The notes under the pieces: generated by a model
Database searches by the model: none
The model's input: the letters and a program-made list of their open reading frames with translations, nothing else
What the model was told of the DNA's origin: nothing
Shown here: piece by piece, positions 1-64,000 of the stretch
Numbering within the stretch: position 1 is the stretch's first letter
Layout of the letters: each line of letters begins with the position of its first letter
Position numbers and translations under genes: made by a program
Source of the DNA: Escherichia coli
GTDB taxonomy: Bacteria; Pseudomonadota; Gammaproteobacteria; Enterobacterales; Enterobacteriaceae
Assembly (NCBI RefSeq): GCF_022846255.1
Contig: NZ_AP025682.1
Direction: 5' to 3' (one strand)
Length of the DNA stretch: 64,000 nt

Positions 1-12676: not shown

Positions 12677-12902
12677 GCAATAGTGTTAGCCGTGAGTTTT
12701 CACGCTCCGCCCTATAAGTCGGATGAATGGAATAAAATGCATATCGGATTGGGTGAAAGTGAAAAAGAAAAAAGCAGGAAATGTCTGCAATTATTGATAC
12801 CGAACGACCATTCCCCTCCAGAACCATAGAAAATAAAAATGCACATACTTTGACTTTTAATTCAAATAAACCGTTTGCGCTGACAAAATATTGCATCAAA
12901 TG

Positions 12903-12931
12903 CTTGCACCGCTTCTGGCTATGAGTATAAT
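12903..12931 (+). promoter_or_regulatory. pyrLBI sigma70 promoter
   Basis: -35 cTTGCAc and -10 TATAAT separated by ~17 bp, ~30 bp upstream of pyrL ATG. Confidence 0.7.
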
Positions 12932-12956
12932 GCCGGACAATTTGCCGGGAGGATGT

Positions 12957-13091
12957 ATGGTTCAGTGTGTTCGACATTTTGTCTTACCGCGTCTGAAAAA
13001 AGACGCTGGCCTGCCGTTTTTCTTCCCGTTGATCACCCATTCCCAGCCCCTCAATCGAGGGGCTTTTTTTTGCCCAGGCGTCAGGAGATAA
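12957..13091 (+). CDS. pyrL: pyrBI operon leader peptide
   Basis: 44-codon ORF MVQCVRHFVLPRLKKDAGLPFFFPLITHSQPLNRGAFFCPGVRR overlapping the attenuator hairpin. Confidence 0.92.
   Translation: MVQCVRHFVLPRLKKDAGLPFFFPLITHSQPLNRGAFFCPGVRR
13045..13071 (+). terminator. pyrBI attenuator (rho-independent terminator inside pyrL)
   Basis: agcccctcaatcgaggggct hairpin followed by T8 run, 24 bp before pyrB ATG. Confidence 0.9.
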
Positions 13092-13094
13092 AAG

Positions 13095-14030
13095 ATGGCT
13101 AATCCGCTATATCAGAAACATATCATTTCCATAAACGACCTTAGTCGCGATGACCTTAATCTGGTGCTGGCGACAGCGGCGAAACTGAAAGCAAACCCGC
13201 AACCAGAGCTGTTGAAGCACAAAGTCATTGCCAGCTGTTTCTTCGAAGCCTCTACCCGTACCCGCCTCTCTTTCGAAACTTCCATGCACCGCCTGGGTGC
13301 CAGCGTGGTGGGCTTCTCCGACAGCGCCAATACATCACTGGGTAAAAAAGGCGAAACGCTGGCCGATACCATTTCGGTTATCAGCACTTACGTCGATGCG
13401 ATAGTGATGCGTCATCCGCAAGAAGGTGCGGCGCGCCTGGCCACCGAATTTTCTGGCAATGTACCGGTACTGAATGCCGGTGATGGCTCCAACCAACATC
13501 CGACACAAACCTTGCTGGACTTGTTCACCATTCAGGAAACCCAGGGGCGGCTGGAAAATCTGCACATTGCGATGGTCGGTGACCTCAAATATGGCCGCAC
13601 CGTTCACTCCCTGACTCAGGCGCTAGCGAAGTTCGACGGCAACCGTTTTTACTTCATCGCGCCGGACGCGCTGTCAATGCCGCAATACATTCTGGATATG
13701 CTTGATGAAAAAGGGATCGCCTGGAGTCTGCACAGCTCTATTGAAGAAGTGATGGCGGAAGTAGACATCCTGTATATGACCCGCGTGCAAAAAGAGCGCC
13801 TGGACCCGTCCGAGTACGCCAACGTGAAAGCGCAGTTTGTTCTTCGCGCCAGCGATCTCCACAACGCCAAAGCCAATATGAAAGTGCTGCATCCGCTGCC
13901 GCGTGTTGATGAGATTGCGACGGATGTGGATAAAACGCCTCACGCCTGGTACTTCCAGCAAGCAGGCAACGGGATTTTCGCTCGCCAGGCGTTACTGGCA
14001 CTGGTTCTGAATCGCGATCTGGTACTGTAA
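13095..14030 (+). CDS. pyrB: Aspartate carbamoyltransferase catalytic subunit
   Basis: 311-aa ORF with STRTR and HPLP motifs; AGGAGA RBS. Confidence 0.96.
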
Positions 14031-14042
14031 GGGGAAATAGAG

Positions 14043-14504
14043 ATGACACACGATAATAAATTGCAGGTTGAAGCTATTAAACGCGGCACGGTAATTGACC
14101 ATATCCCCGCCCAGATCGGTTTTAAGCTGTTGAGTCTGTTCAAGTTGACCGAAACAGATCAGCGCATCACCATTGGTCTGAATTTGCCTTCTGGCGAGAT
14201 GGGGCGCAAGGATCTGATCAAAATCGAAAATACCTTTTTAAGTGAGGATCAGGTTGATCAGCTGGCGTTATATGCACCGCAAGCCACGGTTAACCGTATC
14301 GACAACTATGAAGTGGTTGGCAAATCGCGCCCCAGTCTGCCAGAGCACATCGACAATGTGCTGGTCTGCCCGAACAGCAACTGTATCAGCCATGCCGAAC
14401 CGGTTTCATCCAGCTTTGCCGTGCGAAAACGCGCCAATGATATCGCGCTCAAATGCAAATACTGTGAAAAAGAGTTTTCTCATAATGTGGTGCTGGCCAA
14501 TTAA
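14043..14504 (+). CDS. pyrI: Aspartate carbamoyltransferase regulatory subunit
   Basis: 153-aa ORF with C-terminal Zn-binding cysteines (CPNSNC...CKYCEKEF). Confidence 0.96.
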
Positions 14505-14521
14505 TTGCGGTTGGTAATAAA

Positions 14522-14554
14522 AGTCTGGCTCCCTATAATGAGCCAGACTTTTTA
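14522..14554 (+). terminator. pyrBI rho-independent terminator
   Basis: Perfect 10-bp stem agtctggctc/gagccagact, 8-nt loop, TTTTT tail. Confidence 0.88.
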
Positions 14555-14576
14555 CCGCTGTAATAAAGGAGAAATC

Positions 14577-14963
14577 ATGAGCAAAACTATCGCGACGGAA
14601 AATGCACCGGCAGCTATCGGTCCTTACGTGCAGGGCGTTGATCTGGGCAATATGATTATCACTTCCGGTCAGATCCCGGTAAACCCGAAAACGGGCGAAG
14701 TCCCGGCAGATGTCGCTGCACAGGCGCGTCAGTCGCTGGATAACGTAAAAGCGATCGTCGAAGCCGCTGGCCTGAAAGTGGGCGATATCGTTAAAACCAC
14801 CGTGTTTGTGAAAGATCTGAACGACTTCGCAACCGTTAATGCTACCTACGAAGCCTTCTTCACCGAACACAACGCCACCTTCCCGGCACGTTCTTGCGTT
14901 GAAGTTGCCCGTCTGCCGAAAGACGTGAAGATTGAGATCGAAGCGATCGCTGTTCGTCGCTAA
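14577..14963 (+). CDS. ridA: 2-iminobutanoate/2-iminopropanoate deaminase RidA (YjgF)
   Basis: 128 aa from ATG at 14577 with AAGGAG RBS; MSKTIATENAPAAIGPYVQG... Confidence 0.93.
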   Translation: MSKTIATENAPAAIGPYVQGVDLGNMIITSGQIPVNPKTGEVPADVAAQARQSLDNVKAIVEAAGLKVGDIVKTTVFVKDLNDFATVNATYEAFFTEHNATFPARSCVEVARLPKDVKIEIEAIAVRR

Positions 14964-15020
14964 TCTTGATGGAAATCCGGGCTATCATGCCCGGATTAAG
15001 TCTAATGACAAACGCAAAAT

Positions 15021-15110
15021 TGCCTGATGCGCTACGCTTATCAGGCCTACGTGATTCCTGCAATTTATTGAATTTGTAGGCCTGATAAGGCATTTACGCC
15101 GCATCCGGCA
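15021..15110. repeat. REP elements
   Basis: tgcctgatgcgctacgcttatcaggcctac and gtaggcctgataaggc...gcatccggca. Confidence 0.75.
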
Positions 15111-15168
15111 TGAACAAAGCTCACTTTGTCTGCAATCTGATTCCGGGCCACCATGCCCAGTTTATTCT

Positions 15169-17865
15169 TTACTGCCAACCGTAACGACGGCTATAGAACC
15201 CTTTCACCAACTGGGTTAACGTCATATACCCTGCCAGAATCGCAACCAGCCACGGGAAATAGCTTAACGGCAGCGCCTGCAGCTGCAGATAACTGGCCAG
15301 CGGTGAAAACGGCAATGCGATCCCGACAATCATCACGATCACGGTCATAATCATTAACGGCCACGATGCACAGCTCTGAATAAACGGTACACGACGGGTG
15401 CGGATCATATGCACAATCAGCGTTTGCGACAGTAAGCCCACCACAAACCAGCCCGACTGGAACAGCGTTTGCGTTTCCGGCGTGTTGGCATGGAATACCC
15501 ACCACATCAGGCAAAACGTCAGAATATCGAAAATCGAGCTGATCGGTCCGAAGAAGACCATAAAGCGCCCCAGATCCGCCGGATTCCAACGCTGCGGCTT
15601 TTGAATTTGCTCGTCGTCGACGTTATCAAATGGGATCGCCACCTGTGACACATCGTATAGCAGATTTTGAATAAGCAAGTGTAGCGGCAACATCGGCAGG
15701 AAGGGCAAGAAAGCACTCGCCACCAGCACGCTGAACACATTACCGAAGTTAGAGCTCGCCGTCATTTTGATGTATTTCAGCATGTTGGCGAAAGTGCGAC
15801 GTCCCTCAATAACCCCCTCTTCCAGCACCATCAGGCTTTTTTCCAGCAGGATGATATCAGCCGCTTCACGGGCAATATCTACCGCGCCGTCCACAGAAAT
15901 GCCGATATCCGCAGCGCGTAAGGCGGGCGCATCATTAATACCATCGCCCATAAAGCCAACCACATGCCCTTCGCGCTTCAGCAACGTTACGATGCGTTCT
16001 TTATGCATCGGCGTCAGACGAGCAAACAGCGTGGTGCGCTGTGCGAGATTTGCCAGTTCGTCGTCAGATAGCGTTTCAATATCACTACCAATGACCACCT
16101 CTCCCGCGTCCAGCCCCACTTCATGGCACACTTTCGCTGCAACTAACTCACTGTCGCCAGTAAGGATTTTTACGGTAATTCCACTCGCTTTTAATGCCTT
16201 CAGTGCCGGAGCGGTTGTCTCTTTTGGCGGATCAAGGAAAGCAATATATCCTTCGAGGATCAGGTCGGATTCATCCGCCCGCTGGTAATCTCCTTCACGC
16301 GCTGGCAGGTATTTCGTCGCCACCGCAACCACGCGCAGCCCCTGACGATTCAGCGTATCAGTAACCCGCTTAATCTTACGCAGCATGGTGTCATCGAGCG
16401 GTACAATCTCGCCATTGTGACGCACTTGCGAACACACATTGAGGATTTCCTGCAATGCGCCTTTGCAAACCAACTGATGGTGTTCGGTATTTTCTGCCAC
16501 AACCACCGACATCCGACGACGCTCGAAATCAAACGGAATCTCATCAATTTTTTGCCAACGGCTGGCCAGCGAGCGCGCTGACTCTTCATCCGTACCTTCG
16601 AGCACCGCTGTATCAAGCAGGTTTTTAAGCCCGGTCTGGTAATGGCTGTTCAACCACGCGCTATGCAGCACGCGTTCGCTAGTTTTACCGGAGATATCGG
16701 TATGATTCTCCAGCACAATTTTATCCTGTGTCAGGGTGCCGGTTTTATCAGTGCACAGAATATCCATTGCGCCAAAGTTCTGAATGGCATCCAGATGTTT
16801 GACGATCACTTTCTGTTTCGACAACTTGACTGCGCCACGCGCCAGCGTCGAGGTAACAATCATCGGCAACATTTCTGGCGTTAAGCCTACCGCGACCGAA
16901 AGCGCAAACAGTGCCGCTTCCCACCAGTCACCTTTGGTGTAACCGTTGATAAGCAACACCACCGGAGCCATCACCAGCATAAAGCGAATCAGCAGCATAC
17001 TGACGCGGCTAATCCCTTGCTGAAAGGCATTCGGCTCGCTTTCCTGCTCACTAACACGCCCCGCCAGTTGACCAAACCAGGTATTGGCACCTGTGGCAAT
17101 CACCATTGCTTGTGCCGTGCCGCTCACCACGGTGGTGCCCATAAAACACAGGGTGTCGCACTCCAGCGGATTGCTGTGCTCCGGCTGGCGAGTGGTAGCG
17201 GCTTTTTCCACGGGCAGAGACTCACCGGTTAACGACGCCTGAGCGACAAACAGATCCCGCGCCTGCAAGATACGTAAATCTGCCGGGATCATATCCCCCG
17301 CCGCCAGTTTTATAATATCGCCGGGCACCAGTTGGTCTATCGGGATTTCCAGCCAGCCATTTTCACCTTTATCGTTAATTACGCGCAGTACCGTCGCGGT
17401 ATTACTGACCATCGCTTTCAGGGCATCTGCCGCTTTGGTGGAACGAGCTTCCTGAATAAAGTTCAGCAACGTAGAAATAGCGACCATTAGCGCGATAACA
17501 CCTGCGGCAAATAAATCTTCCGTGGCGTAAGAAATAGCACCAAGAATGGTGAGCAAAATATTAAAGGGGTTGCGATAGCAGACCCATAAATGTACCCACC
17601 ACGGCGACGGTTGTTGTGCGGGTAATTTATTTTCACCATGTTGTTCGCGGGCAGATTCCACTTCCGCCAGATTTAACCCTTCCGGATGGGTGTCGAACGT
17701 TTTCCACAATTCTTCTTCGGGCATCACCGCCATTTTCAGGCAATGCGCACTTAAAGAAGGCGGGACCGCCGCATTCACTGTCTGCTGCGCGCCAGGCAAT
17801 GGATCACGATGAACCAGACGGGAAGGTAAATGGCGAATGAGCCGGGTAAAAATTTCTTTAAACAT
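15169..17865 (-). CDS. mgtA: Magnesium-transporting P-type ATPase
   Basis: 898-aa ORF with P-type ATPase DKTGTLT phosphorylation motif and GDGINDAPAL hinge motif. Confidence 0.96.
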   Translation of the reverse strand: MFKEIFTRLIRHLPSRLVHRDPLPGAQQTVNAAVPPSLSAHCLKMAVMPEEELWKTFDTHPEGLNLAEVESAREQHGENKLPAQQPSPWWVHLWVCYRNPFNILLTILGAISYATEDLFAAGVIALMVAISTLLNFIQEARSTKAADALKAMVSNTATVLRVINDKGENGWLEIPIDQLVPGDIIKLAAGDMIPADLRILQARDLFVAQASLTGESLPVEKAATTRQPEHSNPLECDTLCFMGTTVVSGTAQAMVIATGANTWFGQLAGRVSEQESEPNAFQQGISRVSMLLIRFMLVMAPVVLLINGYTKGDWWEAALFALSVAVGLTPEMLPMIVTSTLARGAVKLSKQKVIVKHLDAIQNFGAMDILCTDKTGTLTQDKIVLENHTDISGKTSERVLHSAWLNSHYQTGLKNLLDTAVLEGTDEESARSLASRWQKIDEIPFDFERRRMSVVVAENTEHHQLVCKGALQEILNVCSQVRHNGEIVPLDDTMLRKIKRVTDTLNRQGLRVVAVATKYLPAREGDYQRADESDLILEGYIAFLDPPKETTAPALKALKASGITVKILTGDSELVAAKVCHEVGLDAGEVVIGSDIETLSDDELANLAQRTTLFARLTPMHKERIVTLLKREGHVVGFMGDGINDAPALRAADIGISVDGAVDIAREAADIILLEKSLMVLEEGVIEGRRTFANMLKYIKMTASSNFGNVFSVLVASAFLPFLPMLPLHLLIQNLLYDVSQVAIPFDNVDDEQIQKPQRWNPADLGRFMVFFGPISSIFDILTFCLMWWVFHANTPETQTLFQSGWFVVGLLSQTLIVHMIRTRRVPFIQSCASWPLMIMTVIVMIVGIALPFSPLASYLQLQALPLSYFPWLVAILAGYMTLTQLVKGFYSRRYGWQ

Positions 17866-18130
17866 AAGGAGTCCCTCCGCACTGTCTGAAACAGTACAGA
17901 AATGTCTTCAGGCGTGGCGAAGCCTTACCTGAAGGTAATAAAGCTGAGCAGGGACGTTAAAACGTCACGGCCTTACGCATCCGGTAACGCCGTGAAAAGA
18001 CGGGCTTACCGGAAAAGTTTTAATCTCCGTCGAGGGAGAGGCGTGGGATCAGGTTCCATATAACCTCCGGTAAGTGAAAAAAGCGCCGCAAATAATAAGG
18101 AGAATCCAATAATATTCGTAGCATTTATGG
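17866..18130 (-). promoter_or_regulatory. mgtA 5' leader region (Mg2+/proline-responsive leader containing mgtL)
   Basis: ~260-nt untranslated interval between PhoP-box promoter and mgtA ATG, containing the proline-rich mgtL ORF. Confidence 0.6.
18006..18059 (-). CDS. mgtL: mgtA leader peptide MgtL (17 aa, proline-rich)
   Basis: Reverse complement encodes [17 protein letters not shown], inside mgtA leader. Confidence 0.85.
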
Positions 18131-18153
18131 CGATATAATACCTGCTGGCAACT

Positions 18154-18170
18154 AAACCAACGATAAACCA
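18154..18170 (-). promoter_or_regulatory. PhoP box of the mgtA promoter
   Basis: Plus strand TAAACC-aacga-TAAACC = minus strand GGTTTA-N5-GGTTTA direct repeat, with TATTAT -10-like hexamer ~12 bp downstream. Confidence 0.75.
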
Positions 18171-18243
18171 GACTTTACCCATTGCTGAATGCACAGGTAA
18201 AGTTAGGCTCAAATAATTAAACAACACGTTATGGGACAACAGG

Positions 18244-19191
18244 ATGCAAAATCGGCTGACCATCAAAGACATCGCGCGCTTAAGCGGCGTGGGGAAATCT
18301 ACGGTTTCCCGGGTGCTGAATAACGAAAGCGGCGTGAGCCAGCGCACGCGCGAGCGTGTTGAAGCAGTGATGAATCAGCATGGATTTTCCCCTTCCCGCT
18401 CTGCGCGCGCTATGCGTGGGCAAAGCGATAAAGTGGTCGCCATCATTGTTACCCGTCTGGATTCGTTGTCAGAAAATCTCGCCGTTCAAACCATGCTGCC
18501 AGCGTTCTATGAACAAGGTTACGATCCAATCATGATGGAAAGTCAGTTTTCCCCACAATTAGTTGCCGAACATTTGGGGGTGCTGAAACGGCGTAATATC
18601 GACGGCGTAGTGCTGTTCGGTTTTACCGGCATAACAGAAGAAATGTTAGCCCACTGGCAGTCATCGCTGGTTCTGCTGGCGCGTGACGCAAAAGGCTTTG
18701 CTTCGGTCTGTTATGACGACGAAGGGGCAATCAAGATCCTGATGCAACGGCTGTATGACCAGGGACATCGTAATATCAGCTATCTCGGCGTGCCGCACAG
18801 TGACGTGACGACCGGTAAGCGACGTCACGAAGCCTACCTGGCGTTCTGCAAAGCGCATAAACTGCATCCCGTTGCCGCTCTGCCAGGGCTTGCTATGAAG
18901 CAAGGCTATGAGAACGTAGCAAAAGTGATTACGCCTGAAACTACCGCGTTACTGTGCGCAACCGACACGCTGGCACTTGGCGCAAGTAAATACCTGCAAG
19001 AGCAACGCATCGACACCTTGCAACTGGCGAGCGTCGGTAATACACCGTTAATGAAATTCCTCCATCCGGAGATCGTCACCGTAGATCCCGGTTACGCCGA
19101 AGCTGGACGCCAGGCGGCCTGCCAGTTGATCGCGCAGGTCACCGGGCGCAGCGAACCGCAACAAATCATCATCCCCGCCACCCTGTCCTGA
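18244..19191 (+). CDS. treR: Trehalose operon repressor (LacI family)
   Basis: 315-aa ORF with N-terminal LacI HTH (TIKDIARLSGVGKSTVSRVLN). Confidence 0.94.
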   Translation: MQNRLTIKDIARLSGVGKSTVSRVLNNESGVSQRTRERVEAVMNQHGFSPSRSARAMRGQSDKVVAIIVTRLDSLSENLAVQTMLPAFYEQGYDPIMMESQFSPQLVAEHLGVLKRRNIDGVVLFGFTGITEEMLAHWQSSLVLLARDAKGFASVCYDDEGAIKILMQRLYDQGHRNISYLGVPHSDVTTGKRRHEAYLAFCKAHKLHPVAALPGLAMKQGYENVAKVITPETTALLCATDTLALGASKYLQEQRIDTLQLASVGNTPLMKFLHPEIVTVDPGYAEAGRQAACQLIAQVTGRSEPQQIIIPATLS

Positions 19192-19230
19192 TCGTTTCCC
19201 GAACGATAAATTGTGATCTTCGCTGTGTTT

Positions 19231-19244
19231 CGGGAACGTTCCCG
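19231..19244. promoter_or_regulatory. Perfect palindrome in treR-treB spacer (candidate TreR operator and/or treR terminator stem)
   Basis: cgggaacgttcccg followed by TTTTT; related half-site cgtttcccgaacg ~30 bp upstream. Confidence 0.45.
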
Positions 19245-19309
19245 TTTTTAAATTTTTCCGCGCAATATATTCTGCAGCCAACCAAAAATGTCATCTGCCA
19301 TGGGGCTTT

Positions 19310-20731
19310 ATGATGAGCAAAATAAACCAAACGGATATCGATCGGTTGATTGAAATGGTCGGCGGGCGCGGCAATATTGCGACGGTGAGCCACTGTATTA
19401 CTCGCCTGCGCTTTGTCCTCAACCAACCGGCCAATGCCAGACCGAAAGAAATTGAGCAACTCCCCATGGTGAAAGGCTGTTTCACCAATGCCGGGCAATT
19501 TCAGGTGGTGATTGGCACCAACGTGGGTGATTACTATCAAGCACTGATTGCGTCAACCGGACAGGCGCAGGTTGATAAAGAGCAGGTAAAAAAAGCCGCC
19601 CGGCAGAATATGAAATGGCATGAGCAGTTGATCTCTCATTTCGCGGAGATCTTCTTCCCATTGCTGCCCGCGTTGATTAGTGGTGGTTTGATCCTCGGTT
19701 TTCGCAATGTGATCGGCGATTTGCCCATGAGCAACGGTCAGACGCTGGCGCAAATGTACCCTTCCCTGCAAACGATCTACGATTTTCTGTGGTTGATCGG
19801 TGAAGCGATCTTCTTCTACCTGCCGGTCGGGATTTGCTGGTCAGCGGTGAAAAAAATGGGTGGTACACCGATCCTCGGTATCGTGCTTGGCGTAACGCTG
19901 GTTTCTCCACAGCTGATGAACGCTTATCTGCTCGGGCAGCAGCTGCCGGAAGTATGGGACTTTGGCATATTCAGCATCGCCAAAGTGGGCTATCAGGCGC
20001 AGGTCATCCCGGCACTGTTAGCCGGACTGGCGCTGGGCGTTATTGAAACTCGTCTTAAGCGCATCGTGCCGGATTACCTCTATCTGGTGGTGGTGCCCGT
20101 CTGTTCGCTGATCCTCGCGGTGTTCCTCGCCCATGCGCTGATTGGTCCGTTTGGTCGCATGATTGGCGATGGCGTTGCCTTTGCGGTACGTCACCTGATG
20201 ACCGGCAGCTTTGCTCCGATTGGCGCGGCATTGTTTGGCTTCCTGTACGCCCCGCTGGTGATCACCGGCGTACACCAGACCACGCTTGCTATTGATTTGC
20301 AGATGATTCAAAGCATGGGTGGCACGCCAGTGTGGCCGCTGATTGCGCTGTCGAATATTGCTCAGGGCTCCGCCGTGATAGGTATTATCATTTCCAGCCG
20401 CAAGCACAATGAACGCGAGATCTCCGTGCCTGCCGCTATCTCCGCCTGGCTTGGAGTCACTGAGCCTGCTATGTACGGCATCAACCTGAAATATCGCTTC
20501 CCGATGCTGTGCGCGATGATTGGTTCTGGTCTGGCAGGATTGCTATGCGGCCTGAACGGCGTTATGGCGAATGGCATCGGCGTAGGCGGCCTGCCGGGAA
20601 TTCTCTCGATTCAGCCGAGCTACTGGCAGGTGTTTGCGCTGGCAATGGCTATCGCCATCATCATCCCGATTGTACTCACCTCGTTTATCTATCAGCGGAA
20701 ATACCGCCTGGGCACGCTGGACATTGTTTAA
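19310..20731 (+). CDS. treB: PTS trehalose-specific EIIBC component
   Basis: 473-aa ORF, N-terminal EIIB cysteine motif (VSHCITRLRF) plus polytopic EIIC. Confidence 0.94.
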   Translation: MMSKINQTDIDRLIEMVGGRGNIATVSHCITRLRFVLNQPANARPKEIEQLPMVKGCFTNAGQFQVVIGTNVGDYYQALIASTGQAQVDKEQVKKAARQNMKWHEQLISHFAEIFFPLLPALISGGLILGFRNVIGDLPMSNGQTLAQMYPSLQTIYDFLWLIGEAIFFYLPVGICWSAVKKMGGTPILGIVLGVTLVSPQLMNAYLLGQQLPEVWDFGIFSIAKVGYQAQVIPALLAGLALGVIETRLKRIVPDYLYLVVVPVCSLILAVFLAHALIGPFGRMIGDGVAFAVRHLMTGSFAPIGAALFGFLYAPLVITGVHQTTLAIDLQMIQSMGGTPVWPLIALSNIAQGSAVIGIIISSRKHNEREISVPAAISAWLGVTEPAMYGINLKYRFPMLCAMIGSGLAGLLCGLNGVMANGIGVGGLPGILSIQPSYWQVFALAMAIAIIIPIVLTSFIYQRKYRLGTLDIV

Positions 20732-20739
20732 TTTTCTTC

Positions 20740-20757
20740 GGGGCGCAATTGCGCCCC
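20740..20757 (+). other. Intercistronic perfect 18-bp palindrome between treB and treC (possible mRNA stem-loop)
   Basis: ggggcgcaattgcgcccc; no T-run follows, treC ATG 24 bp downstream. Confidence 0.5.
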
Positions 20758-20780
20758 CTCGCATTTGCAGGAATAACGTA

Positions 20781-22436
20781 ATGACTCATCTTCCCCACTG
20801 GTGGCAAAACGGCGTTATCTACCAGATTTATCCAAAGAGTTTTCAGGACACCACGGGTAGCGGCACCGGCGATTTACGTGGCGTTATCCAACGCCTGGAC
20901 TATCTGCATAAACTGGGCGTTGATGCCATCTGGCTAACCCCCTTTTATGTCTCTCCCCAGGTCGATAACGGTTACGACGTAGCGAATTATACGGCGATTG
21001 ATCCCACCTATGGCACGCTGGACGATTTTGACGAACTGGTGACACAGGCAAAATCGCGTGGGATTCGTATCATTCTCGATATGGTGTTTAACCATACCTC
21101 TACCCAACATGCCTGGTTTCGCGAGGCGCTGAACAAAGAAAGCCCTTACCGCCAGTTTTATATCTGGCGCGATGGAGAACCAGAAACGCCACCGAACAAC
21201 TGGCGTTCAAAATTCGGTGGTAGTGCGTGGCGCTGGCATGCAGAAAGCGAACAGTACTATTTGCATCTCTTTGCACCAGAACAGGCGGATCTCAACTGGG
21301 AGAATCCAGCGGTACGCGCAGAGCTGAAAAAAGTCTGTGAGTTCTGGGCCGATCGTGGGGTCGACGGGTTGCGCCTGGATGTGGTGAATCTGATCTCCAA
21401 AGATCCGCGTTACCCTGAAGACCTGGATGGCGACGGGCGTCGCTTCTATACCGACGGGCCACGAGCACACGAGTTTTTGCACGAGATGAACCGCGATGTG
21501 TTTACGCCACGCGGGTTAATGACCGTAGGTGAAATGTCCTCCACCAGCCTTGAGCATTGCCAGCGATACGCGGCACTGACAGGCAGTGAATTGTCGATGA
21601 CCTTTAATTTTCATCACCTGAAGGTCGATTATCCCGGAGGTGAAAAATGGACGCTGGCTAAACCTGACTTTGTGGCGTTGAAAACATTGTTCCGCCACTG
21701 GCAACAAGGAATGCACAACGTGGCATGGAATGCCTTGTTCTGGTGTAACCACGATCAGCCGCGCATTGTTTCTCGCTTTGGTGATGAAGGTGAATACCGC
21801 GTGCCTGCGGCAAAAATGCTGGCGATGGTGCTGCATGGCATGCAGGGAACGCCGTATATCTACCAGGGCGAAGAGATTGGCATGACCAACCCACATTTCA
21901 CGCGCATTACTGACTATCGCGACGTGGAGAGCCTCAATATGTTTGCCGAGCTGCGCAACGATGGGCGTGATGCCGACGAGTTATTGGCAATCCTCGCCAG
22001 TAAATCCCGTGACAACAGTCGCACACCCATGCAATGGACCAACGGCGATAATGCCGGGTTTACGGCTGGCGAACCGTGGATTGGCCTGGGCGATAACTAT
22101 CAGGAAATCAACGTAGAAGCAGCGCTGGCCGATGAGTCCTCGGTGTTTTACACCTACCAAAAGTTAATCGCACTGCGTAAGCAAGAAGCCGTCCTGACAT
22201 GGGGCGATTACCAGGATCTGCTGCCAAACAGCCCTGTATTGTGGTGCTATCGCCGTGAGTGGAAGGGGCAAACCTTGCTGGTCATTGCCAACCTTAGCCG
22301 TGAGACCCAACCCTGGCAGCCAGGGAAAATGCTCGGCAACTGGCAGCTTGTGATGCATAACTACGAAGAAGCCTCACCACAACCCTGTACCATGACTTTA
22401 CGGCCTTTTGAGGCTGTCTGGTGGTTACAGAAGTAA
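20781..22436 (+). CDS. treC: Trehalose-6-phosphate hydrolase (GH13)
   Basis: 551 aa from ATG at 20781 (MTHLPHWWQNGVIYQIYPKSF); track ORF starts 49 codons upstream. Confidence 0.93.
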   Translation: MTHLPHWWQNGVIYQIYPKSFQDTTGSGTGDLRGVIQRLDYLHKLGVDAIWLTPFYVSPQVDNGYDVANYTAIDPTYGTLDDFDELVTQAKSRGIRIILDMVFNHTSTQHAWFREALNKESPYRQFYIWRDGEPETPPNNWRSKFGGSAWRWHAESEQYYLHLFAPEQADLNWENPAVRAELKKVCEFWADRGVDGLRLDVVNLISKDPRYPEDLDGDGRRFYTDGPRAHEFLHEMNRDVFTPRGLMTVGEMSSTSLEHCQRYAALTGSELSMTFNFHHLKVDYPGGEKWTLAKPDFVALKTLFRHWQQGMHNVAWNALFWCNHDQPRIVSRFGDEGEYRVPAAKMLAMVLHGMQGTPYIYQGEEIGMTNPHFTRITDYRDVESLNMFAELRNDGRDADELLAILASKSRDNSRTPMQWTNGDNAGFTAGEPWIGLGDNYQEINVEAALADESSVFYTYQKLIALRKQEAVLTWGDYQDLLPNSPVLWCYRREWKGQTLLVIANLSRETQPWQPGKMLGNWQLVMHNYEEASPQPCTMTLRPFEAVWWLQK

Positions 22437-22621
22437 ATCTTCGCTAAGCCCCGGTAATGCCTGTCATTCCGGGGTTTTGCCTGTCAGTATGTTGTTTTTG
22501 TTGATTTTATAATCAAAAAATTCATTAAAAAATTTACATATCGCTGTAGCGCCCGTCATCCGTACGCTCTGCTTTTTACTTTGAGCTACATCAAAAAAAG
22601 TTCAAACATCCTTGATGCAAA

Positions 22622-22669
22622 GCACTATATATAGACTTTAAAATGCGTCCCAACCCAATATGTTGTATT
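22622..22669. promoter_or_regulatory. Two NrdR-box-like palindromes upstream of nrdD
   Basis: gcACTATATATAGact and cCCAATATGTTGTatt, centres 32 bp apart; TATAAT hexamer just downstream. Confidence 0.5.
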
Positions 22670-22829
22670 AATCGACTATAATTGCTACTACAGCTCCCCA
22701 CGAAAAAGGTGCGACGTTGTGGATAAGCGGATGGCGATTGCGGAAAGCACCGGAAAACGAAACGAAAAAACCGGAAAACGCCTTTCCCAATTTCTGTGGA
22801 TAACCTGTTCTTAAAAATATGGAGCGATC

Positions 22830-24968
22830 ATGACACCGCATGTGATGAAACGAGACGGCTGCAAAGTGCCGTTTAAATCAGAGCGCATCAAAGAAGCGAT
22901 TCTGCGTGCAGCTAAAGCAGCGGAAGTCGATGATGCCGATTATTGCGCCACTGTTGCTGCGGTTGTCAGCGAGCAGATGCAGGGCCGCAACCAGGTGGAT
23001 ATCAATGAGATCCAGACCGCAGTTGAAAACCAGCTGATGTCGGGGCCATACAAACAACTGGCTCGTGCTTACATCGAGTACCGTCACGATCGCGACATTG
23101 AACGTGAAAAACGCGGTCGCCTGAACCAGGAGATCCGTGGTCTGGTCGAGCAGACCAACTCCTCGTTACTCAACGAAAACGCCAACAAAGACAGCAAGGT
23201 GATTCCAACCCAGCGCGACCTGCTGGCCGGGATCGTGGCTAAACACTATGCACGCCAGCACCTGCTGCCGCGTGACGTGGTGCAGGCACATGAACGTGGT
23301 GATATTCACTATCACGATCTCGATTACTCACCGTTCTTCCCGATGTTCAACTGCATGTTGATCGACCTGAAAGGCATGCTGACCCAGGGCTTTAAAATGG
23401 GGAACGCCGAGATTGAACCGCCGAAATCGATCTCTACGGCAACCGCGGTAACTGCGCAGATTATTGCTCAGGTCGCCAGCCATATTTATGGCGGCACCAC
23501 CATTAACCGTATCGATGAAGTGCTGGCACCGTTTGTCACCGCCAGCTACAACAAACATCGCAAGACCGCAGAAGAGTGGAACATCCCGGACGCCGAAGGC
23601 TACGCTAACTCTCGTACCATCAAAGAGTGCTACGATGCCTTCCAGTCGCTGGAGTACGAAGTAAACACCCTGCACACCGCCAACGGTCAAACACCGTTTG
23701 TGACCTTTGGTTTTGGTCTGGGCACCAGCTGGGAGTCGCGCCTGATTCAGGAATCTATCCTGCGTAACCGTATCGCCGGCCTCGGTAAAAACCGTAAAAC
23801 GGCGGTGTTCCCGAAACTGGTGTTTGCGATTCGCGATGGCCTGAACCATAAAAAAGGCGATCCGAACTACGACATCAAACAGCTGGCGCTGGAGTGCGCA
23901 AGCAAGCGCATGTATCCGGATATCCTTAACTACGATCAGGTAGTGAAAGTCACCGGTTCGTTTAAAACCCCGATGGGCTGCCGCAGCTTCCTCGGCGTGT
24001 GGGAAAATGAAAACGGCGAGCAGATCCACGATGGTCGTAACAACCTCGGCGTGATCAGCCTGAACCTGCCGCGTATTGCTCTGGAAGCAAAAGGCGATGA
24101 AGCCACCTTCTGGAAGCTGCTGGATGAACGTCTGGTGTTGGCACGTAAGGCGCTGATGACCCGTATCGCTCGTCTCGAAGGCGTGAAAGCGCGCGTAGCC
24201 CCGATCCTCTATATGGAAGGCGCTTGTGGCGTGCGTCTGAATGCTGACGACGACGTTTCTGAAATCTTCAAAAACGGTCGTGCGTCTATTTCGCTGGGTT
24301 ACATCGGCATCCACGAAACCATTAACGCGCTGTTCGGCGGCGAGCATGTTTACGACAACGAGCAGCTGCGCGCGAAAGGTATTGCGATTGTTGAGCGTCT
24401 GCGTCAGGCGGTGGATCAGTGGAAAGAAGAAACTGGCTACGGTTTCAGCCTCTACAGTACACCGAGTGAGAACCTGTGCGACCGCTTCTGCCGTCTCGAT
24501 ACCGCTGAGTTTGGCGTGGTGCCGGGCGTGACCGATAAAGGTTACTACACCAACAGTTTCCACCTCGATGTGGAGAAGAAGGTGAACCCGTACGACAAGA
24601 TCGACTTTGAAGCGCCTTACCCGCCACTGGCGAACGGTGGCTTCATTTGCTATGGCGAGTATCCAAACATTCAGCACAACCTGAAGGCGCTGGAAGATGT
24701 CTGGGATTACAGCTATCAGCATGTACCGTATTACGGCACCAACACACCGATCGATGAATGCTACGAGTGTGGCTTTACCGGCGAATTTGAGTGCACCAGC
24801 AAAGGCTTCACTTGTCCGAAATGTGGTAACCATGACACCTCCCGTGTGTCGGTGACTCGCCGCGTGTGCGGATATTTAGGTAGCCCGGATGCACGTCCGT
24901 TTAACGCTGGTAAGCAGGAAGAAGTTAAGCGCCGCGTTAAACATTTGGGAAATGGGCAGATAGGTTAA
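22830..24968 (+). CDS. nrdD: Anaerobic ribonucleoside-triphosphate reductase
   Basis: 712-aa ORF with C-terminal Zn-finger cysteines and glycyl-radical motif RVCGYLG. Confidence 0.95.
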   Translation: MTPHVMKRDGCKVPFKSERIKEAILRAAKAAEVDDADYCATVAAVVSEQMQGRNQVDINEIQTAVENQLMSGPYKQLARAYIEYRHDRDIEREKRGRLNQEIRGLVEQTNSSLLNENANKDSKVIPTQRDLLAGIVAKHYARQHLLPRDVVQAHERGDIHYHDLDYSPFFPMFNCMLIDLKGMLTQGFKMGNAEIEPPKSISTATAVTAQIIAQVASHIYGGTTINRIDEVLAPFVTASYNKHRKTAEEWNIPDAEGYANSRTIKECYDAFQSLEYEVNTLHTANGQTPFVTFGFGLGTSWESRLIQESILRNRIAGLGKNRKTAVFPKLVFAIRDGLNHKKGDPNYDIKQLALECASKRMYPDILNYDQVVKVTGSFKTPMGCRSFLGVWENENGEQIHDGRNNLGVISLNLPRIALEAKGDEATFWKLLDERLVLARKALMTRIARLEGVKARVAPILYMEGACGVRLNADDDVSEIFKNGRASISLGYIGIHETINALFGGEHVYDNEQLRAKGIAIVERLRQAVDQWKEETGYGFSLYSTPSENLCDRFCRLDTAEFGVVPGVTDKGYYTNSFHLDVEKKVNPYDKIDFEAPYPPLANGGFICYGEYPNIQHNLKALEDVWDYSYQHVPYYGTNTPIDECYECGFTGEFECTSKGFTCPKCGNHDTSRVSVTRRVCGYLGSPDARPFNAGKQEEVKRRVKHLGNGQIG

Positions 24969-24990
24969 TCTTCACTCTGTGTTAAGCAAA

Positions 24991-25115
<125 letters not shown>

Positions 25116-25125
25116 AGGTGAAATA

Positions 25126-25590
25126 ATGAACTATCATCAGTACTATCCTGTCGACATCGTCAACGGCCCCGGCACTCGCTGCACCCTGTTTGTCTCCGGG
25201 TGTGTTCATGAATGCCCCGGTTGCTATAACAAAAGCACCTGGCGGGTAAATTCCGGTCAGCCATTTACCAAAGCAATGGAAGACCAGATCATTAACGATC
25301 TGAATGACACTCGCATCAAACGCCAGGGTATTTCCCTCTCCGGCGGCGATCCGCTGCATCCGCAAAACGTGCCGGATATTCTGAAACTGGTACAACGCAT
25401 CCGCGCCGAGTGTCCGGGTAAAGACATCTGGGTGTGGACAGGCTATAAACTCGACGAACTCAACGCTGCGCAAATGCAGGTTGTTGATTTGATTAACGTG
25501 CTGGTCGACGGCAAATTTGTGCAGGATTTAAAAGACCCTTCCCTGATCTGGCGCGGCAGCAGCAATCAGGTGGTGCATCATTTGCGATGA
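25126..25590 (+). CDS. nrdG: Anaerobic RNR activating protein (radical SAM)
   Basis: 154-aa ORF with CVHECPGC radical-SAM cysteine motif. Confidence 0.94.
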   Translation: MNYHQYYPVDIVNGPGTRCTLFVSGCVHECPGCYNKSTWRVNSGQPFTKAMEDQIINDLNDTRIKRQGISLSGGDPLHPQNVPDILKLVQRIRAECPGKDIWVWTGYKLDELNAAQMQVVDLINVLVDGKFVQDLKDPSLIWRGSSNQVVHHLR

Positions 25591-25594
25591 TAAG

Positions 25595-25626
25595 TTCCCT
25601 GTTACCTGAGTGCAGGCAACAGGGAA
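25595..25626. terminator. Hairpin between convergent nrdG and cybC (no clear U-tract)
   Basis: ttccctgtt...aacagggaa 9-bp stem with inner cctg/cagg pairing. Confidence 0.4.
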
Positions 25627-25634
25627 TTAAAGAA

Positions 25635-26024
<390 letters not shown>

Positions 26025-26203
26025 TCACTTCCTTTTTTATTTACACTTCATCCTTCACACTGCCTCATCGACGGCTACGCTCATTCGCCCGAGTCACGTA
26101 CTACGAGTACGCTCCCCGGCTCTCATTCACTTTCCGTCTCGATGCAGTGCGAATGATTTTGTGTAATTTTTTAGTTTATAGCGCGGCAGGTCGCGCCAGT
26201 TTT

Positions 26204-27556
26204 TTACTGCCCGGCGATTTTCATCTCCGGCAACAGCACAGAACCACACTGTATATTACTGCGTGTTTCAATATCGTTACCGACGGTGACAATATTGCGC
26301 CACATATCTTTTAAATTACCAGCGATGGTGATTTCGCTCACCGGATACTGAATCTCGCCATTCTCTACCCAGAAGCCCGCTGCACCACGGGAATAATCAC
26401 CGGTAATGGCACTCACGCCCTGGCCCATCAATTCCGTCACCACCAGCCCAGTGCCCATCTCTTTGAGCATCTGCTCGAAGCTTAGACCTTGTCCGGCAAT
26501 GCGCCAGTTGTGAATACCGCCCGCATGTCCGGTGCTTTTCAGCCCCAATTTGCGCGCCGAATAGCTGGTCAGCAGCCACTGAGTCAGGATGCCATCTTTG
26601 ACGATATCGCGGCGCTCGGTGCGCACACCTTCGCTGTCGAATGGTGTAGATGCCAGCCCTTTCAGCAGATGCGGATGTTCTTCAATAGTCAGCCAGTCCG
26701 GCAGAATTTGTTTACCGAGCGAGTCGAGCAAGAAGGTCGATTTACGGTAGACCGCACCACCCGCTATCGCCCCCACCAAATGACCAAACAACCCTGTTGC
26801 CACTTCATTGGCAAAAATCACCGGCGCTTTCATGGTAGAAAGTTTACGCGGTGACAGGCGCGATAAGGTACGGCGAGCACAGTCGGCCCCAACCCACTCT
26901 GGCGTTTGTAGATCGCTCATCGCACGCCCAATGGTGTAGGCATAATCGCGCTCCATATCGCCATTTTCTTCGGCGATTACACAACTGGAGAGCGAATGAC
27001 GCGTTGAGCAGTAACCCTGCAACATGCCGTGGCTGTTGCCAAAAACTTTGACACCGTAGTGGCTGTTAAAGCTACCGCCTTCGGTATTGGTGATGCGTTT
27101 GTCCGCCTGCAATGCCGCCTGTTCCGCACGGGCCGCCAGTTCAATGGCTTCATCCGGAGAAACGTCCGCAGGGTGGAACAGGTCAAGATCCGGCGCGTCG
27201 AAAGCCAGCAGTTCTTTGTCTGCCACGCCTGCATACGGATCTGGCGAAGTGTAACGGGCAATATCCAGCGCCGCCTGTACGGTGCGGGCAATGGCCTGCG
27301 GGCTTAAATCGGTAGACGATGCGCTACCTTTACGGTTCTGGTGATAAACGGTGATCCCCAGCGCGCCATCGCTATTGAATTCAACATTCTCCACTTCACC
27401 ATAACGCGTGCTTACGCTAATGCCGGTGGTCTTGCTGACGGCAACTTCTGCACCGTCCGATTTGCCTGAGGCCAACTCCAGCGCAGTCGAAACTGCTTCT
27501 TCCAGAATCTTGCGCTGCGCTTCAACTTGAGAGATTACTTTCATTGCAAGTGCCAT
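26204..27556 (-). CDS. pmbA: Metalloprotease PmbA/TldE
   Basis: 450-aa ORF recognised as PmbA (TldD/PmbA family). Confidence 0.92.
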
Positions 27557-27649
27557 AATGTAGAGAGTTTCTCTGAAGTCTAACAGAGAACCGTTTTTCA
27601 GTGCGCATCTTAACTGGTAACATTAGCCTCTTTTTTTAAGGAGCCTGAG

Positions 27650-28201
27650 ATGACTAAGCAGCCCGAAGACTGGCTCGACGACGTTCCCGGTGATGACATC
27701 GAAGACGAAGACGATGAAATTATCTGGGTCAGTAAAAGTGAAATTAAACGTGATGCCGAGGAGCTAAAACGCCTTGGCGCGGAAATTGTTGATCTGGGGA
27801 AAAACGCGCTGGATAAGATCCCGTTAGATGCGGATCTGCGCGCGGCTATTGAGCTCGCCCAGCGTATTAAGATGGAAGGTCGCCGCCGCCAGTTGCAGCT
27901 CATCGGTAAGATGCTGCGCCAGCGCGACGTAGAACCGATCCGTCAGGCGCTGGATAAGCTGAAAAACCGCCACAACCAGCAAGTGGTGTTGTTCCATAAA
28001 CTGGAAAACCTGCGCGATCGTCTGATCGAGCAAGGTGATGACGCCATCGCTGAAGTATTGAATCTGTGGCCCGATGCCGATCGTCAGCAACTGCGTACTC
28101 TGATCCGTAACGCGAAGAAAGAGAAAGAAGGGAATAAGCCGCCGAAATCCGCGCGCCAGATTTTCCAGTATCTGCGTGAGTTAGCGGAAAACGAAGGGTA
28201 A
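27650..28201 (+). CDS. yjgA: Ribosome-associated protein YjgA/DarP (DUF615)
   Basis: 183-aa ORF with acidic N-terminus and basic C-terminus; AAGGAG RBS. Confidence 0.9.
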
Positions 28202-28228
28202 TTTTCGTTGTTGATGTGAGTATGGTTT

Positions 28229-28332
28229 GCCGGATGCGGTGCACCTGTAGGCCTGATAAGACGCATCAAGCGTCGCATCAGGCACTATGCTCAAATGCCG
28301 GATGCGACGTGAACGCCTTATCCGGCCTACAC
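28229..28332. repeat. REP/BIME cluster
   Basis: tgccggatgcg...gtaggcctgataagacgcatcaagcgtcgcatcaggc...tgccggatgcgacgtgaacgccttatccggcctaca. Confidence 0.8.
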
Positions 28333-28358
28333 ACACTCTATCAGGCTGAGGCTGTGAA

Positions 28359-29732
28359 TTACTGCGCAGCTTCCGCTTTCTTCGCCAGACCATCCAGCAG
28401 TTTCTGATGGATCCCACCAAAACCGCCGTTGCTCATCACCAGAATGTGATCGCCCGGCTGAGCGGTTTTCACCACCATATCTGCCAGCGTATCCACATCG
28501 CCGCTCCAGTGTGCAGGCTGAACGCAGGCTTCTGCCACTTCTGCCACCTGCCACGGAATATGCGCCGGTTGCAGCAGGAAGACTTCATCGGCACGACCTA
28601 ATGAAGGTGCCAGATCGTCTTTGCAGATCCCCATTTTCATGGTGTTTGAGCGCGGTTCCAGCACAGCAATAATGCGCGCCGTACCGCCAACTTTGCCGCG
28701 CAGCGCCGCAAGCGTTGCCAGAATCGCCGTCGGGTGATGGGCAAAATCATCATACACCGTCACGCCATTTGCTTCTCCGCGCAACTCCAGACGACGACGA
28801 GCGTTAATAAACGAACCCAGCGCGTTAGCAGCATCTGCCGGCGCTACGCCAACATGACGGGCCGCCGCAATCGCCATCAGGCCGTTGTGCATATTATGTT
28901 CGCCCACCAGCGACCATTTCACTTCGCCCACTTTTTCGCCATCCAGCAAGACTTCCCATTCGGAAGCGTCAGTGGTCAGCTTTTTCGCCTGCCAGTGACC
29001 TTGCTCGCCCACCAGCTCCTGCTCGCTCCAACAGCCCATCGCCATGGTCTGTTTCAGGTTGATGTCGTTTTCCGGCCAGATAATACGGCCCTGCCCCGGA
29101 ACGATACGCACCAGATGGTGGAACTGTTTCTGGATCGCTTTCAGGTCGTCAAAGATATCGGCGTGATCGAACTCAAGGTTGTTGAGGATCAGCGTACGCG
29201 GGCAGTAATGGACAAATTTAGAGCGTTTGTCGAAGAAGGCGCAGTCGTACTCATCCGCTTCGATAACAAAGAAGTTGCTTTCGCCCAGACGCGCCGAAAC
29301 CTCAAAGTTCCCCGGCACACCGCCGATCACAAATCCCGGTTTGTAACCGCATTGTTCCAGAATCCAGGTCGCCATTCCCGCCGTGGTGGTTTTGCCGTGT
29401 GTACCGGCAACGGCCAGCACCCAGCGGTCGCGCAGCACAAAATCGTGCAGCCACTGCGGACCTGACATATAAGGGATGTTTTTTTCCAGTACCGCTTCCA
29501 CACACGGATTTCCACGGGTCATGGCGTTACCAATAATCACCAGATCCGGCTGTGGATCGAGCTGGCTGGCATCGTAACCCTGAATCAGTTCAATGCCTTG
29601 CTTCTCAAGTAAGGTGCTCATCGGCGGATACACATTGGCGTCCGAACCCGTTACTTCATGGCCTAACTGGCGCGCCAGCATCGCCAGACCGCCCATAAAC
29701 GTGCCACAAATTCCTAAAATATGAATGCGCAT
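28359..29732 (-). CDS. mpl: UDP-N-acetylmuramate:L-alanyl-gamma-D-glutamyl-meso-diaminopimelate ligase
   Basis: 457-aa Mur-ligase-family ORF (GTHGKTTT P-loop). Confidence 0.93.
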   Translation of the reverse strand: MRIHILGICGTFMGGLAMLARQLGHEVTGSDANVYPPMSTLLEKQGIELIQGYDASQLDPQPDLVIIGNAMTRGNPCVEAVLEKNIPYMSGPQWLHDFVLRDRWVLAVAGTHGKTTTAGMATWILEQCGYKPGFVIGGVPGNFEVSARLGESNFFVIEADEYDCAFFDKRSKFVHYCPRTLILNNLEFDHADIFDDLKAIQKQFHHLVRIVPGQGRIIWPENDINLKQTMAMGCWSEQELVGEQGHWQAKKLTTDASEWEVLLDGEKVGEVKWSLVGEHNMHNGLMAIAAARHVGVAPADAANALGSFINARRRLELRGEANGVTVYDDFAHHPTAILATLAALRGKVGGTARIIAVLEPRSNTMKMGICKDDLAPSLGRADEVFLLQPAHIPWQVAEVAEACVQPAHWSGDVDTLADMVVKTAQPGDHILVMSNGGFGGIHQKLLDGLAKKAEAAQ

Positions 29733-29907
29733 ACGTCACTATCCTTTTTTAATCTGGCGCTCATTTTACGCATATGTCGGGCAAGTGAGAAACGCATTTC
29801 AGGATAATCCGTAATTTGCTGGCGCGATTCACCTGAGCGCAACATTGGGATTATTTGTTAAGATTGTTGCGGTCGCTTTACTCCATAAACATTGCAGGGA
29901 AAGTTTT

Positions 29908-30906
29908 ATGAAAACGTTAGGTGAATTTATTGTCGAAAAGCAGCACGAGTTTTCTCATGCTACCGGTGAGCTCACTGCTTTGCTGTCGGCAATAAAACTG
30001 GGCGCCAAGATTATCCATCGCGATATCAACAAAGCAGGACTGGTTGATATCCTGGGTGCCAGCGGTGCTGAGAACGTGCAGGGCGAGGTTCAGCAGAAAC
30101 TCGACCTGTTCGCTAATGAGAAACTGAAAGCCGCACTGAAAGCACGCGATATCGTTGCGGGCATTGCCTCTGAAGAAGAAGATGAGATTGTCGTCTTTGA
30201 AGGCTGTGAACACGCAAAATACGTGGTGCTGATGGACCCACTGGATGGCTCGTCCAACATCGATGTTAACGTCTCTGTCGGTACCATTTTCTCTATCTAC
30301 CGCCGCGTTACGCCTGTTGGCACGCCGGTAACGGAAGAAGATTTCCTCCAGCCTGGTAACAAACAGGTTGCGGCAGGTTACGTGGTATACGGCTCCTCTA
30401 CTATGCTGGTTTACACCACCGGATGCGGTGTTCACGCCTTTACTTATGATCCTTCGCTGGGTGTTTTCTGCCTGTGCCAGGAACGGATGCGCTTCCCGGA
30501 GAAAGGCAAAACCTACTCCATCAACGAAGGAAACTACATTAAGTTTCCGAACGGGGTGAAGAAGTACATTAAATTCTGCCAGGAAGAAGATAAATCCACC
30601 AACCGCCCGTATACCTCACGTTATATCGGTTCACTGGTCGCGGATTTCCACCGTAACCTGCTGAAAGGCGGTATTTATCTCTACCCAAGCACCGCCAGCC
30701 ACCCGGACGGTAAACTACGTTTACTGTATGAGTGCAACCCGATGGCATTCCTGGCGGAACAAGCGGGCGGTAAAGCGAGCGATGGCAAAGAGCGTATTCT
30801 GGATATTATCCCGGAAACCCTGCACCAGCGCCGTTCGTTCTTTGTCGGCAACGACCATATGGTTGAAGATGTCGAACGCTTTATCCGTGAGTTCCCGGAC
30901 GCGTAA
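29908..30906 (+). CDS. fbp: Fructose-1,6-bisphosphatase class 1
   Basis: 332 aa from ATG at 29908 ([12 protein letters not shown]...); track ORF begins 21 codons upstream. Confidence 0.94.
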
Positions 30907-30938
30907 GCTCCTGCGCCTCTCCACACGGAGAGGCGTTT

Positions 30939-31934
30939 TTATCGCTGCGCAATGTTGACTCTTGTCACTGGCGAACTCTGACGATTCTCCCACAGCACCG
31001 TTAATCCACGCTGTAATGCTATAAAAATAAACAACAAAATACCGATGGCGATTTTCGTCCACCAGGAACTCAGCGTGCCATCAAAGTTTATGTAAGTCTG
31101 AATCAGTCCCTGAATCGCCACGCCAAAAAGCGTCCCTAATACCGTTCCAACGCCACCACTCAAAAGCGTACCGCCAATTACCACTGAGGCGATAGCATCC
31201 AGTTCCACACCTACGCCCGCCAGTGCATATCCGGCCTGGGTATAAATCGAGAAGACAATCCCCGCCAGCGTTGCCAGTCCGGTGGAGAGCATATAAATGC
31301 GAATAGTGGTGCTGCGAGTGGAAATCCCCATCAGGTTTGCCGACGTTGCGTTGCCGCCAATGGCGTATACCTGATTACCAAAACGGGTACGATGCGCGAG
31401 TAATATGCCGATAACCACCACCGCCAGCATCAGTAGTCCCATCGCACTTAAGCGACCACCGCCAGGGATTTTCCACGCAAGGCTTGAGAGCGTGTCATAA
31501 ACAGGATGGTTTATCGGGATCGACTCTTCCGAAACGAGATAGCTGACGCCACGCAAAAAGAACATTCCCGCAAGGGTAATGATAAACGCCGGGATCTTCA
31601 GGGCGTCAATCAGAAGCCCCATAAATGCGCCGAAGGCACAGCCCATCACCAACACCAGCGGAAACGCCAGCAGCGGCGAGAGGCCGAAATCGCCAATCAC
31701 TTTTGCCAGAAACACGCCGGTAAAGGCGATCACCGAACCGACGGAGAGATCGATCCCACCGGAGAGGATCACAAAGGTCATGCCAACGGCGATTATCCCA
31801 AGAAAGGCATTATCGGTCAGGATATTGCAGATCACTCTTGTGGAAGCAAAACCGGGAAACTGGGTCAGACAGTAGATATAACCCAACACAAAGACGCCGA
31901 TGGTGATCATCAGTGGCAAATTACGTTTTATCAC
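30939..31934 (-). CDS. yjfF: ABC transporter permease (galactofuranose transporter)
   Basis: 331-aa polytopic ORF of the ribose-type ABC permease family; overlaps ytfT by 14 bp. Confidence 0.9.
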   Translation of the reverse strand: MIKRNLPLMITIGVFVLGYIYCLTQFPGFASTRVICNILTDNAFLGIIAVGMTFVILSGGIDLSVGSVIAFTGVFLAKVIGDFGLSPLLAFPLVLVMGCAFGAFMGLLIDALKIPAFIITLAGMFFLRGVSYLVSEESIPINHPVYDTLSSLAWKIPGGGRLSAMGLLMLAVVVIGILLAHRTRFGNQVYAIGGNATSANLMGISTRSTTIRIYMLSTGLATLAGIVFSIYTQAGYALAGVGVELDAIASVVIGGTLLSGGVGTVLGTLFGVAIQGLIQTYINFDGTLSSWWTKIAIGILLFIFIALQRGLTVLWENRQSSPVTRVNIAQR

Positions 31935-32946
31935 GGTTACGTCCCCCTTTAATCAGACTGATAAAGCGTTGCGACTGAACAATCAGCACGCAAAGCACCA
32001 CCACCGCTTTCACCACCTGGTTCATCTCCGGCGGAAAGCCAGAAAGCAAAATTCCGGTGTTCATTCCCTGAATAATCAGCGCCCCCACCACCGAAAGCAG
32101 CAGGTTAAAGCGCCCGCCCATCAGCGATCCGCCGCCAATCACCACTGCAAGAATGGCGTCCAGCTCCAGCCATAAGCCGGCGTTGTTGGCATCGGCACCG
32201 CGAATATCCGCCGCCACGATAATGCCCGCAATCGCCGCACATAGCCCGCTCAACACGTAGGTGAGCATGACGATGATCCGCGTGTTTACCCCGGCATTTT
32301 TTGCCGCCCGAATGTTGATACCAACGGCTTCGATAAACATCCCCAGTGCCGTTTTGCGGGTCAACAGCCAGAACAGGAGAAGCGTCAGCACCGCAATAAT
32401 GACTGGCGTTGGCAGGAACAACAGCGATCCGCTGCCAAACCAGGAGAGATCCGGTGAGTTAAATGTGACGATCTGTCCGGAGGTGATCAGTTGCGCCACG
32501 CCGCGCCCGGCGACCATCAGGATCAGGGTGGCGACAAACGGCTGAATTTTGAGGATCGCTACCAGTATGCCGTTCCACAATCCCGCCAGGATGCCAGTGC
32601 CGAGGGCGCTTAACAAAACAATTGGCAGGCTGAATCCCGCGACCGTCATCGCAGCCGTTGTGGCTCCGGCGATAGCCATCACCGCCCCTACGGAGAGATC
32701 AATCCCACCGGTGGCGATAACCAGCGTCATGCCAATCGCCAGTAGCGCAACGGGGGCCGCACGGTTAAAAATGTCGATAGGGCTACCGAACAAACGCCCA
32801 TCCTGAAGCACCACCTGCCAGAAATGCGGGGCCACCAGGCTATCAACCAGCAGCACCAGCAACAGTGCCGCCAGCTGCGGCATTCCTGTTGGCCAGCGAA
32901 AACGCCTTTTCGGCGGCGTAGTGTCCGGGAGAGATTGAGGCATCAC
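31921..32946 (-). CDS. ytfT: ABC transporter permease (galactofuranose transporter)
   Basis: Polytopic permease; start set at GTG 32946 (ATG at 32943 alternative) downstream of AAGGAG RBS; track ORF starts at 32967. Confidence 0.85.
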   Translation of the reverse strand: MMPQSLPDTTPPKRRFRWPTGMPQLAALLLVLLVDSLVAPHFWQVVLQDGRLFGSPIDIFNRAAPVALLAIGMTLVIATGGIDLSVGAVMAIAGATTAAMTVAGFSLPIVLLSALGTGILAGLWNGILVAILKIQPFVATLILMVAGRGVAQLITSGQIVTFNSPDLSWFGSGSLLFLPTPVIIAVLTLLLFWLLTRKTALGMFIEAVGINIRAAKNAGVNTRIIVMLTYVLSGLCAAIAGIIVAADIRGADANNAGLWLELDAILAVVIGGGSLMGGRFNLLLSVVGALIIQGMNTGILLSGFPPEMNQVVKAVVVLCVLIVQSQRFISLIKGGRNRDKT

Positions 32947-32956
32947 ACTGTTCTCC

Positions 32957-34459
32957 TTACGCCGCAATGGCGTTCATGATCGCCGGAACGGAAAGCTCTG
33001 CCAGTGGGATCTCCGCTACCTGTTTGCGATCGCGCATGATAATCACCCGGTCGGCATAGCCCACCAGCTCTTCCAGCTCGGAGGAGATCACCAGCAGCGC
33101 CAGCCCATCGGCGCACAGCGTTTCAATCAGGCGGATGATCTCGGCGTGGGCACCAACATCAATTCCGCGCGTTGGCTCGTCGAGAATCAGAAATTGCGGT
33201 CGGGTCAGTAGCCAACGTGAAAGCAACACTTTTTGCTGATTGCCGCCGGAGAGAAATTCAATCGGTTGTTCGGTGGAAGGTGTGCGAATGCCAAGCTGGC
33301 GAATAAAGCGTTCGGCAATCTCTTGCTGCTCTTTGCGGGAAATTGGTCGCAGCCAGCCGCGCTGGGCCTGGAGAGCGAGGATGATATTTTCCCGCACCGA
33401 GGCGGCGGCGATAATGCCATCGGTTTTCCTGTCTTCCGGGCAGAAGCCGATGCCCAGTACCGAAGCCTGATGTGGCGAGCGTAGCGTTTGCAGTTTGCCT
33501 TTGATCAACGCCGTGCCGCTATCAGCAGGTTTGATACCGAAGATCACTTCGGCGGTTTCGGTACGTCCTGATCCCAGCAAGCCTGCCAGACCGACGATCT
33601 CGCCGGGGCGTACTTCGAGATCAAACGGCGCGATCGTTCCTTTTTTGCCGTAATTTTTGAACGCGGCAACAGGTTTGTCGCTCAGCAATGTTCTCCCGGC
33701 ACGCTGAAGCGCGTGGGTGTCCAGTTCACGCCCCAGCATCATTTTTACCAGTTCGATCTGCGGTAGCTCGCGCGTTTCCCGACAGCCTACGAAACTGCCG
33801 TTACGTAAGACGGTGATCCGATCGCTAACCTGATAAACCTGATCGAGAAAATGAGTGACGAAGATCAGACTGACGCCGCGATCGCGAAGTTGACGCATCA
33901 GGCCAAACAGTAACTCTACTTCCTGAGTGTCGAGACTGGCGGTGGGTTCATCGAGGATCAGCACTTTGGCGGAGAGATCGATAGCCCGGCAAATGGCGAC
34001 GATTTGCTGCATCGCGACTGAAAAGCGGTTGAGCGGTTCGCGCACGTCGAGGGAGAAACCGTAAGATGCCATCAGTTCGGTGGCGCGCTTTTCTATCTCT
34101 TTACGGCGTAGAAGGCCGAAACGTTTGGGTTCGCGACCTATGAATAGATTATCAGCGACCGACATATTGGGTAGCAGGTTGACTTCCTGATAGACGGTGC
34201 CGATGCCGAGTTGTTGTGCGTGGGCGGTGTTTTTCGGTGAGATAGCCTGGCCTTCCAGCCAGATAGTGCCGCGATCGGCGTGGTATACACCGGTTAATGC
34301 TTTGATGAGCGTCGATTTTCCCGCCCCGTTTTCACCGAGCAGCGCCATGATTTCACCACGGCGCAGGCTGAAATCAACGTTGTCTAACGCTTTGACACCG
34401 GGGAAAAATTTACTTAATCCTTCGGTGCGGAGGATTTCCTGGTGTTGGTCGGTCGTCAT
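32957..34459 (-). CDS. ytfR: ABC transporter ATP-binding protein with two ABC domains
   Basis: 500-aa ORF with two Walker A motifs (GENGAGKST, GLLGSGRTE) and two signature motifs. Confidence 0.93.
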   Translation of the reverse strand: MTTDQHQEILRTEGLSKFFPGVKALDNVDFSLRRGEIMALLGENGAGKSTLIKALTGVYHADRGTIWLEGQAISPKNTAHAQQLGIGTVYQEVNLLPNMSVADNLFIGREPKRFGLLRRKEIEKRATELMASYGFSLDVREPLNRFSVAMQQIVAICRAIDLSAKVLILDEPTASLDTQEVELLFGLMRQLRDRGVSLIFVTHFLDQVYQVSDRITVLRNGSFVGCRETRELPQIELVKMMLGRELDTHALQRAGRTLLSDKPVAAFKNYGKKGTIAPFDLEVRPGEIVGLAGLLGSGRTETAEVIFGIKPADSGTALIKGKLQTLRSPHQASVLGIGFCPEDRKTDGIIAAASVRENIILALQAQRGWLRPISRKEQQEIAERFIRQLGIRTPSTEQPIEFLSGGNQQKVLLSRWLLTRPQFLILDEPTRGIDVGAHAEIIRLIETLCADGLALLVISSELEELVGYADRVIIMRDRKQVAEIPLAELSVPAIMNAIAA

Positions 34460-34487
34460 GGTTTCCCCCGGTGTAAAGCGTGCTCCC

Positions 34488-34590
34488 AGTAGGCATGATA
34501 AGACGCGGTAAGCGTCGCATCAGGCTTCAGCGCACAACCGCCGGATGCGGCGCGAGCGCCTTATCCGGCCTACGAATCGGCATCAGGCAT
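34488..34590. repeat. REP elements
   Basis: gtaggcatgataagacgcggtaagcgtcgcatcaggc / gccggatgcggcgcgagcgccttatccggcctac. Confidence 0.8.
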
Positions 34591-34598
34591 AGCAACCC

Positions 34599-35555
34599 TC
34601 AATACCCCATATTTTTCTTCTTCTCTAACTCTTCTTTTGCGGTATCAGGCAGATAAAGGGTGGATTTGGTCAGCGTTAGCTTTTCAGGCATGGTGCCGTC
34701 TTTTTTGTATTTCTCCAGCGCGTCGAAAGCAGGACCTGCCATGTTCGGCGTCAGTTCAACGCTGGCGTTCGCTTCGCCATCAATCATCGCTTTGTAGATG
34801 TCCGGCACGCCGTCGATAGAGCCTGTCAGGATATCTTTGCCCGGTTTCAGGCCCGCTTCTTTAATTGCCTGAATTGCACCAATCACCATGTCATCGTTAT
34901 GGGCGTAAACCATGCAGATGTTTTTGCCGTTGTTTTCCGCTTTGATAAAGCTCTCCATCACTTCTTTGCCTTTGCTGCGGGTGAAGTCACCTGACTGCGA
35001 GCGGATAATTTTGATATTTGGCGCATTCTTTATGGCTTCGGCAAAGCCTTTCTTACGGTCAATGGCGACGCTGGCCCCAACGGTGCCCTGTAACTCAACC
35101 ACGTTACATGGTTTGCCGTTAACCTCTTTCACCAGCCAGTCACCGATCAACTTACCTTCGAGGATGTTGTCGGCAGTAACGGTGGTCATATAGAGAGATT
35201 TGTCTTTCACATCGATGGAACGGTCAAGCAAGAAGACCGGGATTTCGGCATCTTTCGCCTCTTTTAATACCGGTTCCCAACCCGTCGCCACCACCGGAGC
35301 GATAAAGATCGCATCCACCCCTTGTGCGACGAAGGAACGTACCGCTTTAATCTGGTTTTCCTGCTTTTGCTGACCATCGGCAATTTTCAGTGTGATACCG
35401 CGTTTTTCGGCTTCACTTTTCGCCACATTGGTTTCTGCGGCGCGCCAGCCGGATTCCGATCCGACCTGCGAAAATCCTACGGTTAATGGAGCGGCCAACG
35501 CCATAGACGACATGGCTGCCGAGACTGCAGAGACTACAAGTAAGCGTTTCCACAT
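34599..35555 (-). CDS. ytfQ: Periplasmic galactofuranose-binding protein
   Basis: 318-aa ORF with signal peptide (MWKRLLVVSAVSAAMSSMALA) and periplasmic-binding-protein fold signature. Confidence 0.92.
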   Translation of the reverse strand: MWKRLLVVSAVSAAMSSMALAAPLTVGFSQVGSESGWRAAETNVAKSEAEKRGITLKIADGQQKQENQIKAVRSFVAQGVDAIFIAPVVATGWEPVLKEAKDAEIPVFLLDRSIDVKDKSLYMTTVTADNILEGKLIGDWLVKEVNGKPCNVVELQGTVGASVAIDRKKGFAEAIKNAPNIKIIRSQSGDFTRSKGKEVMESFIKAENNGKNICMVYAHNDDMVIGAIQAIKEAGLKPGKDILTGSIDGVPDIYKAMIDGEANASVELTPNMAGPAFDALEKYKKDGTMPEKLTLTKSTLYLPDTAKEELEKKKNMGY

Positions 35556-35625
35556 AGGGTTGTCCTCGTCGGGGTAATTATTATTGGTGAAAAGATGTTC
35601 GCGAAAAAACTATAGACAATTCGTT

Positions 35626-35646
35626 ATGTAACGGATTGCGTTACAT
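35626..35646. promoter_or_regulatory. Palindromic candidate operator in ytfQ/ppa divergent region
   Basis: ATGTAACG-gattg-CGTTACAT (8-bp perfect arms) ~70 bp upstream of ytfQ start. Confidence 0.4.
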
Positions 35647-35864
35647 CACACTTCAAAAAAGTAAATAAAACGTTAATCACAAGTTTGTAATCGCTTTCAT
35701 CTCACTATGAAAAATGCGGCTACGGTTATGGATTTTCCTGCTCTGTATACCGTCTTAAAACTGGCGAAAAAGGAAAATGAAGACGAAAACAAGCGAAGAC
35801 ATTCGGCGCGAGTTGGCTATAATACTCGGCACTTGTTTGCCACATATTTTTAAAGGAAACAGAC

Positions 35865-36395
35865 ATGAGCTTACTCAACGTCCCTGCGGGTAAAGATCTG
35901 CCGGAAGACATCTACGTTGTTATTGAGATCCCGGCTAACGCAGATCCGATCAAATACGAAATCGACAAAGAGAGCGGCGCACTGTTCGTTGACCGCTTCA
36001 TGTCCACCGCGATGTTCTATCCGTGCAACTACGGTTACATCAACCACACTCTGTCTCTGGACGGTGACCCGGTTGACGTACTGGTCCCGACTCCGTACCC
36101 GCTGCAGCCGGGTTCTGTGATCCGCTGCCGTCCGGTTGGCGTACTGAAAATGACCGACGAAGCCGGTGAAGATGCGAAACTGATTGCTGTTCCGCACACC
36201 AAGCTGAGCAAAGAATACGATCACATTAAAGACGTTAACGATCTGCCAGAGCTGCTGAAAGCGCAAATCGCTCACTTCTTCGAGCACTACAAAGACCTCG
36301 AAAAAGGCAAGTGGGTTAAAGTTGAAGGTTGGGAAAACGCAGAAGCCGCTAAAGCTGAAATCGTTGCTTCCTTCGAGCGCGCCAAGAATAAATAA
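35865..36395 (+). CDS. ppa: Inorganic pyrophosphatase
   Basis: 176-aa [26 protein letters not shown]... Confidence 0.96.
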
Positions 36396-36409
36396 GTTCT
36401 TCTGGCGTA

Positions 36410-36450
36410 ATAACCCTGAACGCCGGGCTTCGGTTAGTAGGGGTTTTTTT
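36410..36450 (+). terminator. ppa terminator
   Basis: aaccc...ggggtt stem region followed by T7 run. Confidence 0.6.
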
Positions 36451-36749
36451 ATGCCCGCAATTTATAAACTCTCTACTCCACTATTATTATTTTCAGCAGT
36501 TTAAAGGCTTGAACGGTAAGAACAAGCTAAACTCGACCACCATTTTGCTGTTCATAGCCACTTGCTGGAAGTTAGCCGGCCTCACTCATACTCACCGTTC
36601 AAAGCGTGTCCCCGTTTTACCCCTGTACATTTGTTAACGCCAGCAGAGTTTTACATGCGTTAACGGATATGGAAAGCGGCTCGGAAGGAAAAGCAAAAGG
36701 CGAGGAAGTTACAAAAAAGAATACGCGTCGTCTCGCAAAAAAATAACGC

Positions 36750-36761
36750 CACCCGCAGGTG
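36750..36761. repeat. IS4 target-site duplication, left copy
   Basis: cacccgcaggtg, identical to 38188..38199. Confidence 0.85.
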
Positions 36762-38187
36762 TAATGCCGATCAGTTAAGGATCAGTTGACCGATCCAGTG
36801 GCTGTGTAAGAATCCGGAAACGCTCACTTGTTTCCGGATTTTTTTATGCACATTGGACAGGCTCTTGATCTGGTATCCCGTTACGATTCTCTGCGTAACC
36901 CACTGACTTCTCTGGGGGATTACCTCGACCCCGAACTCATCTCTCGTTGCCTTGCCGAATCAGGTACTGTAACGCTACGCAAGCGCCGTCTTCCCCTCGA
37001 AATGATGGTCTGGTGTATTGTTGGCATGGCGCTTGAGCGTAAAGAACCTCTTCACCAGATTGTGAATCGCCTGGACATCATGCTGCCGGGCAATCGCCCC
37101 TTCGTTGCCCCCAGTGCCGTTATTCAGGCCCGCCAGCGCCTGGGAAGTGAGGCTGTCCGCCGCGTGTTCACGAAAACAGCGCAGCTCTGGCATAACGCCA
37201 CGCCGCATCCGCACTGGTGCGGCCTGACCCTGCTGGCCATCGATGGTGTGTTCTGGCGCACACCGGATACACCAGAGAACGATGCAGCCTTCCCCCGCCA
37301 GACACATGCCGGGAACCCGGCGCTCTACCCGCAGGTCAAAATGGTCTGCCAGATGGAACTGACCAGCCATCTGCTGACGGCTGCAGCCTTCGGCACGATG
37401 AAGAACAGCGAAAATGAGCTTGCTGAGCAACTTATAGAACAAACCGGCGATAACACTCTGACGTTAATGGATAAAGGTTATTACTCACTGGGACTGTTAA
37501 ATGCCTGGAGCCTGGCGGGAGAACACCGCCACTGGATGATACCTCTCAGAAAGGGAGCGCAATATGAAGAGATCAGAAAACTGGGTAAAGGCGATCATCT
37601 GGTGAAGCTGAAAACCAGCCCGCAGGCACGAAAAAAGTGGCCGGGACTGGGAAATGAAGTGACAGCCCGCCTGCTGACCGTGACGCGCAAAGGAAAAGTC
37701 TGCCATCTGCTGACGTCGATGACGGACGCCATGCGCTTCCCCGGAGGAGAAATGGCGGATCTGTACAGTCATCGCTGGGAAATCGAACTGGGATACAGGG
37801 AGATAAAACAGACGATGCAACTGAGCAGGCTGACGCTGAGAAGTAAAAAACCGGAGCTTGTGGAGCAAGAGCTGTGGGGTGTCTTACTGGCTTATAATCT
37901 GGTGAGATATCAGATGATTAAAATGGCGGAACATCTGAAAGGTTACTGGCCGAATCAACTGAGTTTCTCAGAATCATGTGGAATGGTGATGAGAATGCTG
38001 ATGACATTGCAGGGCGCTTCACCGGGACGTATACCGGAGCTGATGCGCGATCTTGCAAGTATGGGACAACTTGTGAAATTACCGACAAGAAGGGAAAGGG
38101 CCTTCCCGAGAGTGGTAAAGGAGAGGCCCTGGAAATACCCCACAGCCCCGAAAAAGAGCCAGTCAGTTGCTTAACTGACTGGCATTA
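36762..38187 (+). mobile_element. Insertion sequence IS4 (1426 bp) with 18-bp imperfect terminal inverted repeats
   Basis: Left IR taatgccgatcagttaag; right IR reverse complement taatgccagtcagttaag (16/18); encodes IS4-type DDE transposase; flanked by 12-bp direct repeat. Confidence 0.9.
36846..38174 (+). CDS. insG: IS4 transposase (InsG-like)
   Basis: 442 aa from ATG at 36846 ([16 protein letters not shown]...); track ORF begins at an upstream TTG. Confidence 0.9.
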
Positions 38188-38199
38188 CACCCGCAGGTG
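38188..38199. repeat. IS4 target-site duplication, right copy
   Basis: cacccgcaggtg direct repeat. Confidence 0.85.
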
Positions 38200-38213
38200 G
38201 CGTGCTTTTATTA

Positions 38214-38555
38214 TTACTTATCCCTGTCTAACCAGTCGCCGCTTTCAATTAGCTTTAATCCATCGACGGGTCGTTGATAAACGTACATCCATGCACTCCC
38301 GTACGGCGTCTGAATCAACTGGCGCGCGTATTCACCGCCCCTGGTGCGCAAGGCATCAAGTTCGGCCAGCGTGGCGTTGTCAATACGATAAACTTCACCG
38401 TGTACTGTTCCGTTCCCCGGAACTGCGCCTGGATAGTGGCCCAGGCTATACAACTGGTAGTTATCGATACTGAAATCGCCCAGTAACTGGGCATTGGTCA
38501 TCCAGTGACTGTTGCCTTGTTTGTGGCGTAAACTGCCGTAGACAAATATTCGCAT
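38214..38555 (-). CDS. ytfP: Gamma-glutamylcyclotransferase-family protein YtfP
   Basis: 113-aa ORF MRIFVYGSLRHKQGNSHWM... (GGCT-like YGSL motif). Confidence 0.9.
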   Translation of the reverse strand: MRIFVYGSLRHKQGNSHWMTNAQLLGDFSIDNYQLYSLGHYPGAVPGNGTVHGEVYRIDNATLAELDALRTRGGEYARQLIQTPYGSAWMYVYQRPVDGLKLIESGDWLDRDK

Positions 38556-38557
38556 TG

Positions 38558-44229
<5,672 letters not shown>

Positions 44230-44273
44230 TTACAACCTTAACCCCAATGACCGATTTTCGGGAGAGCGACACC

Positions 44274-44912
44274 ATGAGTTTATTTGATAAAAAGCATCTG
44301 GTTTCCCCCGCCGATGCCCTGCCTGGACGTAACACCCCGATGCCCGTAGCCACACTGCATGCGGTCAACGGTCACTCAATGACCAATGTACCTGACGGAA
44401 TGGAGATTGCCATTTTTGCGATGGGTTGTTTCTGGGGTGTGGAGCGTCTGTTCTGGCAGTTACCCGGCGTTTACAGCACCGCCGCAGGCTATACCGGTGG
44501 CTATACGCCAAATCCGACTTATCGGGAAGTGTGCTCCGGCGATACTGGCCATGCCGAAGCGGTGCGCATTGTTTACGATCCATCCGTCATCAGCTATGAG
44601 CAGTTGCTACAAGTATTTTGGGAGAATCACGATCCCGCCCAGGGAATGCGTCAGGGCAATGACCACGGCACGCAGTATCGTTCAGCGATTTATCCGCTGA
44701 CCCCAGAACAGGATGCCGCCGCTCGCGCCAGTCTGGAACGTTTTCAGGCGGCGATGCTTGCCGCCGATGACGATCGTCGCATCACCACGGAAATCGCTAA
44801 CGCCACACCGTTTTATTATGCCGAAGATGACCACCAGCAATATCTGCATAAAAACCCGTACGGTTACTGTGGAATTGGCGGAATTGGCGTCTGTCTGCCG
44901 CCGGAAGCATAG
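44274..44912 (+). CDS. msrA: Peptide methionine sulfoxide reductase A
   Basis: 212 aa from ATG at 44274; GCFWG active-site motif. Confidence 0.94.
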
Positions 44913-44958
44913 CGTTACGGGTACAAATGTAGATTGTTGATAAAGTGCATTTTGTTTA

Positions 44959-45058
44959 TGCCGGATACGGCGTAAACGCCTTGCCAGGCCTACAAAATCG
45001 TCCAAATTCAATATATTGCGGGGACTGCGTAGGCCTGTTCGGCATAGCGCATCAGGCA
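44959..45058. repeat. REP elements
   Basis: tgccggatacggcgtaaacgccttgccaggcctaca / gtaggcctgttcggcatagcgcatcaggca. Confidence 0.75.
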
Positions 45059-45234
45059 GTTTTTCATTTTTCAGCTGTCTGAATTTTAACCCTCTGGCGG
45101 CTTTACAGTACCTTACGCTATACTAGCCACTGAAAATGCCGGTTCACTTTCTTCGAATCGGCTTTCAATGTGTATTTCACACAAATTAATCAACTTCCCC
45201 TTCCGAGGATCTGGCCTGAAAGGTCGGATAAGAT

Positions 45235-46578
45235 ATGTTAAACAGTATTTTAGTCATACTCTGTTTGATCGCTGTAAGTGCGTTCTTCTCGATGTCCGAG
45301 ATCTCGCTTGCCGCCTCACGCAAAATCAAACTTAAACTGCTGGCTGATGAAGGCAATATAAATGCCCAACGCGTTTTGAATATGCAGGAAAATCCCGGCA
45401 TGTTCTTTACCGTGGTCCAGATCGGTCTGAACGCAGTGGCGATTCTCGGCGGTATCGTCGGTGATGCGGCATTTTCTCCAGCTTTTCACAGCCTGTTCTC
45501 CCGCTATATGTCGGCAGAACTCTCTGAGCAACTGAGCTTTATTCTCTCTTTCTCGTTAGTGACTGGCATGTTTATCCTGTTTGCGGATTTAACCCCGAAA
45601 CGCATCGGTATGATTGCGCCAGAAGCTGTGGCTTTGCGTATCATCAACCCGATGCGCTTCTGCCTGTACGTTTGCACCCCGCTGGTGTGGTTCTTCAACG
45701 GACTGGCGAACATAATCTTCCGTATTTTCAAACTGCCAATGGTACGTAAAGATGACATCACTTCTGATGACATCTACGCGGTAGTGGAAGCCGGTGCGCT
45801 GGCGGGCGTGTTACGTAAACAGGAACACGAGCTGATTGAAAACGTCTTTGAACTAGAATCCCGTACCGTTCCGTCGTCAATGACACCGCGTGAAAACGTG
45901 ATTTGGTTTGATCTCCACGAAGATGAGCAAAGTCTGAAGAATAAGGTGGCGGAACATCCGCACTCTAAGTTCCTCGTCTGTAATGAAGATATTGACCACA
46001 TCATCGGCTATGTCGATTCTAAAGACCTGCTGAACCGCGTGCTGGCTAACCAAAGCCTGGCACTGAACAGCGGCGTACAAATTCGCAACACGCTGATTGT
46101 GCCGGATACGTTAACCCTTTCAGAAGCGTTGGAAAGTTTTAAAACCGCAGGTGAAGACTTCGCGGTGATCATGAACGAGTACGCGCTGGTAGTGGGGATC
46201 ATCACCCTCAACGACGTGATGACCACGCTGATGGGCGATCTGGTCGGTCAGGGGCTGGAAGAGCAGATTGTCGCCCGTGATGAGAACTCATGGCTGATAG
46301 ATGGCGGCACTCCGATTGACGACGTCATGCGCGTGCTGGATATTGACGAGTTCCCGCAGTCGGGCAACTACGAAACCATCGGCGGCTTTATGATGTTTAT
46401 GCTGCGTAAGATCCCGAAACGCACCGATTCGGTGAAATTCGCCGGCTACAAATTTGAAGTGGTGGATATCGATAACTACCGCATCGACCAGCTGCTGGTG
46501 ACCCGAATCGACAGCAAAGCCACCGCCCTTTCGCCAAAACTGCCTGACGCTAAAGATAAAGAAGAAAGCGTCGCATAA
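45235..46578 (+). CDS. ytfL: Inner-membrane CNNM/CorC-family protein YtfL (PaeA), DUF21 + CBS pair + CorC_HlyC
   Basis: 447-aa ORF with N-terminal TM domain followed by CBS-pair region. Confidence 0.9.
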   Translation: MLNSILVILCLIAVSAFFSMSEISLAASRKIKLKLLADEGNINAQRVLNMQENPGMFFTVVQIGLNAVAILGGIVGDAAFSPAFHSLFSRYMSAELSEQLSFILSFSLVTGMFILFADLTPKRIGMIAPEAVALRIINPMRFCLYVCTPLVWFFNGLANIIFRIFKLPMVRKDDITSDDIYAVVEAGALAGVLRKQEHELIENVFELESRTVPSSMTPRENVIWFDLHEDEQSLKNKVAEHPHSKFLVCNEDIDHIIGYVDSKDLLNRVLANQSLALNSGVQIRNTLIVPDTLTLSEALESFKTAGEDFAVIMNEYALVVGIITLNDVMTTLMGDLVGQGLEEQIVARDENSWLIDGGTPIDDVMRVLDIDEFPQSGNYETIGGFMMFMLRKIPKRTDSVKFAGYKFEVVDIDNYRIDQLLVTRIDSKATALSPKLPDAKDKEESVA

Positions 46579-46592
46579 CCCCAGAAACATCA

Positions 46593-46615
46593 ACGGCTCC
46601 TGAATCAGGAGCCGT
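46593..46615. terminator. Hairpin terminator between convergent ytfL and ytfK
   Basis: acggctcctga-a-tcaggagccgt near-perfect palindrome. Confidence 0.6.
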
Positions 46616-46655
46616 CTTATTACTGCATAGCACTTTTTACTGCATAGCACTTTGG

Positions 46656-46862
46656 TTAAGCCATCTCTGTTTGCAGACGCATAACCTGACGGTTAACTTC
46701 GGACATCACTGACAAATGCAGCTTATCCTTCACTTTTGGGATAAGAATCTTACCCTTATCAAATTCAAAAGCGCCAACGTCCTTGATGTATAACCGTCCA
46801 CGGAACAGGATCTTTACGTACTTCGCCACCTGAAGTGGGTTGTACCGTTGGAAAATTTTCAT
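46656..46862 (-). CDS. ytfK: Small protein YtfK (DUF1107)
   Basis: 68 aa from ATG at 46862 with AGGAGA RBS ([20 protein letters not shown]...). Confidence 0.85.
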
Positions 46863-47186
46863 TGTTATCTCCTGCTGAGTATTACGCCTTTGCGGTGCCA
46901 CAATCGGCCCAACTATTATGAGGCGCAAATTTTAATGCCTAGTGACTATAGACTATCCGGGCAATGTTTCCACCGCGTATAACTTTTTTTACCTAAAGGT
47001 TACAATTATTCAGAATTATCTTTTTACCGAAGCGCGGTCTTCAGTATAAGCATTCATTTTTCATATGATTTGTGCGCTTGACCGCAAACTGGCATCACAC
47101 TTGCGGGAAATTCGATAAATAGCACATATGATTAAAACTCAGACCCAAGTGGTCGGATCACCTGCATATCATAAGAAGGAAACACC

Positions 47187-47744
47187 ATGACCCTACGCAA
47201 GATTCTGGCACTCACCTGCCTGCTGTTGCCGATGATGGCTTCCGCACATCAGTTCGAAACCGGTCAGCGAGTGCCGCCGATTGGCATCACCGATCGTGGC
47301 GAGTTGGTGCTTGATAAAGATCAGTTTAGCTACAAAACCTGGAACAGCGCGCAGTTAGTGGGAAAAGTGCGAGTACTGCAACATATTGCTGGTCGCACCT
47401 CTGCAAAAGAGAAAAACGCGACGCTGATTGAAGCGATTAAATCAGCGAAGTTACCGCACGATCGTTACCAGACCACCACCATTGTTAACACCGACGACGC
47501 GATTCCGGGTTCAGGGATGTTTGTGCGCAGCAGTCTGGAGAGTAATAAAAAGCTTTATCCCTGGTCGCAGTTTATTGTTGATAGCAATGGCGTCGCACGC
47601 GGTGCCTGGCAGCTGGATGAAAAAAGTTCCGCTGTAGTGGTGCTGGATAAAGACGGTCGCGTGCAATGGGCCAAAGACGGGGCACTTACTCAGGAAGAGG
47701 TGCAGCAAGTGATGGACCTGCTGCATAAATTAATTAATAAATAG
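47187..47744 (+). CDS. ytfJ: Periplasmic protein YtfJ
   Basis: 185-aa ORF with signal peptide; 3' end overlaps cysQ 3' end by 11 bp. Confidence 0.88.
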
Positions 47745-48474
47745 ACACTCTGAACCCCGGATTCAGGAACGACTCGCGCGGAGTGTAATCCAGCGGTTTA
47801 CCCTGCCAGTCGTGAACGTGCGCTCCGGCAGCTGCAGCCACAGCATGACCAGCGGCGGTATCCCAAATATTCGTTGGCCCGAAACGCGGGTACAGCTGCG
47901 CCTGTCCTTCCGCCACCAGGCAGAATTTCAGCGAAGAGCCGATGGACGTGGTCTGATGTTCGCCAAGCTGTTGCAGATACTCTTTCAGCTCCGCATCTGC
48001 ATGGGAACGGCTGATCACCACCAGCGGCGGGCGCGCATCGCGGACCTGAATCTGCTTGCGCACACCGCACTCTTCTTTCCAGGCTTTGCCTTCTGCCGCG
48101 CTGTACATTACGTTCATTACCGGCGCATACACCACACCTAAAATCGGTTTACCGTGGTCGATGAGCGCAATGTTAACGGTGAATTCGCCATTACGTTTAA
48201 TAAACTCTTTAGTACCATCCAGCGGGTCTACCAGCCAGTAACGCTGCCAGTGCTGACGGACTTCCCAACCGGGAGGATCTTCTTCAGAAAGGACCGGAAT
48301 ATCCGGTGTCAGCGTACGTAAACCGTCCATGATAACGGTGTGAGCGGCAATATCCGCTGCCGTTACCGGAGAATTGTCCGCTTTGCTGACGACGTCCATC
48401 GGTTTCGTCCCGTCGTAGACCTGCATAATGGCATCGCCTGCATTCCGTGCAAGCTGGCATACTTGATCTAACAT
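47734..48474 (-). CDS. cysQ: 3'(2'),5'-bisphosphate nucleotidase
   Basis: 246-aa inositol-monophosphatase-family ORF (WLVDPLDGT motif). Confidence 0.93.
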
Positions 48475-48663
48475 TTCTCCACCTCGTCTCTGTGAGCGGT
48501 GTTAACTTATTGTTTTACTTATACCCTATCGTTAATGAATGCGCCAACTGTGATAGTGTCATCATTTTCAAAGCGTAAAATTGTGGCATTCTTCACTGTT
48601 CTATAAGTAAGACGTTTATTCTCCCTTTTCTTTCGTATTCCCGATGATAAAAGGATGTCCCTG

Positions 48664-50607
48664 ATGATTAAGTTTAGCGCAACGCTCCTGGCCACGCTGA
48701 TTGCCGCCAGTGTGAATGCAGCGACGGTCGATCTGCGTATCATGGAAACCACTGATCTGCATAGCAACATGATGGATTTCGATTATTACAAAGACACCGC
48801 CACGGAAAAATTCGGACTGGTACGTACGGCAAGCCTGATTAACGATGCCCGCAATGAAGTGAAAAACAGCGTACTGGTCGATAACGGCGATTTGATTCAG
48901 GGGAGTCCGCTGGCAGATTACATGTCGGCGAAAGGATTAAAAGCAGGTGATATTCACCCGGTCTATAAGGCATTAAATACGCTGGACTATACCGTCGGCA
49001 CGCTTGGCAACCACGAGTTTAACTACGGTCTGGATTATCTGAAAAATGCGCTGGCGGGAGCGAAATTCCCTTATGTAAATGCCAACGTCATTGACGCCAG
49101 AACCAAACAGCCAATGTTTACACCGTATTTAATTAAAGACACCGAAGTGGTCGATAAAGACGGAAAAAAACAGACGCTGAAGATTGGTTATATTGGCGTC
49201 GTCCCGCCACAAATCATGGGCTGGGATAAAGCTAATTTATCCGGGAAAGTGACGGTGAATGATATTACCGAAACCGTGCGCAAATACGTGCCTGAAATGC
49301 GCGAGAAAGGTGCCGATGTCGTTGTCGTTCTGGCGCATTCCGGGCTGTCTGCCGATCCGTATAAAGTGATGGCGGAAAACTCAGTTTATTACCTCAGTGA
49401 AATTCCGGGCGTTAACGCCATTATGTTTGGCCATGCTCACGCCGTTTTCCCAGGTAAAGATTTTGCTGATATCGAAGGGGCTGATATCGCGAAAGGCACG
49501 CTGAATGGTGTTCCGGCGGTAATGCCAGGCATGTGGGGCGATCATCTTGGTGTGGTCGACTTACAACTCAGTAATGACAGCGGTAAATGGCAGGTGACGC
49601 AGGCGAAAGCGGAAGCACGGCCGATTTACGACATCGCGAATAAAAAATCCCTCGCGGCGGAAGACAGCAAGCTGGTAGAAACACTCAAAGCCGATCACGA
49701 TGCCACACGCCAGTTCGTCAGCAAGCCAATCGGTAAATCTGCCGACAATATGTATAGCTATCTGGCGCTTGTGCAGGACGATCCGACCGTGCAGGTGGTG
49801 AACAACGCGCAAAAAGCGTATGTCGAGCATTACATTCAGGGCGATCCGGATCTGGCAAAACTGCCAGTGCTTTCAGCTGCCGCACCGTTTAAAGTTGGTG
49901 GTCGCAAAAATGACCCGGCAAGCTATGTGGAGGTGGAAAAAGGCCAGTTGACCTTCCGTAATGCCGCCGATCTTTATCTCTACCCCAATACGCTGATTGT
50001 GGTGAAAGCCAGCGGTAAAGAGGTGAAAGAGTGGCTGGAGTGCTCCGCCGGACAGTTTAACCAGATTGATCCTAACAGCACGAAACCACAGTCACTCATC
50101 AACTGGGATGGTTTCCGCACCTATAACTTTGATGTTATTGATGGTGTGAATTATCAGATTGATGTTACCCAGCCCGCCCGTTATGACGGCGAGTGCCAGA
50201 TGATTAATGCCAATGCGGAAAGGATTAAGAACCTGACCTTTAACGGCAAGCCGATTGATCCGAACGCCATGTTCCTCGTTGCCACCAATAACTATCGCGC
50301 TTACGGCGGCAAATTTGCCGGTACGGGCGACAGCCATATCGCTTTTGCTTCACCGGATGAGAACCGCTCGGTGCTGGCAGCGTGGATTGCTGATGAGTCG
50401 AAACGTGCGGGGGAAATTCACCCGGCGGCAGATAACAACTGGCGTTTAGCACCAATAGCTGGCGATAAGAAACTGGATATCCGTTTCGAAACCTCTCCGT
50501 CAGATAAAGCCGCAGCGTTTATTAAAGAGAAAGGGCAGTATCCGATGAATAAAGTCGCGACCGATGATATCGGGTTTGCGATTTATCAGGTGGATCTGAG
50601 TAAGTAA
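48664..50607 (+). CDS. cpdB: 2',3'-cyclic-nucleotide 2'-phosphodiesterase / 3'-nucleotidase (periplasmic)
   Basis: 647 aa from ATG at 48664; signal peptide; calcineurin-like metallophosphoesterase motifs (GNHEFN). Confidence 0.93.
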
Positions 50608-50620
50608 AACACTTCTTTTT

Positions 50621-50735
50621 CGGCCTACAAATCATCAACCGCATCCGGCATTTATTGGCGGATGCGATGCTGACGCATCTTATCCGCCCTACAAGCCATG
50701 AACCGTAGTCCGGATAAGCGCAGCGCATCCGGCAG
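50621..50735. repeat. REP elements
   Basis: cggcctacaa...gcatccggca, gcggatgcgatgctgacgcatcttatccgccctaca, gtccggataagcgcagcgcatccggca. Confidence 0.75.
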
Positions 50736-51116
50736 TTATGCCGCACGTTCATCCCGCACCGCTAACACCTCGGGCAAATTCAACTCAATCCAGTCCGCCA
50801 GTGCAGCAACCTTTTCGCTCACCTGCTCGCCCAGCGGCGTGAGGCTATATTCCACATGCGGCGGCACCACCGGATACGCGATACGGTTAAGAAAACCATC
50901 CTGCTCTAGCGCCTGTAACGACTGCGCAAGCATCTTTTCACTCACCCCGCCGATTTTGCGCCGCAGGTCGCTAAAGCGATGAGTACCTTCGCGTAGCGCC
51001 ACCAGAATCAACACCCCCCAACGGCTGGTGACGTGTTTCAAAACCTCGCGCGACGGACACTGTTCAGCGAAGAGATTTCCCTCTTTGAGTTGTTGCGACA
51101 GGCTAACCTGACTCAT
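50736..51116 (-). CDS. ytfH: HxlR-family transcriptional regulator YtfH
   Basis: 126 aa from ATG at 51116 (MSQVSLSQQLKEG...); track ORF starts 37 codons upstream. Confidence 0.85.
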   Translation of the reverse strand: MSQVSLSQQLKEGNLFAEQCPSREVLKHVTSRWGVLILVALREGTHRFSDLRRKIGGVSEKMLAQSLQALEQDGFLNRIAYPVVPPHVEYSLTPLGEQVSEKVAALADWIELNLPEVLAVRDERAA

Positions 51117-51139
51117 TTCATACTTACCTTTTTGTATGT

Positions 51140-51156
51140 ACTTACTAAAAGTAAGT
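51140..51156. promoter_or_regulatory. Palindromic candidate operator between divergent ytfH and qorB
   Basis: ACTTACT-aaa-AGTAAGT (7-bp perfect arms); additional tacttac copy at 51121. Confidence 0.4.
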
Positions 51157-51204
51157 TTAAGTGTTAGCGTATTTAAACACAAGACAAAACGATGGAGACT
51201 TCCC

Positions 51205-52065
51205 ATGATCGCTATTACTGGTGCCACTGGCCAACTTGGTCACTATGTTATTGAATCCTTGATGAAAACGGTTCCTGCCAGCCAAATAGTGGCTATCGTT
51301 CGTAATCCGGCAAAAGCACAGGTACTGACAGCACAAGGCATTACCGTGCGTCAGGCTGATTACGGCGATGAAGCCGCACTGACATCTGCGCTTCAGGGAG
51401 TGGAAAAACTACTGCTGATCTCTTCCAGCGAAGTGGGTCAACGTGCCCCGCAGCATCGTAATGTTATTAATGCCGCAAAGGCGGCCGACGTGAAATTTAT
51501 CGCTTATACCAGCCTGCTACATGCCGATTCCTCCCCGCTCGGCCTCGCCGATGAGCACATTGAGACGGAGAAAATGCTGGCTGATTCTGGCATCGTTTAC
51601 ACTCTGCTGCGCAACGGCTGGTACACCGAAAACTACCTCGCCAGCGCCCCGGCAGCACTGGAACACGGCGTATTTATCGGTGCCGCGGGCGATGGCAAAA
51701 TTGCCTCAGCAACGCGGGCTGATTATGCGGTAGCTGCGGCGCGCGTAATTAGCGAAGCCGGTCATGAAGGCAAGGTTTACGAACTGGCGGGCGATAGTGC
51801 CTGGACACTGACACAGTTAGCGGCAGAACTCACCAAACAGAGCGGCAAACCGATTACCTATCAAAACCTGAGCGAAGCCGATTTCGCTGCGGCACTGAAA
51901 AGCGTCGGACTGCCTGATGGACTGGCGGATATGCTGGCGGATTCTGACGTTGGCGCATCGAAAGGCGGTCTGTTTGATGACAGCAAAACGCTTAGCAAAT
52001 TGATTGGCCGCCCAACGACAACGTTAGCCGAAAGCGTAAGCCATCTTTTTAATGTTAATAACTAG
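51205..52065 (+). CDS. qorB: NAD(P)H:quinone oxidoreductase QorB (YtfG), NmrA-like
   Basis: 286 aa from ATG at 51205 (MIAITGATGQLG Rossmann motif). Confidence 0.9.
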   Translation: MIAITGATGQLGHYVIESLMKTVPASQIVAIVRNPAKAQVLTAQGITVRQADYGDEAALTSALQGVEKLLLISSSEVGQRAPQHRNVINAAKAADVKFIAYTSLLHADSSPLGLADEHIETEKMLADSGIVYTLLRNGWYTENYLASAPAALEHGVFIGAAGDGKIASATRADYAVAAARVISEAGHEGKVYELAGDSAWTLTQLAAELTKQSGKPITYQNLSEADFAAALKSVGLPDGLADMLADSDVGASKGGLFDDSKTLSKLIGRPTTTLAESVSHLFNVNN

Positions 52066-52172
52066 TTAATTAAAGTGGCATCCTCCCGCATCCTCTCTGA
52101 TAATGACGGGATGCCGGGAGCAATCATGTCTGCTTCCTGAACTTTCTTCTGACAGACCAATGGATGCCAGTA

Positions 52173-53138
52173 ATGATTAGCGGCGTGCTGTACGCCCTGT
52201 TAGCAGGGTTGATGTGGGGGCTTATTTTTGTCGGGCCGTTGATCGTACCGGAATACCCGGCGATGTTGCAGTCGATGGGGCGTTACCTGGCGCTAGGGTT
52301 AATTGCGCTGCCCATTGCCTGGCTGGGACGCGTGCGTCTGCGTCAGTTGGCGCGTCGCGACTGGCTTACCGCCTTGATGCTCACCATGATGGGCAACCTT
52401 ATCTATTACTTCTGCCTTGCAAGTGCCATTCAACGTACTGGCGCGCCTGTTTCCACGATGATTATCGGCACCCTGCCGGTGGTGATTCCCGTTTTTGCCA
52501 ATCTGCTTTATAGCCAGCGCGACGGCAAACTCGCATGGGGAAAACTCGCCCCGGCACTGGTTTGTATTGGCATCGGCCTGTCGTGTGTGAATATTGCTGA
52601 GTTAAACCACGGACTCCCCGATTTTGACTGGGCACGTTATACCTCAGGCATCGTGCTAGCGTTAGTTTCCGTGGTCTGCTGGGCATGGTATGCCCTGCGC
52701 AACGCCCGCTGGCTGCGGGAAAATCCCGACAAACATCCGATGATGTGGGCGACGGCGCAGGCGCTGGTCACGCTGCCGGTTTCTCTCATCGGCTATCTCG
52801 TCGCCTGTTGCTGGCTGAATATGCAAACGCCGGACTTCTCCTTACCCTTTGGCCCCCGTCCGCTGGTGTTTATTAGTCTGATGGTTGCGATAGCCGTGCT
52901 TTGCTCATGGGTTGGCGCACTCTGCTGGAACGTCGCCAGCCAGAGATTACCGACAGTGATTCTCGGGCCGCTGATTGTTTTCGAAACGCTGGCAGGTTTG
53001 CTGTACACCTTTTTACTCCGCCAGCAAATGCCGCCGCTAATGACGCTGAGCGGTATCGCGCTGTTAGTGATTGGCGTGGTCATCGCGGTCAGAGCAAAAC
53101 CAGAAAAACCTTTAACTGAATCTGTCTCAGAAAGTTGA
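52173..53138 (+). CDS. ytfF: Inner-membrane EamA-like transporter YtfF
   Basis: Polytopic ORF; start placed at ATG 52173 (321 aa); ATG at 52164 is an in-frame alternative. Confidence 0.85.
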   Translation: MISGVLYALLAGLMWGLIFVGPLIVPEYPAMLQSMGRYLALGLIALPIAWLGRVRLRQLARRDWLTALMLTMMGNLIYYFCLASAIQRTGAPVSTMIIGTLPVVIPVFANLLYSQRDGKLAWGKLAPALVCIGIGLSCVNIAELNHGLPDFDWARYTSGIVLALVSVVCWAWYALRNARWLRENPDKHPMMWATAQALVTLPVSLIGYLVACCWLNMQTPDFSLPFGPRPLVFISLMVAIAVLCSWVGALCWNVASQRLPTVILGPLIVFETLAGLLYTFLLRQQMPPLMTLSGIALLVIGVVIAVRAKPEKPLTESVSES

Positions 53139-53245
53139 CACGCTGGCAGTGAGTTAAATAAGCCTCTGCTACGTAAGGGTTATAGCTTTTGCCTTAAAGA
53201 TGCATTTAAAATGCATCTTATCTTATTAAGAATGAGGTATCAGCT

Positions 53246-53908
53246 ATGGCTTATCGCGACCAACCTTTAGGTGAACTGGCGCTCTCTATTCCTCGCGCTT
53301 CGGCTCTGTTTCGTAAATATGATATGGATTACTGCTGTGGCGGTAAGCAGACGCTGGCGCGCGCGGCGGCACGTAAAGAACTGGATGTTGACGTCATTGA
53401 AGCCGAACTGGCAAAGCTTGCTGAACAACCGATTGAGAAAGACTGGCGTAGCGCCCCGCTGGCGGAAATCATCGACCACATTATTGTGCGCTATCACGAT
53501 CGCCATCGCGAGCAGCTGCCGGAGCTGATCCTGCAAGCGACTAAAGTCGAGCGCGTTCACGCCGACAAACCAAGTGTGCCAAAAGGGCTGACAAAATACC
53601 TGACTATGCTGCATGAAGAGCTTTCCAGCCACATGATGAAAGAAGAGCAAATTCTCTTCCCGATGATTAAACAAGGCATGGGCAGCCAGGCAATGGGGCC
53701 AATCAGCGTAATGGAAAGCGAGCACGATGAAGCGGGCGAACTGCTGGAAGTGATCAAACACACCACCAATAACGTCACACCGCCGCCGGAAGCCTGCACC
53801 ACCTGGAAAGCGATGTATAACGGCATTAATGAACTGATTGATGACCTGATGGAGCACATCAGTCTGGAAAACAATGTACTATTCCCGCGCGCGCTGGCGG
53901 GTGAGTGA
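53246..53908 (+). CDS. ytfE: Iron-sulfur cluster repair di-iron protein YtfE (RIC)
   Basis: 220-aa ORF with hemerythrin-like His/Glu motifs. Confidence 0.93.
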
Positions 53909-53915
53909 TCTAAAA

Positions 53916-53940
53916 GCTGGATGGCATTGCGCCATCCAGC
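53916..53940. terminator. Terminator between convergent ytfE and cycA (T-run on minus strand)
   Basis: gctggatggc-attgc-gccatccagc perfect 10-bp stem; AAAA upstream on plus strand. Confidence 0.75.
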
Positions 53941-53952
53941 ATGATAATGCGG

Positions 53953-55365
53953 TTATTTCCGCAGTTCAGCAGCCCGCTTCTTACCAATAAACAGCCAGCC
54001 CAGCCCCAGCGCGATAAACCACAGCGGGGTAACCAGCAGCGCCTGGTGGGTGTCATCTTCCAGTGTCAACAACACCAGAACAAACACAAAGAACGCCATA
54101 CATACCCAGCACATCAGCTTGCCGAGTGGCATCTTGTAGATCGACTTCTCATGCAGATGAGGACGCTGTTTGCGATACACCAGGTACGAGCAAAGGATAA
54201 TCGTCCAGACAAACATAAACAGAATCGCGGAAACGGTTGTAATCATCGTGAACGCGCCAATCACGCTGGGATTCACATACAACATCACCACGCCGCCGAG
54301 CAGACAGATACAAGAGAAGGTCAGCCCTTTCGCGGGTACTGCGCGCTTAGAGAGTTTAGCGAACGCTTTCGGTGCCACACCTTCCTGGGCCAGGCCAAAC
54401 AGCATACGGCTGGTAGAGAAGACACCGCTGTTAGCGGAAGACGCCGCAGAGGTCAGCACCACAAAGTTGATCACGCTGGCAGCCGCAGGCAAACCTACCA
54501 ACACAAACAGTTCAACGAACGGGCTTTTCTCCGGGACTACCGAACTCCACGGCGTCACGGACATAATCACAATCAGCGAGAAGACGTAGAACATAATGAT
54601 ACGGATCGGAATGGAGTTAATCGCGCGTGGCAGTGATTTCTCCGGATCTTTGGTTTCCGCAGCTGTTGTACCTACCAGCTCAATCCCCACGAAAGCGAAA
54701 ACCGCTATCTGGAATCCGGCAAAGAAGCCGCTTAAGCCTTTCGGGAACCAGCCGCCGTCATTCCACAAATGTGTAAATGATGCTTCCACACCGGTCGGTG
54801 ACTGAAAGTGCATCGCCACCATGACCAGGCCGACAACAATCAGCGACACGATGGCGACGATTTTGATCATCGCAAACCAGAACTCCATCTCACCGAACAT
54901 TTTTACCGTGGCGAGGTTTAGAACCAGTAACAGAATGATCACGGATAACGAAGCAACCCAGTCAGAAAGCCCAGGGAACCAGAATTGCGCATAGGCGGTA
55001 ATGGCAACCACATCTGCCATACCGGTTACAACCCAGCAGAACCAGTAAGTCCAGCCGGTGAAATATCCTGCCCACGGCCCGAGTAAATCGGAAGCGAAGT
55101 CACTAAAAGATTTGTATTCCAGATTCGAAAGCAGCAATTCCCCCATTGCCCGCATCACGAAAAAGAGCATAAAACCGATGATCATATAAACGAAAATGAT
55201 CGACGGCCCGGCAAGGCTAATCGTTTTGCCGGACCCCATAAACAACCCTGTACCAATGGCACCGCCAATGGCAATAAGCTGAATATGTCGGTTTGTGAGA
55301 TTGCGCCGTAGCGACTGTTCAGCCGGAGCCTGATCATCGGCAACGACTTTTACCTGATCTACCAT
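53953..55365 (-). CDS. cycA: D-serine/D-alanine/glycine:H+ symporter (APC family)
   Basis: 470-aa 12-TM amino-acid permease ORF. Confidence 0.94.
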   Translation of the reverse strand: MVDQVKVVADDQAPAEQSLRRNLTNRHIQLIAIGGAIGTGLFMGSGKTISLAGPSIIFVYMIIGFMLFFVMRAMGELLLSNLEYKSFSDFASDLLGPWAGYFTGWTYWFCWVVTGMADVVAITAYAQFWFPGLSDWVASLSVIILLLVLNLATVKMFGEMEFWFAMIKIVAIVSLIVVGLVMVAMHFQSPTGVEASFTHLWNDGGWFPKGLSGFFAGFQIAVFAFVGIELVGTTAAETKDPEKSLPRAINSIPIRIIMFYVFSLIVIMSVTPWSSVVPEKSPFVELFVLVGLPAAASVINFVVLTSAASSANSGVFSTSRMLFGLAQEGVAPKAFAKLSKRAVPAKGLTFSCICLLGGVVMLYVNPSVIGAFTMITTVSAILFMFVWTIILCSYLVYRKQRPHLHEKSIYKMPLGKLMCWVCMAFFVFVLVLLTLEDDTHQALLVTPLWFIALGLGWLFIGKKRAAELRK

Positions 55366-55673
55366 GTTTTTTTCTTCCTGTACCTGTCTGTGTTGTTCAG
55401 GCTCTACGGCCTTTAGTCAGTCTATGATACGACGAATCTGTATCGGGACTCATCGATATTAGGTAACAATACGCGGGATGAATACTAAGATTTAGATCTA
55501 ATGTTAATTTTATGTTTAAAGTGAGTGTCATATCACGGTGATAACGCGAAACAGCTCACAAAAATACACGCTTACAGGGGCTTTGCAACATAAAATAGCG
55601 CCGTTTGGCAAACTGAAGGGTTTATTGCTGAATGCCTGCTCCCCTCTGGTTCGAGGGGAACAGAATGCGCTGC

Positions 55674-56294
55674 TTAGAGGATTTCCAGCAGTTCGACTTC
55701 AAACACCAGGGTGCTGAACGGAGGGATGGACGCGCCTGCGCCACGCTCGCCATATGCCAGTTCCTGCGGGATAGTCAGTTCCCATTTAGAACCTACCGGC
55801 ATCAGAGTCAGTGCTTCAATCCAGCCAGGGATCACGCCGTTAACCGGGAATTCAGCTGGCTCGCCGCGAGCAACGGAGCTGTCAAACACGGTGCCGTCGA
55901 TCAGTTTTCCGGTGTAATGAACACGAACGCGGTCGGTACGTGCCGGAATTGCGCCTTCGCCCTGGTTGATCACGCGGAATTGCAGGCCAGATTCGGTGCT
56001 ATTTACACCTTCTTTTTTGGCGTTTTCTTCCAGGTATTTCACACCTTCAGCAGCCATCGCCTGGAAACGCTGACGACGAACGGCATCGGCGCGTTCGTGG
56101 ATTTCACGCAGCGCGCGGTGCACCACATCAACCGGAACAGCCGGATGTTTGCCTTCCAGCGCATCGGCAATGCCTGCAACCAGAGCTTCTGGCAGCAGCC
56201 CTTCCAGGCCAGATTCACTCAGTTGTTGCCCTACCTGCAAACCAATGCCGTAGCTTGCTTGCGCTTCGATGGTGTCAAAAGTTGGGGTGGTCAT
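55674..56294 (-). CDS. fklB: FKBP-type peptidyl-prolyl cis-trans isomerase FklB
   Basis: 206 aa from ATG at 56294 ([12 protein letters not shown]...); track ORF extends 53 codons upstream. Confidence 0.92.
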
Positions 56295-56511
56295 CGTATT
56301 TCCTTTCTTAGGGTATAAAGTAGCGGGCAGCATATCAGCCACACTTCTTTGGGTAAAACTTTGTCGCGGGAATGATGACAAATCCCGGGGAAAAAGAAAC
56401 AATAGCAATATCCCGTATGAATATAATAAAGGCGGGTTTACCACGGACATCATAGCGTTAGCTTATTCATAGGCTATGATTGAGGAACAAGACGCGGAGC
56501 AGGAGGAAACC

Positions 56512-57150
56512 ATGCCCGGGCGCTTTGAACTAAAACCAACCCTGGAGAAAGTCTGGCACGCGCCGGACAATTTTCGCTTCATGGACCCGCTGCCGCCGAT
56601 GCATCGTCGGGGGATCATTATTGCCGCCATTGTATTGGTGGTCGGATTTCTGCTTCCATCTGATGATACGCCCAACGCGCCGGTGGTGACGCGTGAAGCG
56701 CAGTTAGATATTCAGTCGCAATCACAACCACCGACAGAAGAACAGCTGCGGGCGCAATTAGTCACGCCACAAAATGATCCTGATCAGGTGGCTCCGGTCG
56801 CTCCAGAACCAATACAGGAAGGCCAACCAGAAGAGCAGCCGCAAACCACCCATACGCAACCATTCCAGCCAGATAGCGGAATTGATAATCAATGGCGCTC
56901 CTATCGTGTCGAACCCGGTAAAACGATGGCGCAGCTGTTCCGCGACCACGGACTGCCCGCTACCGATGTCTATGCCATGGCGCAGGTAGAAGGCGCGGAT
57001 AAGCCACTGAGTAATTTGCAAAACGGGCAGATGGTGAAAATCCGCCAGAACGCCAGCGGCGTGGTGACGGGCTTAACCATTGATACGGGGAATAATCAAC
57101 AGGTCCTGTTTACCCGCCAGCCGGATGGCAGTTTTATTCGCGCGCGGTAG
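56512..57150 (+). CDS. ytfB: Cell-division/peptidoglycan-associated protein YtfB (OapA-like, Pro/Gln-rich linker)
   Basis: 212 aa from ATG at 56512 with AGGAGGA RBS. Confidence 0.9.
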
Positions 57151-57781
57151 ATGAAGGGTCAACCAAAAGCCAGCTAAGGATCGTCTCTTTGATGACCTTA
57201 CGTCTGGCTTCCAGTGCCTGCGGTGAAACCATACTGATGTGATAAACCAGACCAAGCGTATGCTGGTTGATCAAATAATATCCCCCAAGCGCAGCAATAT
57301 TAATATTCACCTGCAATGGGTCGATATCTGGCTTAAAAATATTGTTTTTCTTCCCTTCATCCAATAAGGATTCCATTAACTGCAAGTGCGCATGGTTAAT
57401 TTCTAAAAGACGCTGTGACTTTGCATAATGCACACCCTTACTTTGATTTTCACTATGCACAATTTTTAAAAACCAGGGATTAGAAATATAATAATCCCAT
57501 GTAAAATCGATTATTTTCTCAATGGCTTTCTGTGGCGGAAGATCTGAGAAATCAAGGGCCTTTTCTTTTTGTCGAATATCGTTCCAGGTATATTCCAGTA
57601 CTTCGATAAATAAATTTTCTTTATTACCAAAGTGGTGATAAACCGTCTGTTTACTGCACCCCGCGGCCTTGACGATATTATCGACTCTGGCCCCTTCGTA
57701 ACCATATTCGGCAAATTCATTAACCGCGCATAACAGCAGCTTTTCTTTCAGGCTCTGTACGTTGCTGGTATCAAGATACAT
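57134..57781 (-). CDS. TetR-family transcriptional regulator (accessory)
   Basis: 215 aa from ATG at 57781 (ORF extends to 57853); Tet[45 protein letters not shown]; ~40% GC. Confidence 0.8.
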
Positions 57782-57903
57782 AACGCTTCCCCACGACCTC
57801 TTCGTGGTGACTATCATAACCTGATTTGATTTCAGCTTCAGAAAAAAGGGCAAAAACTTGTACTTTCATCAGGTTATCAAATGTCCTGTGATCGCCATCG
57901 CAT

Positions 57904-57925
57904 ATCAACCAACTAGATGGTTGAT
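57904..57925. promoter_or_regulatory. Perfect palindrome, candidate operator of the TetR-controlled divergon
   Basis: ATCAACCA-actaga-TGGTTGAT, 8-bp perfect arms, ~70 bp upstream of the SDR gene ATG. Confidence 0.45.
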
Positions 57926-57993
57926 CTTTTTATCCTCCAGTCGCAAGCTAATCATCACTAAGGAAACAAAATTCAAAAAAAGAGAGCTATTGT

Positions 57994-58785
57994 ATGAAAT
58001 CCACTCGTCCTGTTGCCGTGATTACCGGAGCCGCACGTGGTATTGGAAAGGGCTGTGCGCTGGAGCTTGCGCGTGGCGGATTTAATCTGCTGATTAATGA
58101 TCGTCCGGATGCGGATAGCGTAGAAAAATTACATGCCACACAACAAGAATGTCTGGCGGAAGGCGTGGAAGTGATTTGCTTCCCTGCTGATGTGGGCGAT
58201 CTCTCCCTGCATGAAGAGATGCTCGACGCAGCGCAAAACCAGTGGGGACGTCTGGACTGCCTGCTCAACAACGCAGGCATTTCAGTGAAAAAACGCGGTG
58301 ACCTTCTCGACCTCGAACCAGACAGCTTCGACCAAAATATTGCCATTAACACCCGCGCACCGTTCTTCCTTGCTCAGGCATTCAGTAAGCGCTTACTGGC
58401 ACAGCCGAAACCGGAAGCAGAACTGCCGCACCGCTCGATTATTTTCGTCAGTTCCATCAACGCCATCATGCTGGCGATGAATCGCGGCGAATATACCATT
58501 GCCAAAACTGCCGTCTCTGCCGCTGCTCGTCTGTTTGCTGCTCGCCTTTGTAATGAACAAATTGGCGTATATGAAGTGCGTCCTGGTCTCATCAAAACCG
58601 ATATGACTATTCCGGCAACGGCCTATTACGACGAACTGATTGCCAAAGGTCTGGTGCCGTGGGGACGTTGGGGTTATCCGGCTGATATTGCTTCCACTGT
58701 CCGCGCGATGGCGGAAGGTAAACTGATTTACACCTGTGGTCAGGCGGTCGCCATCGACGGCGGCTTAAGTATGCCGCGCTTCTGA
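57994..58785 (+). CDS. Short-chain dehydrogenase/reductase (SDR) family oxidoreductase
   Basis: 263-aa ORF; TGAARGIG cofactor motif and YxxxK catalytic motif (YTIAK). Confidence 0.85.
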   Translation: MKSTRPVAVITGAARGIGKGCALELARGGFNLLINDRPDADSVEKLHATQQECLAEGVEVICFPADVGDLSLHEEMLDAAQNQWGRLDCLLNNAGISVKKRGDLLDLEPDSFDQNIAINTRAPFFLAQAFSKRLLAQPKPEAELPHRSIIFVSSINAIMLAMNRGEYTIAKTAVSAAARLFAARLCNEQIGVYEVRPGLIKTDMTIPATAYYDELIAKGLVPWGRWGYPADIASTVRAMAEGKLIYTCGQAVAIDGGLSMPRF

Positions 58786-58794
58786 GGCTGAATC

Positions 58795-59637
58795 ATGAGA
58801 GATCTGTTACAACGCCCGGATTTATTCAGTATCAATACCGCGACACTGGGCTATAAAACGCCGCTGCCCGCCATTATTGATGCCTGCGCCGCACGCGGTA
58901 TTGGCGCCATTGCCCCCTGGCGCAGGGAGTTGCAGGGTGAAGATCTCCAGCAAATCGCCCGCCAGCTTGCTGCCAGTAACATAAACGTTTCCGGTTTGTG
59001 CCGTAGCACCTACTACACCGCACCGACGCTGGCGGAGCGCAAACTGGTGATTGACGATAACCGCCGGGCGCTGGACGACGCCGCTGTACTGAACGCCGCC
59101 TGTTATATGCAGGTGGTTGGCGGTCTGCCAATGGGAACAAAAGATCTGTACGAAGCACGGGAACAAGTGAAACAAGGGATTCGCCAGTTGCTGCCACATT
59201 CGAAAGAGGTCGGCGTGCCAATTGCACTGGAGCCACTGCACCCGATGACTGCTGCCGATCGTTCTTGTCTGTGCACGTTACGTCAGGCGCTGGACTGGTG
59301 TGATGAACTCGATCCCGATGGCGAATTTGGCCTCGGCGTGGCGGTAGATGTCTACCATGTCTGGTGGGACCCGGATCTCGCCAGTCAGATCCTGCGTGCC
59401 GGAAAACGCATCCTCGCGTTTCATGTTTCCGACTGGTTAGTGCCGACCACCGATCTGGTCAATGACCGTGGAATGCCGGGAGATGGTGTCATCAATATTC
59501 CGTCAATTCGTCGGCTGGTTGAAAACGCCGGATTTAATGGCGCTATTGAACTGGAAATATTCTCACCGTACTGGTGGCAGAAAGATATTAACAGCACGCT
59601 GGATATTAGCGTCGATCGCATCGCACATTATTGTTAA
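58795..59637 (+). CDS. Xylose-isomerase-like TIM-barrel protein (sugar-phosphate isomerase/epimerase family)
   Basis: 280-aa ORF, 9-nt spacing from upstream gene; family assignment from overall sequence character, moderate certainty. Confidence 0.65.
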   Translation: MRDLLQRPDLFSINTATLGYKTPLPAIIDACAARGIGAIAPWRRELQGEDLQQIARQLAASNINVSGLCRSTYYTAPTLAERKLVIDDNRRALDDAAVLNAACYMQVVGGLPMGTKDLYEAREQVKQGIRQLLPHSKEVGVPIALEPLHPMTAADRSCLCTLRQALDWCDELDPDGEFGLGVAVDVYHVWWDPDLASQILRAGKRILAFHVSDWLVPTTDLVNDRGMPGDGVINIPSIRRLVENAGFNGAIELEIFSPYWWQKDINSTLDISVDRIAHYC

Positions 59638-59646
59638 GGAATAATC

Positions 59647-60423
59647 ATGAGTGACCAACCCGTTCTGTTCAGCAGAGCGGCGGCTTCTTGCCGCCTGACA
59701 TTGAACCGTGAAGATAAATGTCATGCTATTAATGAAGAAATGATCGAATCTCTCGACCATTATTTAAATGAAATTGAAAATGACACGGCATTACGCTTAG
59801 TCGAATTAACGGCAACCGGCGATAAATTCTTTTGTGCGGGCGGCGATATTAAATCGTGGTCGGCCTATTCGCCATTAGATATGGGCAGAAAATGGATTAA
59901 ACGCGGTAATGACGTTTTTAATCGCCTGCGCAACTTACCCCAATTAACCGTTGCGAATCTCAACGGTCATACCATCGGTGGCGGTATTGAACTTGCCTTG
60001 TGCTGCGATATTCGTATCGCTCGCCCCGGCGCGAAATTCTCTAACCCGGAAGTGATGCTCGGCATGGTGCCAGGCTGGATGGGCATTGAGCGAGTGCTTA
60101 ATCAGGTTGGTCCTGTGGTCGGTCGCCAGATGCTGATGCTGGGTAAACGCCTGACGGCGCAGGAAGCTCAGACAGCGAATTTAATTGATGAAGTGGTAGA
60201 AAAAGAACAGGTGGAAAGCTGGATGGCGAACCAGTTAGCGCAGCTGGAAAAATGTGGTCCGGTGGCACTGGCACATATTAAGCAACTGATTCTGGCGCTG
60301 GAAAATAAACACGCCGATTACTCCCACCAGTTACTGGCTGGATTAATGTCCGCCACTCAGGATTGCCAACAGGCGACGCACGCATTTGCCGAAAAAGCCG
60401 GCGTGAGCTTCCACAATCAATAA
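59647..60423 (+). CDS. Enoyl-CoA hydratase/isomerase (crotonase) family protein
   Basis: 258-aa ORF with crotonase motifs FFCAGGDI and GHTIGGGIELAL. Confidence 0.8.
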   Translation: MSDQPVLFSRAAASCRLTLNREDKCHAINEEMIESLDHYLNEIENDTALRLVELTATGDKFFCAGGDIKSWSAYSPLDMGRKWIKRGNDVFNRLRNLPQLTVANLNGHTIGGGIELALCCDIRIARPGAKFSNPEVMLGMVPGWMGIERVLNQVGPVVGRQMLMLGKRLTAQEAQTANLIDEVVEKEQVESWMANQLAQLEKCGPVALAHIKQLILALENKHADYSHQLLAGLMSATQDCQQATHAFAEKAGVSFHNQ

Positions 60424-60432
60424 GGAAATTGT

Positions 60433-61974
60433 ATGCGTAAGTTATCAACCGCCGAGACACTGGCGGCGCAAATTCAGGACGGCGCAACCATTGCCATTAG
60501 CGGCAACGGCGGCGGTATGGTGGAAGCTGACCATATTCTGGCCGCCATTGAAGCGCGCTTTCTGCAAACCGGACACCCGCGCGATCTGACATTAATCCAC
60601 TCGCTGGGTATTGGCGATCGCGACAGCAAAGGCACTAACCGTTTTGCTCACGCCGAAATGCTCAAACGCATTATTGCCGGACATTTTACCTGGTCGCCCA
60701 AGATGCAGGAACTGGTGAAAAGCAATGCTATTGAAGCCTACTGTTTCCCTGGTGGCGTAATTCAGGCACTGCTGCGGGAGATCGGTGCCGGACGTCCGGG
60801 GCTTTTTACCCACGTTGGGCTGGGATCGTTTGTTGATCCACGCAATGGTGGCGGTAAGTCGAATGAATGCACTACCGACGACCTGGTAGAACTGATTGAA
60901 ATCGACGGTGAGACCAAACTTCGTTATCGCCCTTTCAAAGTGGACTACGCGATTTTGCGCGGCACCTATGCCGATCCGCGTGGCAACGTCAGCCTCGAAG
61001 AAGAGGCGATTGATATGGATAGCTATTCGATGGCGCTGGCAGCACACAACAGCGGCGGCAAAGTGTTCGTACAGGTCCGCGATGTGCTGGAAGCAGGTAC
61101 CATTGAACCACGTCGGGTCAAACTACCAGGAATTCTGGTCGATGGCATCGTTGAGCACCGCGAACAACCGCAAACCTATCTTGGTGGTTACGACCTGACG
61201 ATCAGCGGTCAACATCGCCGTCTAAGTTCTAACGACGCTATTGAACTGGTTAGTCATCCGGTGCGTCGCCTGATTGCCCGTCGGGCAGCGCGGGAACTGG
61301 TGGCAGGCGCTTCAACCAACTTTGGCTTTGGTATTCCCGGCGGTATTCCTGGGGTTGCACTGCGCGAAGGCGTGCCTTATCAAAGTTTGTGGCTGAGTGT
61401 AGAACAGGGTGTACATAACGGCATGATGCTGGATGATGCTCTGTTCGGCTGCGCCCGTAACGCCGATGCCATTATTCCATCACTCGATCAATTCGAATTC
61501 TACAGTGGCGGCGGTATCGATATCACCTTCCTCGGCATGGGAGAGATGGATCGGTACGGTAACGTCAACGTATCCCATCTCAATGGCAATCTCATTGGCC
61601 CCGGCGGCTTCCTCGAAATTGCGCAAAACGCCCGTAAAGTGGTGTTCTGCGGTACGTTTGACGCCAAAGGCAGCAAGATTGATGTAACGCCTGATGGCCT
61701 GCATATCGCCCAGTCAGGTCAAATCCCCAAACTGGTTACCCAGGTGGAAAAAATTACTTTTAGCGCCGCATACGCACAGCAAAGCAGTCAGGAAGTGCTG
61801 TATATCACCGAACGTGCGGTATTCCAGTTAACGGCAGAAGGCGTTGAATTAATTGAGATCGCCCCTGGCGTAGAGATTGACCGCGACATTCTGCCGTATA
61901 TGGCCTTCCGTCCGATTATCAGGCACCCACGCCTGATGGAAAGTAGCCTGTTTACGCCAATGGAGGATGCATGA
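60433..61974 (+). CDS. Fused alpha/beta family-I CoA-transferase (acyl-CoA:acetate/3-ketoacid type, YdiF/Pct-like)
   Basis: 513-aa ORF; N-terminal DGATIAISGNGGG motif typical of family-I CoA-transferases. Confidence 0.7.
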   Translation: MRKLSTAETLAAQIQDGATIAISGNGGGMVEADHILAAIEARFLQTGHPRDLTLIHSLGIGDRDSKGTNRFAHAEMLKRIIAGHFTWSPKMQELVKSNAIEAYCFPGGVIQALLREIGAGRPGLFTHVGLGSFVDPRNGGGKSNECTTDDLVELIEIDGETKLRYRPFKVDYAILRGTYADPRGNVSLEEEAIDMDSYSMALAAHNSGGKVFVQVRDVLEAGTIEPRRVKLPGILVDGIVEHREQPQTYLGGYDLTISGQHRRLSSNDAIELVSHPVRRLIARRAARELVAGASTNFGFGIPGGIPGVALREGVPYQSLWLSVEQGVHNGMMLDDALFGCARNADAIIPSLDQFEFYSGGGIDITFLGMGEMDRYGNVNVSHLNGNLIGPGGFLEIAQNARKVVFCGTFDAKGSKIDVTPDGLHIAQSGQIPKLVTQVEKITFSAAYAQQSSQEVLYITERAVFQLTAEGVELIEIAPGVEIDRDILPYMAFRPIIRHPRLMESSLFTPMEDA

Positions 61975-64000
61975 GTCAGCTTGATGAGGCCATCCTTGAT
62001 GCACTGACACACGTTACTTTCCCAAAGGGTTTTGCACAGGCAGAACCCGCATGGGTTGTCACGGTAGACGGTGTTGATTACCCACTCTGGAAAACAGATG
62101 CCCTGGTAGTCGGCAGTGGTGCAGCCGGGCTACGTGCAGCTGTGGAACTTAAACGCCGCCAGCAAAATGTGTTAATCGCCACCGCCGGGTTATATATGGG
62201 GACATCGGCATGTTCTGGCTCTGATAAACAAACACTGTTTACCGCCGCTACCGCGGGCAACGGCGACAACTTCGCCAAACTGGCAGAGGCACTGGCGAGC
62301 GGTGGGGCGATGGATCACGACACCGCTTATGTTGAAGCGGTAGGTTCTCTGCACACTCTTGGCGGGTTGCAATATCTTGGTCTGGAATTACCGGAAGATC
62401 GCTATGGCGCGATTCTTCGTTATCAAACCGACCATGACGAAGCCGGGCGTGCAACCTCGTGTGGGCCGCGTACCTCAAGGTTAATGGTGAAAGTGCTGCT
62501 GGAAGAAGTACAGCGTCTTGCTATCCCAATGTTGGCCAGTGCAACAGTGATTAAACTGCTGCATCAGCGTGACGAAAACGGTGAAGACCGTGTGGCGGGG
62601 GCAATCCTCGCGACCGGTCATCGCGCCCATAACCCATGGGGGCTGGCAATTGTGACTGCGCCCAATGTGGTACTGGCAACAGGCGGGCCTGGCGAGCTTT
62701 ATCGCGACAGTGTGTATCCACACAAATGTTTCGGCTCGCTGGGGCTGGCGCTGGAGGAAGGTCTGACGTTAACGAATCTGACTGAAAGCCAGTTTGGTAT
62801 AGGCACACCGCGCAGCACGTTTCCGTGGAATTTGTCCGGCACCTATGTACAGGTGATCCCATATATCTATTCCGTGGATGCCGGGGGCAACGAGTATAAC
62901 TTCCTCGCGGATTACTATCGCACCACCCAGGAGCTGGCTTCAAACATTTTCCGTAAAGGCTATCAGTGGCCGTTCCACGCCACGCGGGTAATGGATTTTG
63001 GCTCCAGCTTGTTAGATATGGCAGTAGCGCAAGAGCAGCAACATGGTCGTCAGGTATTTATGGATTTCAATCGTAATCCAGAACCTGTGCCGGGTGACCT
63101 ACCGTTCTCATTAGATCGACTGGACGACGACGTTCGCGCGTATCTGGAAAATAACGACGCTCTGGCACCATCGCCCATCGAACGCCTGCAACAAATGAAT
63201 CCTCTGTCTATCTCGCTGTATAAGATGCACGGTTACGATCTCATCACGCAGCCATTGCAGTTTGCCATGAATAATCAGCACATGAATGGCGGCATTGAAG
63301 TCGATATCTGGGGACAAACATCTCTGCCCGGTTGTTTTGCGGTGGGGGAAGTTGCTGGCACACACGGCGTCACCCGACCTGGCGGCGCGGCGTTGAATGC
63401 CGGGCAGGTTTTTGCTGTTCGTCTGGCGCGCTTTATTGGTTGCACGCAAAAGCGGAATATTGATGGAGATATTGCACAGCTGGCAGCTCCGGCACTGGCT
63501 TCTATAAGAGAGATCATTACTCAGGCGCACGATAACGGGTCCGGGATGCCGTTGTCGGTTGTGAGAGAAAAAATTCAGGCACGAATGTCTGACTATGCGG
63601 GATTTATTTGCCATGCCGATAAAGTCCGACGTGCCACTCGTGATGCCCTGCTATTGAACGAATTTGTCCAACGACATGGATTGGCAATCAAACATGTGGG
63701 TGAAGTTGCCGAGCTGTTTATGTGGCGGCATATGGCGCTGACTTCTGCCGCGGTATTAACACAATTAACGCATTATATTGATGCTGGTGGTGGTAGCCGT
63801 GGGGCGCGTATGGTTATTGATCCACAAGGCAAATGCCTACCACAAACTCGTCGCGGCGCAAAAGAAGAATGGCGTTTTCGCTCTGAACTCGCTGAAGACA
63901 AAAATCACAAATTAACAATTCAATATTCGCAAGGTTCTTTTATTACCGAAGTAAAGTCTTTACGTATGCAACCGTGTATTAACGGTATTTACTTTGAAAA
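61971..64000 (+). CDS. FAD-dependent oxidoreductase of the fumarate reductase / succinate dehydrogenase / L-aspartate oxidase flavoprotein superfamily; 3'-truncated by window edge
   Basis: Open frame from ATG 61971 (ATGA overlap with upstream stop) with no stop to 64000 (>=676 codons, hand-translated; not in supplied track); GxGxxG (ALVVGSGAAGL) and GEVAGTHGVTRPGGAALNAG motif. Confidence 0.75.
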   Translation, partial: MSQLDEAILDALTHVTFPKGFAQAEPAWVVTVDGVDYPLWKTDALVVGSGAAGLRAAVELKRRQQNVLIATAGLYMGTSACSGSDKQTLFTAATAGNGDNFAKLAEALASGGAMDHDTAYVEAVGSLHTLGGLQYLGLELPEDRYGAILRYQTDHDEAGRATSCGPRTSRLMVKVLLEEVQRLAIPMLASATVIKLLHQRDENGEDRVAGAILATGHRAHNPWGLAIVTAPNVVLATGGPGELYRDSVYPHKCFGSLGLALEEGLTLTNLTESQFGIGTPRSTFPWNLSGTYVQVIPYIYSVDAGGNEYNFLADYYRTTQELASNIFRKGYQWPFHATRVMDFGSSLLDMAVAQEQQHGRQVFMDFNRNPEPVPGDLPFSLDRLDDDVRAYLENNDALAPSPIERLQQMNPLSISLYKMHGYDLITQPLQFAMNNQHMNGGIEVDIWGQTSLPGCFAVGEVAGTHGVTRPGGAALNAGQVFAVRLARFIGCTQKRNIDGDIAQLAAPALASIREIITQAHDNGSGMPLSVVREKIQARMSDYAGFICHADKVRRATRDALLLNEFVQRHGLAIKHVGEVAELFMWRHMALTSAAVLTQLTHYIDAGGGSRGARMVIDPQGKCLPQTRRGAKEEWRFRSELAEDKNHKLTIQYSQGSFITEVKSLRMQPCINGIYFE

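Follow-up and report, generated by a model that had tools for sequence, protein, structure and literature searches.

Introduction

In Escherichia coli K-12, attenuation at the pyrL terminator that is sensitive to UTP and coupled to translation is established, according to PMC10135430 and PMC5021804, which cite Turnbough 1983, Roland 1988 and Donahue 1994. A reporter placed behind the pyrL terminator alone is expressed about 18-fold less, and termination there varies with transcription-translation coupling, by which it is relieved (PMC5021804). RNA polymerase slows at low UTP in a U/C-rich tract of the leader (PMC10135430), and the same paper, citing Donahue and Turnbough 1994, mentions a 'hairpin pause' in vitro, which appears together with termination bands in a reconstituted coupled system. 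One in vitro study describes a different pyrL pause, located about 24 nt upstream of the classical one and independent of both a hairpin and NusA (PMC9291695), so that the part assigned to each pause is tentative. UTP also acts at initiation: when it is high, AATTTG with its three T makes RNA polymerase slip and release AAUUU(n), and productive initiation is about 7-fold lower (PMC7039003, PMC6524683). In addition, pyrBI is among the stringently controlled promoters with a G+C-rich discriminator (PMC6524683, PMC6245113).

The trp, his, leu, thr and phe attenuators share with pyrL a short translated leader ORF and an intrinsic terminator before the structural genes, and in all of them the position of the ribosome decides termination. 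They sense charged tRNA through ribosome stalling, which switches antiterminator and terminator hairpins, whereas pyrL responds to UTP through the polymerase, and its terminator is blocked by the ribosome itself, without an antiterminator. In the case of pyrE, the translated upstream ORF is the full-length rph gene and not a dedicated leader peptide. The E. coli pyrE attenuator (rph-pyrE) likewise relies on UTP-sensitive transcription-translation coupling at an intrinsic terminator before a pyrimidine gene (PMC4491880).

The locus carries the pyrBI leader of E. coli

The locus described here was analysed in a stretch of 64,000 nucleotides of E. coli DNA (the window). It comprises the following features, given with their positions, their strand and the grounds for each assignment:

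12904..12909 (+): -35 hexamer TTGCAC of the pyrBI promoter directly 5' of pyrL (P2 in K-12); homology and position
12926..12931 (+): -10 hexamer TATAAT, 16 nt past the -35 hexamer; sequence and conservation
12932..12938 (+): putative G+C-rich discriminator GCCGGAC, between the -10 box and the start site; sequence
12939..12944 (+): initially transcribed AATTTG with the start at its first A, probable site of reiterative transcription; K-12 identity, PMC7039003 and PMC6524683
12947..12953 (+): Shine-Dalgarno (SD) sequence of pyrL, GGGAGGA; sequence, with GCCGGGAGG nearly invariant across genera
12957..13091 (+): pyrL, 44 codons plus TAA, MVQCVRHFVLPRLKKDAGLPFFFPLITHSQPLNRGAFFCPGVRR; ORF, PF08052, NF007587 equivalog and RefSeq
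12989..13006 (+): pause hairpin GCGTCT-GAAAAA-AGACGC (extended helix 12987-13009); folding, conservation and literature
13007..13044 (+): U/C-rich tract, with the core GTTTTTCTTCCCGTTG at 13016-13031; composition, conservation and literature
13045..13064 (+): attenuator (intrinsic terminator) hairpin AGCCCCTC-AATC-GAGGGGCT; folding, terminator scan and 81 sequences
13064..13071 (+): T8 run of the terminator; sequence, with 7 to 9 T in other species
13083..13087 (+): SD sequence of pyrB, AGGAG, within the last pyrL codons; sequence, with CAGGAGA conserved across genera
13095..14030 (+): pyrB, aspartate carbamoyltransferase catalytic chain, 311 aa; TIGR00670 (418 bits), PF02729 and PF00185
14043..14504 (+): pyrI, aspartate carbamoyltransferase regulatory chain, 153 aa; TIGR00240 (243 bits), PF01948 and PF02748

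We conclude, with a probability of about 0.97, that this region is the native E. coli pyrBI promoter-leader (pyrL), with two repressor-free UTP-sensing steps that lower pyrBI transcription at high UTP. The feature is the already known pyrBI attenuator, intact and in its standard E. coli form. What we established directly is the sequence, its folds, the identity with K-12, the family membership, the conservation and covariation, and the geometry of ORF and terminator.

From the -10 box to the pyrB ATG, the window is 100% identical to E. coli K-12 (aligned with the K-12 strain NCM3722), and is thus base for base the leader described by Turnbough, Hicks and Donahue (1983), Roland, Liu and Turnbough (1988) and Liu, Heath and Turnbough (1994). 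The identity covers the start region, the SD sequence, the 44 codons, the pause hairpin, the terminator and the T8 run, up to the pyrB ATG. Differences from K-12 are confined to the -35 box (TTGCAC in the window, TTGCGC in K-12) and to three bases of the spacer, where the window has GGCT and K-12 has GACG, the first G being common to both. Other complete E. coli genomes (H71 and H72) carry precisely the 81-nt promoter allele of the window, and the K-12 gene order yjgH-pyrL-pyrB-pyrI-ridA is the same in the window.

A 501-nt query around the site found a match in 5424 of 5426 complete genomes, and in each of the matched genomes RefSeq labels the position 'pyrL: pyr operon leader peptide', followed by pyrB. 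The 172-nt stretch between the -10 box and the pyrB ATG has at least 99% identity in 5416 of these 5424 complete E. coli genomes, and 100% identity in 36 genomes out of a spread sample of 40. The pyrL peptide matches Pfam PF08052 over its full length (residues 1-44) at 117.1 bits, for a cutoff of 25, and the NCBIfam equivalog NF007587 at 120.1 bits, for a cutoff of 61; the corresponding RefSeq position is annotated as pyrL, WP_001296693.1. The gene lies on the same strand as pyrB-pyrI and immediately 5' of them, its stop ending at 13091, 3 nt ahead of the pyrB ATG at 13095. Pyrimidine control of aspartate carbamoyltransferase in this strain should consequently work as in the textbook, and the significance of the locus is small beyond its correct annotation.

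Promoter and start region

A promoter composed of TTGCAC and TATAAT had been proposed 5' of pyrL in the earlier note, and both hexamers are present, separated by a 16-bp spacer. A simple sigma-70 consensus scan called 0 promoter sites here. It missed the pyrBI promoter because TTGCAC matches TTGACA at only three of six positions, and the scan is unusable as evidence either way at this place. The promoter is instead assigned, as a probable one, by its position, its perfect -10 box, its identity with the characterised K-12 core and its conservation across genera, and does not depend on a consensus score.

The UTP-sensitive reiterative promoters, a group formed by pyrBI, codBA, upp and carAB P1, have at least three T on the non-template strand right after the start site (PMC6524683; the pyrBI sequence is from PMC7039003). 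The window has AATTTG at this place, 7 nt past TATAAT. From the identity with K-12 that begins at the -10 box, transcription would be expected to start at the A of AATTTG and to yield AAUUU(n) ladders at high UTP.

The -35 box is TTGATC in most of the other Enterobacterales, in E. albertii, in Citrobacter and Salmonella, and in a minority of E. coli genomes. In the latter, which number about 600 of the 5424, homology to the window ends at 12922, 4 nt before the -10 box. On the 5' side of the locus in these genomes (E. coli Z247, L002 1-3000), yjgH/bdcA give way to genes for an ornithine carbamoyltransferase (annotated argF), a YfcC-family protein and an arginine repressor. The occurrence of TTGATC in about 600 E. 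coli genomes, in E. albertii, Citrobacter and Salmonella and in most other genera suggests that the K-12 and window type of -35 box (TTGCGC/TTGCAC) looks like a derived allele.

The leader ORF, the pause elements and the terminator

The pyrL ORF begins with the ATG at 12957, has 44 sense codons, as the earlier note had counted, and ends with TAA at 13089-13091. It was also right that the coding sequence runs through a GC-rich hairpin followed by eight T: the hairpin occupies 13045-13064, which corresponds to pyrL codons 30-36, and the T run 13064-13071, so that the leader ORF of the window extends across the whole terminator, its stop lying 20 nt beyond the T run. The distance between the T run and pyrB needs a small correction, from the 24 bp given there to 23 nt between the last T and the pyrB ATG (13072-13094). 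A second ORF of 49 aa overlaps pyrL in another frame (12953-13102, +). We rejected it as probably incidental: its ATG abuts the SD sequence without spacing and it is absent from the annotation. This ORF ends 8 nt inside pyrB and is open also in some Citrobacter species.

5' of the terminator we found a pause hairpin followed by a U-rich tract. The pause hairpin folds with -11.6 kcal/mol (z -4.28), and none of 200 shuffles was as good. The tract at 13007-13044 consists of 37% T and 40% C, compared with 26% and 24% locally. Hairpin and tract are the counterparts of the hairpin pause and of the stretch with a need for U in the reconstituted coupled system of PMC10135430.

The terminator is an 8-bp stem with six G-C pairs, formed by the arms AGCCCCTC (13045-13052) and GAGGGGCT (13057-13064) around an AATC loop, in which the first T of the T8 run pairs with A13045. 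It is thus an intrinsic terminator, a G+C-rich hairpin with a U run, placed between the promoter and pyrB, and a consensus terminator scan also reports the hairpin at 13045-13064. RNA folding and a comparison with the K-12 pyrL sequence had been suggested as checks. Folding gave a stable hairpin of -15.9 kcal/mol against a shuffle mean of -7.5 (z -3.88), with 0 of 200 shuffles as good, and the comparison showed a pyrL identical to that of K-12, with its reading frame undisrupted.

Conservation of the leader across Enterobacterales

Species-representative genomes were scanned with PyrB, which gave 80 Enterobacterales loci ranging from Escherichia to Yersinia, Serratia and Rahnella. All 80 promoter regions that were recovered have TATAAT, mostly as GTATAAT, and the 7-nt discriminator and the SD sequence are kept as well. 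AATTTG is found in most species; Kluyvera, Klebsiella, Raoultella and their relatives have GTTTTG, CGTTTG or GATTTG, with the T run retained.

A terminator hairpin with its T run lies 5' of pyrB in all 81 sequences, and its CCCCT/AGGGG core is nearly invariant. When the 81 leaders were aligned with MAFFT and analysed with RNAalifold, only 4 invariant pairs and no covariation were obtained, in an alignment where loop-length differences had shifted the 5' arm; the pairs were for this reason tallied with the CCCCT/AGGGG core as the anchor (an alignment of the arms only has 12 distinct rows). Compensatory changes were then seen at three pairs. The apical pair is C-G in 62 sequences, T-A in 16 and unpaired in 3; the first outer pair is G-C in 79 and A-T in 2; and the second outer pair is A-T in 67, G-T in 7 and G-C in 6. 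In one species, one C and one G have been lost together. The pause hairpin directly 5' of the U tract is likewise kept across genera with different sequences and with compensatory changes, its variants including GCGCCT/AGGCGC, GCACCT/GGGTGC, CGCCTG/CAGGCG, CATCG/CGATG and ACTGCC/GGCAGT. The GTTTTTCTTCCCGTTG core of the tract is conserved at the nucleotide level even where the reading frame differs.

In 80 of the 81 sequences, the SD-linked leader ORF extends at least as far as the terminator. The commonest form, present in 50 of them, is the Salmonella/Citrobacter type, in which the leader has 33-34 codons in most cases and stops in the loop or the 3' arm of the terminator, the stop TGA spanning both. 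This type has the same promoter core, AATTTG, SD sequence, pause hairpin, U tract and terminator as the window, and TTGATC as its -35 box. The E. coli pyrL, unlike it, reads through the terminator, and belongs to the 30 leaders that stop past the T run, with 44-56 codons in most. The remaining sequence is that of Siccibacter, where the leader stops 3 nt before the hairpin. Two leader frames are much longer than the others: that of Phytobacter massiliensis (L051) has 95 codons, and that of Pluralibacter gergoviae (L068) continues into pyrB in frame and without a stop, for 358 codons.

The length of the leader, its C-terminus and even the frame over GTTTTTCTTCCCGTTG thus vary among species. That the leader nevertheless reaches the hairpin is a prediction of the mechanism in which the position of the ribosome blocks the terminator. 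The variable peptide and frame, set beside RNA elements that persist, argue that the constraint on pyrL is on these RNA/DNA elements and on the extent of the ORF, and not on the peptide.

Predicted UTP sensing by the leader

The earlier note had interpreted the locus as a UTP-sensitive attenuator that couples transcription with translation. The K-12 identity from the -10 box, the intact frame and the stable hairpin support that interpretation, which was correct as far as it went; what it omitted was the reiterative transcription at AATTTG and the pause hairpin with its U/C-rich tract.

That the system depends on UTP, that the polymerase pauses and that the ribosome takes part is known from the literature, and the identity with K-12 suggests that the three apply to the window as well. 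Transcription would begin at A12939. At high UTP, the polymerase would slip on the three T of AATTTG and release AAUUUU(n), leaving fewer productive transcripts, and at low UTP initiation would be productive. During elongation at low UTP, the polymerase would pause once it has passed the 12989-13006 hairpin and also inside the U/C-rich tract, giving the pyrL ribosome time to catch up. A ribosome right behind the polymerase would then cover the 5' arm of the terminator (13045-13052), the hairpin would not form, and transcription would proceed into pyrB and pyrI. At high UTP there would be no pause, the polymerase would outrun the ribosome, and the hairpin with its U8 would stop transcription 23 nt before pyrB. 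Both the read-through response to UTP and the need for leader translation are what the 100% identity of the leader with that of K-12, taken together with PMC10135430 and PMC5021804, would predict.

Alternative readings of the leader

One could take the hairpin and the T8 run for a constitutive terminator that belongs simply to yjgH, the gene upstream, which is encoded on the same strand and ends at 12676, the small ORF being then incidental; an intrinsic-terminator-like site downstream of a same-strand gene would fit. We give this practically no weight, since about 370 nt separate the hairpin from the yjgH stop and a conserved promoter and SD-ATG precede it, the terminator stays with pyrB both in the roughly 600 E. 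coli genomes that have unrelated genes for yjgH and in 80 other species, and in 80 of the 81 sequences the ORF is kept running into the hairpin. Attenuation could also work through an RNA-binding protein, such as PyrR of Bacillus, or through tRNA-sensing antiterminator and terminator hairpins, as in trp and his. These are the commonest designs, and there is a weak Trp_leader match at 13001-13071; however, this match covers the terminator only and scores 19.7 bits where the gathering score is 41. The search for PyrR elements was negative both with E up to 1 over 12000-14000 and at the gathering threshold for the entire window; the predicted folds contain no antiterminator helix that would compete for the arms of the terminator; and the only run of a single regulatory codon in pyrL is FFF, at the place of the U tract. 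A design of either kind is, according to these searches and folds, next to impossible here. The Rfam searches over the same ranges (permissive over 12000-14000, gathering threshold over the whole window) returned no family for the pyrBI leader, and the sub-threshold matches Chlorobi-1, Hrs1, Trp_leader and STnc100 were rejected as look-alikes aligned to the terminator only. It is also very improbable, though a shade less so, that pyrL encodes a small protein with a sequence-dependent function, acting in cis like TnaC or in trans. Pfam and NCBIfam do hold peptide models for pyrL, and its N-terminal two-thirds (MVQCVRH.VLPRLK.DAGLPFFFPL) are well conserved in close genera. Against a functional peptide, the leader has anything from 29 to 56 residues in 79 of the 81 sequences, with unrelated C-termini in different frames; Cedecea reads the conserved GTTTTTCTTCCCGTTG in another frame, as RFSSRC instead of PFFFPL; and in Serratia, Yersinia and Rahnella, where the RNA elements are still present, the peptide can no longer be recognised. 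Nothing in the data runs counter to the pyrBI attenuator as known from K-12.

A further layer might be added to the pyrBI attenuator. The pyrL SD sequence CGGGAGGA (12946-12953) can pair with TCTTCCCG (13021-13028), in which case the pause would gate the loading of the ribosome as well as its catching up: leader translation would begin only while the polymerase of the transcript is still paused upstream of the tract, and a leader RNA, once complete, would admit no further ribosomes. Both the minimum-energy and the centroid fold of the leader contain the 8-bp helix, and the pairing is predicted, with a probability of 0.93 to 1.00, in all 74 distinct leaders of the 81 species. In Serratia, a change from CGGGAGG to CAGGAGA on the SD side is matched by one from CCCG to CCUG, and for the leaders of Serratia, Yersinia and Mangrovibacter (L057) only 1 to 3% of the composition-matched shuffles pair equally well. 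The CCCG/TCCG part of the tract is, besides, conserved though it is unneeded for U-specific pausing. However, any pyrimidine-rich tract pairs with a purine-rich SD sequence. In E. coli the pairing reaches -14.3 kcal/mol against a shuffle mean of -13.1, with 32% of the composition-matched shuffles as good, and most genera are alike in this; the SD side is nearly invariant, and therefore real covariation, whose scarcity counts against the pairing, is rare; and several lineages with CCAGGAGG show no matching change on the other side. The literature searched held no experimental support for the pairing.

The SD-closing helix is thus predicted in every leader examined and is statistically unconvincing, and we regard the added layer as unlikely. 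That the pyrL ribosome-binding site (12946-12953) would be closed by the conserved CUUCCCG tract (13021-13028) once this leaves the polymerase appears slightly more doubtful still. If true, UTP-dependent pausing just upstream of the tract would control ribosome loading, terminated leader RNAs would be shut to translation, and the textbook attenuator would have, in the closure of the SD sequence, a third UTP-dependent checkpoint that is so far unreported.

Other features of the window

The yjgH ORF, as called mechanically at 12197-12676 (+), has a TTG start and 159 aa; in both K-12 NCM3722 and the closest genome, RefSeq gives the orthologue 131 aa (396 nt). No tRNA gene turned up anywhere in the window. 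Downstream of pyrBI, the leader of mgtA (15169-17865, -) contains a magnesium riboswitch at 17959-18074 (-) (Rfam RF01056, 125.8 bits), which is an expected neighbour of pyrBI in E. coli. Three copies of naRNA4 score above the Rfam gathering score, the group being listed at 1157-1232, 28250-28327 and 34492-34570 (-). The other Rfam matches above the gathering score are Ysr276, ES239, ES036 and STnc450, for which the coordinates listed are 129-323 (-), 48541-48663 (-), and 44994-45036 and 45116-45173 (+).

Follow-up and report, generated by a model that had tools for sequence, protein, structure and literature searches.

The 72 nt between pyrI and ridA in Escherichia coli (positions 14505-14576 of the window, by which is meant the whole stretch of 64,000 nucleotides analysed, from contig NZ_AP025682.1 of assembly GCF_022846255.1) raise the question of how so short a gap accommodates the end of the pyrLBI operon and the start of the next gene, and whether the two depend on each other. 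The answer that we consider highly likely is that a sigma-70 promoter for ridA (TTGGTA, 17 bp, TATAAT) is superimposed on the inverted repeat that closes pyrLBI. The gap, which follows directly on the last base of the pyrI stop codon at 14504, is base-for-base identical to that of E. coli K-12 MG1655, so that published MG1655 data are directly applicable to the window; positions convert as MG1655 = 4485490 - window position, the region lying on the minus strand in MG1655. The product of ridA is a widespread enamine/imine deaminase; mgtA lies on the opposite strand, convergent with pyrI-ridA. The features of the junction are collected in Table 1.

Table 1. Features of the pyrI-ridA junction, in window coordinates.
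Feature	Position	Strand	Basis
pyrI CDS (regulatory subunit of aspartate carbamoyltransferase; final gene of pyrLBI)	14043..14504	+	ORF list; RefSeq annotation under 99.7% match; MG1655 annotation
Whole extended structure; outer helix GCGGT (14507-14511) with ACCGC (14554-14558)	14505..14563	+	Minimum-free-energy fold
-35 hexamer TTGGTA of the ridA sigma-70 promoter	14511..14516	+	Sequence, consensus scan; within published -35 box CGGTTGGTA
5' arm of the inverted repeat, AAAGTCTGGCTC, within the promoter spacer	14520..14531	+	Fold; covariation
Loop CCTATAAT	14532..14539	+	TATAAT forms 6 of 8 loop bases
-10 hexamer TATAAT of the ridA promoter	14534..14539	+	Sequence, scan; published box CCTATAAT; invariant alignment columns
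3' arm GAGCCAGACTTT, then TT; also discriminator and first transcribed ridA bases	14540..14551	+	Fold; start-site position
ridA transcription start region	14544..14547	+	5' RACE end 14544; purines 14545-14547 expected from usual sigma-70 spacing
T5 run, U-tract of the predicted pyrBI intrinsic terminator	14549..14553	+	Sequence; terminator scoring of orthologues
ridA Shine-Dalgarno AAGGAG	14566..14571	+	Sequence; ATG at 14577
ridA (formerly yjgF) CDS, 128 aa	14577..14963	+	ORF list, RefSeq and MG1655 annotation; downstream of pyrI in 77/80 Enterobacteriaceae loci

The hexamers match the sigma-70 consensus at four of six positions (-35) and at all six (-10), with a spacer of exactly 17 bp, and in a consensus scan the site is the top promoter-like match across 12-17 kb (10/12); re-reading of the sequence confirmed every coordinate that a first-pass annotation had given for TTGGTA, the 17-bp spacer, TATAAT and AAGGAG. 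Matches of this quality are not rare (the 64-kb window has three, where dinucleotide shuffles yield 8.5 +/- 3.1), and the chance of one on the correct strand, given a 72-nt gap, is 72 x 8.5/128000, or about 0.005. It is thus position, conservation and a mapped 5' end, not the hexamer score, that raise the ridA site above chance. Two variants of the element were rejected: an extended -10, since -15/-14 is not TG (the bases there read CTCCCTATAAT), and an alternative -10 at 14559-14564 (TGTAAT), which has no usable -35 and would place the start inside the Shine-Dalgarno.

The ridA promoter with these exact boxes is already known, and has been public since 2009: directed 5' RACE placed a 5' end of yjgF (= ridA, b4243) at position -33 relative to the ATG (Mendoza-Vargas et al., 2009, PLoS One 4:e7526, PMC2760140, Table S1). 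The corresponding row (ID B4243, evidence 'DMTSS 5' RACE', elements '10/35_S70') gives the -10 box as gctcCCTATAATgagc (score 4.17) and the -35 box as attgCGGTTGGTAataa (score 3.12); the primer for b4243 sits inside ridA (PMC2760140). The DNA is identical, with the same -10 CCTATAAT and -35 CGGTTGGTA, and the element itself is no different; Table S1 is silent on the -10 box lying in the loop of the pyrI-distal hairpin. Full-text literature searches returned no discussion of this -10-in-loop geometry, or of a described ridA/yjgF promoter or pyrI terminator, and the geometry and its conservation may be undescribed, a small addition to the record. The Mendoza-Vargas data set of 2009 is said to have been incorporated into RegulonDB.

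Mapped onto the window through the MG1655 identity, the -33 end falls on 14544, 5 nt past the -10 box; the start that had been predicted from the sequence, near 14546, is 2 nt away. Sigma-70 promoters usually start 6-8 nt after the -10 box; the reported distance is slightly shorter than this, within the method's stated error. The 5' RACE as performed did not test for a 5' triphosphate, and its positions may be a few bases off (PMC2760140). The true start is probably one of the purines 14545-14547, and the 5' end is presumably primary. As in sigma-70 promoters generally, a -10 near TATAAT and a -35 near TTGACA at 16-18 bp are followed by a 5' end just downstream; the mapped end contradicts an origin of ridA transcripts by read-through only, the outcome that the first-pass annotation had named as speaking against its promoter. 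The parts of the supplements covered here from Ettwiller 2016 (Cappable-seq), ROSE 2023, Yan 2018 (SMRT-Cappable-seq) and Kim 2012 contain no entry for ridA/yjgF or its coordinates, which is not evidence of absence; yjgF is not named in the main text of Shimada 2014, a study of constitutive RpoD promoters.

An end that lies within the 3' arm of a stable stem, obtained by a method blind to the difference between primary and processed ends, might instead mark where reverse transcriptase halted on read-through RNA or where an RNase cleaved it, with no promoter present and TATAAT kept for some reason at the RNA level. The comparison of orthologous gaps makes this very improbable. A PyrI scan with one genome per species yielded 80 Enterobacteriaceae loci, in 77 of which ridA follows pyrI; with the window, this gives 78 gaps, 75 with TATAAT and the remaining three with TATACT. 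Outside Escherichia the exact hexamer is found in 69 of 72 loci (TATACT in the other three), against about 2.6% expected from the four-fold degenerate sites of pyrI and ridA in these 72 loci, whose identity to the window is 0.544. When 34 sequences are aligned across the 36 nt that surround the box, no column other than the six of TATAAT is invariant, and this only invariant block is the sigma-70 -10 consensus. The -35 is conserved as TTGGTA or TTGGTT, 16-17 bp from the -10, in 45 of the 72 non-Escherichia loci, and is lost where a repeat has been inserted. TATAAT stays joined to the downstream block and to ridA despite a 126-bp repeat directly upstream (loci L013, L017, L019, L044, L045), and likewise where the upstream portion of the gap is unrelated (L059, L060, L070-L081); over the whole set, it persists with the 5' arm moved by 126 bp or absent in L007, L013, L017, L019, L044, L045, L060 and L076-L081, which speaks against retention for an RNA-level reason. 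Terminator loops are usually the least conserved part of their hairpins; here the -10-like loop is the best-conserved part of the gap, and this, together with the 5' RACE end, makes it very likely that the ridA promoter is real. On the existence of a ridA promoter with these hexamers the first-pass annotation is thus borne out, by the mapped end and by a -10 that is nearly invariant across Enterobacteriaceae. The Shine-Dalgarno is kept as AGGAG in most orthologous gaps and as TGGAG in a minority; L060 and L064 have CAGGAAAC.

The placement of the -10 inside a hairpin loop, also claimed from the sequence, holds equally: TATAAT supplies six of the eight loop bases of a real, covarying inverted repeat. 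RNA of 14505-14580 folds at -31.2 kcal/mol (z = -6.4), and none of 200 shuffles folds as well; judged by eye, other genera retain the outer helix only in part. From genus to genus the arms differ and yet remain complementary (GTCTGGCTC/GAGCCAGAC, CCCGGC/GCCGGG, GCCTGCC/GGCAGGC, CCGCGC/GCGCGG, CCTGGTC/GACCAGG), all eight stem pairs varying on both sides, with G-U type pairs present in the alignment. The alignment scores 0.302 for covariation, where shuffles give 0.159 +/- 0.024 (0/500 as high), and the score is higher in the true register than in registers slid by 1-3 columns. Where arms were permuted between lineages, with one representative per distinct 3' arm (22 arms), native pairs had a mean of -11.25 kcal/mol and permuted ones of -7.19 +/- 0.57, with no equal among 10000 permutations. 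Such covariation shows that base pairing is selected, and speaks against a protein operator. Rfam returned no known RNA family at the hairpin.

The palindrome is nevertheless centred on the -10 box, and its folding energies show no difference between the strands, as would suit an operator bound by a dimeric repressor, or a cruciform, controlling the ridA promoter. We give this reading hardly any weight. An operator is rejected because the arms change freely between genera with only their complementarity kept, a signature of base pairing and not of protein recognition, and because G-U type pairs occur. A cruciform is rejected because the stems, at 6-9 bp, are too short and the loops, at 8-11 nt, too long: such structures are too weak to extrude. 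The equal energies leave the strand of the selected RNA undecided, and the position of the start restricts where it can come from: since ridA transcripts begin inside the 3' arm, both arms occur together only in RNA from upstream, that is from pyrBI, or in antisense RNA. Within Escherichia the hairpin appears to be under weaker constraint than the promoter, as the variant sequences suggest: three of the four variant gaps (L003, L004, L006) carry uncompensated stem substitutions, equivalent to 14524-14542, with the -35 and -10 intact, and a predicted stability of only -10 to -13 kcal/mol, down from -20.6.

Whether the hairpin deserves the name of pyrBI terminator, under which the first-pass annotation introduced it, is less clear. 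In its favour, the E. coli core stem has 9 bp (12 with A-U pairs), a predicted energy of -15.3 kcal/mol and an 8-nt loop, and the T5 run that follows has a T-score of 3.75; against it, the overall score is marginal and Term-seq lists no 3' end here. The score is that of a hairpin-plus-T-tract discriminant, reportedly due to d'Aubenton Carafa et al. in 1990. The E. coli hairpin scores about +8 on this discriminant, of which only relative values are meaningful here; on the same relative scale E. albertii, E. whittamii and one E. coli variant with uncompensated stem changes score -11 to -31, and other genera from about -9 (L068) to -108, their stems being followed by tails such as AACATTCT in place of a U-tract. 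Judged by sequence, the U-tract needed for a canonical terminator is essentially confined to Escherichia, which is a caution to those who use the customary name. A separate terminator scan did not list the pyrI-ridA hairpin, we infer because the maximal stem takes up part of the T-run.

In the Term-seq lists no 3' end is found at 4470920-4470949, the hairpin U-tract, although ends of ridA and pyrL are present: strong ridA 3' ends at 4470490/1 (window about 14999) appear in three lists, and a pyrL end at 4472452 (Adams 2021). This is a weak negative, as full-length pyrBI mRNA may have been under the threshold of the study. When UTP and CTP accumulate, yjgF is, according to a tiling-array experiment, 'very much downregulated' along with carA, upp, pyrB and pyrI (Lee et al., 2014); the evidence consists of one sentence on one such experiment, and its simplest reading suggests that pyrBI read-through makes up a sizeable part of the ridA mRNA present in minimal medium. 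Termination of pyrBI transcription by the hairpin in E. coli, and the amount that passes it, can thus be stated only as a likelihood: the label is reasonable there on its stem and T-run, and the terminator is probably leaky.

The same observations can be read as a hairpin that acts mainly as an intercistronic stem-loop in a co-transcript of pyrLBI and ridA, where it would stabilise the 3' end of pyrBI mRNA or form a barrier to its processing, with the promoter internal to that longer unit. The arms covary in all genera, the U-tract is missing outside Escherichia and the score is above zero only for E. coli-type sequences; the loop of 8-11 nt is large for a terminator, pyrI and ridA are adjacent in 77 of 80 loci, yjgF drops with pyrB and pyrI upon UTP and CTP accumulation, and Term-seq has no 3' end at the hairpin. 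The last point cuts both ways, as a stabilising 3' hairpin should itself leave a detectable 3' end and the lists contain none; further, the E. coli stem with its T5 (and A4 on the other side) resembles a canonical terminator, and the co-regulation comes from a single sentence on a single tiling array. We regard this reading as a tentative possibility for the locus as a whole. Outside Escherichia the conserved stem must, to judge by its sequence, have another role than canonical termination, which might be to protect or process 3' ends.

The first-pass annotation had gone further, and proposed that the same DNA can either form the terminator or serve as promoter, each excluding the other, which would insulate ridA from pyrBI while keeping it expressed. 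The -10, the discriminator and the start do overlap the hairpin and T-run physically, with the overlap kept across genera, and a polymerase terminating at 14552-14556 should, by known footprints, be unable to occupy the DNA together with promoter-bound holoenzyme. However, a terminator hairpin forms in nascent pyrBI RNA and a promoter is recognised in double-stranded DNA, which leaves no structural choice between the two at the level of the DNA; between a terminating and an initiating polymerase only a brief steric clash is expected, as in any close tandem pair, and such interference is generic to tandem units and small at low pyrBI flux. Insulation is doubtful as well: the score is marginal in E. 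coli, the hairpin does not score as a terminator in E. albertii, E. whittamii or any other genus, canonical features being absent outside Escherichia, no Term-seq 3' end is recorded, and yjgF falls with pyrB and pyrI. A switch of this kind is therefore very unlikely, and the claims of exclusivity and insulation are not supported.

The best-supported reading, to which we return, is that two ordinary signals occupy a single stretch of 45 bp. Transcripts from pyrBI would contain both arms and in E. coli could form a hairpin of 9-12 bp followed by U5, in the form of an intrinsic terminator, probably leaky. Transcripts from the ridA promoter would begin within the 3' arm, have no 5' arm and form no hairpin; given a start inside the 3' arm, ridA's own transcript cannot be terminated by the hairpin. 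Their leader would be short and unstructured, about 31-33 nt to the AAGGAG ribosome-binding site, and the leader from the ridA start is in fact no more structured than its shuffles (z = +1.2). Expression of ridA would then be the sum of its own, probably constitutive, promoter and a variable read-through from pyrBI. The promoter is real and ordinary. With its own conserved promoter ridA is not simply the last gene of pyrLBI, a point of little significance beyond annotation; the locus is a textbook-style case, with an invariant -10 in a covarying stem and two signals in 45 bp that survive repeat insertions, and it opens no new question.

Three known arrangements invite comparison. With canonical intrinsic terminators, including two-way ones, the E. 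coli hairpin shares a G+C-rich stem with T5 directly after it and A4 before it, 16 nt past the stop codon (the A4 run could, by its sequence, allow action in both directions); it differs in the 8-nt loop, which is due to the -10 box inside, in the marginal score, in the lack of a mapped 3' end, and in a stem that is kept elsewhere without a U-tract. Internal or secondary promoters of operons suggest themselves for the dual supply from an own promoter and upstream read-through; here, unlike in those, a hairpin with terminator features stands between the units, and the share of read-through is uncertain. At the junction of frd and ampC in E. coli, which Grundstrom and Jaurin reportedly described in 1982, the end of the frd operon overlaps ampC, and the ampC promoter is said to lie upstream of a shared hairpin, which thereby also attenuates ampC. 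The two junctions are alike in that the end of one unit and the start of the next share a few dozen bp with one hairpin between them; they differ in that ridA starts inside the 3' arm, so that its transcripts escape the hairpin entirely.

Throughout Enterobacteriaceae, covarying arms are maintained exactly on either side of the ridA -10, even without a U-tract, and for this reason the superposition might itself be selected, with pyrBI 3'-end formation and ridA initiation functionally coupled. Polymerase released or stalled at the hairpin might re-initiate at the overlapping promoter or, in Escherichia only, the T5 at +4 to +10 of the ridA transcript might make initiation sensitive to UTP; either route, if true, would explain the co-regulation of yjgF with the pyrimidine genes without read-through. 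We think coupling quite improbable. For the second route, UTP-sensitive reiterative initiation at T5 is unlikely, as the known cases have their run at +2 to +4 and PMC12709180 contains no mention of ridA.

Several features of the surrounding sequence deserve mention. The pyrL attenuator hairpin, AGCCCCTCAATCGAGGGGCT followed by T8 (13045-13074, plus strand), was detected by the terminator scan; the Term-seq end within pyrL, 57 nt before pyrB, lies upstream of it (4472452; Adams 2021). The 3' end of ridA at about 14999 comes after a stem of ATCCGGGC and GCCCGGAT without a U-tract (window 14975-14999), and just past it, at 15012-15123, are REP-type repeats with sub-threshold Rfam matches (ES036, naRNA4). 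On the other strand, the Rho-dependence table obtained with bicyclomycin contains a site antisense to pyrI, at window position about 14492 (minus strand; MG1655 4470998, plus strand), just beyond the hairpin (Adams 2021); antisense transcripts, possibly read-through from mgtA, thus cross ridA and the hairpin.

The leader of ridA contains a block, TTACCGCTGTAAT(A/T)(A/C)AGGAG (window 14552-14571), that is conserved in most genera almost like coding sequence; this appears to exceed what a Shine-Dalgarno needs, and the block might be a candidate regulatory or translation-enhancing site. In L009, L033 (Salmonella), L043 and L053 the presumed ridA 5' leader holds an extra perfect hairpin of about 35 nt, GGCTGCATC...GATGCAGCC, after TATAAT and before the conserved TTACCGCTG block; the same place is taken by G+C-rich inserts, about 60-105 nt long, in Klebsiella, Raoultella and some related loci (L010, L028, L036, L047, L050, L055, L061).

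The repeat found directly 5' of TATAAT, inside the hairpin loop (...CCCGGCTCCC[126 bp]TATAATGGCCGGG), is a dispersed element of about 126 bp in several Citrobacter, Lelliottia and related genomes; in each of the five loci that carry it (L013, L017, L019, L044, L045) it lies at about positions 3000-3160 of the locus, and remnants are seen in L007 and L053. It displaces the -35 box and yet regenerates GTGTATAAT. The insert of L019 has full-length matches (positions 3-128, about 76% identity) at a median of three places per E. coli genome in 4999 genomes, and by its sequence the repeat looks like an ERIC/IRU element (unit about 127 bp, with many intergenic enterobacterial copies). Finally, RidA-type genes appear to flank pyrLBI on either side: the ORF upstream of pyrL, yjgH (12197-12676, plus strand), is annotated in MG1655 as a RutC-family protein, and RutC is, by the title of a cited reference, a member of the YjgF/RidA family.

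Follow-up and report, generated by a model that had tools for sequence, protein, structure and literature searches.

The region at positions 17866-18170 of the window (the whole 64,000-nt stretch of Escherichia coli DNA analysed here) is the known treR-mgtL-mgtA locus and carries the two-layer mgtA control region of E. coli, which has already been described. A 501-nt query matched 5425 of 5426 complete E. coli genomes, in which the DNA is annotated as treR, mgtL and mgtA and is in some cases 100% identical, and 5323 of the 5425 genomes having a match carry the 305-nt region itself at 99% identity or more. Gene order and orientation, with treR divergent from mgtL-mgtA, are those of K-12 MG1655 (treR b4241, mgtL b4702, mgtA b4242), and the genes further out are those usually found around it on the chromosome (pepA, holC, valS, ... 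pyrLBI, ridA, mgtA, mgtL, treRBC, nrdD). The MgtA protein is 99% identical to its K-12 counterpart (893 of 898 residues) and scores 1609.6 bits against the TIGR01524 equivalog model, for which the cut-off is 610.75.

Alignment with the K-12 mgtA leader, a check that the first-pass annotation of this DNA had proposed, found identity from +4 of the transcript to the mgtA ATG. Only two differences from K-12 occur between the PhoP box and that ATG, a T-to-C change at 18148 (-21), which falls in the variable spacer between box and hexamer, and a G-to-A change at 18125 (+3); another four are found farther upstream, on the treR side of the box (18233, 18232, 18201 and 18195). None of the differences touches a defined element, and the PhoP box, the -10 hexamer and mgtL are identical to those of K-12. 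The match to PhoPQ and leader-peptide control of mgtA put forward in the first-pass annotation is thus borne out by identical annotated DNA, by the K-12 arrangement and by the architecture I spacing of the promoter, while its statement that this control is intact can be affirmed for the sequence alone. That reading was supported but incomplete, as it lacked the RF01056 element, stem-loops A/B and C, the EPDP motif and the question of Rho. The features of the region are collected in Table 1.

Table 1. Features of the treR-mgtL-mgtA region, in window coordinates
Feature	Position	Strand	Basis or remark
treR, divergent neighbour	18244..19191	plus	TIGR02405 equivalog passed, 590.7 bits
PhoP box, direct repeat GGTTTA-TCGTT-GGTTTA (GGTTTATCGTTGGTTTA)	18169..18153	minus	-42..-26 from inferred start; read directly
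Box-to-hexamer spacer, 12 nt, GTTGCCAGCAGG	18152..18141	minus	Read directly, K-12 alignment
-10 hexamer TATTAT, PhoP-dependent mgtA promoter P1	18140..18135	minus	Read directly, pattern search
Inferred transcription start (+1, +/-1 nt)	18127	minus	From published numbering
mgtA leader RNA, 262 nt by inferred start	18127..17866	minus	Direct reading and published numbering
Rfam RF01056 Magnesium-II element, stem-loops A and B	18074..17959	minus	Covariance model
Stem A 5' strand, CUUACCGGAGG, contains mgtL Shine-Dalgarno	18074..18064	minus	Rfam structure line
mgtL, 17 codons and stop	18059..18006	minus	ATG at 18059, TAA 18008..18006; identical DNA annotated mgtL
Stem A 3' strand, UUUCCGGUAAG, contains mgtL stop (18008..18006)	18015..18005	minus	Rfam structure, alignment
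Stem-loop C ('ON' fold), CCGGUAAGCCCG pairs with CGGCGUUACCGG	18012..17981	minus	Computed fold, literature
Stem-loop B (part of 'OFF' fold)	17993..17967	minus	Rfam structure line, ten pairs
Small hairpin GACGU-UUUA-ACGUC, 3' of stem B, then conserved CCCUG	17966..17953	minus	Alignment
mgtA Shine-Dalgarno GGAGG	17878..17874	minus	Read directly, 8 nt before ATG
mgtA, Mg2+-importing P-type ATPase, 898 aa	17865..15169	minus	K-12 comparison, TIGR01524

Promoter, transcription start and leader peptide gene

The consensus PhoP half-site is (T/G)GTTTA, and in the PhoP regulon of Salmonella mgtA serves as the model case for architecture I, in which a single box in direct orientation lies 12 nt from the -10 hexamer and overlaps the -35 position, activation being of class II with the alpha-CTD dispensable (PMC3335776). 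Each sequence feature of this architecture was found in the window: the box is exact, its half-sites point toward TATTAT, and the spacer, which the first-pass annotation had put at about 12 bp between a GGTTTA-N5-GGTTTA repeat and the hexamer on the minus strand, is exactly 12 nt long. Searched on both strands of the 64-kb window, the exact pattern KGTTTA-N5-KGTTTA occurs once, against 0.03 occurrences expected from shuffles, and the box followed by 12 nt and TATNAT also occurs once, against a chance expectation of 0.00. When one mismatch is allowed the window contains three box matches for 0.87 expected, which is not significant alone, and the weight therefore rests on the exact match and its position. 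The other two one-mismatch matches in the window lie at 49115 and 55502. The same one-mismatch search found no second PhoP box near the mgtA promoter. A scan of the minus strand likewise found no consensus sigma-70 -35/-10 pair for mgtA, and none is expected, since the promoter is activator dependent and the PhoP box occupies the -35 region. PhoP-dependent, low-Mg2+-induced transcription of mgtA is known from the literature in K-12 and Salmonella, and by analogy would apply to this promoter. In E. coli, mgtA-lacZ fusions have assigned the response to external Mg2+ to the P1 promoter and the response to internal Mg2+ to the leader (PMC11552253).

The published numbering of the E. coli mgtA leader places GUAAGGCCGUGA at nt 152-163 and a C at nt 175 (PMC11552253). 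As these correspond to 17976..17965 and 17953 in the window, the transcription start would be at 18127, which is 8 nt beyond the end of the -10 hexamer, leaving 7 nt between them. Applied to two Salmonella loci, the same numbering rule gives 55 + 119 + 90 = 264 nt, which we take to be the published length of the Salmonella mgtA leader, and these segments are nearly equal in length to the 53 + 122 + 87 nt of the window. The interval from mgtL to mgtA, described in the first-pass annotation as about 140 nt of leader, was counted as exactly 140 nt (18005..17866), the mgtA ATG being at 17865. The distance of about 70 nt to the 17-codon open reading frame that had been claimed in the same place is right if it is measured from the inferred start, as the mgtL AUG is at +69; counted from the final base of the -10 hexamer, the AUG begins 76 nt further on.

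The leader peptide gene has a Shine-Dalgarno sequence, GGAGG (18068..18064), 4 nt before its AUG, and it encodes proline at codons 3, 5, 7 and 9 and acidic residues at codons 2 and 4, which form the EPDP motif. RefSeq annotates identical DNA as 'mgtA regulatory leader peptide MgtL' (WP_001387276.1; b4702 in K-12), and it is from this identical annotated DNA that the identity of MgtL is taken, as protein-family tools require at least 20 residues and the peptide has 17. In E. coli, EPDP has been described as a destabilizing motif, at which ribosome drop-off is countered by EttA, and this acidic motif is now considered as important as the prolines (PMC11282234). The toeprint of E. coli MgtL has Pro3 in the P site, and constructs in E. 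coli MG1655 have shown that mgtL is translated and that its translation represses mgtA (PMC11282234). Two other open frames in the region were rejected as genes: one of 113 aa (18006..18347), in frame with mgtL, is a mere open frame antisense to the start of treR, and one of 34 codons starting at +4 is without a Shine-Dalgarno sequence.

The Mg2+-responsive RNA element and its alternative stems

The leader contains a full-length match to the RF01056 covariance model (model positions 1-115 of 115), and its score of 125.8 bits (E = 1.7e-26) exceeds the gathering score of 40. The element encloses mgtL, and its 3' end is 93 nt upstream of mgtA. The mgtL AUG (18059) is in the loop of stem A, and stem-loop C combines the 3' strand of A with the 5' strand of B. 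A/B and C have been published as mutually exclusive alternatives, the OFF fold (A/B) being associated with adequate Mg2+ and full translation of mgtL, and the ON fold (C) with low Mg2+ and inefficient elongation (PMC11552253).

The unconstrained minimum-energy fold of a 279-nt leader contains stem-loops A and B. Taken alone, the stems are similar in computed energy, at -12.9 (A), -12.5 (B) and -16.1 (C) kcal/mol, and stem A together with its two inner hairpins reaches -20.4 kcal/mol. We also modelled a ribosome on mgtL as a footprint that forbids pairing within +/-15 nt of a chosen codon. With the footprint at codons 1-3 or 9-12 the minimum-energy fold is stem C; at codons 15-17 stem C is impossible and stem B forms. 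At codons 5-7, A and B are still permitted under the +/-15 nt footprint, and a footprint of -12/+15 nt on codon 7 still allows stem A to form, so that the switch needs kinetic or steric arguments beyond a simple thermodynamic model. The published mutually exclusive folds are supported by the sequence, with the footprint thermodynamics serving as an illustration that does not capture the whole switch.

To follow the element among relatives we scanned species-representative genomes with a degenerate pattern for M-(D/E)-P-(D/E)-P-T-P-L-P-R. The scan returned 26 loci in at least eight genera (Escherichia, Salmonella, Citrobacter, Kosakonia, Leclercia, Superficieibacter, Pseudescherichia and Enterobacter), and those matches that could be checked sit upstream of an mgtA homologue. 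The first ten codons of MgtL are fixed by the search pattern and are thus not independent evidence of conservation; the C-terminal half varies between genera in both sequence and length, giving peptides of 15-17 aa. A PhoP box with 0-2 mismatches is kept exactly 12 nt before TATNAT in nearly all of the 26 loci, and among the species examined the spacer is nearly constant in length at 12 nt, while its sequence varies. The exception is the locus of Citrobacter amalonaticus, at which no PhoP box was found within 160 nt.

In an alignment of 27 sequences, the structure made up of A, B and the inner hairpins is 96.4% paired, against 38-47% when the pairing partners are slid. The ten pairs of stem B are 97% paired across these sequences and their eight genera, and four of them show compensatory changes; the small hairpin 3' of B has five pairs, which are 90% paired, and three of them have changes on both sides. 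Stem A pairs are 97% kept and mostly invariant, and the 7-bp core of stem C is invariant in all 27 sequences. For stem A and the C core covariation is therefore uninformative, neither for nor against pairing, as the paired columns do not vary. Such invariance is what would be expected of a segment that pairs in two helices and also encodes a Shine-Dalgarno sequence and a stop codon.

Probable two-layer control and competing readings

The explanation that we consider very probable is one of two-layer control, in which a class II promoter activated by phosphorylated PhoP (PhoP-P) is followed by Mg2+-dependent translation of mgtL to its end, which would select the leader fold and thereby premature termination. 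What this sequence contributes is the elements and their spacing, identity with K-12, membership in the Rfam family, thermodynamic feasibility of the switch, and conservation and covariation across genera. PhoP dependence, translation of mgtL, the response to Mg2+ and termination are carried over from the literature and would hold here by analogy. Low periplasmic Mg2+ would be sensed by PhoQ, leading to phosphorylation of PhoP, and PhoP-P would bind GGTTTA-N5-GGTTTA at the -35 position, 12 nt upstream of TATTAT. Acting there as a class II activator of sigma-70 RNA polymerase, it would set off transcription from about 18127. The second layer would be elongation through the 262-nt leader, with mgtL inside stem-loop A. 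When cytoplasmic Mg2+ (or the supply of proline-tRNA) is adequate, ribosomes would pass the Glu-Pro-Asp-Pro and proline-rich codons and reach the stop codon, where a ribosome would cover the 3' strand of A and so block stem C; stem-loop B would then form (with A after release of the ribosome), and transcription would end prematurely inside the leader. At low Mg2+, ribosomes would stall or drop off before getting far into mgtL, leaving the 3' strand of A to pair with the 5' strand of B as stem-loop C, and RNA polymerase would continue into mgtA. Nothing in the sequence contradicts this two-layer explanation. Its weakest step is termination, which is Rho-dependent in Salmonella and not established as such in E. 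coli, and this caveat for E. coli is repeated in later papers (PMC12360218, PMC11552253).

Could the repeat, the hexamer and the short open reading frame be chance intergenic features, or serve the divergent treR? Only some 75 bp separate the box from the treR start codon, and one-mismatch sites are no rarer than chance (3 vs 0.87). Yet the exact box followed by 12 nt and TATNAT is expected 0.00 times, the half-sites face mgtA, and box, spacing and hexamer are kept in at least eight genera; together with the Rfam match (E = 1.7e-26) and conservation in E. coli (at least 99% identity in 5323 of 5425 genomes), these results refute such a reading, to which we give practically no credence. A different proposal would treat the leader as a pure Mg2+-binding riboswitch, with translation of mgtL incidental or a secondary proline or osmotic input. 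Rfam classes RF01056 as a riboswitch aptamer, and folding of the Salmonella RNA is by itself enough to modulate Rho-dependent termination in vitro; direct RNA sensing versus mgtL translation is still debated (PMC11552253). Our scan also points to constraint at the level of RNA: stems A and C are invariant in their nucleotides, while MgtL differs between genera in its C-terminal half. Against this, mutations of Glu2 and Asp4 of MgtL abolish expression of an mgtA reporter and its dependence on EttA (PMC11282234), effects of proline codons and of bL31 have been reported (PMC11552253), and in all genera the start and stop codons of mgtL are placed exactly at stem A, an arrangement not readily explained if translation is irrelevant. 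We therefore regard a riboswitch acting without translational control as unlikely.

More weight, although we still find it doubtful, may be given to an E. coli OFF state that is reached without Rho, whether by Rho-independent loss of RNA polymerase, by RNase E decay of the leader or the mRNA, or by translational occlusion of mgtA. Compared with wild type by ChIP, the rho R66S mutant has a Rho termination score of 1.0 (no effect) at E. coli mgtA, despite RNA polymerase occupancy that falls along the gene, but according to the authors of that study R66S may simply leave this terminator unaffected (PMC5499598). A review table states that the mechanism 'may not be conserved in E. coli' (PMC12360218); on the other hand, mgtA is among the 5' UTRs with 3' ends that match known Rho-dependent premature termination (PMC7815308). 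Our scan for intrinsic terminators found no hairpin with a U-tract resembling one in the leader on the minus strand, which speaks against an OFF state without Rho, and a classical attenuator terminator in the mgtA leader was rejected on the same result. In parts of the leader C exceeds G, as is seen in rut sites: the C/G ratio is 1.5-2.1 over +51..+130, where it peaks at 2.1 in +81..+120, and close to 1.5 over +161..+230. This C-rich composition is compatible with Rho, although composition alone does not define a rut site.

Two further observations that could favour an OFF state without Rho concern the Escherichia group, which in our set comprises six sequences, including four labelled Escherichia species and E. 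coli E69 (a separate species in the source collection). At alignment column 92 (window 17988), a position that pairs in both stem B and stem C, these sequences have a mismatch, G.G or A.G, that is absent from other genera; in this set the 3' portion of the leader is also unlike that of other genera, and 3' of CCCUG it is not alignable between Escherichia and Salmonella. It is conceivable, but in our view improbable, that the mismatch and the 3' portion underlie a termination at E. coli mgtA that does not use Rho in the manner of Salmonella. If that were true, divergence of the Escherichia leader would explain the rho R66S result. The window adds nothing to the question of Rho in E. coli, because its leader equals that of K-12.

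Comparison with related leaders and significance

The mgtA leader of Salmonella enterica shares stems A, B and C with that of the window, and its PhoP box is likewise 12 nt from the -10 hexamer. The MgtL N-terminus, M-(D/E)-P-(D/E)-P-T-P-L-P-R, is also common to both, but it was required by the search pattern. The two systems differ in the C-terminal half of MgtL (RRRLKLFR in E. coli against RWR(I/V)FLFR in Salmonella), at one position of stems B and C, which is a G.G mismatch in Escherichia and a C-G pair in Salmonella, and in the last ~90 nt of the leader, which are not alignable.

The trpL, hisL and pheL attenuators likewise have a short leader open reading frame in which the progress of translation picks between alternative RNA folds. 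In these classical systems the leader closes with an intrinsic terminator, and what is sensed is the supply of charged tRNA. No intrinsic terminator is present in the mgtA leader, whose main signal is the Mg2+-dependent stability of ribosomes on an acidic, proline-rich motif (PMC11282234). A nearer likeness is the corA/corL leader of E. coli and Salmonella, which also has a uORF inside stem-loop A and exclusive OFF (A/B) and ON (C/D) folds, and in which Mg2+-dependent translation of the uORF is similarly coupled inversely to the transporter gene (PMC11552253). In contrast to mgtA, corA has a constitutive promoter without PhoP control, and its Rho dependence has been documented in E. coli; corL, unlike mgtL, starts with UUG and has only one proline that is conserved (PMC11552253).

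In summary, an unaided reading of the sequence recovered the mgtA control region correctly. Judged by the genomes compared, this region is present in essentially every E. coli genome and is ordinary. What the window holds is a standard copy, intact in sequence, of a leader-control system that is among the best studied in bacteria, PhoP/PhoQ with mgtL and the Mg2+-responsive leader, and it means little beyond annotation. Its value is a practical one: the promoter, the transcription start, the leader open reading frame and the alternative stems of the mgtA control region can be annotated base by base in this strain.

Mismatch shared by stems B and C

In alignment A2, the 27-sequence leader alignment spanning at least eight genera, window position 17988 falls in column 92, and its partner is 17972 in stem B of the 'OFF' fold and 18005 in stem C of the alternative 'ON' fold. 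The column holds G or A in all six Escherichia-group sequences, giving a G.G or A.G mismatch in stems B and C alike, and C in the other 21, where it pairs in both stems. At the adjoining pair, 89-111, Escherichia has G-C where the remaining sequences of the alignment have U-A. The leader also contains a small hairpin beside stem B, in which three of the five pairs are altered on both sides across genera. Together with the CCCUG that follows it, this element lies partly beyond the Rfam model of the leader (RF01056).

Coordinates of features in the window, and of the IS1-linked locus in E. coli GCU-H1 (locus L003, on NZ_CP178558.1)
Feature	Position	Strand	Remarks
Hairpin GACGU-UUUA-ACGUC	17953-17966	-	directly 3' of stem B
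CCCUG, nearly invariant	17949-17953	-	after the hairpin; C at 17953 common to both
34-codon ORF	18020-18124	-	AUG at +4 of inferred transcript
Promoter-like site TGCACA-16 nt-AATAAT	18190-18217	+	toward treR, 27 nt 5' of treR ATG
Further Rfam matches	129-323, 1157-1232, 28250-28327, 34492-34570, 48541-48663	-	
Further Rfam matches	44994-45036, 45116-45173	+	
E. coli GCU-H1 locus (L003)	4001-5175		breakpoint at window ~18126

PhoP-box variation in related genera

The distance from the PhoP box to the mgtL ATG is 110-118 nt in most loci other than those of Kosakonia and its relatives, and 100 nt in two Escherichia loci. Kosakonia and its relatives (loci L004, L008, L014, L017, L019, L024 and L029) carry a PhoP-box-like site only 79-84 nt 5' of the ATG, and this closer site shortens the stretch of leader ahead of stem A by about 30 nt. 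The upstream half-site of these loci is degenerate, reading CGTATA or TGTATA. In Citrobacter amalonaticus (L021), a search of the 160 nt preceding mgtL revealed no recognisable PhoP box, the best site having four mismatches, yet mgtL, the stems and mgtA are all present.

Other features of the intergenic region and the window

The 34-codon ORF overlaps mgtL in another frame and is not preceded by a Shine-Dalgarno sequence. The promoter-like site facing treR may be the treR promoter; two differences from K-12, at 18195 and 18201, fall inside it.

Elsewhere, window ~8000-10000 shares 84-87% identity with the best-matching complete E. coli genome, compared with 97-100% in the flanking kilobases. 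It looks like a hypervariable locus; its counterpart in that genome, flanked by argF and tabA, is annotated as a 'hypothetical protein' pseudogene with a frameshift. Further Rfam matches above the gathering score were Ysr276 (antisense, within pepA), naRNA4 (three matches), ES036, STnc450 and ES239. The 64-kb window yielded no tRNA genes.

mgtL-mgtA in E. coli GCU-H1

Three of the matches that window 17800-18300 gave in complete E. coli genomes lay on plasmid-labelled records rather than on chromosomes. One genome of 5426, E. coli GCU-H1, carries an IS1 element in the mgtA leader, roughly at +2. [quoted passage not shown] Both MgtA and aspartate carbamoyltransferase should be absent from E. 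coli GCU-H1.

Follow-up and report, generated by a model that had tools for sequence, protein, structure and literature searches.

The lac control region follows the order lacI, O3, CAP site, promoter and O1. Operators of the LacI/GalR family are described by a general rule, an even palindrome with a central CG (PMC4052901). TreR represses treBC with trehalose-6-phosphate as the inducer, while trehalose stabilises operator binding (PMC3938415; bioRxiv 10.1101/2025.04.02.646877). Three texts (PMC3938415, PMC3505978 and bioRxiv 10.1101/2025.04.02.646877) credit Horlacher and Boos 1997 with direct TreR binding that is relieved by trehalose-6-phosphate, and RegulonDB is said in PMC3505978 to list two TreR operator sites at treBC. 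The operon is also under glucose and CRP control (PMC3938415; PMC2743635; PMC5888115), and both Cra and CRP were bound to treBC in ChIP-exo (PMC5888115). Camas, Alm and Poyatos 2010 (PMC2978694) scanned the DNA that precedes LacI-family genes and the operons downstream of these genes, and their supplementary file 6 gives 'cgtttCGGGAACGTTCCCGttttt', in class KSTVSR, for gene 18266, which is E. coli K-12 treR according to their sequence file. This was the single E. coli treR site that they reported, located before the downstream operon, in a search whose second pass allowed several sites per region and included coding sequence.

The window, which is the whole 64-kb stretch of DNA analysed here, belongs to E. 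coli phylogroup B2; bases 18100-19400 showed 100% identity to CFT073 and Nissle 1917, in which treR and treB are annotated. The locus order is treR-treB-treC (Table 1). The treR gene ends in a TGA stop codon at 19189-19191 and encodes a protein with the Pfam domains LacI HTH (residues 6-51) and Peripla_BP_3. The PDB entry 4XXH, 'HTH-type transcriptional regulator TreR', matches residues 61-315, corresponding to the effector domain; in the PDB only this domain was found, and no TreR-DNA complex. An Rfam search of 18900-19600 gave nothing at E <= 1. The window differs from K-12 at two intergenic positions, both outside the palindrome, namely 19200, where K-12 has T and the window C, and 19226, where K-12 has C and the window T; coordinates were converted as K-12 = 4485490 - window coordinate.

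Table 1. Features of the treR-treB intergenic region and its flanking genes, in window coordinates.
Feature	Position	Strand	Basis and remarks
treR, LacI-family trehalose repressor, 315 aa	18244..19191	+	ORF; RefSeq annotation of the identical CFT073 sequence
Best secondary TreR-class match in the intergenic region, CCTGATCGTTTCCC, central CG 19193-19194	19187..19200		-2.2 bits, top 0.23% of window positions
Upstream element TCGTTTCCCGAACGA, putative small hairpin or pseudo-operator, directly 3' of the treR stop	19192..19206		Sequence, inverted repeat, RNA fold
Predicted CRP site	19209..19230		TGTGA 19212-19216; centre 19219.5
TreR operator, 14-bp palindrome CGGGAACGTTCCCG	19231..19244		Exact match, conservation, matrix score, published listing; centre 19237.5
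T-run, predicted weak -35 hexamer of the treB promoter (TTTTTA here, TTTTCG in Enterobacter)	19245..19250	+	17 bp upstream of TAnnnT
Predicted -10 hexamer of the treB promoter, TATTCT, pattern TAnnnT	19268..19273	+	Conserved columns TA.gcT, fixed distance from the operator
treB, trehalose PTS IIBC component, regulated gene	19310..20731	+	ORF; RefSeq annotation

The initial annotation described a perfect 14-bp palindrome followed by TTTTT downstream of treR, and both are present at 19231-19244 and 19245-19249. The palindrome occurs as a single exact copy within the 64-kb window, the T-run is followed by AAATTTTT, and the sequence 3' of the palindrome reads TTTTTAAATTTTT. The same CGGGAACGTTCCCG followed by TTTTT is present in K-12 (4466259-4466241, minus strand). 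The arms CGGGAA and TTCCCG enclose a central CG at 19237-19238, so that the element has the even symmetry and central CG of LacI/GalR operators. It also has the position typical of this family, adjoining the LacI-family repressor gene treR, with its centre 72 bp 5' of the treB ATG (19310).

A symmetric position weight matrix was built from 64 published sites of the KSTVSR class (TreR-class), one of which is the E. coli site itself, and on this matrix the palindrome scored 20.8 bits, the top of the ~64,000 window positions, with a runner-up at 12.0. The palindrome thus carries the motif of regulators that have the same recognition helix. A search of papers for the operator strings returned only a knockout primer and an unrelated Streptomyces paper. 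The initial annotation had offered a TreR operator as one reading of the palindrome, and this reading held: the architecture is typical of the family, the element is invariant across genera, its matrix score is the highest, and the same 14-mer had already been predicted in print. The operator is already known as the TreR site of the E. coli treBC promoter, a real but ordinary feature.

Conservation was followed in 80 loci encoding TreR at 83-99% identity, sampled from Escherichia, Citrobacter, Salmonella, Enterobacter, Leclercia, Lelliottia, Kosakonia, Raoultella, Klebsiella, Kluyvera, Buttiauxella, Trabulsiella, Yokenella and others. Their treR-treB intergenic regions were extracted, yielding 72 distinct regions that span at least 15 genera. 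The 12-bp core GGGAACGTTCCC (19232-19243) was identical in all 72, and the block TTTCGGGAACGTTCCC(A/G)TTTT around it (19227-19248) was essentially unchanged, TTTC...ATTTT being nearly invariant, while the flanking DNA diverged and carried hardly any information or none. With the sequences aligned on the core, the consensus read tttatTGTGATC.tcgC...gTTTCGGGAACGTTCCCaTTTT, then a variable stretch and TA.gcT. The site was therefore kept at orthologous loci while its surroundings diverged, as in a LacI/GalR operator, and the DNA-reading head (residues 4-31) and hinge (residues 50-60) of TreR were invariant across 82 sequences of the same set. The outer C-G pair that makes the palindrome 14 bp long was found in only 8/72 regions, with 62/72 reading CGGGAACGTTCCCA; within the palindrome, conservation is limited to the 12-bp core.

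Individual loci showed further variation. In Escherichia sp. E1V33 and E. whittamii (loci L004 and L005, also L030 and L034) treR is intact, with neither the operator nor treB downstream, and GGAACGTTCC is absent everywhere in these loci; TreR seems to have lost its adjacent target there. A second exact GGGAACGTTCCC was found in Trabulsiella odontotermitis (L040 2118-2129), in an AT-rich spacer ~880 bp upstream of treR and ~60 bp before an ATG; it could be an additional TreR target or have arisen by chance. In Enterobacter chuandaensis and E. quasihormaechei (L036 ~1613-3416; L046 ~3948-5809), 1.7-1.8 kb are inserted between treR and the CRP site and operator, and in L036 a second copy of the treR 3' end follows the insert; both look like mobile insertions. 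Several Citrobacter spp. (L006, L008, L009, L011-L014, L023) have a palindromic, GC-rich insert resembling REP elements in the stretch from the treB promoter to the start codon, e.g. GCCGGATGGCGACGC...GCGTCTTATCCGGCCTAC, and in Kluyvera (L074-L081) the treB 5' UTR is ~70 nt longer and has its own inverted repeats. Within E. coli, strain 88_1577 (L083, NZ_CP074804.1) has treR annotated as a pseudogene with its N-terminus missing, next to an intact intergenic region and operator. In HB101 (H40, NZ_CP184671.1) the intergenic match begins only at query base 39 (window 19227), exactly where the operator block starts, which suggests a rearrangement or deletion that removed the treR 3' end and the CRP site.

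The region around the palindrome may be a class I CRP-dependent sigma-70 promoter, a type with hexamers spaced 16-18 bp apart and a CRP site near -61.5: it has TAnnnT at 19268-19273, a weak TTTTTA 17 bp upstream of it and, for a start at 19281, a predicted CRP site centred at -61.5 with a non-consensus right half. The predicted -10 hexamer is TATTCT here, TACTCT in Citrobacter and TAGGCT in Enterobacter, with an alternative register TATATT at 19266-19271, and transcription of treB would start near 19280-19281. By its distance of 17 bp from the conserved TAnnnT, the T-run would occupy the -35 position of a weak, activator-dependent promoter. Across the orthologous regions ATTTT is conserved and the sequence 3' of it is variable. 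The T-run is thus most simply read as the -35 region of the treB promoter and not as part of a terminator. The initial annotation had placed the palindrome between treR and the treB promoter; instead, it lies inside this promoter. A palindrome directly upstream of the treB -35 was reportedly footprinted by Horlacher and Boos in 1997. A consensus promoter scan did not call the weak treB promoter.

CRP would bind at 19209-19230, as judged from the left half-site TGTGATC (19212-19218), which is invariant across genera and stands at a fixed spacing to the operator in all orthologous regions. In the CRP consensus scan the site was not within 3 mismatches of TGTGAN6TCACA, the left half alone being canonical. 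The best local match to the Cra consensus GCTGAATCGATTCAGC, GCGCAATATATTCTGC at 19260-19275, overlaps the predicted treB -10; it has 5 mismatches and lacks the central CG, and only 27 of the ~64,000 window positions match equally well. In the available part of the Term-seq data of Adams et al. 2021, a strong 3' end marked as not Rho-dependent maps to window 19314 (K-12 4466176, minus strand; score ~47,800), 4-5 nt into the treB ORF. A 3' end at this place implies that the treB promoter yields a ~35-nt leader RNA in abundance, which could be an attenuated, paused or decay product.

Taken together, the palindrome is very probably the primary TreR operator, within a treBC promoter whose layout points to dependence on CRP. 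In the proposed mechanism, the GGGAAC half-sites on either side of the central CG would hold a TreR dimer. The operator is centred at 19237.5, between the predicted CRP site (19219.5) and the -35 hexamer (19245-19250); with a start near 19281, it would be at ~-43.5 and the CRP site at ~-61.5, with a possible shift of ~3 bp. From this position, bound TreR would occlude both the -35 region and the space that RNA polymerase needs for contact with CRP, and treBC would be switched off sterically. Trehalose-6-phosphate would then free the operator of TreR, in line with the binding and inducer release credited in the literature.

The palindrome could also be a chance sequence without function or serve as the treR terminator. 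Perfect 14-bp palindromes do occur at the chance rate in the window (6, compared with 5.0 +/- 2.2 in first-order Markov simulations), and it is position and conservation, not symmetry, that set this one apart. A functionless origin has next to no chance of being correct, since the element is invariant across genera while its intergenic surroundings diverge, has the highest matrix score in the window, and sits in the promoter of the operon controlled by the neighbouring LacI-family repressor; it was rejected on the conservation data. The terminator reading, also put forward in the initial annotation, holds that a hairpin CGGGA-ACGU-UCCCG with its UUUUU tail ends the treR transcript. As a dual use of the operator, it would insulate treB from read-through: the terminator scan flagged the site for a stem of five pairs (four G-C) with a loop of 4 nt and TTTTT behind it, the hairpin has a folding energy of -7.0 kcal/mol, most genera have no other hairpin between the treR stop and the operator, and the treR transcript must end somehow. 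However, the two terminator-like sites in the 600-bp region are not a significant excess over 0.8 +/- 0.9 in shuffles, the z-score of the operator hairpin is -1.3, and the hairpins at the Term-seq-mapped treB and treC 3' ends of the same operon are far stronger, at -17.7 and -20.4 kcal/mol. Only the 8/72 regions mentioned above have the outer C-G pair, the remaining 64/72 folding at ~-5.4 kcal/mol, and in 48/72 no more than 4 of the following 8 nt are T, compared with a 5-T run in 24/72. The conserved part of the T-run is accounted for by its -35 position: ATTTT would be kept because it starts the -35 element, not as a terminator U-tract. The available part of the Term-seq tables of Adams et al. 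2021 lists no minus-strand 3' end between K-12 4466176 and 4470376 and no treR 3' end anywhere, and treR is possibly below detection there. With a weak hairpin, an unconserved outer pair and T-run, and no listed 3' end, termination was discarded as the main function; a terminator role of the palindrome is unsupported, and its dual use is distinctly improbable. To a similarly low degree of likelihood, the operator might double as a conditional insulator, with bound TreR acting as a roadblock, aided by the weak hairpin and U-run, that keeps treR transcripts out of treB, and with read-through adding to treB expression upon induction. In the treB-treC spacer (20742-20755) there is another perfect 14-bp palindrome, GGCGCAATTGCGCC, which forms the -17.7 kcal/mol hairpin; it adjoins the 'primary' treB 3' end in the available Term-seq data (K-12 4464728, window 20762) and is followed by CCCCCTCGC, with no U-tract.

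Next to the treR stop, cgtttcccgaacg was found at 19193-19205, inside TCGTTTCCCGAACGA. The initial annotation suggested that this element is a related repressor half-site sharing a GGGAAC/GTTCCC core with the palindrome. This core proved not to be shared exactly: upstream the sequence is GTTTCCC, with GGGAAA on the opposite strand, and the common part consists of TTCCCG and an 8-nt inverted repeat formed by TTCCCGAA (19196-19203) and TTCGGGAA (19229-19236), TTCCCGAA being an inverted copy of the operator left flank. The perfect repeat depends on C19200, which turns TTCCTGAA into TTCCCGAA and occurs in ~4% of the genomes of E. coli; T stands at this position in K-12 and in all other E. coli sequences examined. 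The exact 40-mer of the window was found in 200 of 5419 complete E. coli genomes, and 5204 others differ from it by ~1 base. K-12 reads TCGTTTCCTGAACGA, with T at the position equivalent to 19200, and Citrobacter has CTTTCTGAGCG; the C at 19200 therefore appears to be derived. The half-site reading did not stand up well, given a negative TreR-class score, an element not conserved outside Escherichia and Citrobacter, and a similarity that needs a minority allele; the upstream 'half-site' appears weak and lineage-specific. A Cra site was also considered for this element, with no good match; the nearest best Cra match is the one at 19260-19275.

Two functions can be weighed for the upstream element. 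As a second, auxiliary TreR operator (19187-19206), it would cooperate with the main one across the CRP site, in the manner of lac O3-CAP-O1. This arrangement is possible but doubtful. It agrees with the two TreR operator sites at treBC attributed to RegulonDB and with a LacI-TreR chimera that behaves as if looping DNA (both in PMC3505978), and some TreR-class regulators of other taxa have two strong sites ~55 bp apart (Camas et al. 2010, PMC2978694). Within the locus, it is favoured by the 8-nt inverted repeat and by the match at 19187-19200, which has the second-best intergenic matrix score (top 0.23%) and a central CG 44 bp from the main dyad. However, the score of this match is negative (-2.2 bits here, -3.65 bits for the K-12 allele), inserting one base at the centre of the register brings no improvement, and ~0.14 equally good sites are expected by chance among the ~60 upstream positions. 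Conservation of the element stops at Escherichia and Citrobacter, in contrast to the invariant main operator and TreR reading head, and the perfect 8-mer hinges on the minority allele C19200 (200/5419 for the exact 40-mer). In addition, TreR ends at residue 315, directly past the core domain, and therefore presumably has no LacI-like C-terminal tetramerisation helix. Camas et al. 2010 reported one site only for E. coli treR, although several were allowed (PMC2978694). A TreR site was thus rejected on its negative score in both the ungapped register and that with an extra central base; at most, 19187-19200 could be a weak auxiliary TreR site. The element may still be the second TreR site of RegulonDB at treBC, for which the evidence in the sequence is weak, and it is a possibility that the B2-specific C19200, making a perfect TTCGGGAA half-site, alters auxiliary TreR binding in the CFT073/Nissle lineage. 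The other function, in which the treR mRNA would carry a small hairpin at its 3' end, as a weak terminator or a stabilising stem-loop, and the element would not be a protein-binding site, is unlikely. The fold AUCGUUU-CCC-GAACGAU has -5.0 kcal/mol and z = -2.7 in a 23-nt context, and at the same position Leclercia, Silvania and some Kluyvera have unrelated hairpins that are stronger (-6.5 to -10 kcal/mol, with z as low as -3.9) and precede TTTATT; these look like genuine small terminators. The E. coli hairpin, however, is followed by AAAUUGUGA (AAAUUG in RNA) and not by a U-tract, its z-score is only -0.9 in a 30-nt context, no hairpin occurs at that position in Enterobacter, Klebsiella/Raoultella, Kosakonia and Salmonella, and the available part of the Term-seq data of Adams et al. 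2021 lists no 3' end at the element. A conserved RNA hairpin was therefore dismissed, the structure being lineage-specific only. A long hairpin joining the upstream element to the operator left half (19190-19241, -16.5 kcal/mol) was dismissed as well: its z-score is -2.2 here, with a median of -0.5 over 72 orthologues and 2/72 below -2, and it is not conserved.

With the palindrome read as the primary TreR operator, the order of CRP site, operator, -35 and -10 would explain why treBC needs both cAMP-CRP and trehalose-6-phosphate. As this is a textbook-type operator of a well-studied sugar regulon, the analysis matters mainly for correct annotation: the T-run would be labelled as the promoter -35, conservation assigned to the 12-bp core alone, and the second half-site marked as resting on a minority allele.

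The closest known system is the TreR operator of E. coli K-12 treBC (listed by RegulonDB and by Camas et al. 2010), which is the same element with an identical palindrome and TTTTT; the K-12 operator region differs from the window at 19200 and 19226 only, outside the palindrome. Several traits are shared with lac, namely a LacI-family repressor gene that directly precedes, in the same orientation, the operon that it controls, a CRP site near -61.5 (in tre, at the predicted position), a weak operator-like sequence overlapping the end of the repressor gene, and a stretch between repressor gene and operon that lacks a strong terminator. In contrast to lac, where the operator lies downstream of the start (+11), the main TreR operator would lie between the CRP site and the -35 (~-43.5); TreR, with 315 aa, ends right after the core domain, and the tre upstream pseudo-site falls far short of lac O3 in strength and is unconserved. 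The tre site resembles intrinsic terminators in being a short G+C-rich inverted repeat followed by a T-run on the coding strand, 3' of a stop codon, but differs from them in its 5-bp stem (-7 kcal/mol), its unconserved outer pair and T-run length, and the lack of a listed 3' end. Finally, the two-operator TreR-class loci (KSTVSR, Camas et al. 2010) share with the tre site the (T/C)GGGAAC half-site family and the location ahead of the downstream operon; they carry two strong palindromes ~55 bp apart, whereas E. coli has one strong palindrome and at most a degenerate second one 44 bp away.

Follow-up and report, generated by a model that had tools for sequence, protein, structure and literature searches.

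Introduction

Stem-loops between the cistrons of an operon have been described in several bacterial systems. In Escherichia coli, REP stem-loops in the malE-malF intercistronic region of the malEFG operon were reportedly described by Newbury, Higgins and co-workers in 1987. In the puf operon of Rhodobacter capsulatus (pufBA versus pufLMX), intercistronic hairpins stop the 3′ decay of the upstream segment. The rplL-rpoB and gltI-sroC-gltJ junctions carry internal partial terminators or attenuators with recognisable U-tracts. ERIC elements likewise reside in transcribed intercistronic spacers and fold into RNA stem-loops. Moreover, many steady-state RNA termini of E. coli are defined by stable stem-loops that lack U-tracts and shield the transcript from PNPase/RNase II (Dar & Sorek 2018, PMC6061677).

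Here, we describe the stem-loop at the treB-treC junction in a stretch of 64,000 nucleotides of E. coli DNA (assembly GCF_022846255.1, contig NZ_AP025682.1), which is called the window in the following. Like the malE-malF element, it is a stable stem-loop that separates the first two cistrons of an operon for sugar uptake, with an upstream-only mRNA 3′ end at the stem, and by analogy the likeness may extend to protection against 3′ exonucleases and an excess of the proximal transport component over the products of the distal genes. Unlike the malE-malF element, the treB-treC stem is an 18-nt perfect hairpin that bears no similarity to the REP consensus and is present once in the window. With puf, it would share an intercistronic hairpin that makes the segments of one mRNA differ in stability; puf, however, belongs to an unrelated organism, has larger structures and is a case in which experiments have established that the downstream part decays through RNase E. 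Among the marks of the malE-malF/puf type, a position between co-transcribed cistrons, a selected RNA structure and an upstream-only 3′ end were found at treB-treC.

The rplL-rpoB and gltI-sroC-gltJ junctions resemble treB-treC in having a hairpin after the promoter-proximal gene and a shorter abundant transcript together with read-through, but the tail that follows the treB-treC hairpin in E. coli is CUCGCAUUU in place of a recognisable U-tract. We know of no small RNA from the treB-treC junction. ERIC elements are mobile, exist in many copies and measure about 70-127 nt, whereas the treB-treC element has 18 nt, is present once in the window and is vertically inherited. The stem-loops of Dar & Sorek (PMC6061677) are likewise stable, with reduced U after the stem and a precise steady-state 3′ end directly downstream; however, the ends in that study close transcription units and follow Rho-dependent termination, whereas the treB-treC stem lies inside an operon, the RNA downstream of it encodes treC and no Rho region is listed for it. 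The treB-treC hairpin is neither REP nor ERIC, and in E. coli it lacks the U-tract of an intrinsic terminator. Judged by these analogies, it is most likely an uncharacterised protective intercistronic stem-loop of the malE-malF/puf and Dar & Sorek class.

The literature search returned no paper on the hairpin, its conservation or its function, and no half-life, Northern or mutant data for the locus. The 3′ end at this site is already public in two supplementary tables.

Materials and methods

The TreC scan, carried out with the window's TreC as the query and one genome per species, gave 80 Enterobacteriaceae loci with TreC identities of 79-95%. A total of 71 distinct spacers were aligned, and the addition of a Klebsiella pneumoniae spacer from the plasmid collection brought the set to 72 distinct spacers. 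Pairing and covariation were tested on 56 distinct 32-mers with 500 shuffles. In the 61-nt strings of PMC7815308, the 3′ end is position 51; this convention was checked on sgrS, where it falls on the last U of the U8 tail, and a second check was provided by the coordinates of the treC stop and terminator, which agree with each other.

Since whole chromosomes are filed as plasmids in PLSDB, chromosomal treBC loci could be retrieved from it, and mislabelled chromosomes and megaplasmids of this plasmid collection served as outgroups. Several PLSDB 'plasmid' records of 4.8-5.4 Mb, including NZ_AP026896.1, CP125156.1, NZ_CP134663.1 and others, are evidently whole chromosomes. The protein search for distant TreC relatives returned close relatives only. 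A 941-aa TreB-TreC fusion protein was found among the protein matches.

Results and discussion

Layout and fold of the treB-treC junction

The genes around the site are arranged in the order mgtA (minus strand), mgtL with the Mg riboswitch, treR, treB, treC and nrdD, and the features of the junction are listed in Table 1. The first-pass annotation had pointed to an 18-bp palindrome at 20740-20757 in the treB-treC gap, and this proved correct: GGGGCGCAATTGCGCCCC equals its own reverse complement. It is located 8 nt past the treB stop and 23 nt ahead of the treC start, within a spacer of 49 nt. The sequence 3′ of it is CUCGCAUUUGCAGGAAUAACGUAAUG, and the first 9 nt past the stem (CUCGCAUUU) contain four U, with one U in the first four positions. 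The treB-treC site was not called in the consensus terminator scan of the sequence, and the scan for promoter-like sites between treB and treC found none. The Shine-Dalgarno sequence of treC is left free by the hairpin, and its A-G-G is invariant in the alignment of 71 distinct spacers.

Table 1. Coordinates of the features at the treB-treC junction, numbered along the window.
Feature	Position	Strand	Basis or detail
treB, PTS trehalose EIIBC, 473 aa, upstream cistron	19310..20731	+	ORF translation; RefSeq annotation of the identical K-12 locus
treB stop TAA	20729-20731	+	
Pyrimidine-rich tract UUUUCUUC, treB stop to hairpin	20732..20739	+	Spacer comparison
RNA hairpin	20740..20757	+	5′ arm GGGGCGC 20740-20746, loop AAUU 20747-20750, 3′ arm GCGCCCC 20751-20757
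Zone of mapped RNA 3′ ends	20758..20773	+	PMC7815308 Supp. file 1 (LB 0.4), PMC10687069 Supp. file 4
Candidate RNase E site G-C|A-U-U, cut after 20762	20761..20765	+	Match to RN|WUU consensus, predicted
treC Shine-Dalgarno AGGA	20769..20772	+	11 nt after the stem, 8 nt before ATG
treC, trehalose-6-phosphate hydrolase, 551 aa, downstream cistron	20781..22436	+	ATG 20781-20783
Canonical intrinsic terminator of the operon, GCCCCGG ... CCGGGG UUUUG	22448..22480	+	Sequence; 3′ end in both maps

As RNA, the palindrome folds into a 7-bp all-G-C stem with a 4-nt AAUU loop at -16.1 kcal/mol (z = -3.9 against shuffles), and this hairpin accounts for 96% of the ensemble. Under a first-order Markov model, 0.33 perfect palindromes with arms of at least 9 are expected per 64 kb and two were seen in the window; the bare palindrome is therefore only mildly unusual. 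The chance of such a palindrome inside a given 49-nt spacer, obtained by arithmetic from the Markov expectation, is about 2.5e-4, and it is the position in a short spacer together with the conservation that gives the element its significance.

The hairpin has one exact copy in the 64-kb window, with near matches at chance level, and each E. coli genome contains the 61-nt spacer a single time. As an 18-nt perfect hairpin, it is devoid of the REP motif, which is an imperfect palindrome of the GCCGGATG... type with a consensus of ~35 nt. Membership in a repeat family was considered and is not supported by the window, which contains no further copies beyond chance.

Within E. coli, a 221-nt segment around the site was found in 5,423 of 5,426 complete genomes, and strains such as NC101 match it at 100% identity. 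Of 5,409 E. coli genomes, 4,195 have exactly the same 61-nt spacer and the others a version with 95-99% identity; K-12 departs from the window solely by T to C at window position 20766. In E. coli O145:NM FWSEC0002, a deletion fuses the treB end to internal treC sequence (3072-3083 in the locus), by which the spacer and the hairpin are lost; both treB and treC are annotated as pseudogenes in this strain.

Conservation of the stem across Enterobacteriaceae

A perfect stem of at least 6 bp is kept in 71 of the 72 distinct spacers, with a mean of -15.9 kcal/mol; the exception is Leclercia sp. 29361, which has one C-A mismatch. The loops, on the other hand, vary both in length (3-6 nt) and in sequence, with AGUU in 25, CGUU in 7, ACUU in 5 and AAUU in 4 of the 72 spacers, in addition to GAAA, GCUG, ACCC and others. 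What is conserved is a 7-bp G+C stem with a freely varying loop, and the perfect 18-bp symmetry is incidental. Because the self-complementary AAUU is found in so few spacers, the perfect palindrome of E. coli is an accident of its loop, and the emphasis placed on perfect palindromy in the first-pass annotation was misdirected: a 7-bp stem closed by any tetraloop is the conserved element.

In the covariation test on the 56 distinct 32-mers, 99.0% of the stem cells were paired and double compensatory changes were found at three of the seven pairs, including C-G to U-A in Citrobacter gillenii as well as G-C to C-G and C-G to A-U or G-C in Buttiauxella. None of the 500 shuffles matched this pairing and compensation, and slid registers pair in 46-79% of cells. 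Two G-U intermediates were observed in the stem (E. albertii and MAG CTSoil), and the outer four G-C pairs showed no variation in this set. Column entropy is 0.15-0.19 bit in the stem, whereas the loop reaches about 1.1, the flanks 1.0-1.3 and four-fold degenerate sites about 1.3, and the mean codon entropy of treB is 0.95; synonymous sites, loop and flanks are saturated while the stem is near invariant. Since the stem shows both purifying selection and compensatory changes, the hairpin is a functional RNA structure under strong purifying selection; the pattern marks a hairpin selected as RNA or as a single strand. A small RNA or structure in the 3′ coding end of treB was also considered and rejected: with values of 0.85-1.0, synonymous diversity in this part gives no signal over the gene mean of 0.95.

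The tract between the treB stop and the stem is 5-15 nt long and consists of 90% pyrimidine and 65% U over the 72 spacers; its composition is kept and its sequence drifts. Sequestration of the treC Shine-Dalgarno by this tract was tried as a candidate role and rejected, the mean pairing probability being 0.18 versus 0.32 for shuffled tracts, with values above 0.5 in 9 of 71 spacers. The explanations tried leave the always pyrimidine-rich 5′ tract and the four invariant outer G-C pairs without account.

The 9-nt tail past the stem contains from 2 to 8 U across the 72 spacers, with a mode of 5 U among the relatives. Canonical tails were found in Enterobacter sp. Bisph1 (UUCUUUUUU), Trabulsiella (CUUUUUUAG) and Klebsiella michiganensis (CCUUUUUUG), and the Salmonella tail has 2 U in 9 with the stem still intact. 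The earlier statement that the palindrome is not a classical terminator holds for the E. coli sequence, which has no U-tract, but it cannot be generalised across the family, because the tails of many relatives are U-rich, with up to 8 U in 9.

In Citrobacter sp. Res13-Sevr-PEB04-36, an in-frame TAA lies in treB 31 nt ahead of the usual stop (about 2414-2445 in the locus), so that the last ~10 treB codons are untranslated in this assembly; its hairpin is intact in the GGGGTGC/GCACCCC variant.

RNA 3′ ends mapped at the hairpin in vivo

Two published 3′-end maps of E. coli K-12 (LB, OD 0.4) contain an RNA 3′ end at the junction. In MG1655 grown in LB to OD 0.4, a 3′ end at 4464728 on the minus strand, with 425,606 average Term-seq reads, is listed as 'primary' for treB (Adams et al. 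2021, eLife, PMC7815308). This end corresponds to window position 20762, 5 nt past the stem, in the context ...UUUUCUUCGGGGCGCAAUUGCGCCCCCUCG[C]AUUCGCAGGA. The 3′ end of the treC terminator at 4463010 has 64,109 Term-seq reads (PMC7815308), which gives a ratio of 6.6:1 between the treB-treC end and the operon terminator, a comparison of steady-state ends and not of fluxes. In the TRS study (Nat Commun 2023), an E. coli terminus at 4464717-4464732 with its peak at 4464726 is classed as 'Alternative primary in TU' for treB, with corrected p-values of 6.7e-211, 1.3e-150 and 8.9e-180; the local statistic is 0.973 at treB-treC versus 0.954 at the treC terminator, the latter being classed as 'Primary' (PMC10687069). 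The TRS peak corresponds to window position 20764, 7 nt past the stem. The hairpin marks a major RNA end in vivo: the two maps place the dominant end 5-7 nt past the stem, and an abundant treB-only RNA therefore has the hairpin as its 3′ end.

The tre operon is presumably little expressed in LB at OD 2.0 and in M63-glucose. The treB-treC 3′ end is absent from the sheets for these two conditions, and the treB and treC entries all stand in the LB 0.4 rows (PMC7815308). No treB or treC entry is present among the 1,078 Rho regions of the same study, absence from this list being weak evidence. The supplement of the ProQ paper holds no entry for the locus.

The junction in other lineages

In the two Erwiniaceae, Pantoea soli and Duffyella gerundensis, the spacers of 16-18 nt carry no hairpin, and none is present in Bacillus thuringiensis (B. 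cereus group) and Listeria, whose spacers are 13 and 18 nt long. In Cetobacterium, the two genes overlap. Aeromonas caviae has an unrelated hairpin, GGCGGAGCC-CUG-GCUCCGCC followed by CUUUAUCGUU, directly past the treB stop (2413-2460 in the locus), and in Clostridium butyricum the stretch past treP (2055-2100 in the locus) forms a 13-bp A+U hairpin with CUUUUAAAU behind it. Both tails are fairly U-rich. Going by the sequences compared, a stem-loop at the transporter-treC junction appears to be recurrent and not universal, and the Aeromonas and Clostridium hairpins suggest convergent placement at the same junction.

Buttiauxella gaviniae and B. brennerae are without the GGGGCGC hairpin and carry in the spacer an ERIC-like imperfect palindrome of 164 or 118 nt (2337-2500 in the B. 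gaviniae locus and 2383-2500 in that of B. brennerae), the core of which, CAGGAGCTTACTAAAGTAAGTGACTGGGGTGAGCG, matches the E. coli ERIC. Other Buttiauxella species have kept the hairpin with an altered stem, GGGGCCA/TGGCCCC or GGGGCCG/CGGCCCC.

Processing, termination and other readings of the hairpin

On balance, we favour the reading that the hairpin is an RNA stem-loop which forms, through processing, the protected 3′ end of an abundant treB-only message and thereby raises treB over treC. RNA polymerase would mostly pass the hairpin and make treBC mRNA, because there is no U-tract. The treC part would then be cut or decay, and the treB part would survive because the 7-bp G+C stem would block the 3′-to-5′ exonucleases PNPase and RNase II. 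The end could be generated by two routes: exonucleases might trim a decaying or downstream-cut treBC RNA back to the stem, or RNase E might cut directly at GC|AUU, 5 nt past the stem. Either way, translatable treB message would exceed treC message and transporter would exceed hydrolase; by analogy with the systems described above, a longer-lived treB mRNA and an excess of TreB over TreC are to be expected.

The second route is suggested by the in vivo consensus of RNase E, RN|WUU (Chao et al. 2017, PMC5222698). G-C|A-U-U matches it in full and coincides exactly with the mapped end, from which we infer cleavage. Past the stem, 44 of the 72 spacers carry the motif, with 37 cases at +5, where shuffles predict 16.9, an excess that is inflated by shared ancestry; the motif is also short, and it is missing in Salmonella and Klebsiella. 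The RNase-protective stem-loop that had been proposed in the first-pass annotation is thus supported in part, by the dominant in vivo 3′ ends at +5/+7 and by the selection on the stem with its compensatory changes.

Leaky termination is the strongest rival. The hairpin would act as a leaky intrinsic terminator or internal attenuator at which a fraction of polymerases is released 5-8 nt downstream, so that treB is transcribed more than treC; the weak U-tract would set the read-through, and the stop codon 8 nt upstream might let the ribosome modulate folding of the hairpin. Its stem and loop are indistinguishable from those of terminator hairpins, and the 3′ end at +5 to +7 resembles those of canonical terminators in the same Term-seq dataset, which lie +4 to +8 past the stem, so the +5/+7 position is common to termination and processing. 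The tails are U-rich in most relatives and fully canonical in several, whereas a pure exonuclease barrier would not need U, and the hairpins of Aeromonas caviae and Clostridium butyricum are followed by CUUUAUCGUU and CUUUUAAAU at the same junction. In addition, terminators can drift between types via U content (Dar & Sorek 2018, PMC6061677).

Against termination in E. coli, the tail in the window and in K-12 is CUCGCAUU(U/C), which has one U in the first four positions and forms a G+C-rich hybrid. A low-U tail with a G+C-rich hybrid gives little polymerase release. Moreover, the consensus scan did not call the site, the TERMITe intrinsic-terminator supplements hold no treB entry (in itself weak evidence), and the Salmonella stem is intact in front of 2 U in 9. 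Among the hallmarks of an intrinsic terminator, the stem-loop and the 3′ end are present at the E. coli site, and the U-tract of ~7-8 nt is absent. Leaky termination is more plausible in the relatives with U-rich tails than in E. coli, for which we regard it as a possible but distinctly less probable origin of the end, and exonuclease trimming or an endonuclease cut as the somewhat probable one. We infer that the E. coli 3′ end comes from processing rather than termination. The product is shared by both processing routes and by leaky termination, namely a treB mRNA whose stop codon is intact and whose 3′ end carries the hairpin.

A role of the hairpin chiefly in treC expression is improbable. 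In such a role, it would either form a stabilising stem-loop at the 5′ end of a treC message processed by a cut in the U-rich tract upstream, or serve as an insulator or standby platform through which treC is translated independently of treB. Although RN|WUU is also matched at the stop codon by UAA|UUUU, and U-rich tracts are present on both sides of the stem, which would bring them beside the Shine-Dalgarno, the abundant end maps to the 3′ side of the hairpin, which leaves the stem on the treB RNA. Furthermore, RN|WUU occurs in the 5′ tract at chance level (35 observed versus 33.7 expected), and the tract pairs weakly with the Shine-Dalgarno, without any advantage over shuffled tracts.

We hold it similarly doubtful that the hairpin and its U-rich flanks constitute a regulated setter of the ratio, or that the stable treB 3′ fragment is itself a regulatory RNA. 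Cleavage or termination at the junction would then be modulated, for instance, by the ribosome terminating 8 nt upstream, by ProQ or Hfq, or by osmolarity; ProQ or Hfq would recognise the U-rich tract together with the 3′ hairpin, and TreB:TreC, hence trehalose-6-phosphate, would be tuned.

A feature at the DNA level, that is, a dyad site for a dimeric protein or a cruciform, would fit the perfect 18-bp dyad symmetry in E. coli, yet it is very improbable. A dyad protein-binding site is argued against because the half-sites change with pairing kept (GGGGTGC/GCACCCC, GGGGCCA/TGGCCCC, GGGGCCG/CGGCCCC and GGGCGCGG/CCGCGCCC) and the arm spacing changes as well, from 3 to 6 nt; the G-U wobble variants of E. 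albertii and MAG CTSoil pair as RNA but break the DNA symmetry, and the RNA 3′ end maps beside the element. A chance palindrome or neutral relic without function is hardly credible, for although such palindromes are not very rare (0.33 expected per 64 kb) and Erwiniaceae, the Bacillus cereus group and Listeria lack a hairpin at the junction, the stem is near invariant across genera with saturated synonymous sites, carries compensatory changes, is identical or near-identical in 5,409 E. coli genomes and is adjoined by a dominant RNA end.

Possible consequences for the tre operon

TreC hydrolyses trehalose-6-phosphate, the inducer that inactivates or releases TreR. Since TreC destroys this inducer, keeping TreC below TreB would possibly favour induction, and for the same reason the element may influence how induction proceeds and, at high osmolarity, keep futile breakdown of the biosynthetic intermediate in check. 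Should the processing reading hold, treBC would be more than a plain two-gene message, with a treB-only RNA dominating, and the ratio of transporter to hydrolase would be set post-transcriptionally by an 18-nt element kept throughout the history of the Enterobacteriaceae. The transcription-unit annotation of this textbook PTS operon should gain an internal 3′ end. The natural variants, in which the same stem is followed by tails of 2 to 8 U, offer a test set for the drift between protective and terminating stem-loops, and the series also includes the ERIC-like replacement in two Buttiauxella, the lack of a hairpin in Erwiniaceae and the unrelated hairpins in Aeromonas and Clostridium. The effect would be real but ordinary fine-tuning of an operon, by which general principles are unchanged.

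Neighbouring elements in the window

The second of the two perfect palindromes in the window is the 24-bp AAGGCCGGAGCATGCTCCGGCCTT at 4656-4679, preceded by GAAAACG and followed by TTTATTT. It sits between the convergent ORFs 1783-4638 (+) and 4685-5872 (-) and looks like a canonical bidirectional intrinsic terminator, in contrast to the treB-treC hairpin.

An Rfam scan over positions 17800-23000, with E up to 10, gave no match at the hairpin. Its sole match was the Mg2+ riboswitch in the mgtL leader upstream of mgtA (window 17959-18074, minus strand; RF01056, 125.8 bits), which is expected at this locus.

The treR-treB spacer contains a 14-bp palindrome, CGGGAACGTTCCCG, at 19231-19244, which is followed by TTTTT and was terminator-like in the scan, and a related half-site, TTTCCCGAACGATAA, is located just upstream of it (19196-19210). 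From its sequence and position, the 19231-19244 palindrome is probably the TreR operator and/or the treR terminator.

Follow-up and report, generated by a model that had tools for sequence, protein, structure and literature searches.

Two NrdR Boxes Upstream of nrdDG in Escherichia coli and Their Neighboring FNR and DnaA Sites

Introduction

The NrdR operator of the nrdDG promoter in Escherichia coli is already known, from a prediction of 2005, genetic work of 2007–2010 and biophysical measurements made on the exact sequence in 2025. The prediction is reportedly that of Rodionov and Gelfand in 2005, and the operator of E. coli is said to have been studied genetically by Torrents in 2007.

Purified E. 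coli NrdR binds a 57-bp nrdDG probe with a KD of 160 ± 37 nM in the presence of ATP and dATP (FEBS J, PMC12176259), and with a KD of 152 ± 42 nM in the presence of ADP and dATP (PMC12176259). [quoted passage not shown] Loaded with ATP or ADP together with dATP, NrdR is present as a tetramer, which occupies both boxes and bends the DNA; the higher oligomers formed with ATP alone show no DNA binding (PMC12176259). H-NS and FNR are named as additional regulators of nrdDG in the same study (PMC12176259). An NrdR site is defined by C4, A6, A8, T9, T11, and G13 in the box and by a linker of 15–16 bp, which corresponds to 8 bp between the C and the G of a box and to box centers 31–32 bp apart (bioRxiv 10.64898/2026.05.11.724285). 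In the E. coli nrdEF (nrdHIEF) promoter, a single box is left unbound and two are needed, and it is the length of the linker that matters, not its sequence (bioRxiv 10.64898/2026.05.11.724285).

Several related operators have been described. The nrdHIEF and nrdAB operators of E. coli (box 1 and box 2) likewise consist of two 16-bp boxes with C4, A6, T11, and G13 and a 15-bp linker, box 2 of nrdAB having a central AG, and their KD values of 113–187 nM are similar to that of nrdDG (PMC12176259). The partner regulators differ, being Fur and IscR for nrdHIEF, DnaA and H-NS for nrdAB, and FNR for nrdDG, and among these three operators only that of nrdDG overlaps the site of an activator (FNR). The orthologous operator of Salmonella Typhimurium nrdDG also has a box 1 that overlaps an FNR site (Panosa et al., 2010, PMC2892513). 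Mutation of either box derepresses a nrdDG-lacZ fusion to about the level of a nrdR deletion or above (PMC2892513). In the Salmonella locus retrieved here, that of S. enterica subsp. arizonae, box 2 is identical to the E. coli box, whereas box 1 departs from its E. coli counterpart at two positions outside the defining six. A more distant case is that of the nrdRJ and nrdAB operators of Streptomyces coelicolor, known from a cryo-EM complex (Rozman Grinberg, 2022), which share the box grammar and the spacing, although S. coelicolor belongs to another phylum and its operators control other RNR classes than that of E. coli nrdDG. In one of the S. coelicolor boxes 9 bp separate the C from the G, and in another the center is AA. 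The NrdR proteins of E. coli and S. coelicolor bind one another's sites (bioRxiv 10.64898/2026.05.11.724285).

The DNA analyzed here, called the window, is a stretch of 64,000 nt from E. coli that contains treR, nrdD, and nrdG. Its nrdDG operator is without difference from that of E. coli K-12, with which it shares the 57-bp sequence, the flanking genes, and the FNR and DnaA sites; compared with many E. coli strains, the intergenic region around the operator diverges by a few percent.

The nrdDG Locus and the Register of Its Boxes

E. coli Nissle 1917 has the 521 bases around the boxes at 100% identity, and essentially all of the 5,425 complete E. coli genomes have them at 95–100%. For the same sequence in Nissle 1917, RefSeq annotates treR-treB-treC, then nrdD-nrdG, and then cybC on the opposite strand. 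The gap between the end of treC at 22436 and the start of nrdD at 22830 measures 393 bp, the length that an earlier note on this DNA had given for the leader/promoter region. A hairpin (CCCCGGTAATG...CATTCCGGGG, then TTTTG; 22449..22479) lies 13 nt past the treC stop codon. This hairpin, which the simple terminator scan missed, probably terminates treBC. The gene of the regulator, nrdR, is carried by 5,424 of the 5,426 complete E. coli genomes and lies outside the 64-kb window.

The earlier note had described two palindromes resembling NrdR boxes, GCACTATATATAGACT at 22622..22637 and CCCAATATGTTGTATT at 22654..22669, with a center spacing of 32 bp, or about three helical turns. Both strings are present at these positions, and the placement of box 1, whose 10-bp core CTATATATAG is a perfect palindrome, stands. 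Box 2, on the other hand, has its true frame one base to the left (Table 1). In the frame first proposed its self-complementarity is limited to 4 of 16 positions, and it ranks about 47,000th to 56,000th among 63,985 positions with the NrdR matrices, whereas in the frame 22653..22668 it contains C4, A6, A8, T9, T11, and G13 and fits the published probe layout of 5+16+15+16+5. The box centers then fall at 22629.5 and 22660.5, so that the spacing is 31 bp with a linker of 15 bp; the value of 32 bp came from the 1-nt error of register, and the statement of about three helical turns holds. All six defining positions are found in both boxes, as CNANATNTNG-N21-CNANATNTNG matches 22625..22665 with 0 mismatches, and the 15 bp of the linker (22638..22652) lie within the defined 15–16 bp.

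The segment 22617..22673 of the window is identical, base for base, to the 57-bp nrdDG probe of Rozman Grinberg 2025 (PMC12176259). Binding of NrdR in vitro, the lack of which the earlier note had named as evidence against its reading, is thus published as positive on the identical sequence (PMC12176259).

Table 1. Coordinates of the features discussed in the text (positions are those of the window).
Feature	Coordinates	Strand	Description
treR	18244..19191		treR/mgtA intergenic region just upstream
Third consensus DnaA box	13925..13933	-	TTATCCACA; inside pyrB, no partner box noted; by coordinate mapping to the Nissle annotation
Inverted repeat	22501..22516	.	TTGATTTTATAATCAA; flagged in the earlier note, present in the window
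FNR site 2	22581..22594	.	TTGAGctacATCAA; center -64.5; main activating site; 1 mismatch to TTGAT-N4-ATCAA; predicted ChIP-seq-peak site
FNR site 1	22612..22625	.	TTGATgcaaAGCAC; center -33.5; 2 mismatches to TTGAT-N4-ATCAA; shares 22622..22625 (4 bp) with box 1
NrdR box 1	22622..22637	.	GCACTATATATAGACT; probe positions 6-21; matrix rank 1
Linker	22638..22652	+	TTAAAATGCGTCCCA; 15 bp, length from the probe layout
-10 hexamer	22639..22644	+	TAAAAT, in the linker; fits the start site inferred at 22652; -35 poor
NrdR box 2	22653..22668	.	ACCCAATATGTTGTAT; probe positions 37-52; matrix rank 2
nrdD 5' leader	22652..22829	+	178 nt if the start is 22652; variable save for the DnaA boxes and a TATAAT-like hexamer
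Distal leader DnaA box	22718..22726	-	consensus TTATCCACA; +67..+75; near-invariant in Enterobacteriaceae
Double DnaA box	22795..22814	-	TTAAGAACA-gg-TTATCCACA; identical to the nrdD DnaA ChIP-seq site tTTAAGAACAggTTATCCACAg; 15 nt before the nrdD ATG
Consensus DnaA box of the double box	22795..22803	-	TTATCCACA
nrdD	22830..24968	+	anaerobic ribonucleoside-triphosphate reductase, the regulated gene; from the ORF list and the RefSeq annotation of the identical Nissle 1917 region
nrdG	25126..25590		downstream of nrdD

Oxygen-Responsive Sites and the Geometry of the Promoter

According to the work of Roca 2008, as described in PMC10425943, the nrdD promoter has two FNR sites, at -64.5 and -33.5 from its start; activation requires the upstream site, which also suffices for it, and the downstream site is weaker, with one canonical triad missing. 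Two FNR-like sites of the window have centers 31 bp apart, as in this published pair, and when the published positions are set on them the nrdD start site should be the A at about 22652. FNR class II promoters typically have their site at -41.5, and activation from -33.5 is unusual. The site predicted under the nrdD FNR ChIP-seq peak, TTGATGTAGCTCAA (Myers, 2013), is the reverse complement of FNR site 2. The two sites are consensus-like and conserved, with a match to the ChIP-seq data and to the published positions. The supplement of the same study also contains a weaker FNR ChIP-seq peak at treR/mgtA, a region that lies inside the window (Myers, 2013).

Relative to the start site placed in this way, box 1 would occupy -30..-15 and box 2 +2..+17, and the linker between them would hold the -10 hexamer and the start site. 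The operator lies 162 bp upstream of the nrdD ATG and overlaps the polymerase site deduced from this start. The first nine bases of the linker, TTA[A/G]AATGC, are kept in Enterobacteriaceae while the remaining linker drifts, and such conservation is expected of a -10 element. The nrdD promoter was not detected by the sigma-70 scan of 22400..22900, an outcome to be expected from its dependence on an activator and its poor -35. The sigma-70/terminator scan of the same interval returned one minus-strand promoter-like match over the boxes (1 vs. 1.2 expected) and a weak terminator-like site.

The base at 22622, which is position 1 of box 1, is G in Escherichia and T in most Enterobacteriaceae, and the position of FNR site 1 reads TTGATGCAAATCAC in most relatives. 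Salmonella has the T and with it the better FNR-1 half-site ATCAC; the G of Escherichia turns the right half-site into AGCAC. Judged from the sequence, the G should weaken FNR site 1 and leave the defining NrdR positions untouched.

Two further elements were observed near the promoter. A perfect TATAAT (22677..22682, about +26..+31) stands just past box 2, and TAYNAT with the preceding ATCG is conserved across Enterobacteriaceae. It could be a second -10 element, in which case FNR site 1 would lie at about -71, or a sigma-70 promoter-proximal pause element. In most Enterobacteriaceae a block AATTTACA...GCGCCCGTCATC...GTAC (22532..22568) is conserved upstream of FNR site 2; neither a function assigned to this block nor a convincing promoter geometry was found.

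Another candidate for oxygen control is the TTGAT/ATCAA pair at 22501..22516, which the earlier note had called everted and had connected with possible FNR control. The pair exists and its 6-bp spacing is non-canonical, as had been said, but its arms stand in the orientation of the FNR consensus, with a spacer of 6 bp in place of 4 bp. An oxygen-responsive site of the FNR/CRP family that controls nrdDG from here would agree with the rarity of the exact TTGAT-N6-ATCAA in the window (2 vs. 0.11 expected) and with the position of the repeat, which lies in moderately conserved, AT-rich DNA at a distance of 151 bp upstream from the inferred start site. However, with the 6-bp spacer the TTGA and TCAA half-sites are two bases farther apart than they should be, and the arms drift even within Escherichia. 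At the right arm, E. albertii reads ATCAG and L003, a divergent record titled E. coli, reads ACCAG; TTGAA stands at the left arm in most genera, where this place reads TTGAA...ATCAG or unrelated sequence. The site predicted under the FNR ChIP-seq peak is 22581..22594, and the published functional sites are those at -64.5 and -33.5 (PMC10425943). The repeat fails as an FNR site by its spacer, the conservation of its half-sites and the location of the ChIP-seq peak, and control of nrdDG through it is highly unlikely, the documented sites being 22581..22594 and 22612..22625. It is located in a T-rich tract just past the treC terminator-like hairpin, outside the NrdR/FNR operator, and is probably without function. 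The window has a second exact TTGAT-N6-ATCAA (TTGATGGTGGCATCAA) at 40704..40719, and the two together slightly exceed expectation.

Conservation Across Enterobacterales

The conservation of the boxes was followed in 80 nrdD loci, one per species, across Enterobacterales, with 450 bp of upstream region searched in each. A box pair with 12/12 defining positions was found upstream of nrdD in 78 of the 80 species, at a center spacing of 31 bp in 69 and of 32 bp in 9. The best score among 240 coding control windows from the same loci was 9/12, and a single one of 400 shuffled upstream regions reached 12/12. Outside the defining positions the loci are diverse, with 38 and 46 distinct boxes and 52 distinct linkers. 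As the defining positions are kept while the other box positions and the linkers vary, the signal reflects a position-specific constraint and not general similarity.

Among 5,422 E. coli genomes, 4,565 have the 57-bp site at 100% identity. In the two variants inspected, the changes fall in the linker or the flank only and none in box 2: the O157:H7 variant is changed at 22669, and that of strain N50 at two linker positions and three positions in the flank after box 2.

These patterns bear on the proposal that the boxes are mainly the target of another AT-preferring protein, for example H-NS, to which NrdR binding would be secondary. The operator region is indeed AT-rich, and H-NS is reported as a regulator of nrdDG (PMC12176259). 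Nevertheless, the retention of C4, A6, A8, T9, T11, and G13 with the other positions free is unlike what a loosely specific AT-binder would leave, the box pattern is the same as that of the NrdR boxes of unrelated RNR operons, and box mutations phenocopy the deletion of nrdR in Salmonella (PMC2892513). We consider a primary role of such a protein at the boxes extremely improbable.

The Box Pair Compared with Chance

The single core CNANATNTNG matches 23 times in the window against 17.3 expected, and a single box core is by itself uninformative. The paired core at an offset of 31 bp, with 0 mismatches over the 12 defining positions, is found once (22625..22665) against 0.01 expected. When up to two mismatches are admitted, the count is 3 against 2.8 expected, which is the level of chance. 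The only other near-match of the window, a 1-mismatch pair at 1618..1658, lies inside valS and was rejected as a chance match.

Two matrices were used, both with the nrdDG site left out. Matrix 1 was built from the four E. coli nrdAB and nrdHIEF boxes of the published probes, and matrix 2 from 48 boxes upstream of nrdD in non-Enterobacteriaceae Enterobacterales. With both matrices, 22622 ranks first and 22653 second of 63,985 positions, and the pair scores 28.8, where 50 shuffles of the window reach at most 13.0. In the position-weight-matrix scan for NrdR that the earlier note had put forward as a check, both boxes, with box 2 re-registered, thus stand at the top of the window. A third half-box at about 22685 (CTACTACAGC), hinted at by the small matrix, lacks G13 and scores weakly, and it was not retained.

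That the palindromes are chance AT-rich sequence or plain promoter elements, such as a TATA-like -10, without a dedicated repressor has a negligible probability: the commonness of the single core (23 vs. 17 expected), the TATATA/TATAGA strings in box 1 and the minus-strand promoter-like match, itself at chance frequency, speak for it, but the fixed-spacing pair occurs only once in the window, is kept in 78/80 species while neighboring bases drift, and is the exact sequence bound by purified NrdR (PMC12176259).

The segment 22622..22668 is almost certainly the NrdR operator of the E. coli nrdDG promoter, with a matrix score above background, conservation upstream of orthologous RNR genes, and nrdR present in nearly all complete E. 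coli genomes. The interpretation given in the earlier note is supported by independent matrices and by the published binding.

DnaA Boxes in the nrdD Leader

The leader was searched for RNA structures and for protein sites. An Rfam search of 22400..22900 with a permissive E-value gave no match, only two sub-threshold chance results. Folding of the 199 nt that comprise the leader and the start region was no more stable than that of shuffles (z = -0.77), and a riboswitch or attenuator is therefore unsupported.

Consensus DnaA boxes number 3 in the window against 0.30 expected, two of them in the leader (Table 1). Both leader DnaA sites are near-invariant in 54 Enterobacteriaceae, and the leader around them is highly variable. 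The double DnaA box has been reported under the nrdD DnaA ChIP-seq peak (PMC11317965), and the deletion of DARS2 raises the level of NrdD protein (PMC12371093). Furthermore, in Yersinia, Serratia, Pectobacterium, and relatives, which are Enterobacterales outside Enterobacteriaceae, two DnaA boxes were found in 19 of 25 loci; the first box in these loci is inverted and adjoins NrdR box 2.

The sequence CCGGAAAACG is directly repeated in the leader, at 22750..22759 and 22771..22780. The repeat is found in E. coli and E. albertii and is absent from other genera, and it is probably a lineage-specific feature without conserved function.

Discussion

The positions of the sites suggest how the nrdDG promoter may be switched. 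When dATP is abundant, the ATP-cone domains of NrdR load ATP (or ADP) together with dATP, and the protein forms a tetramer. Its two pairs of zinc-ribbon domains then each occupy one box, and the DNA is bent. As the boxes bracket the -10 hexamer and the start site, bound NrdR should exclude RNA polymerase, and as box 1 and FNR site 1 have 4 bp in common, NrdR should likewise be a competitor of the auxiliary FNR dimer. Both the occlusion of polymerase and the competition at FNR site 1 are inferred from positions; a competition between NrdR and FNR has been raised for Salmonella by Panosa et al. (PMC2892513). With ATP alone, NrdR is off the DNA, and under anoxia FNR bound at -64.5, helped by that at -33.5, can activate nrdDG. 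The operon is therefore on only if oxygen is absent, with FNR active, and dATP is not in excess, with NrdR released.

The sequence-only reading of this DNA had found a true operator, and the present check corrects the register of box 2 and the FNR sites. The check also yields a map of the promoter in window coordinates, from FNR site 2 and FNR site 1 through box 1, the -10 hexamer, the start site, and box 2 to the DnaA boxes.

DnaA occupancy at nrdD has been published, and regulation has already been suggested; its mechanism is putative, and the conservation of the DnaA boxes across the order, with a flipped first box outside Enterobacteriaceae, is an observation of the present analysis. Tentatively, and at less than even confidence, we propose that the nrdDG region may be a conserved unit with three inputs, in which NrdR would respond to dATP/ATP, FNR to oxygen, and DnaA bound in the leader would act as a roadblock or repressor. 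If true, such three-input control would tie anaerobic dNTP synthesis to the status of replication initiation.

Follow-up and report, generated by a model that had tools for sequence, protein, structure and literature searches.

An inverted repeat conserved in the core promoter of the ytfQRT-yjfF operon is probably an extra operator overlapping a predicted CRP site

The region between the divergent genes ytfQ and ppa of Escherichia coli raises the question of what, if anything, reads the inverted repeat that lies a short distance in front of ytfQ. No sugar importer of E. coli other than the one encoded by the ytfQRT-yjfF operon is known to be specific for furanoses, and the promoter of this operon already integrates arabinose (through AraC), galactose (through GalR/GalS) and cAMP (through CRP). 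A deeply conserved extra operator at this position would mean that the circuit of a model regulon, as currently drawn, lacks one of its inputs. Here we analyse the repeat in the context of the window, by which we mean the whole 64-kb stretch of E. coli DNA under study, and in the promoters of related species. From this analysis the palindrome is best read as a transcription-factor operator and not as a new kind of element. The features from which the argument starts are the following.

35626-35646, no strand: the palindrome, ATGTAACG-GATTG-CGTTACAT; the full 21-mer is ATGTAACGGATTGCGTTACAT
35626-35632 and 35640-35646: the arms of the conserved form of the palindrome, ATGTAAC-N7-GTTACAT, with the variable centre at 35633-35639
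34599-35555, minus strand: ytfQ, 318 aa, galactofuranose/arabinofuranose-binding protein, first gene of ytfQRT-yjfF
35865-36395, plus strand: ppa, the divergent neighbour of ytfQ

An earlier note on this DNA had described a perfect palindrome with 8-bp arms, placed about 70 bp before the ytfQ start in the ytfQ/ppa divergent region. Direct reading of the window sequence confirmed the perfect 8-bp arms and the 5-bp spacer at 35626-35646, and the distance from the ytfQ ATG to the proximal edge of the palindrome was measured as 71 bp. The gene names also held: a 421-bp query around the palindrome found matches in 5,425 of 5,426 complete E. coli genomes, and both ytfQ and ppa agree with the RefSeq annotation of 5,425 E. 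coli genomes. By itself, an 8-bp-arm palindrome is weak evidence. Over the whole window, a count of the distinct inverted repeats that are perfect, have arms of 8 bp or longer and a spacer of 0-12 bp gave 24, compared with 10.2 +/- 3.4 in shuffled sequences; many of the 24 real repeats are terminator-like, and the number of such repeats expected in the 309-bp ytfQ/ppa intergenic region is 0.06. The palindrome is thus significant because it is conserved across species, not because it is palindromic.

Conservation was assessed in 80 loci encoding YtfQ relatives, with one genome per species. The exact pattern ATGTAAC-N7-GTTACAT occurs in 21 of these 80 loci, as a single copy in each and always upstream of ytfQ, at a distance from the ATG of 87-92 bp in 20 loci and of about 200 bp in the remaining one (L013). 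The carriers comprise Escherichia, Citrobacter, Enterobacter, Pseudocitrobacter, Superficieibacter, Phytobacter, Mangrovibacter, one Pluralibacter species and several MAGs; among the fetched loci, the palindrome is absent from the more distant Pantoea, Erwinia, Serratia, Pectobacterium, Yersinia, Aeromonas and Vibrio. Using an ungapped alignment of 24 distinct sequences, we counted non-consensus cells in 1/336 for the arms, 35/168 for the 7-bp centre and 67/144 for the six 3' flank bases; by columns, 1/14 varies in the arms and 11/13 in the centre and 3' flank (Fisher p = 7e-5). The eighth pair of the E. coli palindrome is G-C in 12 sequences, G-T in seven (among them a second E. coli, L001) and unpaired in five. 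This pair is not conserved, and therefore the functional unit consists of 7-bp arms around a 7-bp centre (7-N7-7). The consensus of the centre is [G/T]CA[A/T/G][T/C]NN, in which the CA is both invariant and asymmetric. The likeness of the half-site to GalR/GalS-type operators, which the earlier note had pointed out, is real, but the hexamer quoted for it, GTAACG, includes a non-conserved base and has to be replaced by the conserved unit ATGTAAC. A natural exception is Pluralibacter gergoviae, in which both arms have been lost while TGTGA..CA, TATAG and both GalR operators are kept. On this evidence the palindrome is a genuine and strongly selected element.

Read in the ytfQ sense, the intergenic region presents, in order, the AraC half-sites, an upstream GalR operator (O-up), an A/T-rich stretch, TGTGA with the palindrome, the block TTGTCTATAG, the Shine-Dalgarno sequence and a downstream GalR operator (O-down). 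The individual elements are as follows.

35706-35743, minus strand: AraC-type direct half-sites, 21 bp apart, GAGCAGGAAAATCCATA (35743->35727) and TAGCCGCATTTTTCATA (35722->35706)
35685-35700, minus strand: O-up, canonical GalR/GalS-type operator, ATGAAAGCGATTACAA, listed in Table S1 of Qian et al. 2016
35635-35650, minus strand: predicted class II CRP core, TGTGA-tgtaac-GCAAT, centre 35642.5, about -40.5 to -41.5
35609-35614, minus strand: predicted -10 hexamer, TATAGT, within the invariant block TTGTCTATAG
35538-35553, minus strand: O-down, canonical GalR operator, GTGGAAACGCTTACTT, conserved, overlapping ytfQ codons 1-6

The predicted -10 hexamer goes with a predicted ytfQ transcription start near 35602, which puts the centre of the palindrome (35636) at about -34. 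Directly upstream, the predicted CRP core overlaps the left, promoter-distal arm, and its TGTGA adjoins the palindrome. Set against the consensus TGTGA-N6-TCACA, the left half of this predicted site is a 5/5 match and invariant, and the right half, GCAAT, matches at 2/5 but has an invariant CA; the CRP site of deoP2, TGTGATGTGTATCGAA, likewise combines a perfect left half with a weak right half. The distance from the predicted CRP centre to the predicted -10 hexamer is 28.5 bp. We infer a class II CRP site at about -41.5 from TGTGA-N6-nCAnn and a -10 hexamer from TATAGT. The CRP assignment is favoured by the invariance of TGTGA and CA, by the retention of both in P. gergoviae and by the response to loss of cAMP, with ytfQ down 3.6x and ytfR down 5.2x in a delta-cya strain. 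A simple promoter scan called no minus-strand promoter at ytfQ, because no -35 hexamer is present; a missing -35 hexamer is usual for class II CRP-dependent promoters. Two other assignments of the same letters were rejected. CRP cannot occupy the palindrome itself, as TGTAA-N9-TTACA is wrongly spaced and only the abutting TGTGA-N6-GCAAT fits, and GTTACA cannot serve as a -35 element, as it lies only 11-12 bp from the -10 hexamer.

The spacing between these elements shows to which of them the palindrome belongs. From the palindrome centre to TATAG, the distance is 21.0 bp in 22/22 palindrome-carrying sequences. Across species, O-up is 45.5, 56.5 or 143.5-155.5 bp away from the palindrome, and the ATG is 77 to 191 bp away. 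Because only the first of these spacings stays fixed, the palindrome belongs to a core-promoter module made up of TGTGA, the palindrome and TATAGT; it is part of neither the upstream AraC/GalR module nor the translation start.

In the GalR ChIP-chip data of Qian et al. 2016 (Tables 3 and 4), the ppa/ytfQ peak has a ratio of 22, the third highest, and was validated by ChIP-qPCR; O-down is the motif assigned to it. The peak covers the ppa/ytfQ intergenic region, and its resolution is too coarse to separate the palindrome, O-up and O-down. The palindrome is not among the 165 GalR operators of Qian et al. 2016, and it was rejected as the published GalR site, since the ChIP motif is at 35538-35553 and the second predicted operator at 35685-35700. 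The ytfQ-GalR link accordingly does not rest on the palindrome, because O-up and O-down are both in that set, and the palindrome is physically separate from both canonical GalR operators as well as from the AraC repeats. The earlier note had mentioned neither these two operators nor the overlap of the palindrome with a predicted CRP half-site and the -35 position of the core promoter; its view that the cognate regulator is unclear is upheld.

O-up conforms to the pattern xTGxAAxCGxTTACA in every species. Centre to centre, O-up and O-down are 147 bp apart in the window, the same distance as obtained from Table S1 of Qian et al. 2016, and the arrangement resembles the looping pair OE/OI of gal, with the promoter inside the loop. 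In Escherichia, Citrobacter and Enterobacter the distance between the two GalR operators is 146-148 bp, or 13.9-14.1 helical turns; Pluralibacter has 132-133 bp and the genera with an insertion have 231-246 bp, so that phasing is only roughly kept. This insertion, of about 90-100 bp (~87-99 bp) and poorly conserved, separates the AraC/GalR module from the CRP/palindrome module in about half of the genera; its carriers (L005, L006, L009-L015, L017, L019 and L053) have it between O-up and the TTAAC block. At the other end, O-down overlaps codons 1-6 of ytfQ, and therefore operator sequence and signal-peptide coding constrain each other. The gene starts with ATGTGG, that is, with an AUGUG start (window 35553-35555 and downstream), and YtfQ is listed as the most abundant AUGUG-starting protein of E. 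coli (PMC9841429).

According to the literature, AraC regulates ytfQ and the operon is arabinose-induced. The gap between the proximal AraC half-site (35706-35722) and O-up is 5 bp and invariant in 24/24 enterobacterial sequences, and this spacing is kept even where ~90 bp are inserted before the core promoter. Such fixed spacing suggests either direct AraC/GalR interplay, in the form of competition or anti-repression, or a second AraC-dependent promoter under the operator. Further out, in Serratia, Pectobacterium, Brenneria, Yersinia, Aeromonas and Vibrio (L020-L040), the ytfQ promoter is laid out differently: a CRP-like site of the form TGTGA-N4-GCTCAT comes soon after the AraC-type repeats, the palindrome is absent and GalR operators are mostly missing. 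The difference suggests that the Enterobacteriaceae rewired ytfQ control from arabinose only to arabinose plus galactose.

Taken on its sequence features, the palindrome is likely to be an operator for a dimeric, sequence-specific DNA-binding protein within the ytfQ core promoter, for which the candidate binders can only be ranked. Frozen arms around a drifting centre are the signature of base-specific protein-DNA contact, with the reservation that some of the conservation of the left arm could come from the overlapping CRP site. The palindrome would occupy about -44 to -24, the stretch needed by CRP and sigma-70 region 4; the distal arm would double as the spacer of the CRP site and the proximal arm would fill -30 to -24. 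A protein bound there would block CRP-dependent activation and exclude CRP and RNA polymerase, thus acting as a repressor or anti-activator, and would constitute a fourth regulatory input besides CRP, AraC and GalR/GalS. In our ranking of binders, first place goes to a factor so far unconnected with ytfQ, such as a winged-helix dimer, followed by GalR/GalS on a split operator and then by CytR. The narrower proposal, namely that the palindrome is either the operator of an unrecognised fourth regulator or a fixed split operator of the LacI family (GalR/GalS/CytR), with half-sites on opposite faces and positioned over a class II CRP site, is put forward only tentatively, and the split LacI-family operator has a modest chance at ytfQ.

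Two accounts dispense with a separate DNA-binding factor. The conserved block could be an extended CRP site plus core promoter, with the dyad symmetry incidental. TGTGA adjoins the left arm, which CRP would cover, the invariant and asymmetric CA of the centre is as expected for a CRP right half, and the delta-cya result makes ytfQ cAMP-dependent. However, CRP leaves its 6-bp spacer unconstrained, whereas at ytfQ this spacer is the invariant TGTAAC, and GTTACAT at -30 to -24 is invariant although it lies within the promoter spacer, where CRP imposes no constraint and where, 10 bp from the -10 hexamer, it cannot be a -35 element. CRP and RNA polymerase do not normally constrain the sequence of the CRP spacer or of the -30 to -24 segment, so that another reader is needed to explain why they are invariant. 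Moreover, both arms have gone together in P. gergoviae, where the CRP half-site, the CA and the -10 hexamer persist, from which it follows that the arms are a separable unit; we therefore hold incidental symmetry to be quite improbable. Even less probable, to the point that we give it very little credit, is an RNA hairpin in the 5' leader, according to which an AraC-dependent promoter, active immediately below the AraC repeats, would transcribe the palindrome and its 8-bp stem would affect stability, termination or translation. The AraC repeats are indeed ~60 bp upstream and point toward ytfQ, in an operon that responds to arabinose, and the palindrome strand folds to -9.2 kcal/mol, although with z = -2.1 this is only marginally better than shuffled sequences. 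Against a hairpin, the 24 sequences contain no compensatory changes and six of the eight pairs never vary, so that it is unsupported for want of covariation; the eighth pair is not maintained, being broken in five sequences and a wobble in seven, and the sole arm substitution (in L030) breaks a pair. Furthermore, there is no U-tract, the stem is A/U-rich and weak, and the spacing of the palindrome is tied to the -10 hexamer and not to the ATG or the Shine-Dalgarno sequence.

If an operator is the better reading, members of the LacI family have to be weighed as its binder. A GalR/GalS dimer could hold the outer half-sites 5 bp further apart than usual by means of flexible headpieces, possibly looping with both flanking operators, which would place the repressor right over the CRP and -35 region. 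Both arms, ATGTAAC, carry the outer recognition bases T2, G3, A5 and A6 of the consensus GTGNAANC, and this heptamer also forms the left half of genuine operators, namely that of mglB, ATGTAACCGCTTTCA (ATGTAACCGC...), and the O-up of L017, ATGTAACCGTTTCCAT. To this can be added the strength of ytfQ as a GalR ChIP target and the precedent of split half-sites bound by members of the LacI/GalR family, CcpA at cre-var (TGTAAA-Yx-TTTACA) and CytR. The comparison with GalR/GalS motifs breaks down at the centre: the 16-bp dyad with its centre between positions 8 and 9 and its family-defining central C.G is missing, and no C.G is conserved in the palindrome centre. The earlier note had already remarked that a length of 21 bp does not suit a 16-bp LacI-family operator, and this is borne out, the arms being 7 bp apart and not 2; the 5 extra bp place the half-sites on opposite helix faces. 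Among 1,303 LacI-family motifs, 1,251 are palindromes of even length; the few of odd length are longer by a single base and not by five. In the palindrome, nothing varies at arm positions 1 and 7, which are 'N' or variable in the canonical GalR operators of the same species; P. gergoviae has dropped the palindrome and kept both canonical operators, and the palindrome is missing from the 165-operator list. On this balance GalR/GalS binding is unlikely, though it deserves more weight than the proposal of CytR, a LacI-family anti-activator with a flexible linker that would bind both arms at or over the CRP site and block CRP activation. Each arm matches the SELEX octamers AATGYAAC / GTTRCATT (Sernova & Gelfand) at 7/8 positions, among them the inner C/G and outer A/T that never vary. 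The half-sites of CytR may lie anywhere from 0 to ~3 helical turns apart, CytR never acts without CRP, and the right arm begins 2 nt past the CRP core, in keeping with a rule of '5 nt or less'. Nonetheless, a TGCAA core is present in all four natural K-12 operators of CytR that were inspected (cdd, deoP2, udp and nupG), whereas the ytfQ arms read TGTAA in every species. The palindrome also departs from the spacing rule for CytR (4-5 bp or less, or about one turn, with flanking CRP sites), its 7-bp spacer being neither <5 bp nor about one helical turn, and there is one CRP site only, with the left arm inside it and not between two such sites. As ytfQ is, in addition, absent from the descriptions of the CytR regulon found in the literature, we consider CytR an improbable binder.

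Beyond these named regulators, we looked for other factors that might occupy the palindrome as an operator. A literature search for the motif text returned only PadR (ATGT-N8-ACAT), UmuDAb and HypR. None of the 34 y-gene transcription factors validated in a ChIP-exo survey has a peak on the palindrome (NC_000913.2 4447894-4447914; NC_000913.3 4449871-4449891). The nearest ChIP-exo peaks, in coordinates converted from NC_000913.2, are those of YfeC inside ytfQ (~35391-35423, about 130-165 bp after the ATG) and of the LacI-family protein YcjW inside ppa (~36176-36202); YcjW also has a ChIP-exo peak on GalR-like operators at thiP. No regulator gene is found beside ytfQ, where the upstream neighbour is always ppa. 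The boxes known for OmpR, TyrR, UvrY/GacA, HexR, LexA, NagC/Mlc, ArcA, AcrR and LysR-type regulators differ from the palindrome in spacing, orientation or sequence. The known Rrf2 proteins of E. coli, IscR and NsrR, presumably recognise sequences unlike the palindrome, which does not match the known motifs of Rrf2-type (IscR/NsrR) operators. The window itself contains a perfect 11-1-11 palindrome at 53197-53219, AAGATGCATTT-A-AAATGCATCTT, 27 bp upstream of a 220-aa ORF (53246-53908), which we take to be the NsrR operator of ytfE (ric); this NsrR-type site differs from the ytfQ palindrome in both half-site and register. A further perfect palindrome, of 16 bp, CG-centred and with the shape of a LacI-family operator (CAGTAAGCGCTTACTG, 58383-58398), lies inside a 263-aa ORF (57994-58785) and may be a chance or intragenic site.

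By chance, about 0.7 matches to ATGTAAC-N7-GTTACAT with up to 1 mismatch are to be expected in 4.6 Mb. With the same mismatch allowed, no second copy of the motif, such as would define a regulon, was found in the 64-kb window, in 200 kb of K-12 that included the gal, mgl, cdd, deo, udp, nupG and galP promoters, or in the 80 species loci. A metagenome motif scan gave at least 120 loci; among the matches listed, six are ytfQ promoters and the rest are mostly unrelated. Two sets of these metagenome sequences are worth recording in their own right. The sequence AACATGTAACGTAnTACGTTACATGTT, a 27-bp near-perfect palindrome, recurs in high-GC metagenome contigs (L086:6533, L153:7432, L155:11034, L156:5509 and L192:1962); among the matches listed, its gene neighbourhoods differ and show no adjacent regulator, and it says nothing about E. 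coli. Probably it represents either an operator bound by a global regulator or a repeat dispersed in some clade. In L117:11757-11815, ATGTAACATACGGTGTTACAT occurs twice in identical form, 38 bp apart, and resembles a tandem operator pair.

Should the palindrome prove to be the operator of a fourth regulator or a split operator, it would represent a new regulator or a new binding mode in a well-studied E. coli sugar regulon. The identity of the binder would reveal either the signal that vetoes furanose uptake or non-canonical spacing by the LacI/GalR family in enterobacteria, and in the case of CytR furanose transport would become tied to the nucleoside regulon.

Several known systems share part of the design that we propose for ytfQ. 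The operators of the gal regulon (16 bp, GTGNAANC.GNTTNCAC) have an outer heptamer identical to the arm, ATGTAAC, and the ytfQ promoter is GalR-bound in vivo; unlike these operators, the palindrome has half-sites 7 bp apart instead of 2 and lacks the central CG. The cre-var sites of CcpA in Gram-positive bacteria likewise consist of inverted LacI/GalR-type hexamers around a non-conserved spacer that is longer than the canonical 2-4 bp, but they belong to another organism and protein, and their spacers vary between sites, whereas that of the palindrome is fixed at 7. The palindrome and the operators of CytR and cAMP-CRP both have inverted, octamer-like repeats of non-standard spacing beside a CRP site (at ytfQ a predicted one) at about -41, and at both a repressor would be expected to neutralise CRP; here the palindrome differs in its TGTAA core, its 7-bp spacer and its single CRP site, which overlaps one arm.

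Outside the LacI family, the operator of HypR, a homodimeric repressor of the Rrf2 family in S. aureus, has been verified by EMSA as TAATTGTAACTA-N3-CAGTTACAATTA. It has the identical core and register, TGTAAC-N7-GTTACA, and also overlaps core promoter elements, so that TGTAAC-N7-GTTACA is a proven binding mode for a winged-helix homodimer; HypR is staphylococcal and the palindrome enterobacterial. In its overall layout, finally, the ytfQ promoter resembles that of araFGH, at which, as work by Hendrickson and colleagues from 1990 is said to have established, AraC binds upstream and CRP next to RNA polymerase. In both operons, which encode sugar ABC transporters, a CRP site (predicted in the case of ytfQ) lies close to the promoter and AraC repeats lie further upstream, and ytfQ differs from araFGH in having, in addition, two GalR operators and the palindrome on its CRP/-35 region.

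Follow-up and report, generated by a model that had tools for sequence, protein, structure and literature searches.

A chpSB-minus allele of the ppa-ytfP spacer in Escherichia coli carries a decayed remnant of chpB

Introduction

The chpS-chpB module of Escherichia coli K-12 (also named chpBI-chpBK) is a type II toxin-antitoxin (TA) system located between ppa and ytfP, in the order ppa-chpB-chpS-ytfP according to the annotation of the K-12 record. The presence of this module varies among strains. In 47 complete genomes, the ytfP-ppa locus was reported to carry chpBS in 53%, esiB in 15%, and neither in 32%, and short direct repeats with partial inverted symmetry were described at the boundaries of esiB (Pastorello et al. 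2013, mBio, PMC3735183). The passages of that paper on chpBS, ytfP, and ppa make no mention of a chpB remnant in the esiB and "neither" alleles, or of their occurrence in Escherichia albertii. More generally, some chromosomal TA loci of E. coli are known to be degenerating at conserved locations (review PMC7167474, citing the decay of ccdO157 [Mine et al. 2009] and Fiedoruk et al. 2015).

Here we describe the ppa-ytfP locus in a 64,000-nucleotide stretch of an E. coli genome (assembly GCF_022846255.1, contig NZ_AP025682.1), referred to below as the window. The interval between ppa and an IS4 insertion next to ytfP very probably represents a widespread chpSB-minus form of the ppa-ytfP spacer, which arose by deletions at an occupied site and was not empty from the start. 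The three-state polymorphism of the locus was published in 2013, and the mechanism described here is ordinary gene decay. The presence of the chpB relic, in E. albertii as well as in E. coli, may be a minor, previously undescribed addition.

Results and discussion

Layout of the locus

The locus is bounded by ppa on the left and by ytfP on the right (Table 1). No open reading frame (ORF) longer than 60 codons was found in the interval, in agreement with the original prediction; the longest candidates encode 60 amino acids (starting inside ppa), 46 amino acids, and 42 amino acids. To the right of IS4, the tamB/ytfP region (38200-42400) was only 99.2% identical to its best match among 5426 complete E. 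coli genomes.

Table 1. Features of the ppa-ytfP locus (positions in the window)
Feature	Position	Strand	Remarks
ytfQ	34599-35555	-	
ppa, inorganic diphosphatase	35865-36395	+	Left anchor of the locus; 176-amino-acid ORF; orthologous position annotated ppa in K-12, STEC299, E. coli B, and APEC
Interval under study	36396-36761		Between ppa and IS4
ppa 3' flank with predicted terminator hairpin	36396-36469	+	Stem at about 36412-36445, U-run to 36450
Junction of deletion 1	36470-36477		Diverged bases; K-12 counterpart lies just 3' of the chpB stop codon (alignments)
chpB relic	36478-36603	-	Codons 7-48 of a 116-codon PemK/MazF-family toxin gene; decayed, with in-frame stop and frameshift
Filler GCGTGTCCC, 9 bp	36604-36612		At the junction of deletion 2 (alignments)
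Spacer homologous to K-12 chpS-ytfP intergenic DNA	36613-36761		Alignment
Left part of predicted bidirectional ytfP terminator hairpin	36746-36761		ACGCCACC-CGCA-GGTG; remaining 4 bases (GCGT) at 38200-38203
IS4 target-site duplication CACCCGCAGGTG	36750-36761 (left); 38188-38199 (right)		12 bp, perfect
IS4	36762-38187	+	1426 bp; transposase ORF at 36846-38174, 442 amino acids from ATG
Hairpin at IS4 right end, then U-run on the ytfP strand	38158-38183	-	Terminator-like site, 11 pairs
Last part of the spacer	38200-38213		14 bp, up to the ytfP stop codon
ytfP, gamma-glutamylcyclotransferase family	38214-38555	-	Right anchor; ORF and annotated orthologues
tamB	38558-42337	-	

A remnant of chpB within the interval

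The interval contains a collinear fragment of chpB. For the comparison with the K-12 locus (L001), IS4 and one copy of its duplication were taken out of the window sequence used as the query. Short-word blastn then returned three collinear blocks, which correspond to the ppa flank, a piece of chpB, and the ytfP-side spacer. The ppa flank was 95% identical to K-12 over 74 bp, and the spacer was 87 to 93% identical to positions 3225 to 3376 of L001, with the rest of the K-12-homologous chpS-ytfP spacer lying beyond IS4. The middle block covers 69 bp within the chpB coding sequence (82.6% identity; E value of 1.6e-16). By dynamic programming, the relic core (36501-36603) reached a local score of 79, compared with 17.9±2.0 for shuffled sequences (maximum of 26; n = 300) and 19 for the reverse complement. 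With softer parameters, the whole relic paired with positions 2786 to 2912 of L001, with matches at 91 of 126 bases (72% identity overall and about 80% in the core). At the protein level, amino acids 19 to 48 of ChpB matched the interval by tblastn with 60% identity across an in-frame stop (E value of 3e-9), and the ChpB motif SEFER recurs as TRFER in another frame of the relic. An overall identity of only 72% would fit long decay and a divergent chpB source allele alike.

The relic lies between ppa and ytfP in the same orientation as K-12 chpB, and it is a pseudogene fragment limited to codons 7 to 48; an intact ORF of about 110 to 116 codons is absent. The adjacent upstream antitoxin gene (ChpS, MazE_antitoxin PF04014) is also absent. 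No trace of chpS was found in the interval, where a tblastn search with ChpS gave only chance matches (E values of ≥1.1). The past presence of an antitoxin at this allele (hereafter the short allele) is thus deduced from the arrangement in K-12.

The original prediction placed chpS-chpB between ppa and ytfP in K-12 and held that the window has no intact pair there. The K-12 record bears out the first statement, and the lack of any ORF above 60 codons, together with the missing 312-bp segment that contains chpS, bears out the second. Its further claim that nothing in the interval resembles a PemI/PemK-type pair is overturned by the chpB relic, with its alignment score far above those of shuffled sequences and its tblastn match. 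Indeed, alignment with K-12 uncovered a degraded chpB remnant, the outcome that the prediction itself had named as counting against it.

The frame-corrected translation of the relic had no match to the Pfam profile PemK_toxin (PF02452) at an E value of ≤1, compared with 90.3 bits for K-12 ChpB. Assignment of the relic accordingly rests on direct comparison with the chpB sequence and not on the Pfam profile. This failure to match the profile explains why the relic was flagged neither at the first reading of the sequence nor in the annotation of short alleles, and it carries no annotation in the RefSeq short-allele records inspected. Because profile searches miss the relic, surveys based on PCR or hidden Markov models (HMMs) would score such strains as simple absences. 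Megablast alone also missed the relic, together with the right-hand K-12 homology; short-word blastn and dynamic programming were needed to detect them.

It is extremely improbable that the lineage never acquired chpSB and that the interval is an ancestral empty site. The lack of an intact ORF and of any chpS trace agrees with this explanation, and a scan of other genera (YtfP as the query, one genome per species) revealed ytfP-ppa gaps of about 100 to 170 bp without the module in many other species and genera. The collinear chpB fragment argues directly against it. In addition, the Escherichia short allele measures about 380 bp and is therefore larger than a truly empty site.

Two deletions and a proposed history

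Alignment with K-12 delimits two deletions. The first spans 201 bp and is bounded by CCACCA repeats located 201 bp apart in K-12 (L001 positions 2585 and 2786); it took most of the 3' part of chpB, a loss of about 67 codons (roughly 49 to 115). The second spans 312 bp (L001 positions 2913 to 3224), which are replaced by the 9-bp filler (Table 1). It took codons 1 to 6 of chpB, all of chpS, the chpS ribosome-binding site, and 49 bp upstream, and its junction is identical in every short allele examined. Compared with the K-12 module, the short allele thus occupies the same site and keeps a homologous stretch of chpB in the same orientation, but it lacks both ends of chpB, chpS, and the proximal promoter. 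What remains of chpB contains a stop codon and a frameshift and has no Pfam match.

We propose the following history as very probable. An ancestor would have carried chpS-chpB between ppa and ytfP, as K-12 does. A deletion of 201 bp, bounded on either side by CCACCA, would have stripped the 3' part of chpB, and a 312-bp deletion would have stripped chpB codons 1 to 6, chpS, and the proximal promoter/operator, leaving the 9-bp filler. The remaining 126 bp of chpB would then have drifted as presumably neutral DNA, acquiring the stop codon, the frameshift, and an A+T bias. IS4 would have entered the ytfP terminator hairpin later, with its 12-bp duplication. Inactivation of the toxin is expected to have come before loss of the antitoxin because antitoxin loss alone would be lethal; this order is an expectation that the sequence itself does not show.

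Predicted terminators and the search for a hidden function

Three sites at the locus have the G+C-rich hairpin and U-run predicted for intrinsic (Rho-independent) terminators: the ppa end, the ytfP hairpin, and the IS4 end. By folding, the ppa hairpin, which is followed by seven U residues, has an energy of -21.2 kcal/mol. The ytfP hairpin, reconstructed as it was before the IS4 insertion, has an 8-bp G+C stem between an A-run and a U-run, with energies of -15.4 and -17.3 kcal/mol on the two strands (z scores of -2.9 and -3.2). This hairpin at the end of the spacer looks like a bidirectional terminator for ytfP. The hairpin at the right end of IS4 has an energy of -24.9 kcal/mol (z score of -3.9) and may serve as a substitute terminator for ytfP transcripts.

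The original prediction regarded the interval as too long for a terminator only and suggested that it may hold a small RNA or a promoter remnant. The first part has a simpler explanation, since the terminator, the relic, and the spacer common to K-12 account for the full length. That the interval is kept for a small RNA or an active chpS promoter remnant seems very unlikely to us. In its favor, the minus strand of the relic folds better than shuffled sequences (-44.4 kcal/mol; z score of -2.7), one weak promoter-like site occurs at 36461-36490, and the spacer at 36613-36761 may retain distal sequence from the K-12 region upstream of chpS. Against these points, an Rfam 15 scan of positions 35500 to 38700 returned a single match, to the S15 leader, which lies inside ppa and scores far below the cutoff (17.9 versus 39.5 bits). 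Promoter-like sites occur at the level expected by chance (3 found versus 2.5 expected). Consensus folding of six relic alleles revealed no compensatory change in any of 44 predicted pairs, and the E. albertii allele breaks the main stem. The relic is also as polymorphic as its flanks. Intact chpB has the inverted repeat as well, which is therefore inherited coding sequence. Finally, the 46-amino-acid ORF (36606-36746) was rejected as a gene: K-12 lacks it, its C terminus varies, and its start coincides with the deletion junction.

Distribution among E. coli genomes and published locus states

The short allele is widespread in E. coli. With a requirement that at least 80% of the interval be matched, it was detected in 2315 of 5426 complete genomes, at identities of 87.5 to 99.7%. 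The chpB-chpS region (at least 80% of the K-12 region matched) was detected in 3098 of them, and the two classes together make up 5413 of the 5426 genomes. The K-12-type region occurs in K-12 and O157:H7, and the short allele occurs in E. coli B (ATCC 11303) and a B2 APEC strain. In a further variant (188 of the 5426 genomes, including Nissle 1917), esiB is located between the short allele and ytfP. Expressed as proportions of the 5426 genomes, chpBS was present in 57%, esiB in 3.5%, and neither in about 39%.

These states correspond to the three described by Pastorello et al. (2013) in the passages on this locus. The esiB repeats are also the same, and we find that they are two copies of the terminator hairpin. 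The window differs from the locus states given there by the presence of IS4 in the hairpin. The relic shares several features with the decaying E. coli TA loci as they are presented in the review PMC7167474, namely a conserved location, deletions together with inactivating mutations, and variable presence among strains. Unlike the many independent lesions of those other loci, it represents one allele with fixed breakpoints across Escherichia species.

The practical value of the relic finding is small. It does imply that chpSB-negative E. coli (B/BL21-type strains, B2 strains, and the lineage of the window) are probably descendants of carriers and not naive genomes, which bears on statements about the gain and loss of TA modules. 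Moreover, breakpoints common to Escherichia species provide a clean marker for the persistence of a dead TA allele beside a live one.

Age and relatives of the short allele

Junctions were identical in all seven short alleles aligned (those of the window, STEC299, the B2 APEC strain, E. coli B, EC_J_9, the cryptic-clade strain SCPM-O-B-8794, and the E. albertii type strain). Relative to five intact Escherichia alleles (K-12, E69, Escherichia whittamii, MOD1-EC7003, and E1V33), the relics share 20 fixed differences, including 10 GC-to-AT and 2 AT-to-GC changes. Across 125 gap-free relic columns, 25 were variable among the short alleles versus 8 among the intact ones. In a neighbor-joining tree, the relics formed one clade, sister to intact Escherichia chpB, in which E. 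albertii branched first. The identical junctions, the shared fixed differences, and the single relic clade indicate that the deletions predate the spread of the short allele across species. Judged from these comparisons, the loss of chpSB is far older than the IS4 insertion.

Relics of E. coli and E. albertii were 82 to 87% identical. For comparison, identities at third codon positions between the window and E. albertii were 73% for tamB and 86 to 88% for ppa and ytfP. The divergence of the relics is compatible with roughly neutral change since the two species split.

The 20 fixed differences and the long branch that they produce could also suggest descent of the relic from another PemK-family module once inserted at this site, and not from the chpB lineage of K-12. 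We consider this origin highly unlikely. The relic is about 67% identical to Escherichia chpB (over 141 columns that include nonhomologous edges), compared with only 47 to 59% for the chpB genes of Enterobacter, Lelliottia, Kluyvera, Pseudocitrobacter, and isolate RIT691. Its orientation and position are those of chpB, and the A+T-ward bias of its substitutions fits decay.

The flanks of the relic tell the two allele classes apart at no position. No fixed differences between chpSB-plus and chpSB-minus alleles were found in the ppa flank (65 columns) or in the ytfP-side spacer (147 columns). The spacer at 36613-36761 occurs as at least two divergent haplotypes (GCGTTAA...CGTCGTCTCGC versus GCGATTGCAG...AGATACATCGC). 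These haplotypes are distributed independently of the presence of chpSB, which points to recombination between the allele classes right up to the relic.

A tentative reading, which we regard as possible but hardly established, is that intact chpSB and the relic allele have coexisted since before the split of E. coli and E. albertii, as a genus-wide trans-species polymorphism. Under such a polymorphism, the flanks would recombine freely, and the relic would keep its 20 private substitutions. The two alleles could be kept up by a balance between the addictive resistance of the module to replacement and its cost. An alternative to long coexistence is the repeated interspecies exchange of a 0.4- to 0.9-kb cassette.

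Outside these alleles, chpS-chpB was found at the same ytfP-ppa offset in four other Escherichia lineages and in several other genera. The ChpB identities were 78% for Enterobacter asburiae, 76% for Lelliottia, 72 to 73% for two Pseudocitrobacter genomes, 72% for Kluyvera genomosp. 1, and 64% for isolate RIT691. The homologues are located at about 4550-5150 in L045, L036, L054, L072, L074, and L089 (Enterobacter asburiae, Lelliottia, RIT691, Pseudocitrobacter, and Kluyvera). Their occurrence at the same site in several genera suggests that the module is ancient in Enterobacteriaceae or has been repeatedly targeted there. In several Citrobacter, Enterobacter, and Lelliottia genomes (L016, L017, L023, L025, L029 to L031, L034, L043, and others), ytfP and ppa are separated by 1.6 to 3.9 kb of non-chpSB DNA. 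The ytfP-ppa spacer looks like a hotspot for insertions in general.

Two genomes from one Canadian study, HH45 (L005 1393-1904) and HH97 (L091 397-987), have unusual sequences at this locus. In HH45, the relic has a 100% K-12-like sequence; the HH97 relic is K-12-like in part. Both flanks of HH45 are of the E. coli B type; in HH97, the ytfP-side spacer is B type and the ppa-side junction is K-12-like. PGAP calls partial PemK/ChpB pseudogenes in these stretches. We rejected the two genomes as evolutionary intermediates because they have garbled G/C-homopolymer stretches exactly where the alleles differ, come from one study, and have chimeric flanks. They look like assembly artifacts, i.e., a mispolished or mixed-sample consensus.

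IS4 and esiB at the ytfP side

The element next to ytfP is IS4, as identified by its length and 12-bp duplication (about 1.4 kb and 11 to 13 bp are typical), its 442-amino-acid ORF for the DDE transposase (Table 1), its terminal inverted repeats (TAATGCC...GGCATTA), and its 99% identity to annotated IS4. This copy is ordinary in size, duplication, and transposase, with nothing unusual about it. Among the 5426 complete E. coli genomes, IS4 was found at exactly this position in one other genome only, GF130, where it is followed by esiB. The GF130 element (annotated "IS4-like element IS4 family transposase") differs from the window copy at 14 of 1426 bases, so the two are likely to be independent insertions. 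Strain C25 carries the allele of the window and has neither IS4 nor esiB there; the two sequences show 3 differences over 380 bp.

A removal of chpSB or of other neighboring DNA by IS4 or its transposition is scarcely credible. IS elements can cause adjacent deletions, and the closest haplotypes (STEC299 and GF130) carry esiB beside the site and the window does not; the window also shares a CGCA hairpin loop with the esiB-side repeat. On the other side, the 12-bp duplication is perfect, thousands of IS4-free genomes share the chpSB deletion junctions, neither element accompanies the allele in C25, and the two IS4 copies differ in a way that suggests independent insertions. These data support the argument of the original prediction that a perfect duplication speaks against a deletion by IS4. 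Of the two histories that it offered, loss of chpSB before IS4 arrived agrees with the occurrence of the allele in so many E. coli genomes and in E. albertii, and a lineage that never acquired the module is at odds with the relic.

The closest relatives of the interval carry esiB between the relic allele and ytfP (STEC299, L002 2867-4520; GF130, L006 4568-6040). The product of esiB is a Sel1-repeat protein that binds secretory IgA. A copy of the terminator hairpin lies at each end of the gene (20-bp hairpin repeats). The hairpin loop of the window, CGCA, matches that of the esiB-side repeat in STEC299 and GF130; in C25 and other esiB-less alleles, the loop is CGAA. This single-base difference gives a faint hint that esiB may once have been present in the lineage of the window and that recombination between the repeats removed it.

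IS4 favors targets of the AAA-N20-TTT type. Two unrelated sites have IS4 directly 3' of an A-run and a G+C-rich hairpin, one ending with AAAAAAATAACGCCACCCGCAGGTG (window 36734-36761) and one ending with AAAAAAAAGCCCCCGAACCGGGG (NCTC86; L090 at about 300-327, downstream of yhcO), and this arrangement suggests a preference of IS4 for terminator-like targets. Similar A-run/hairpin targets also explain why megablast matches extended about 27 bp past the IS4 end in other genomes.
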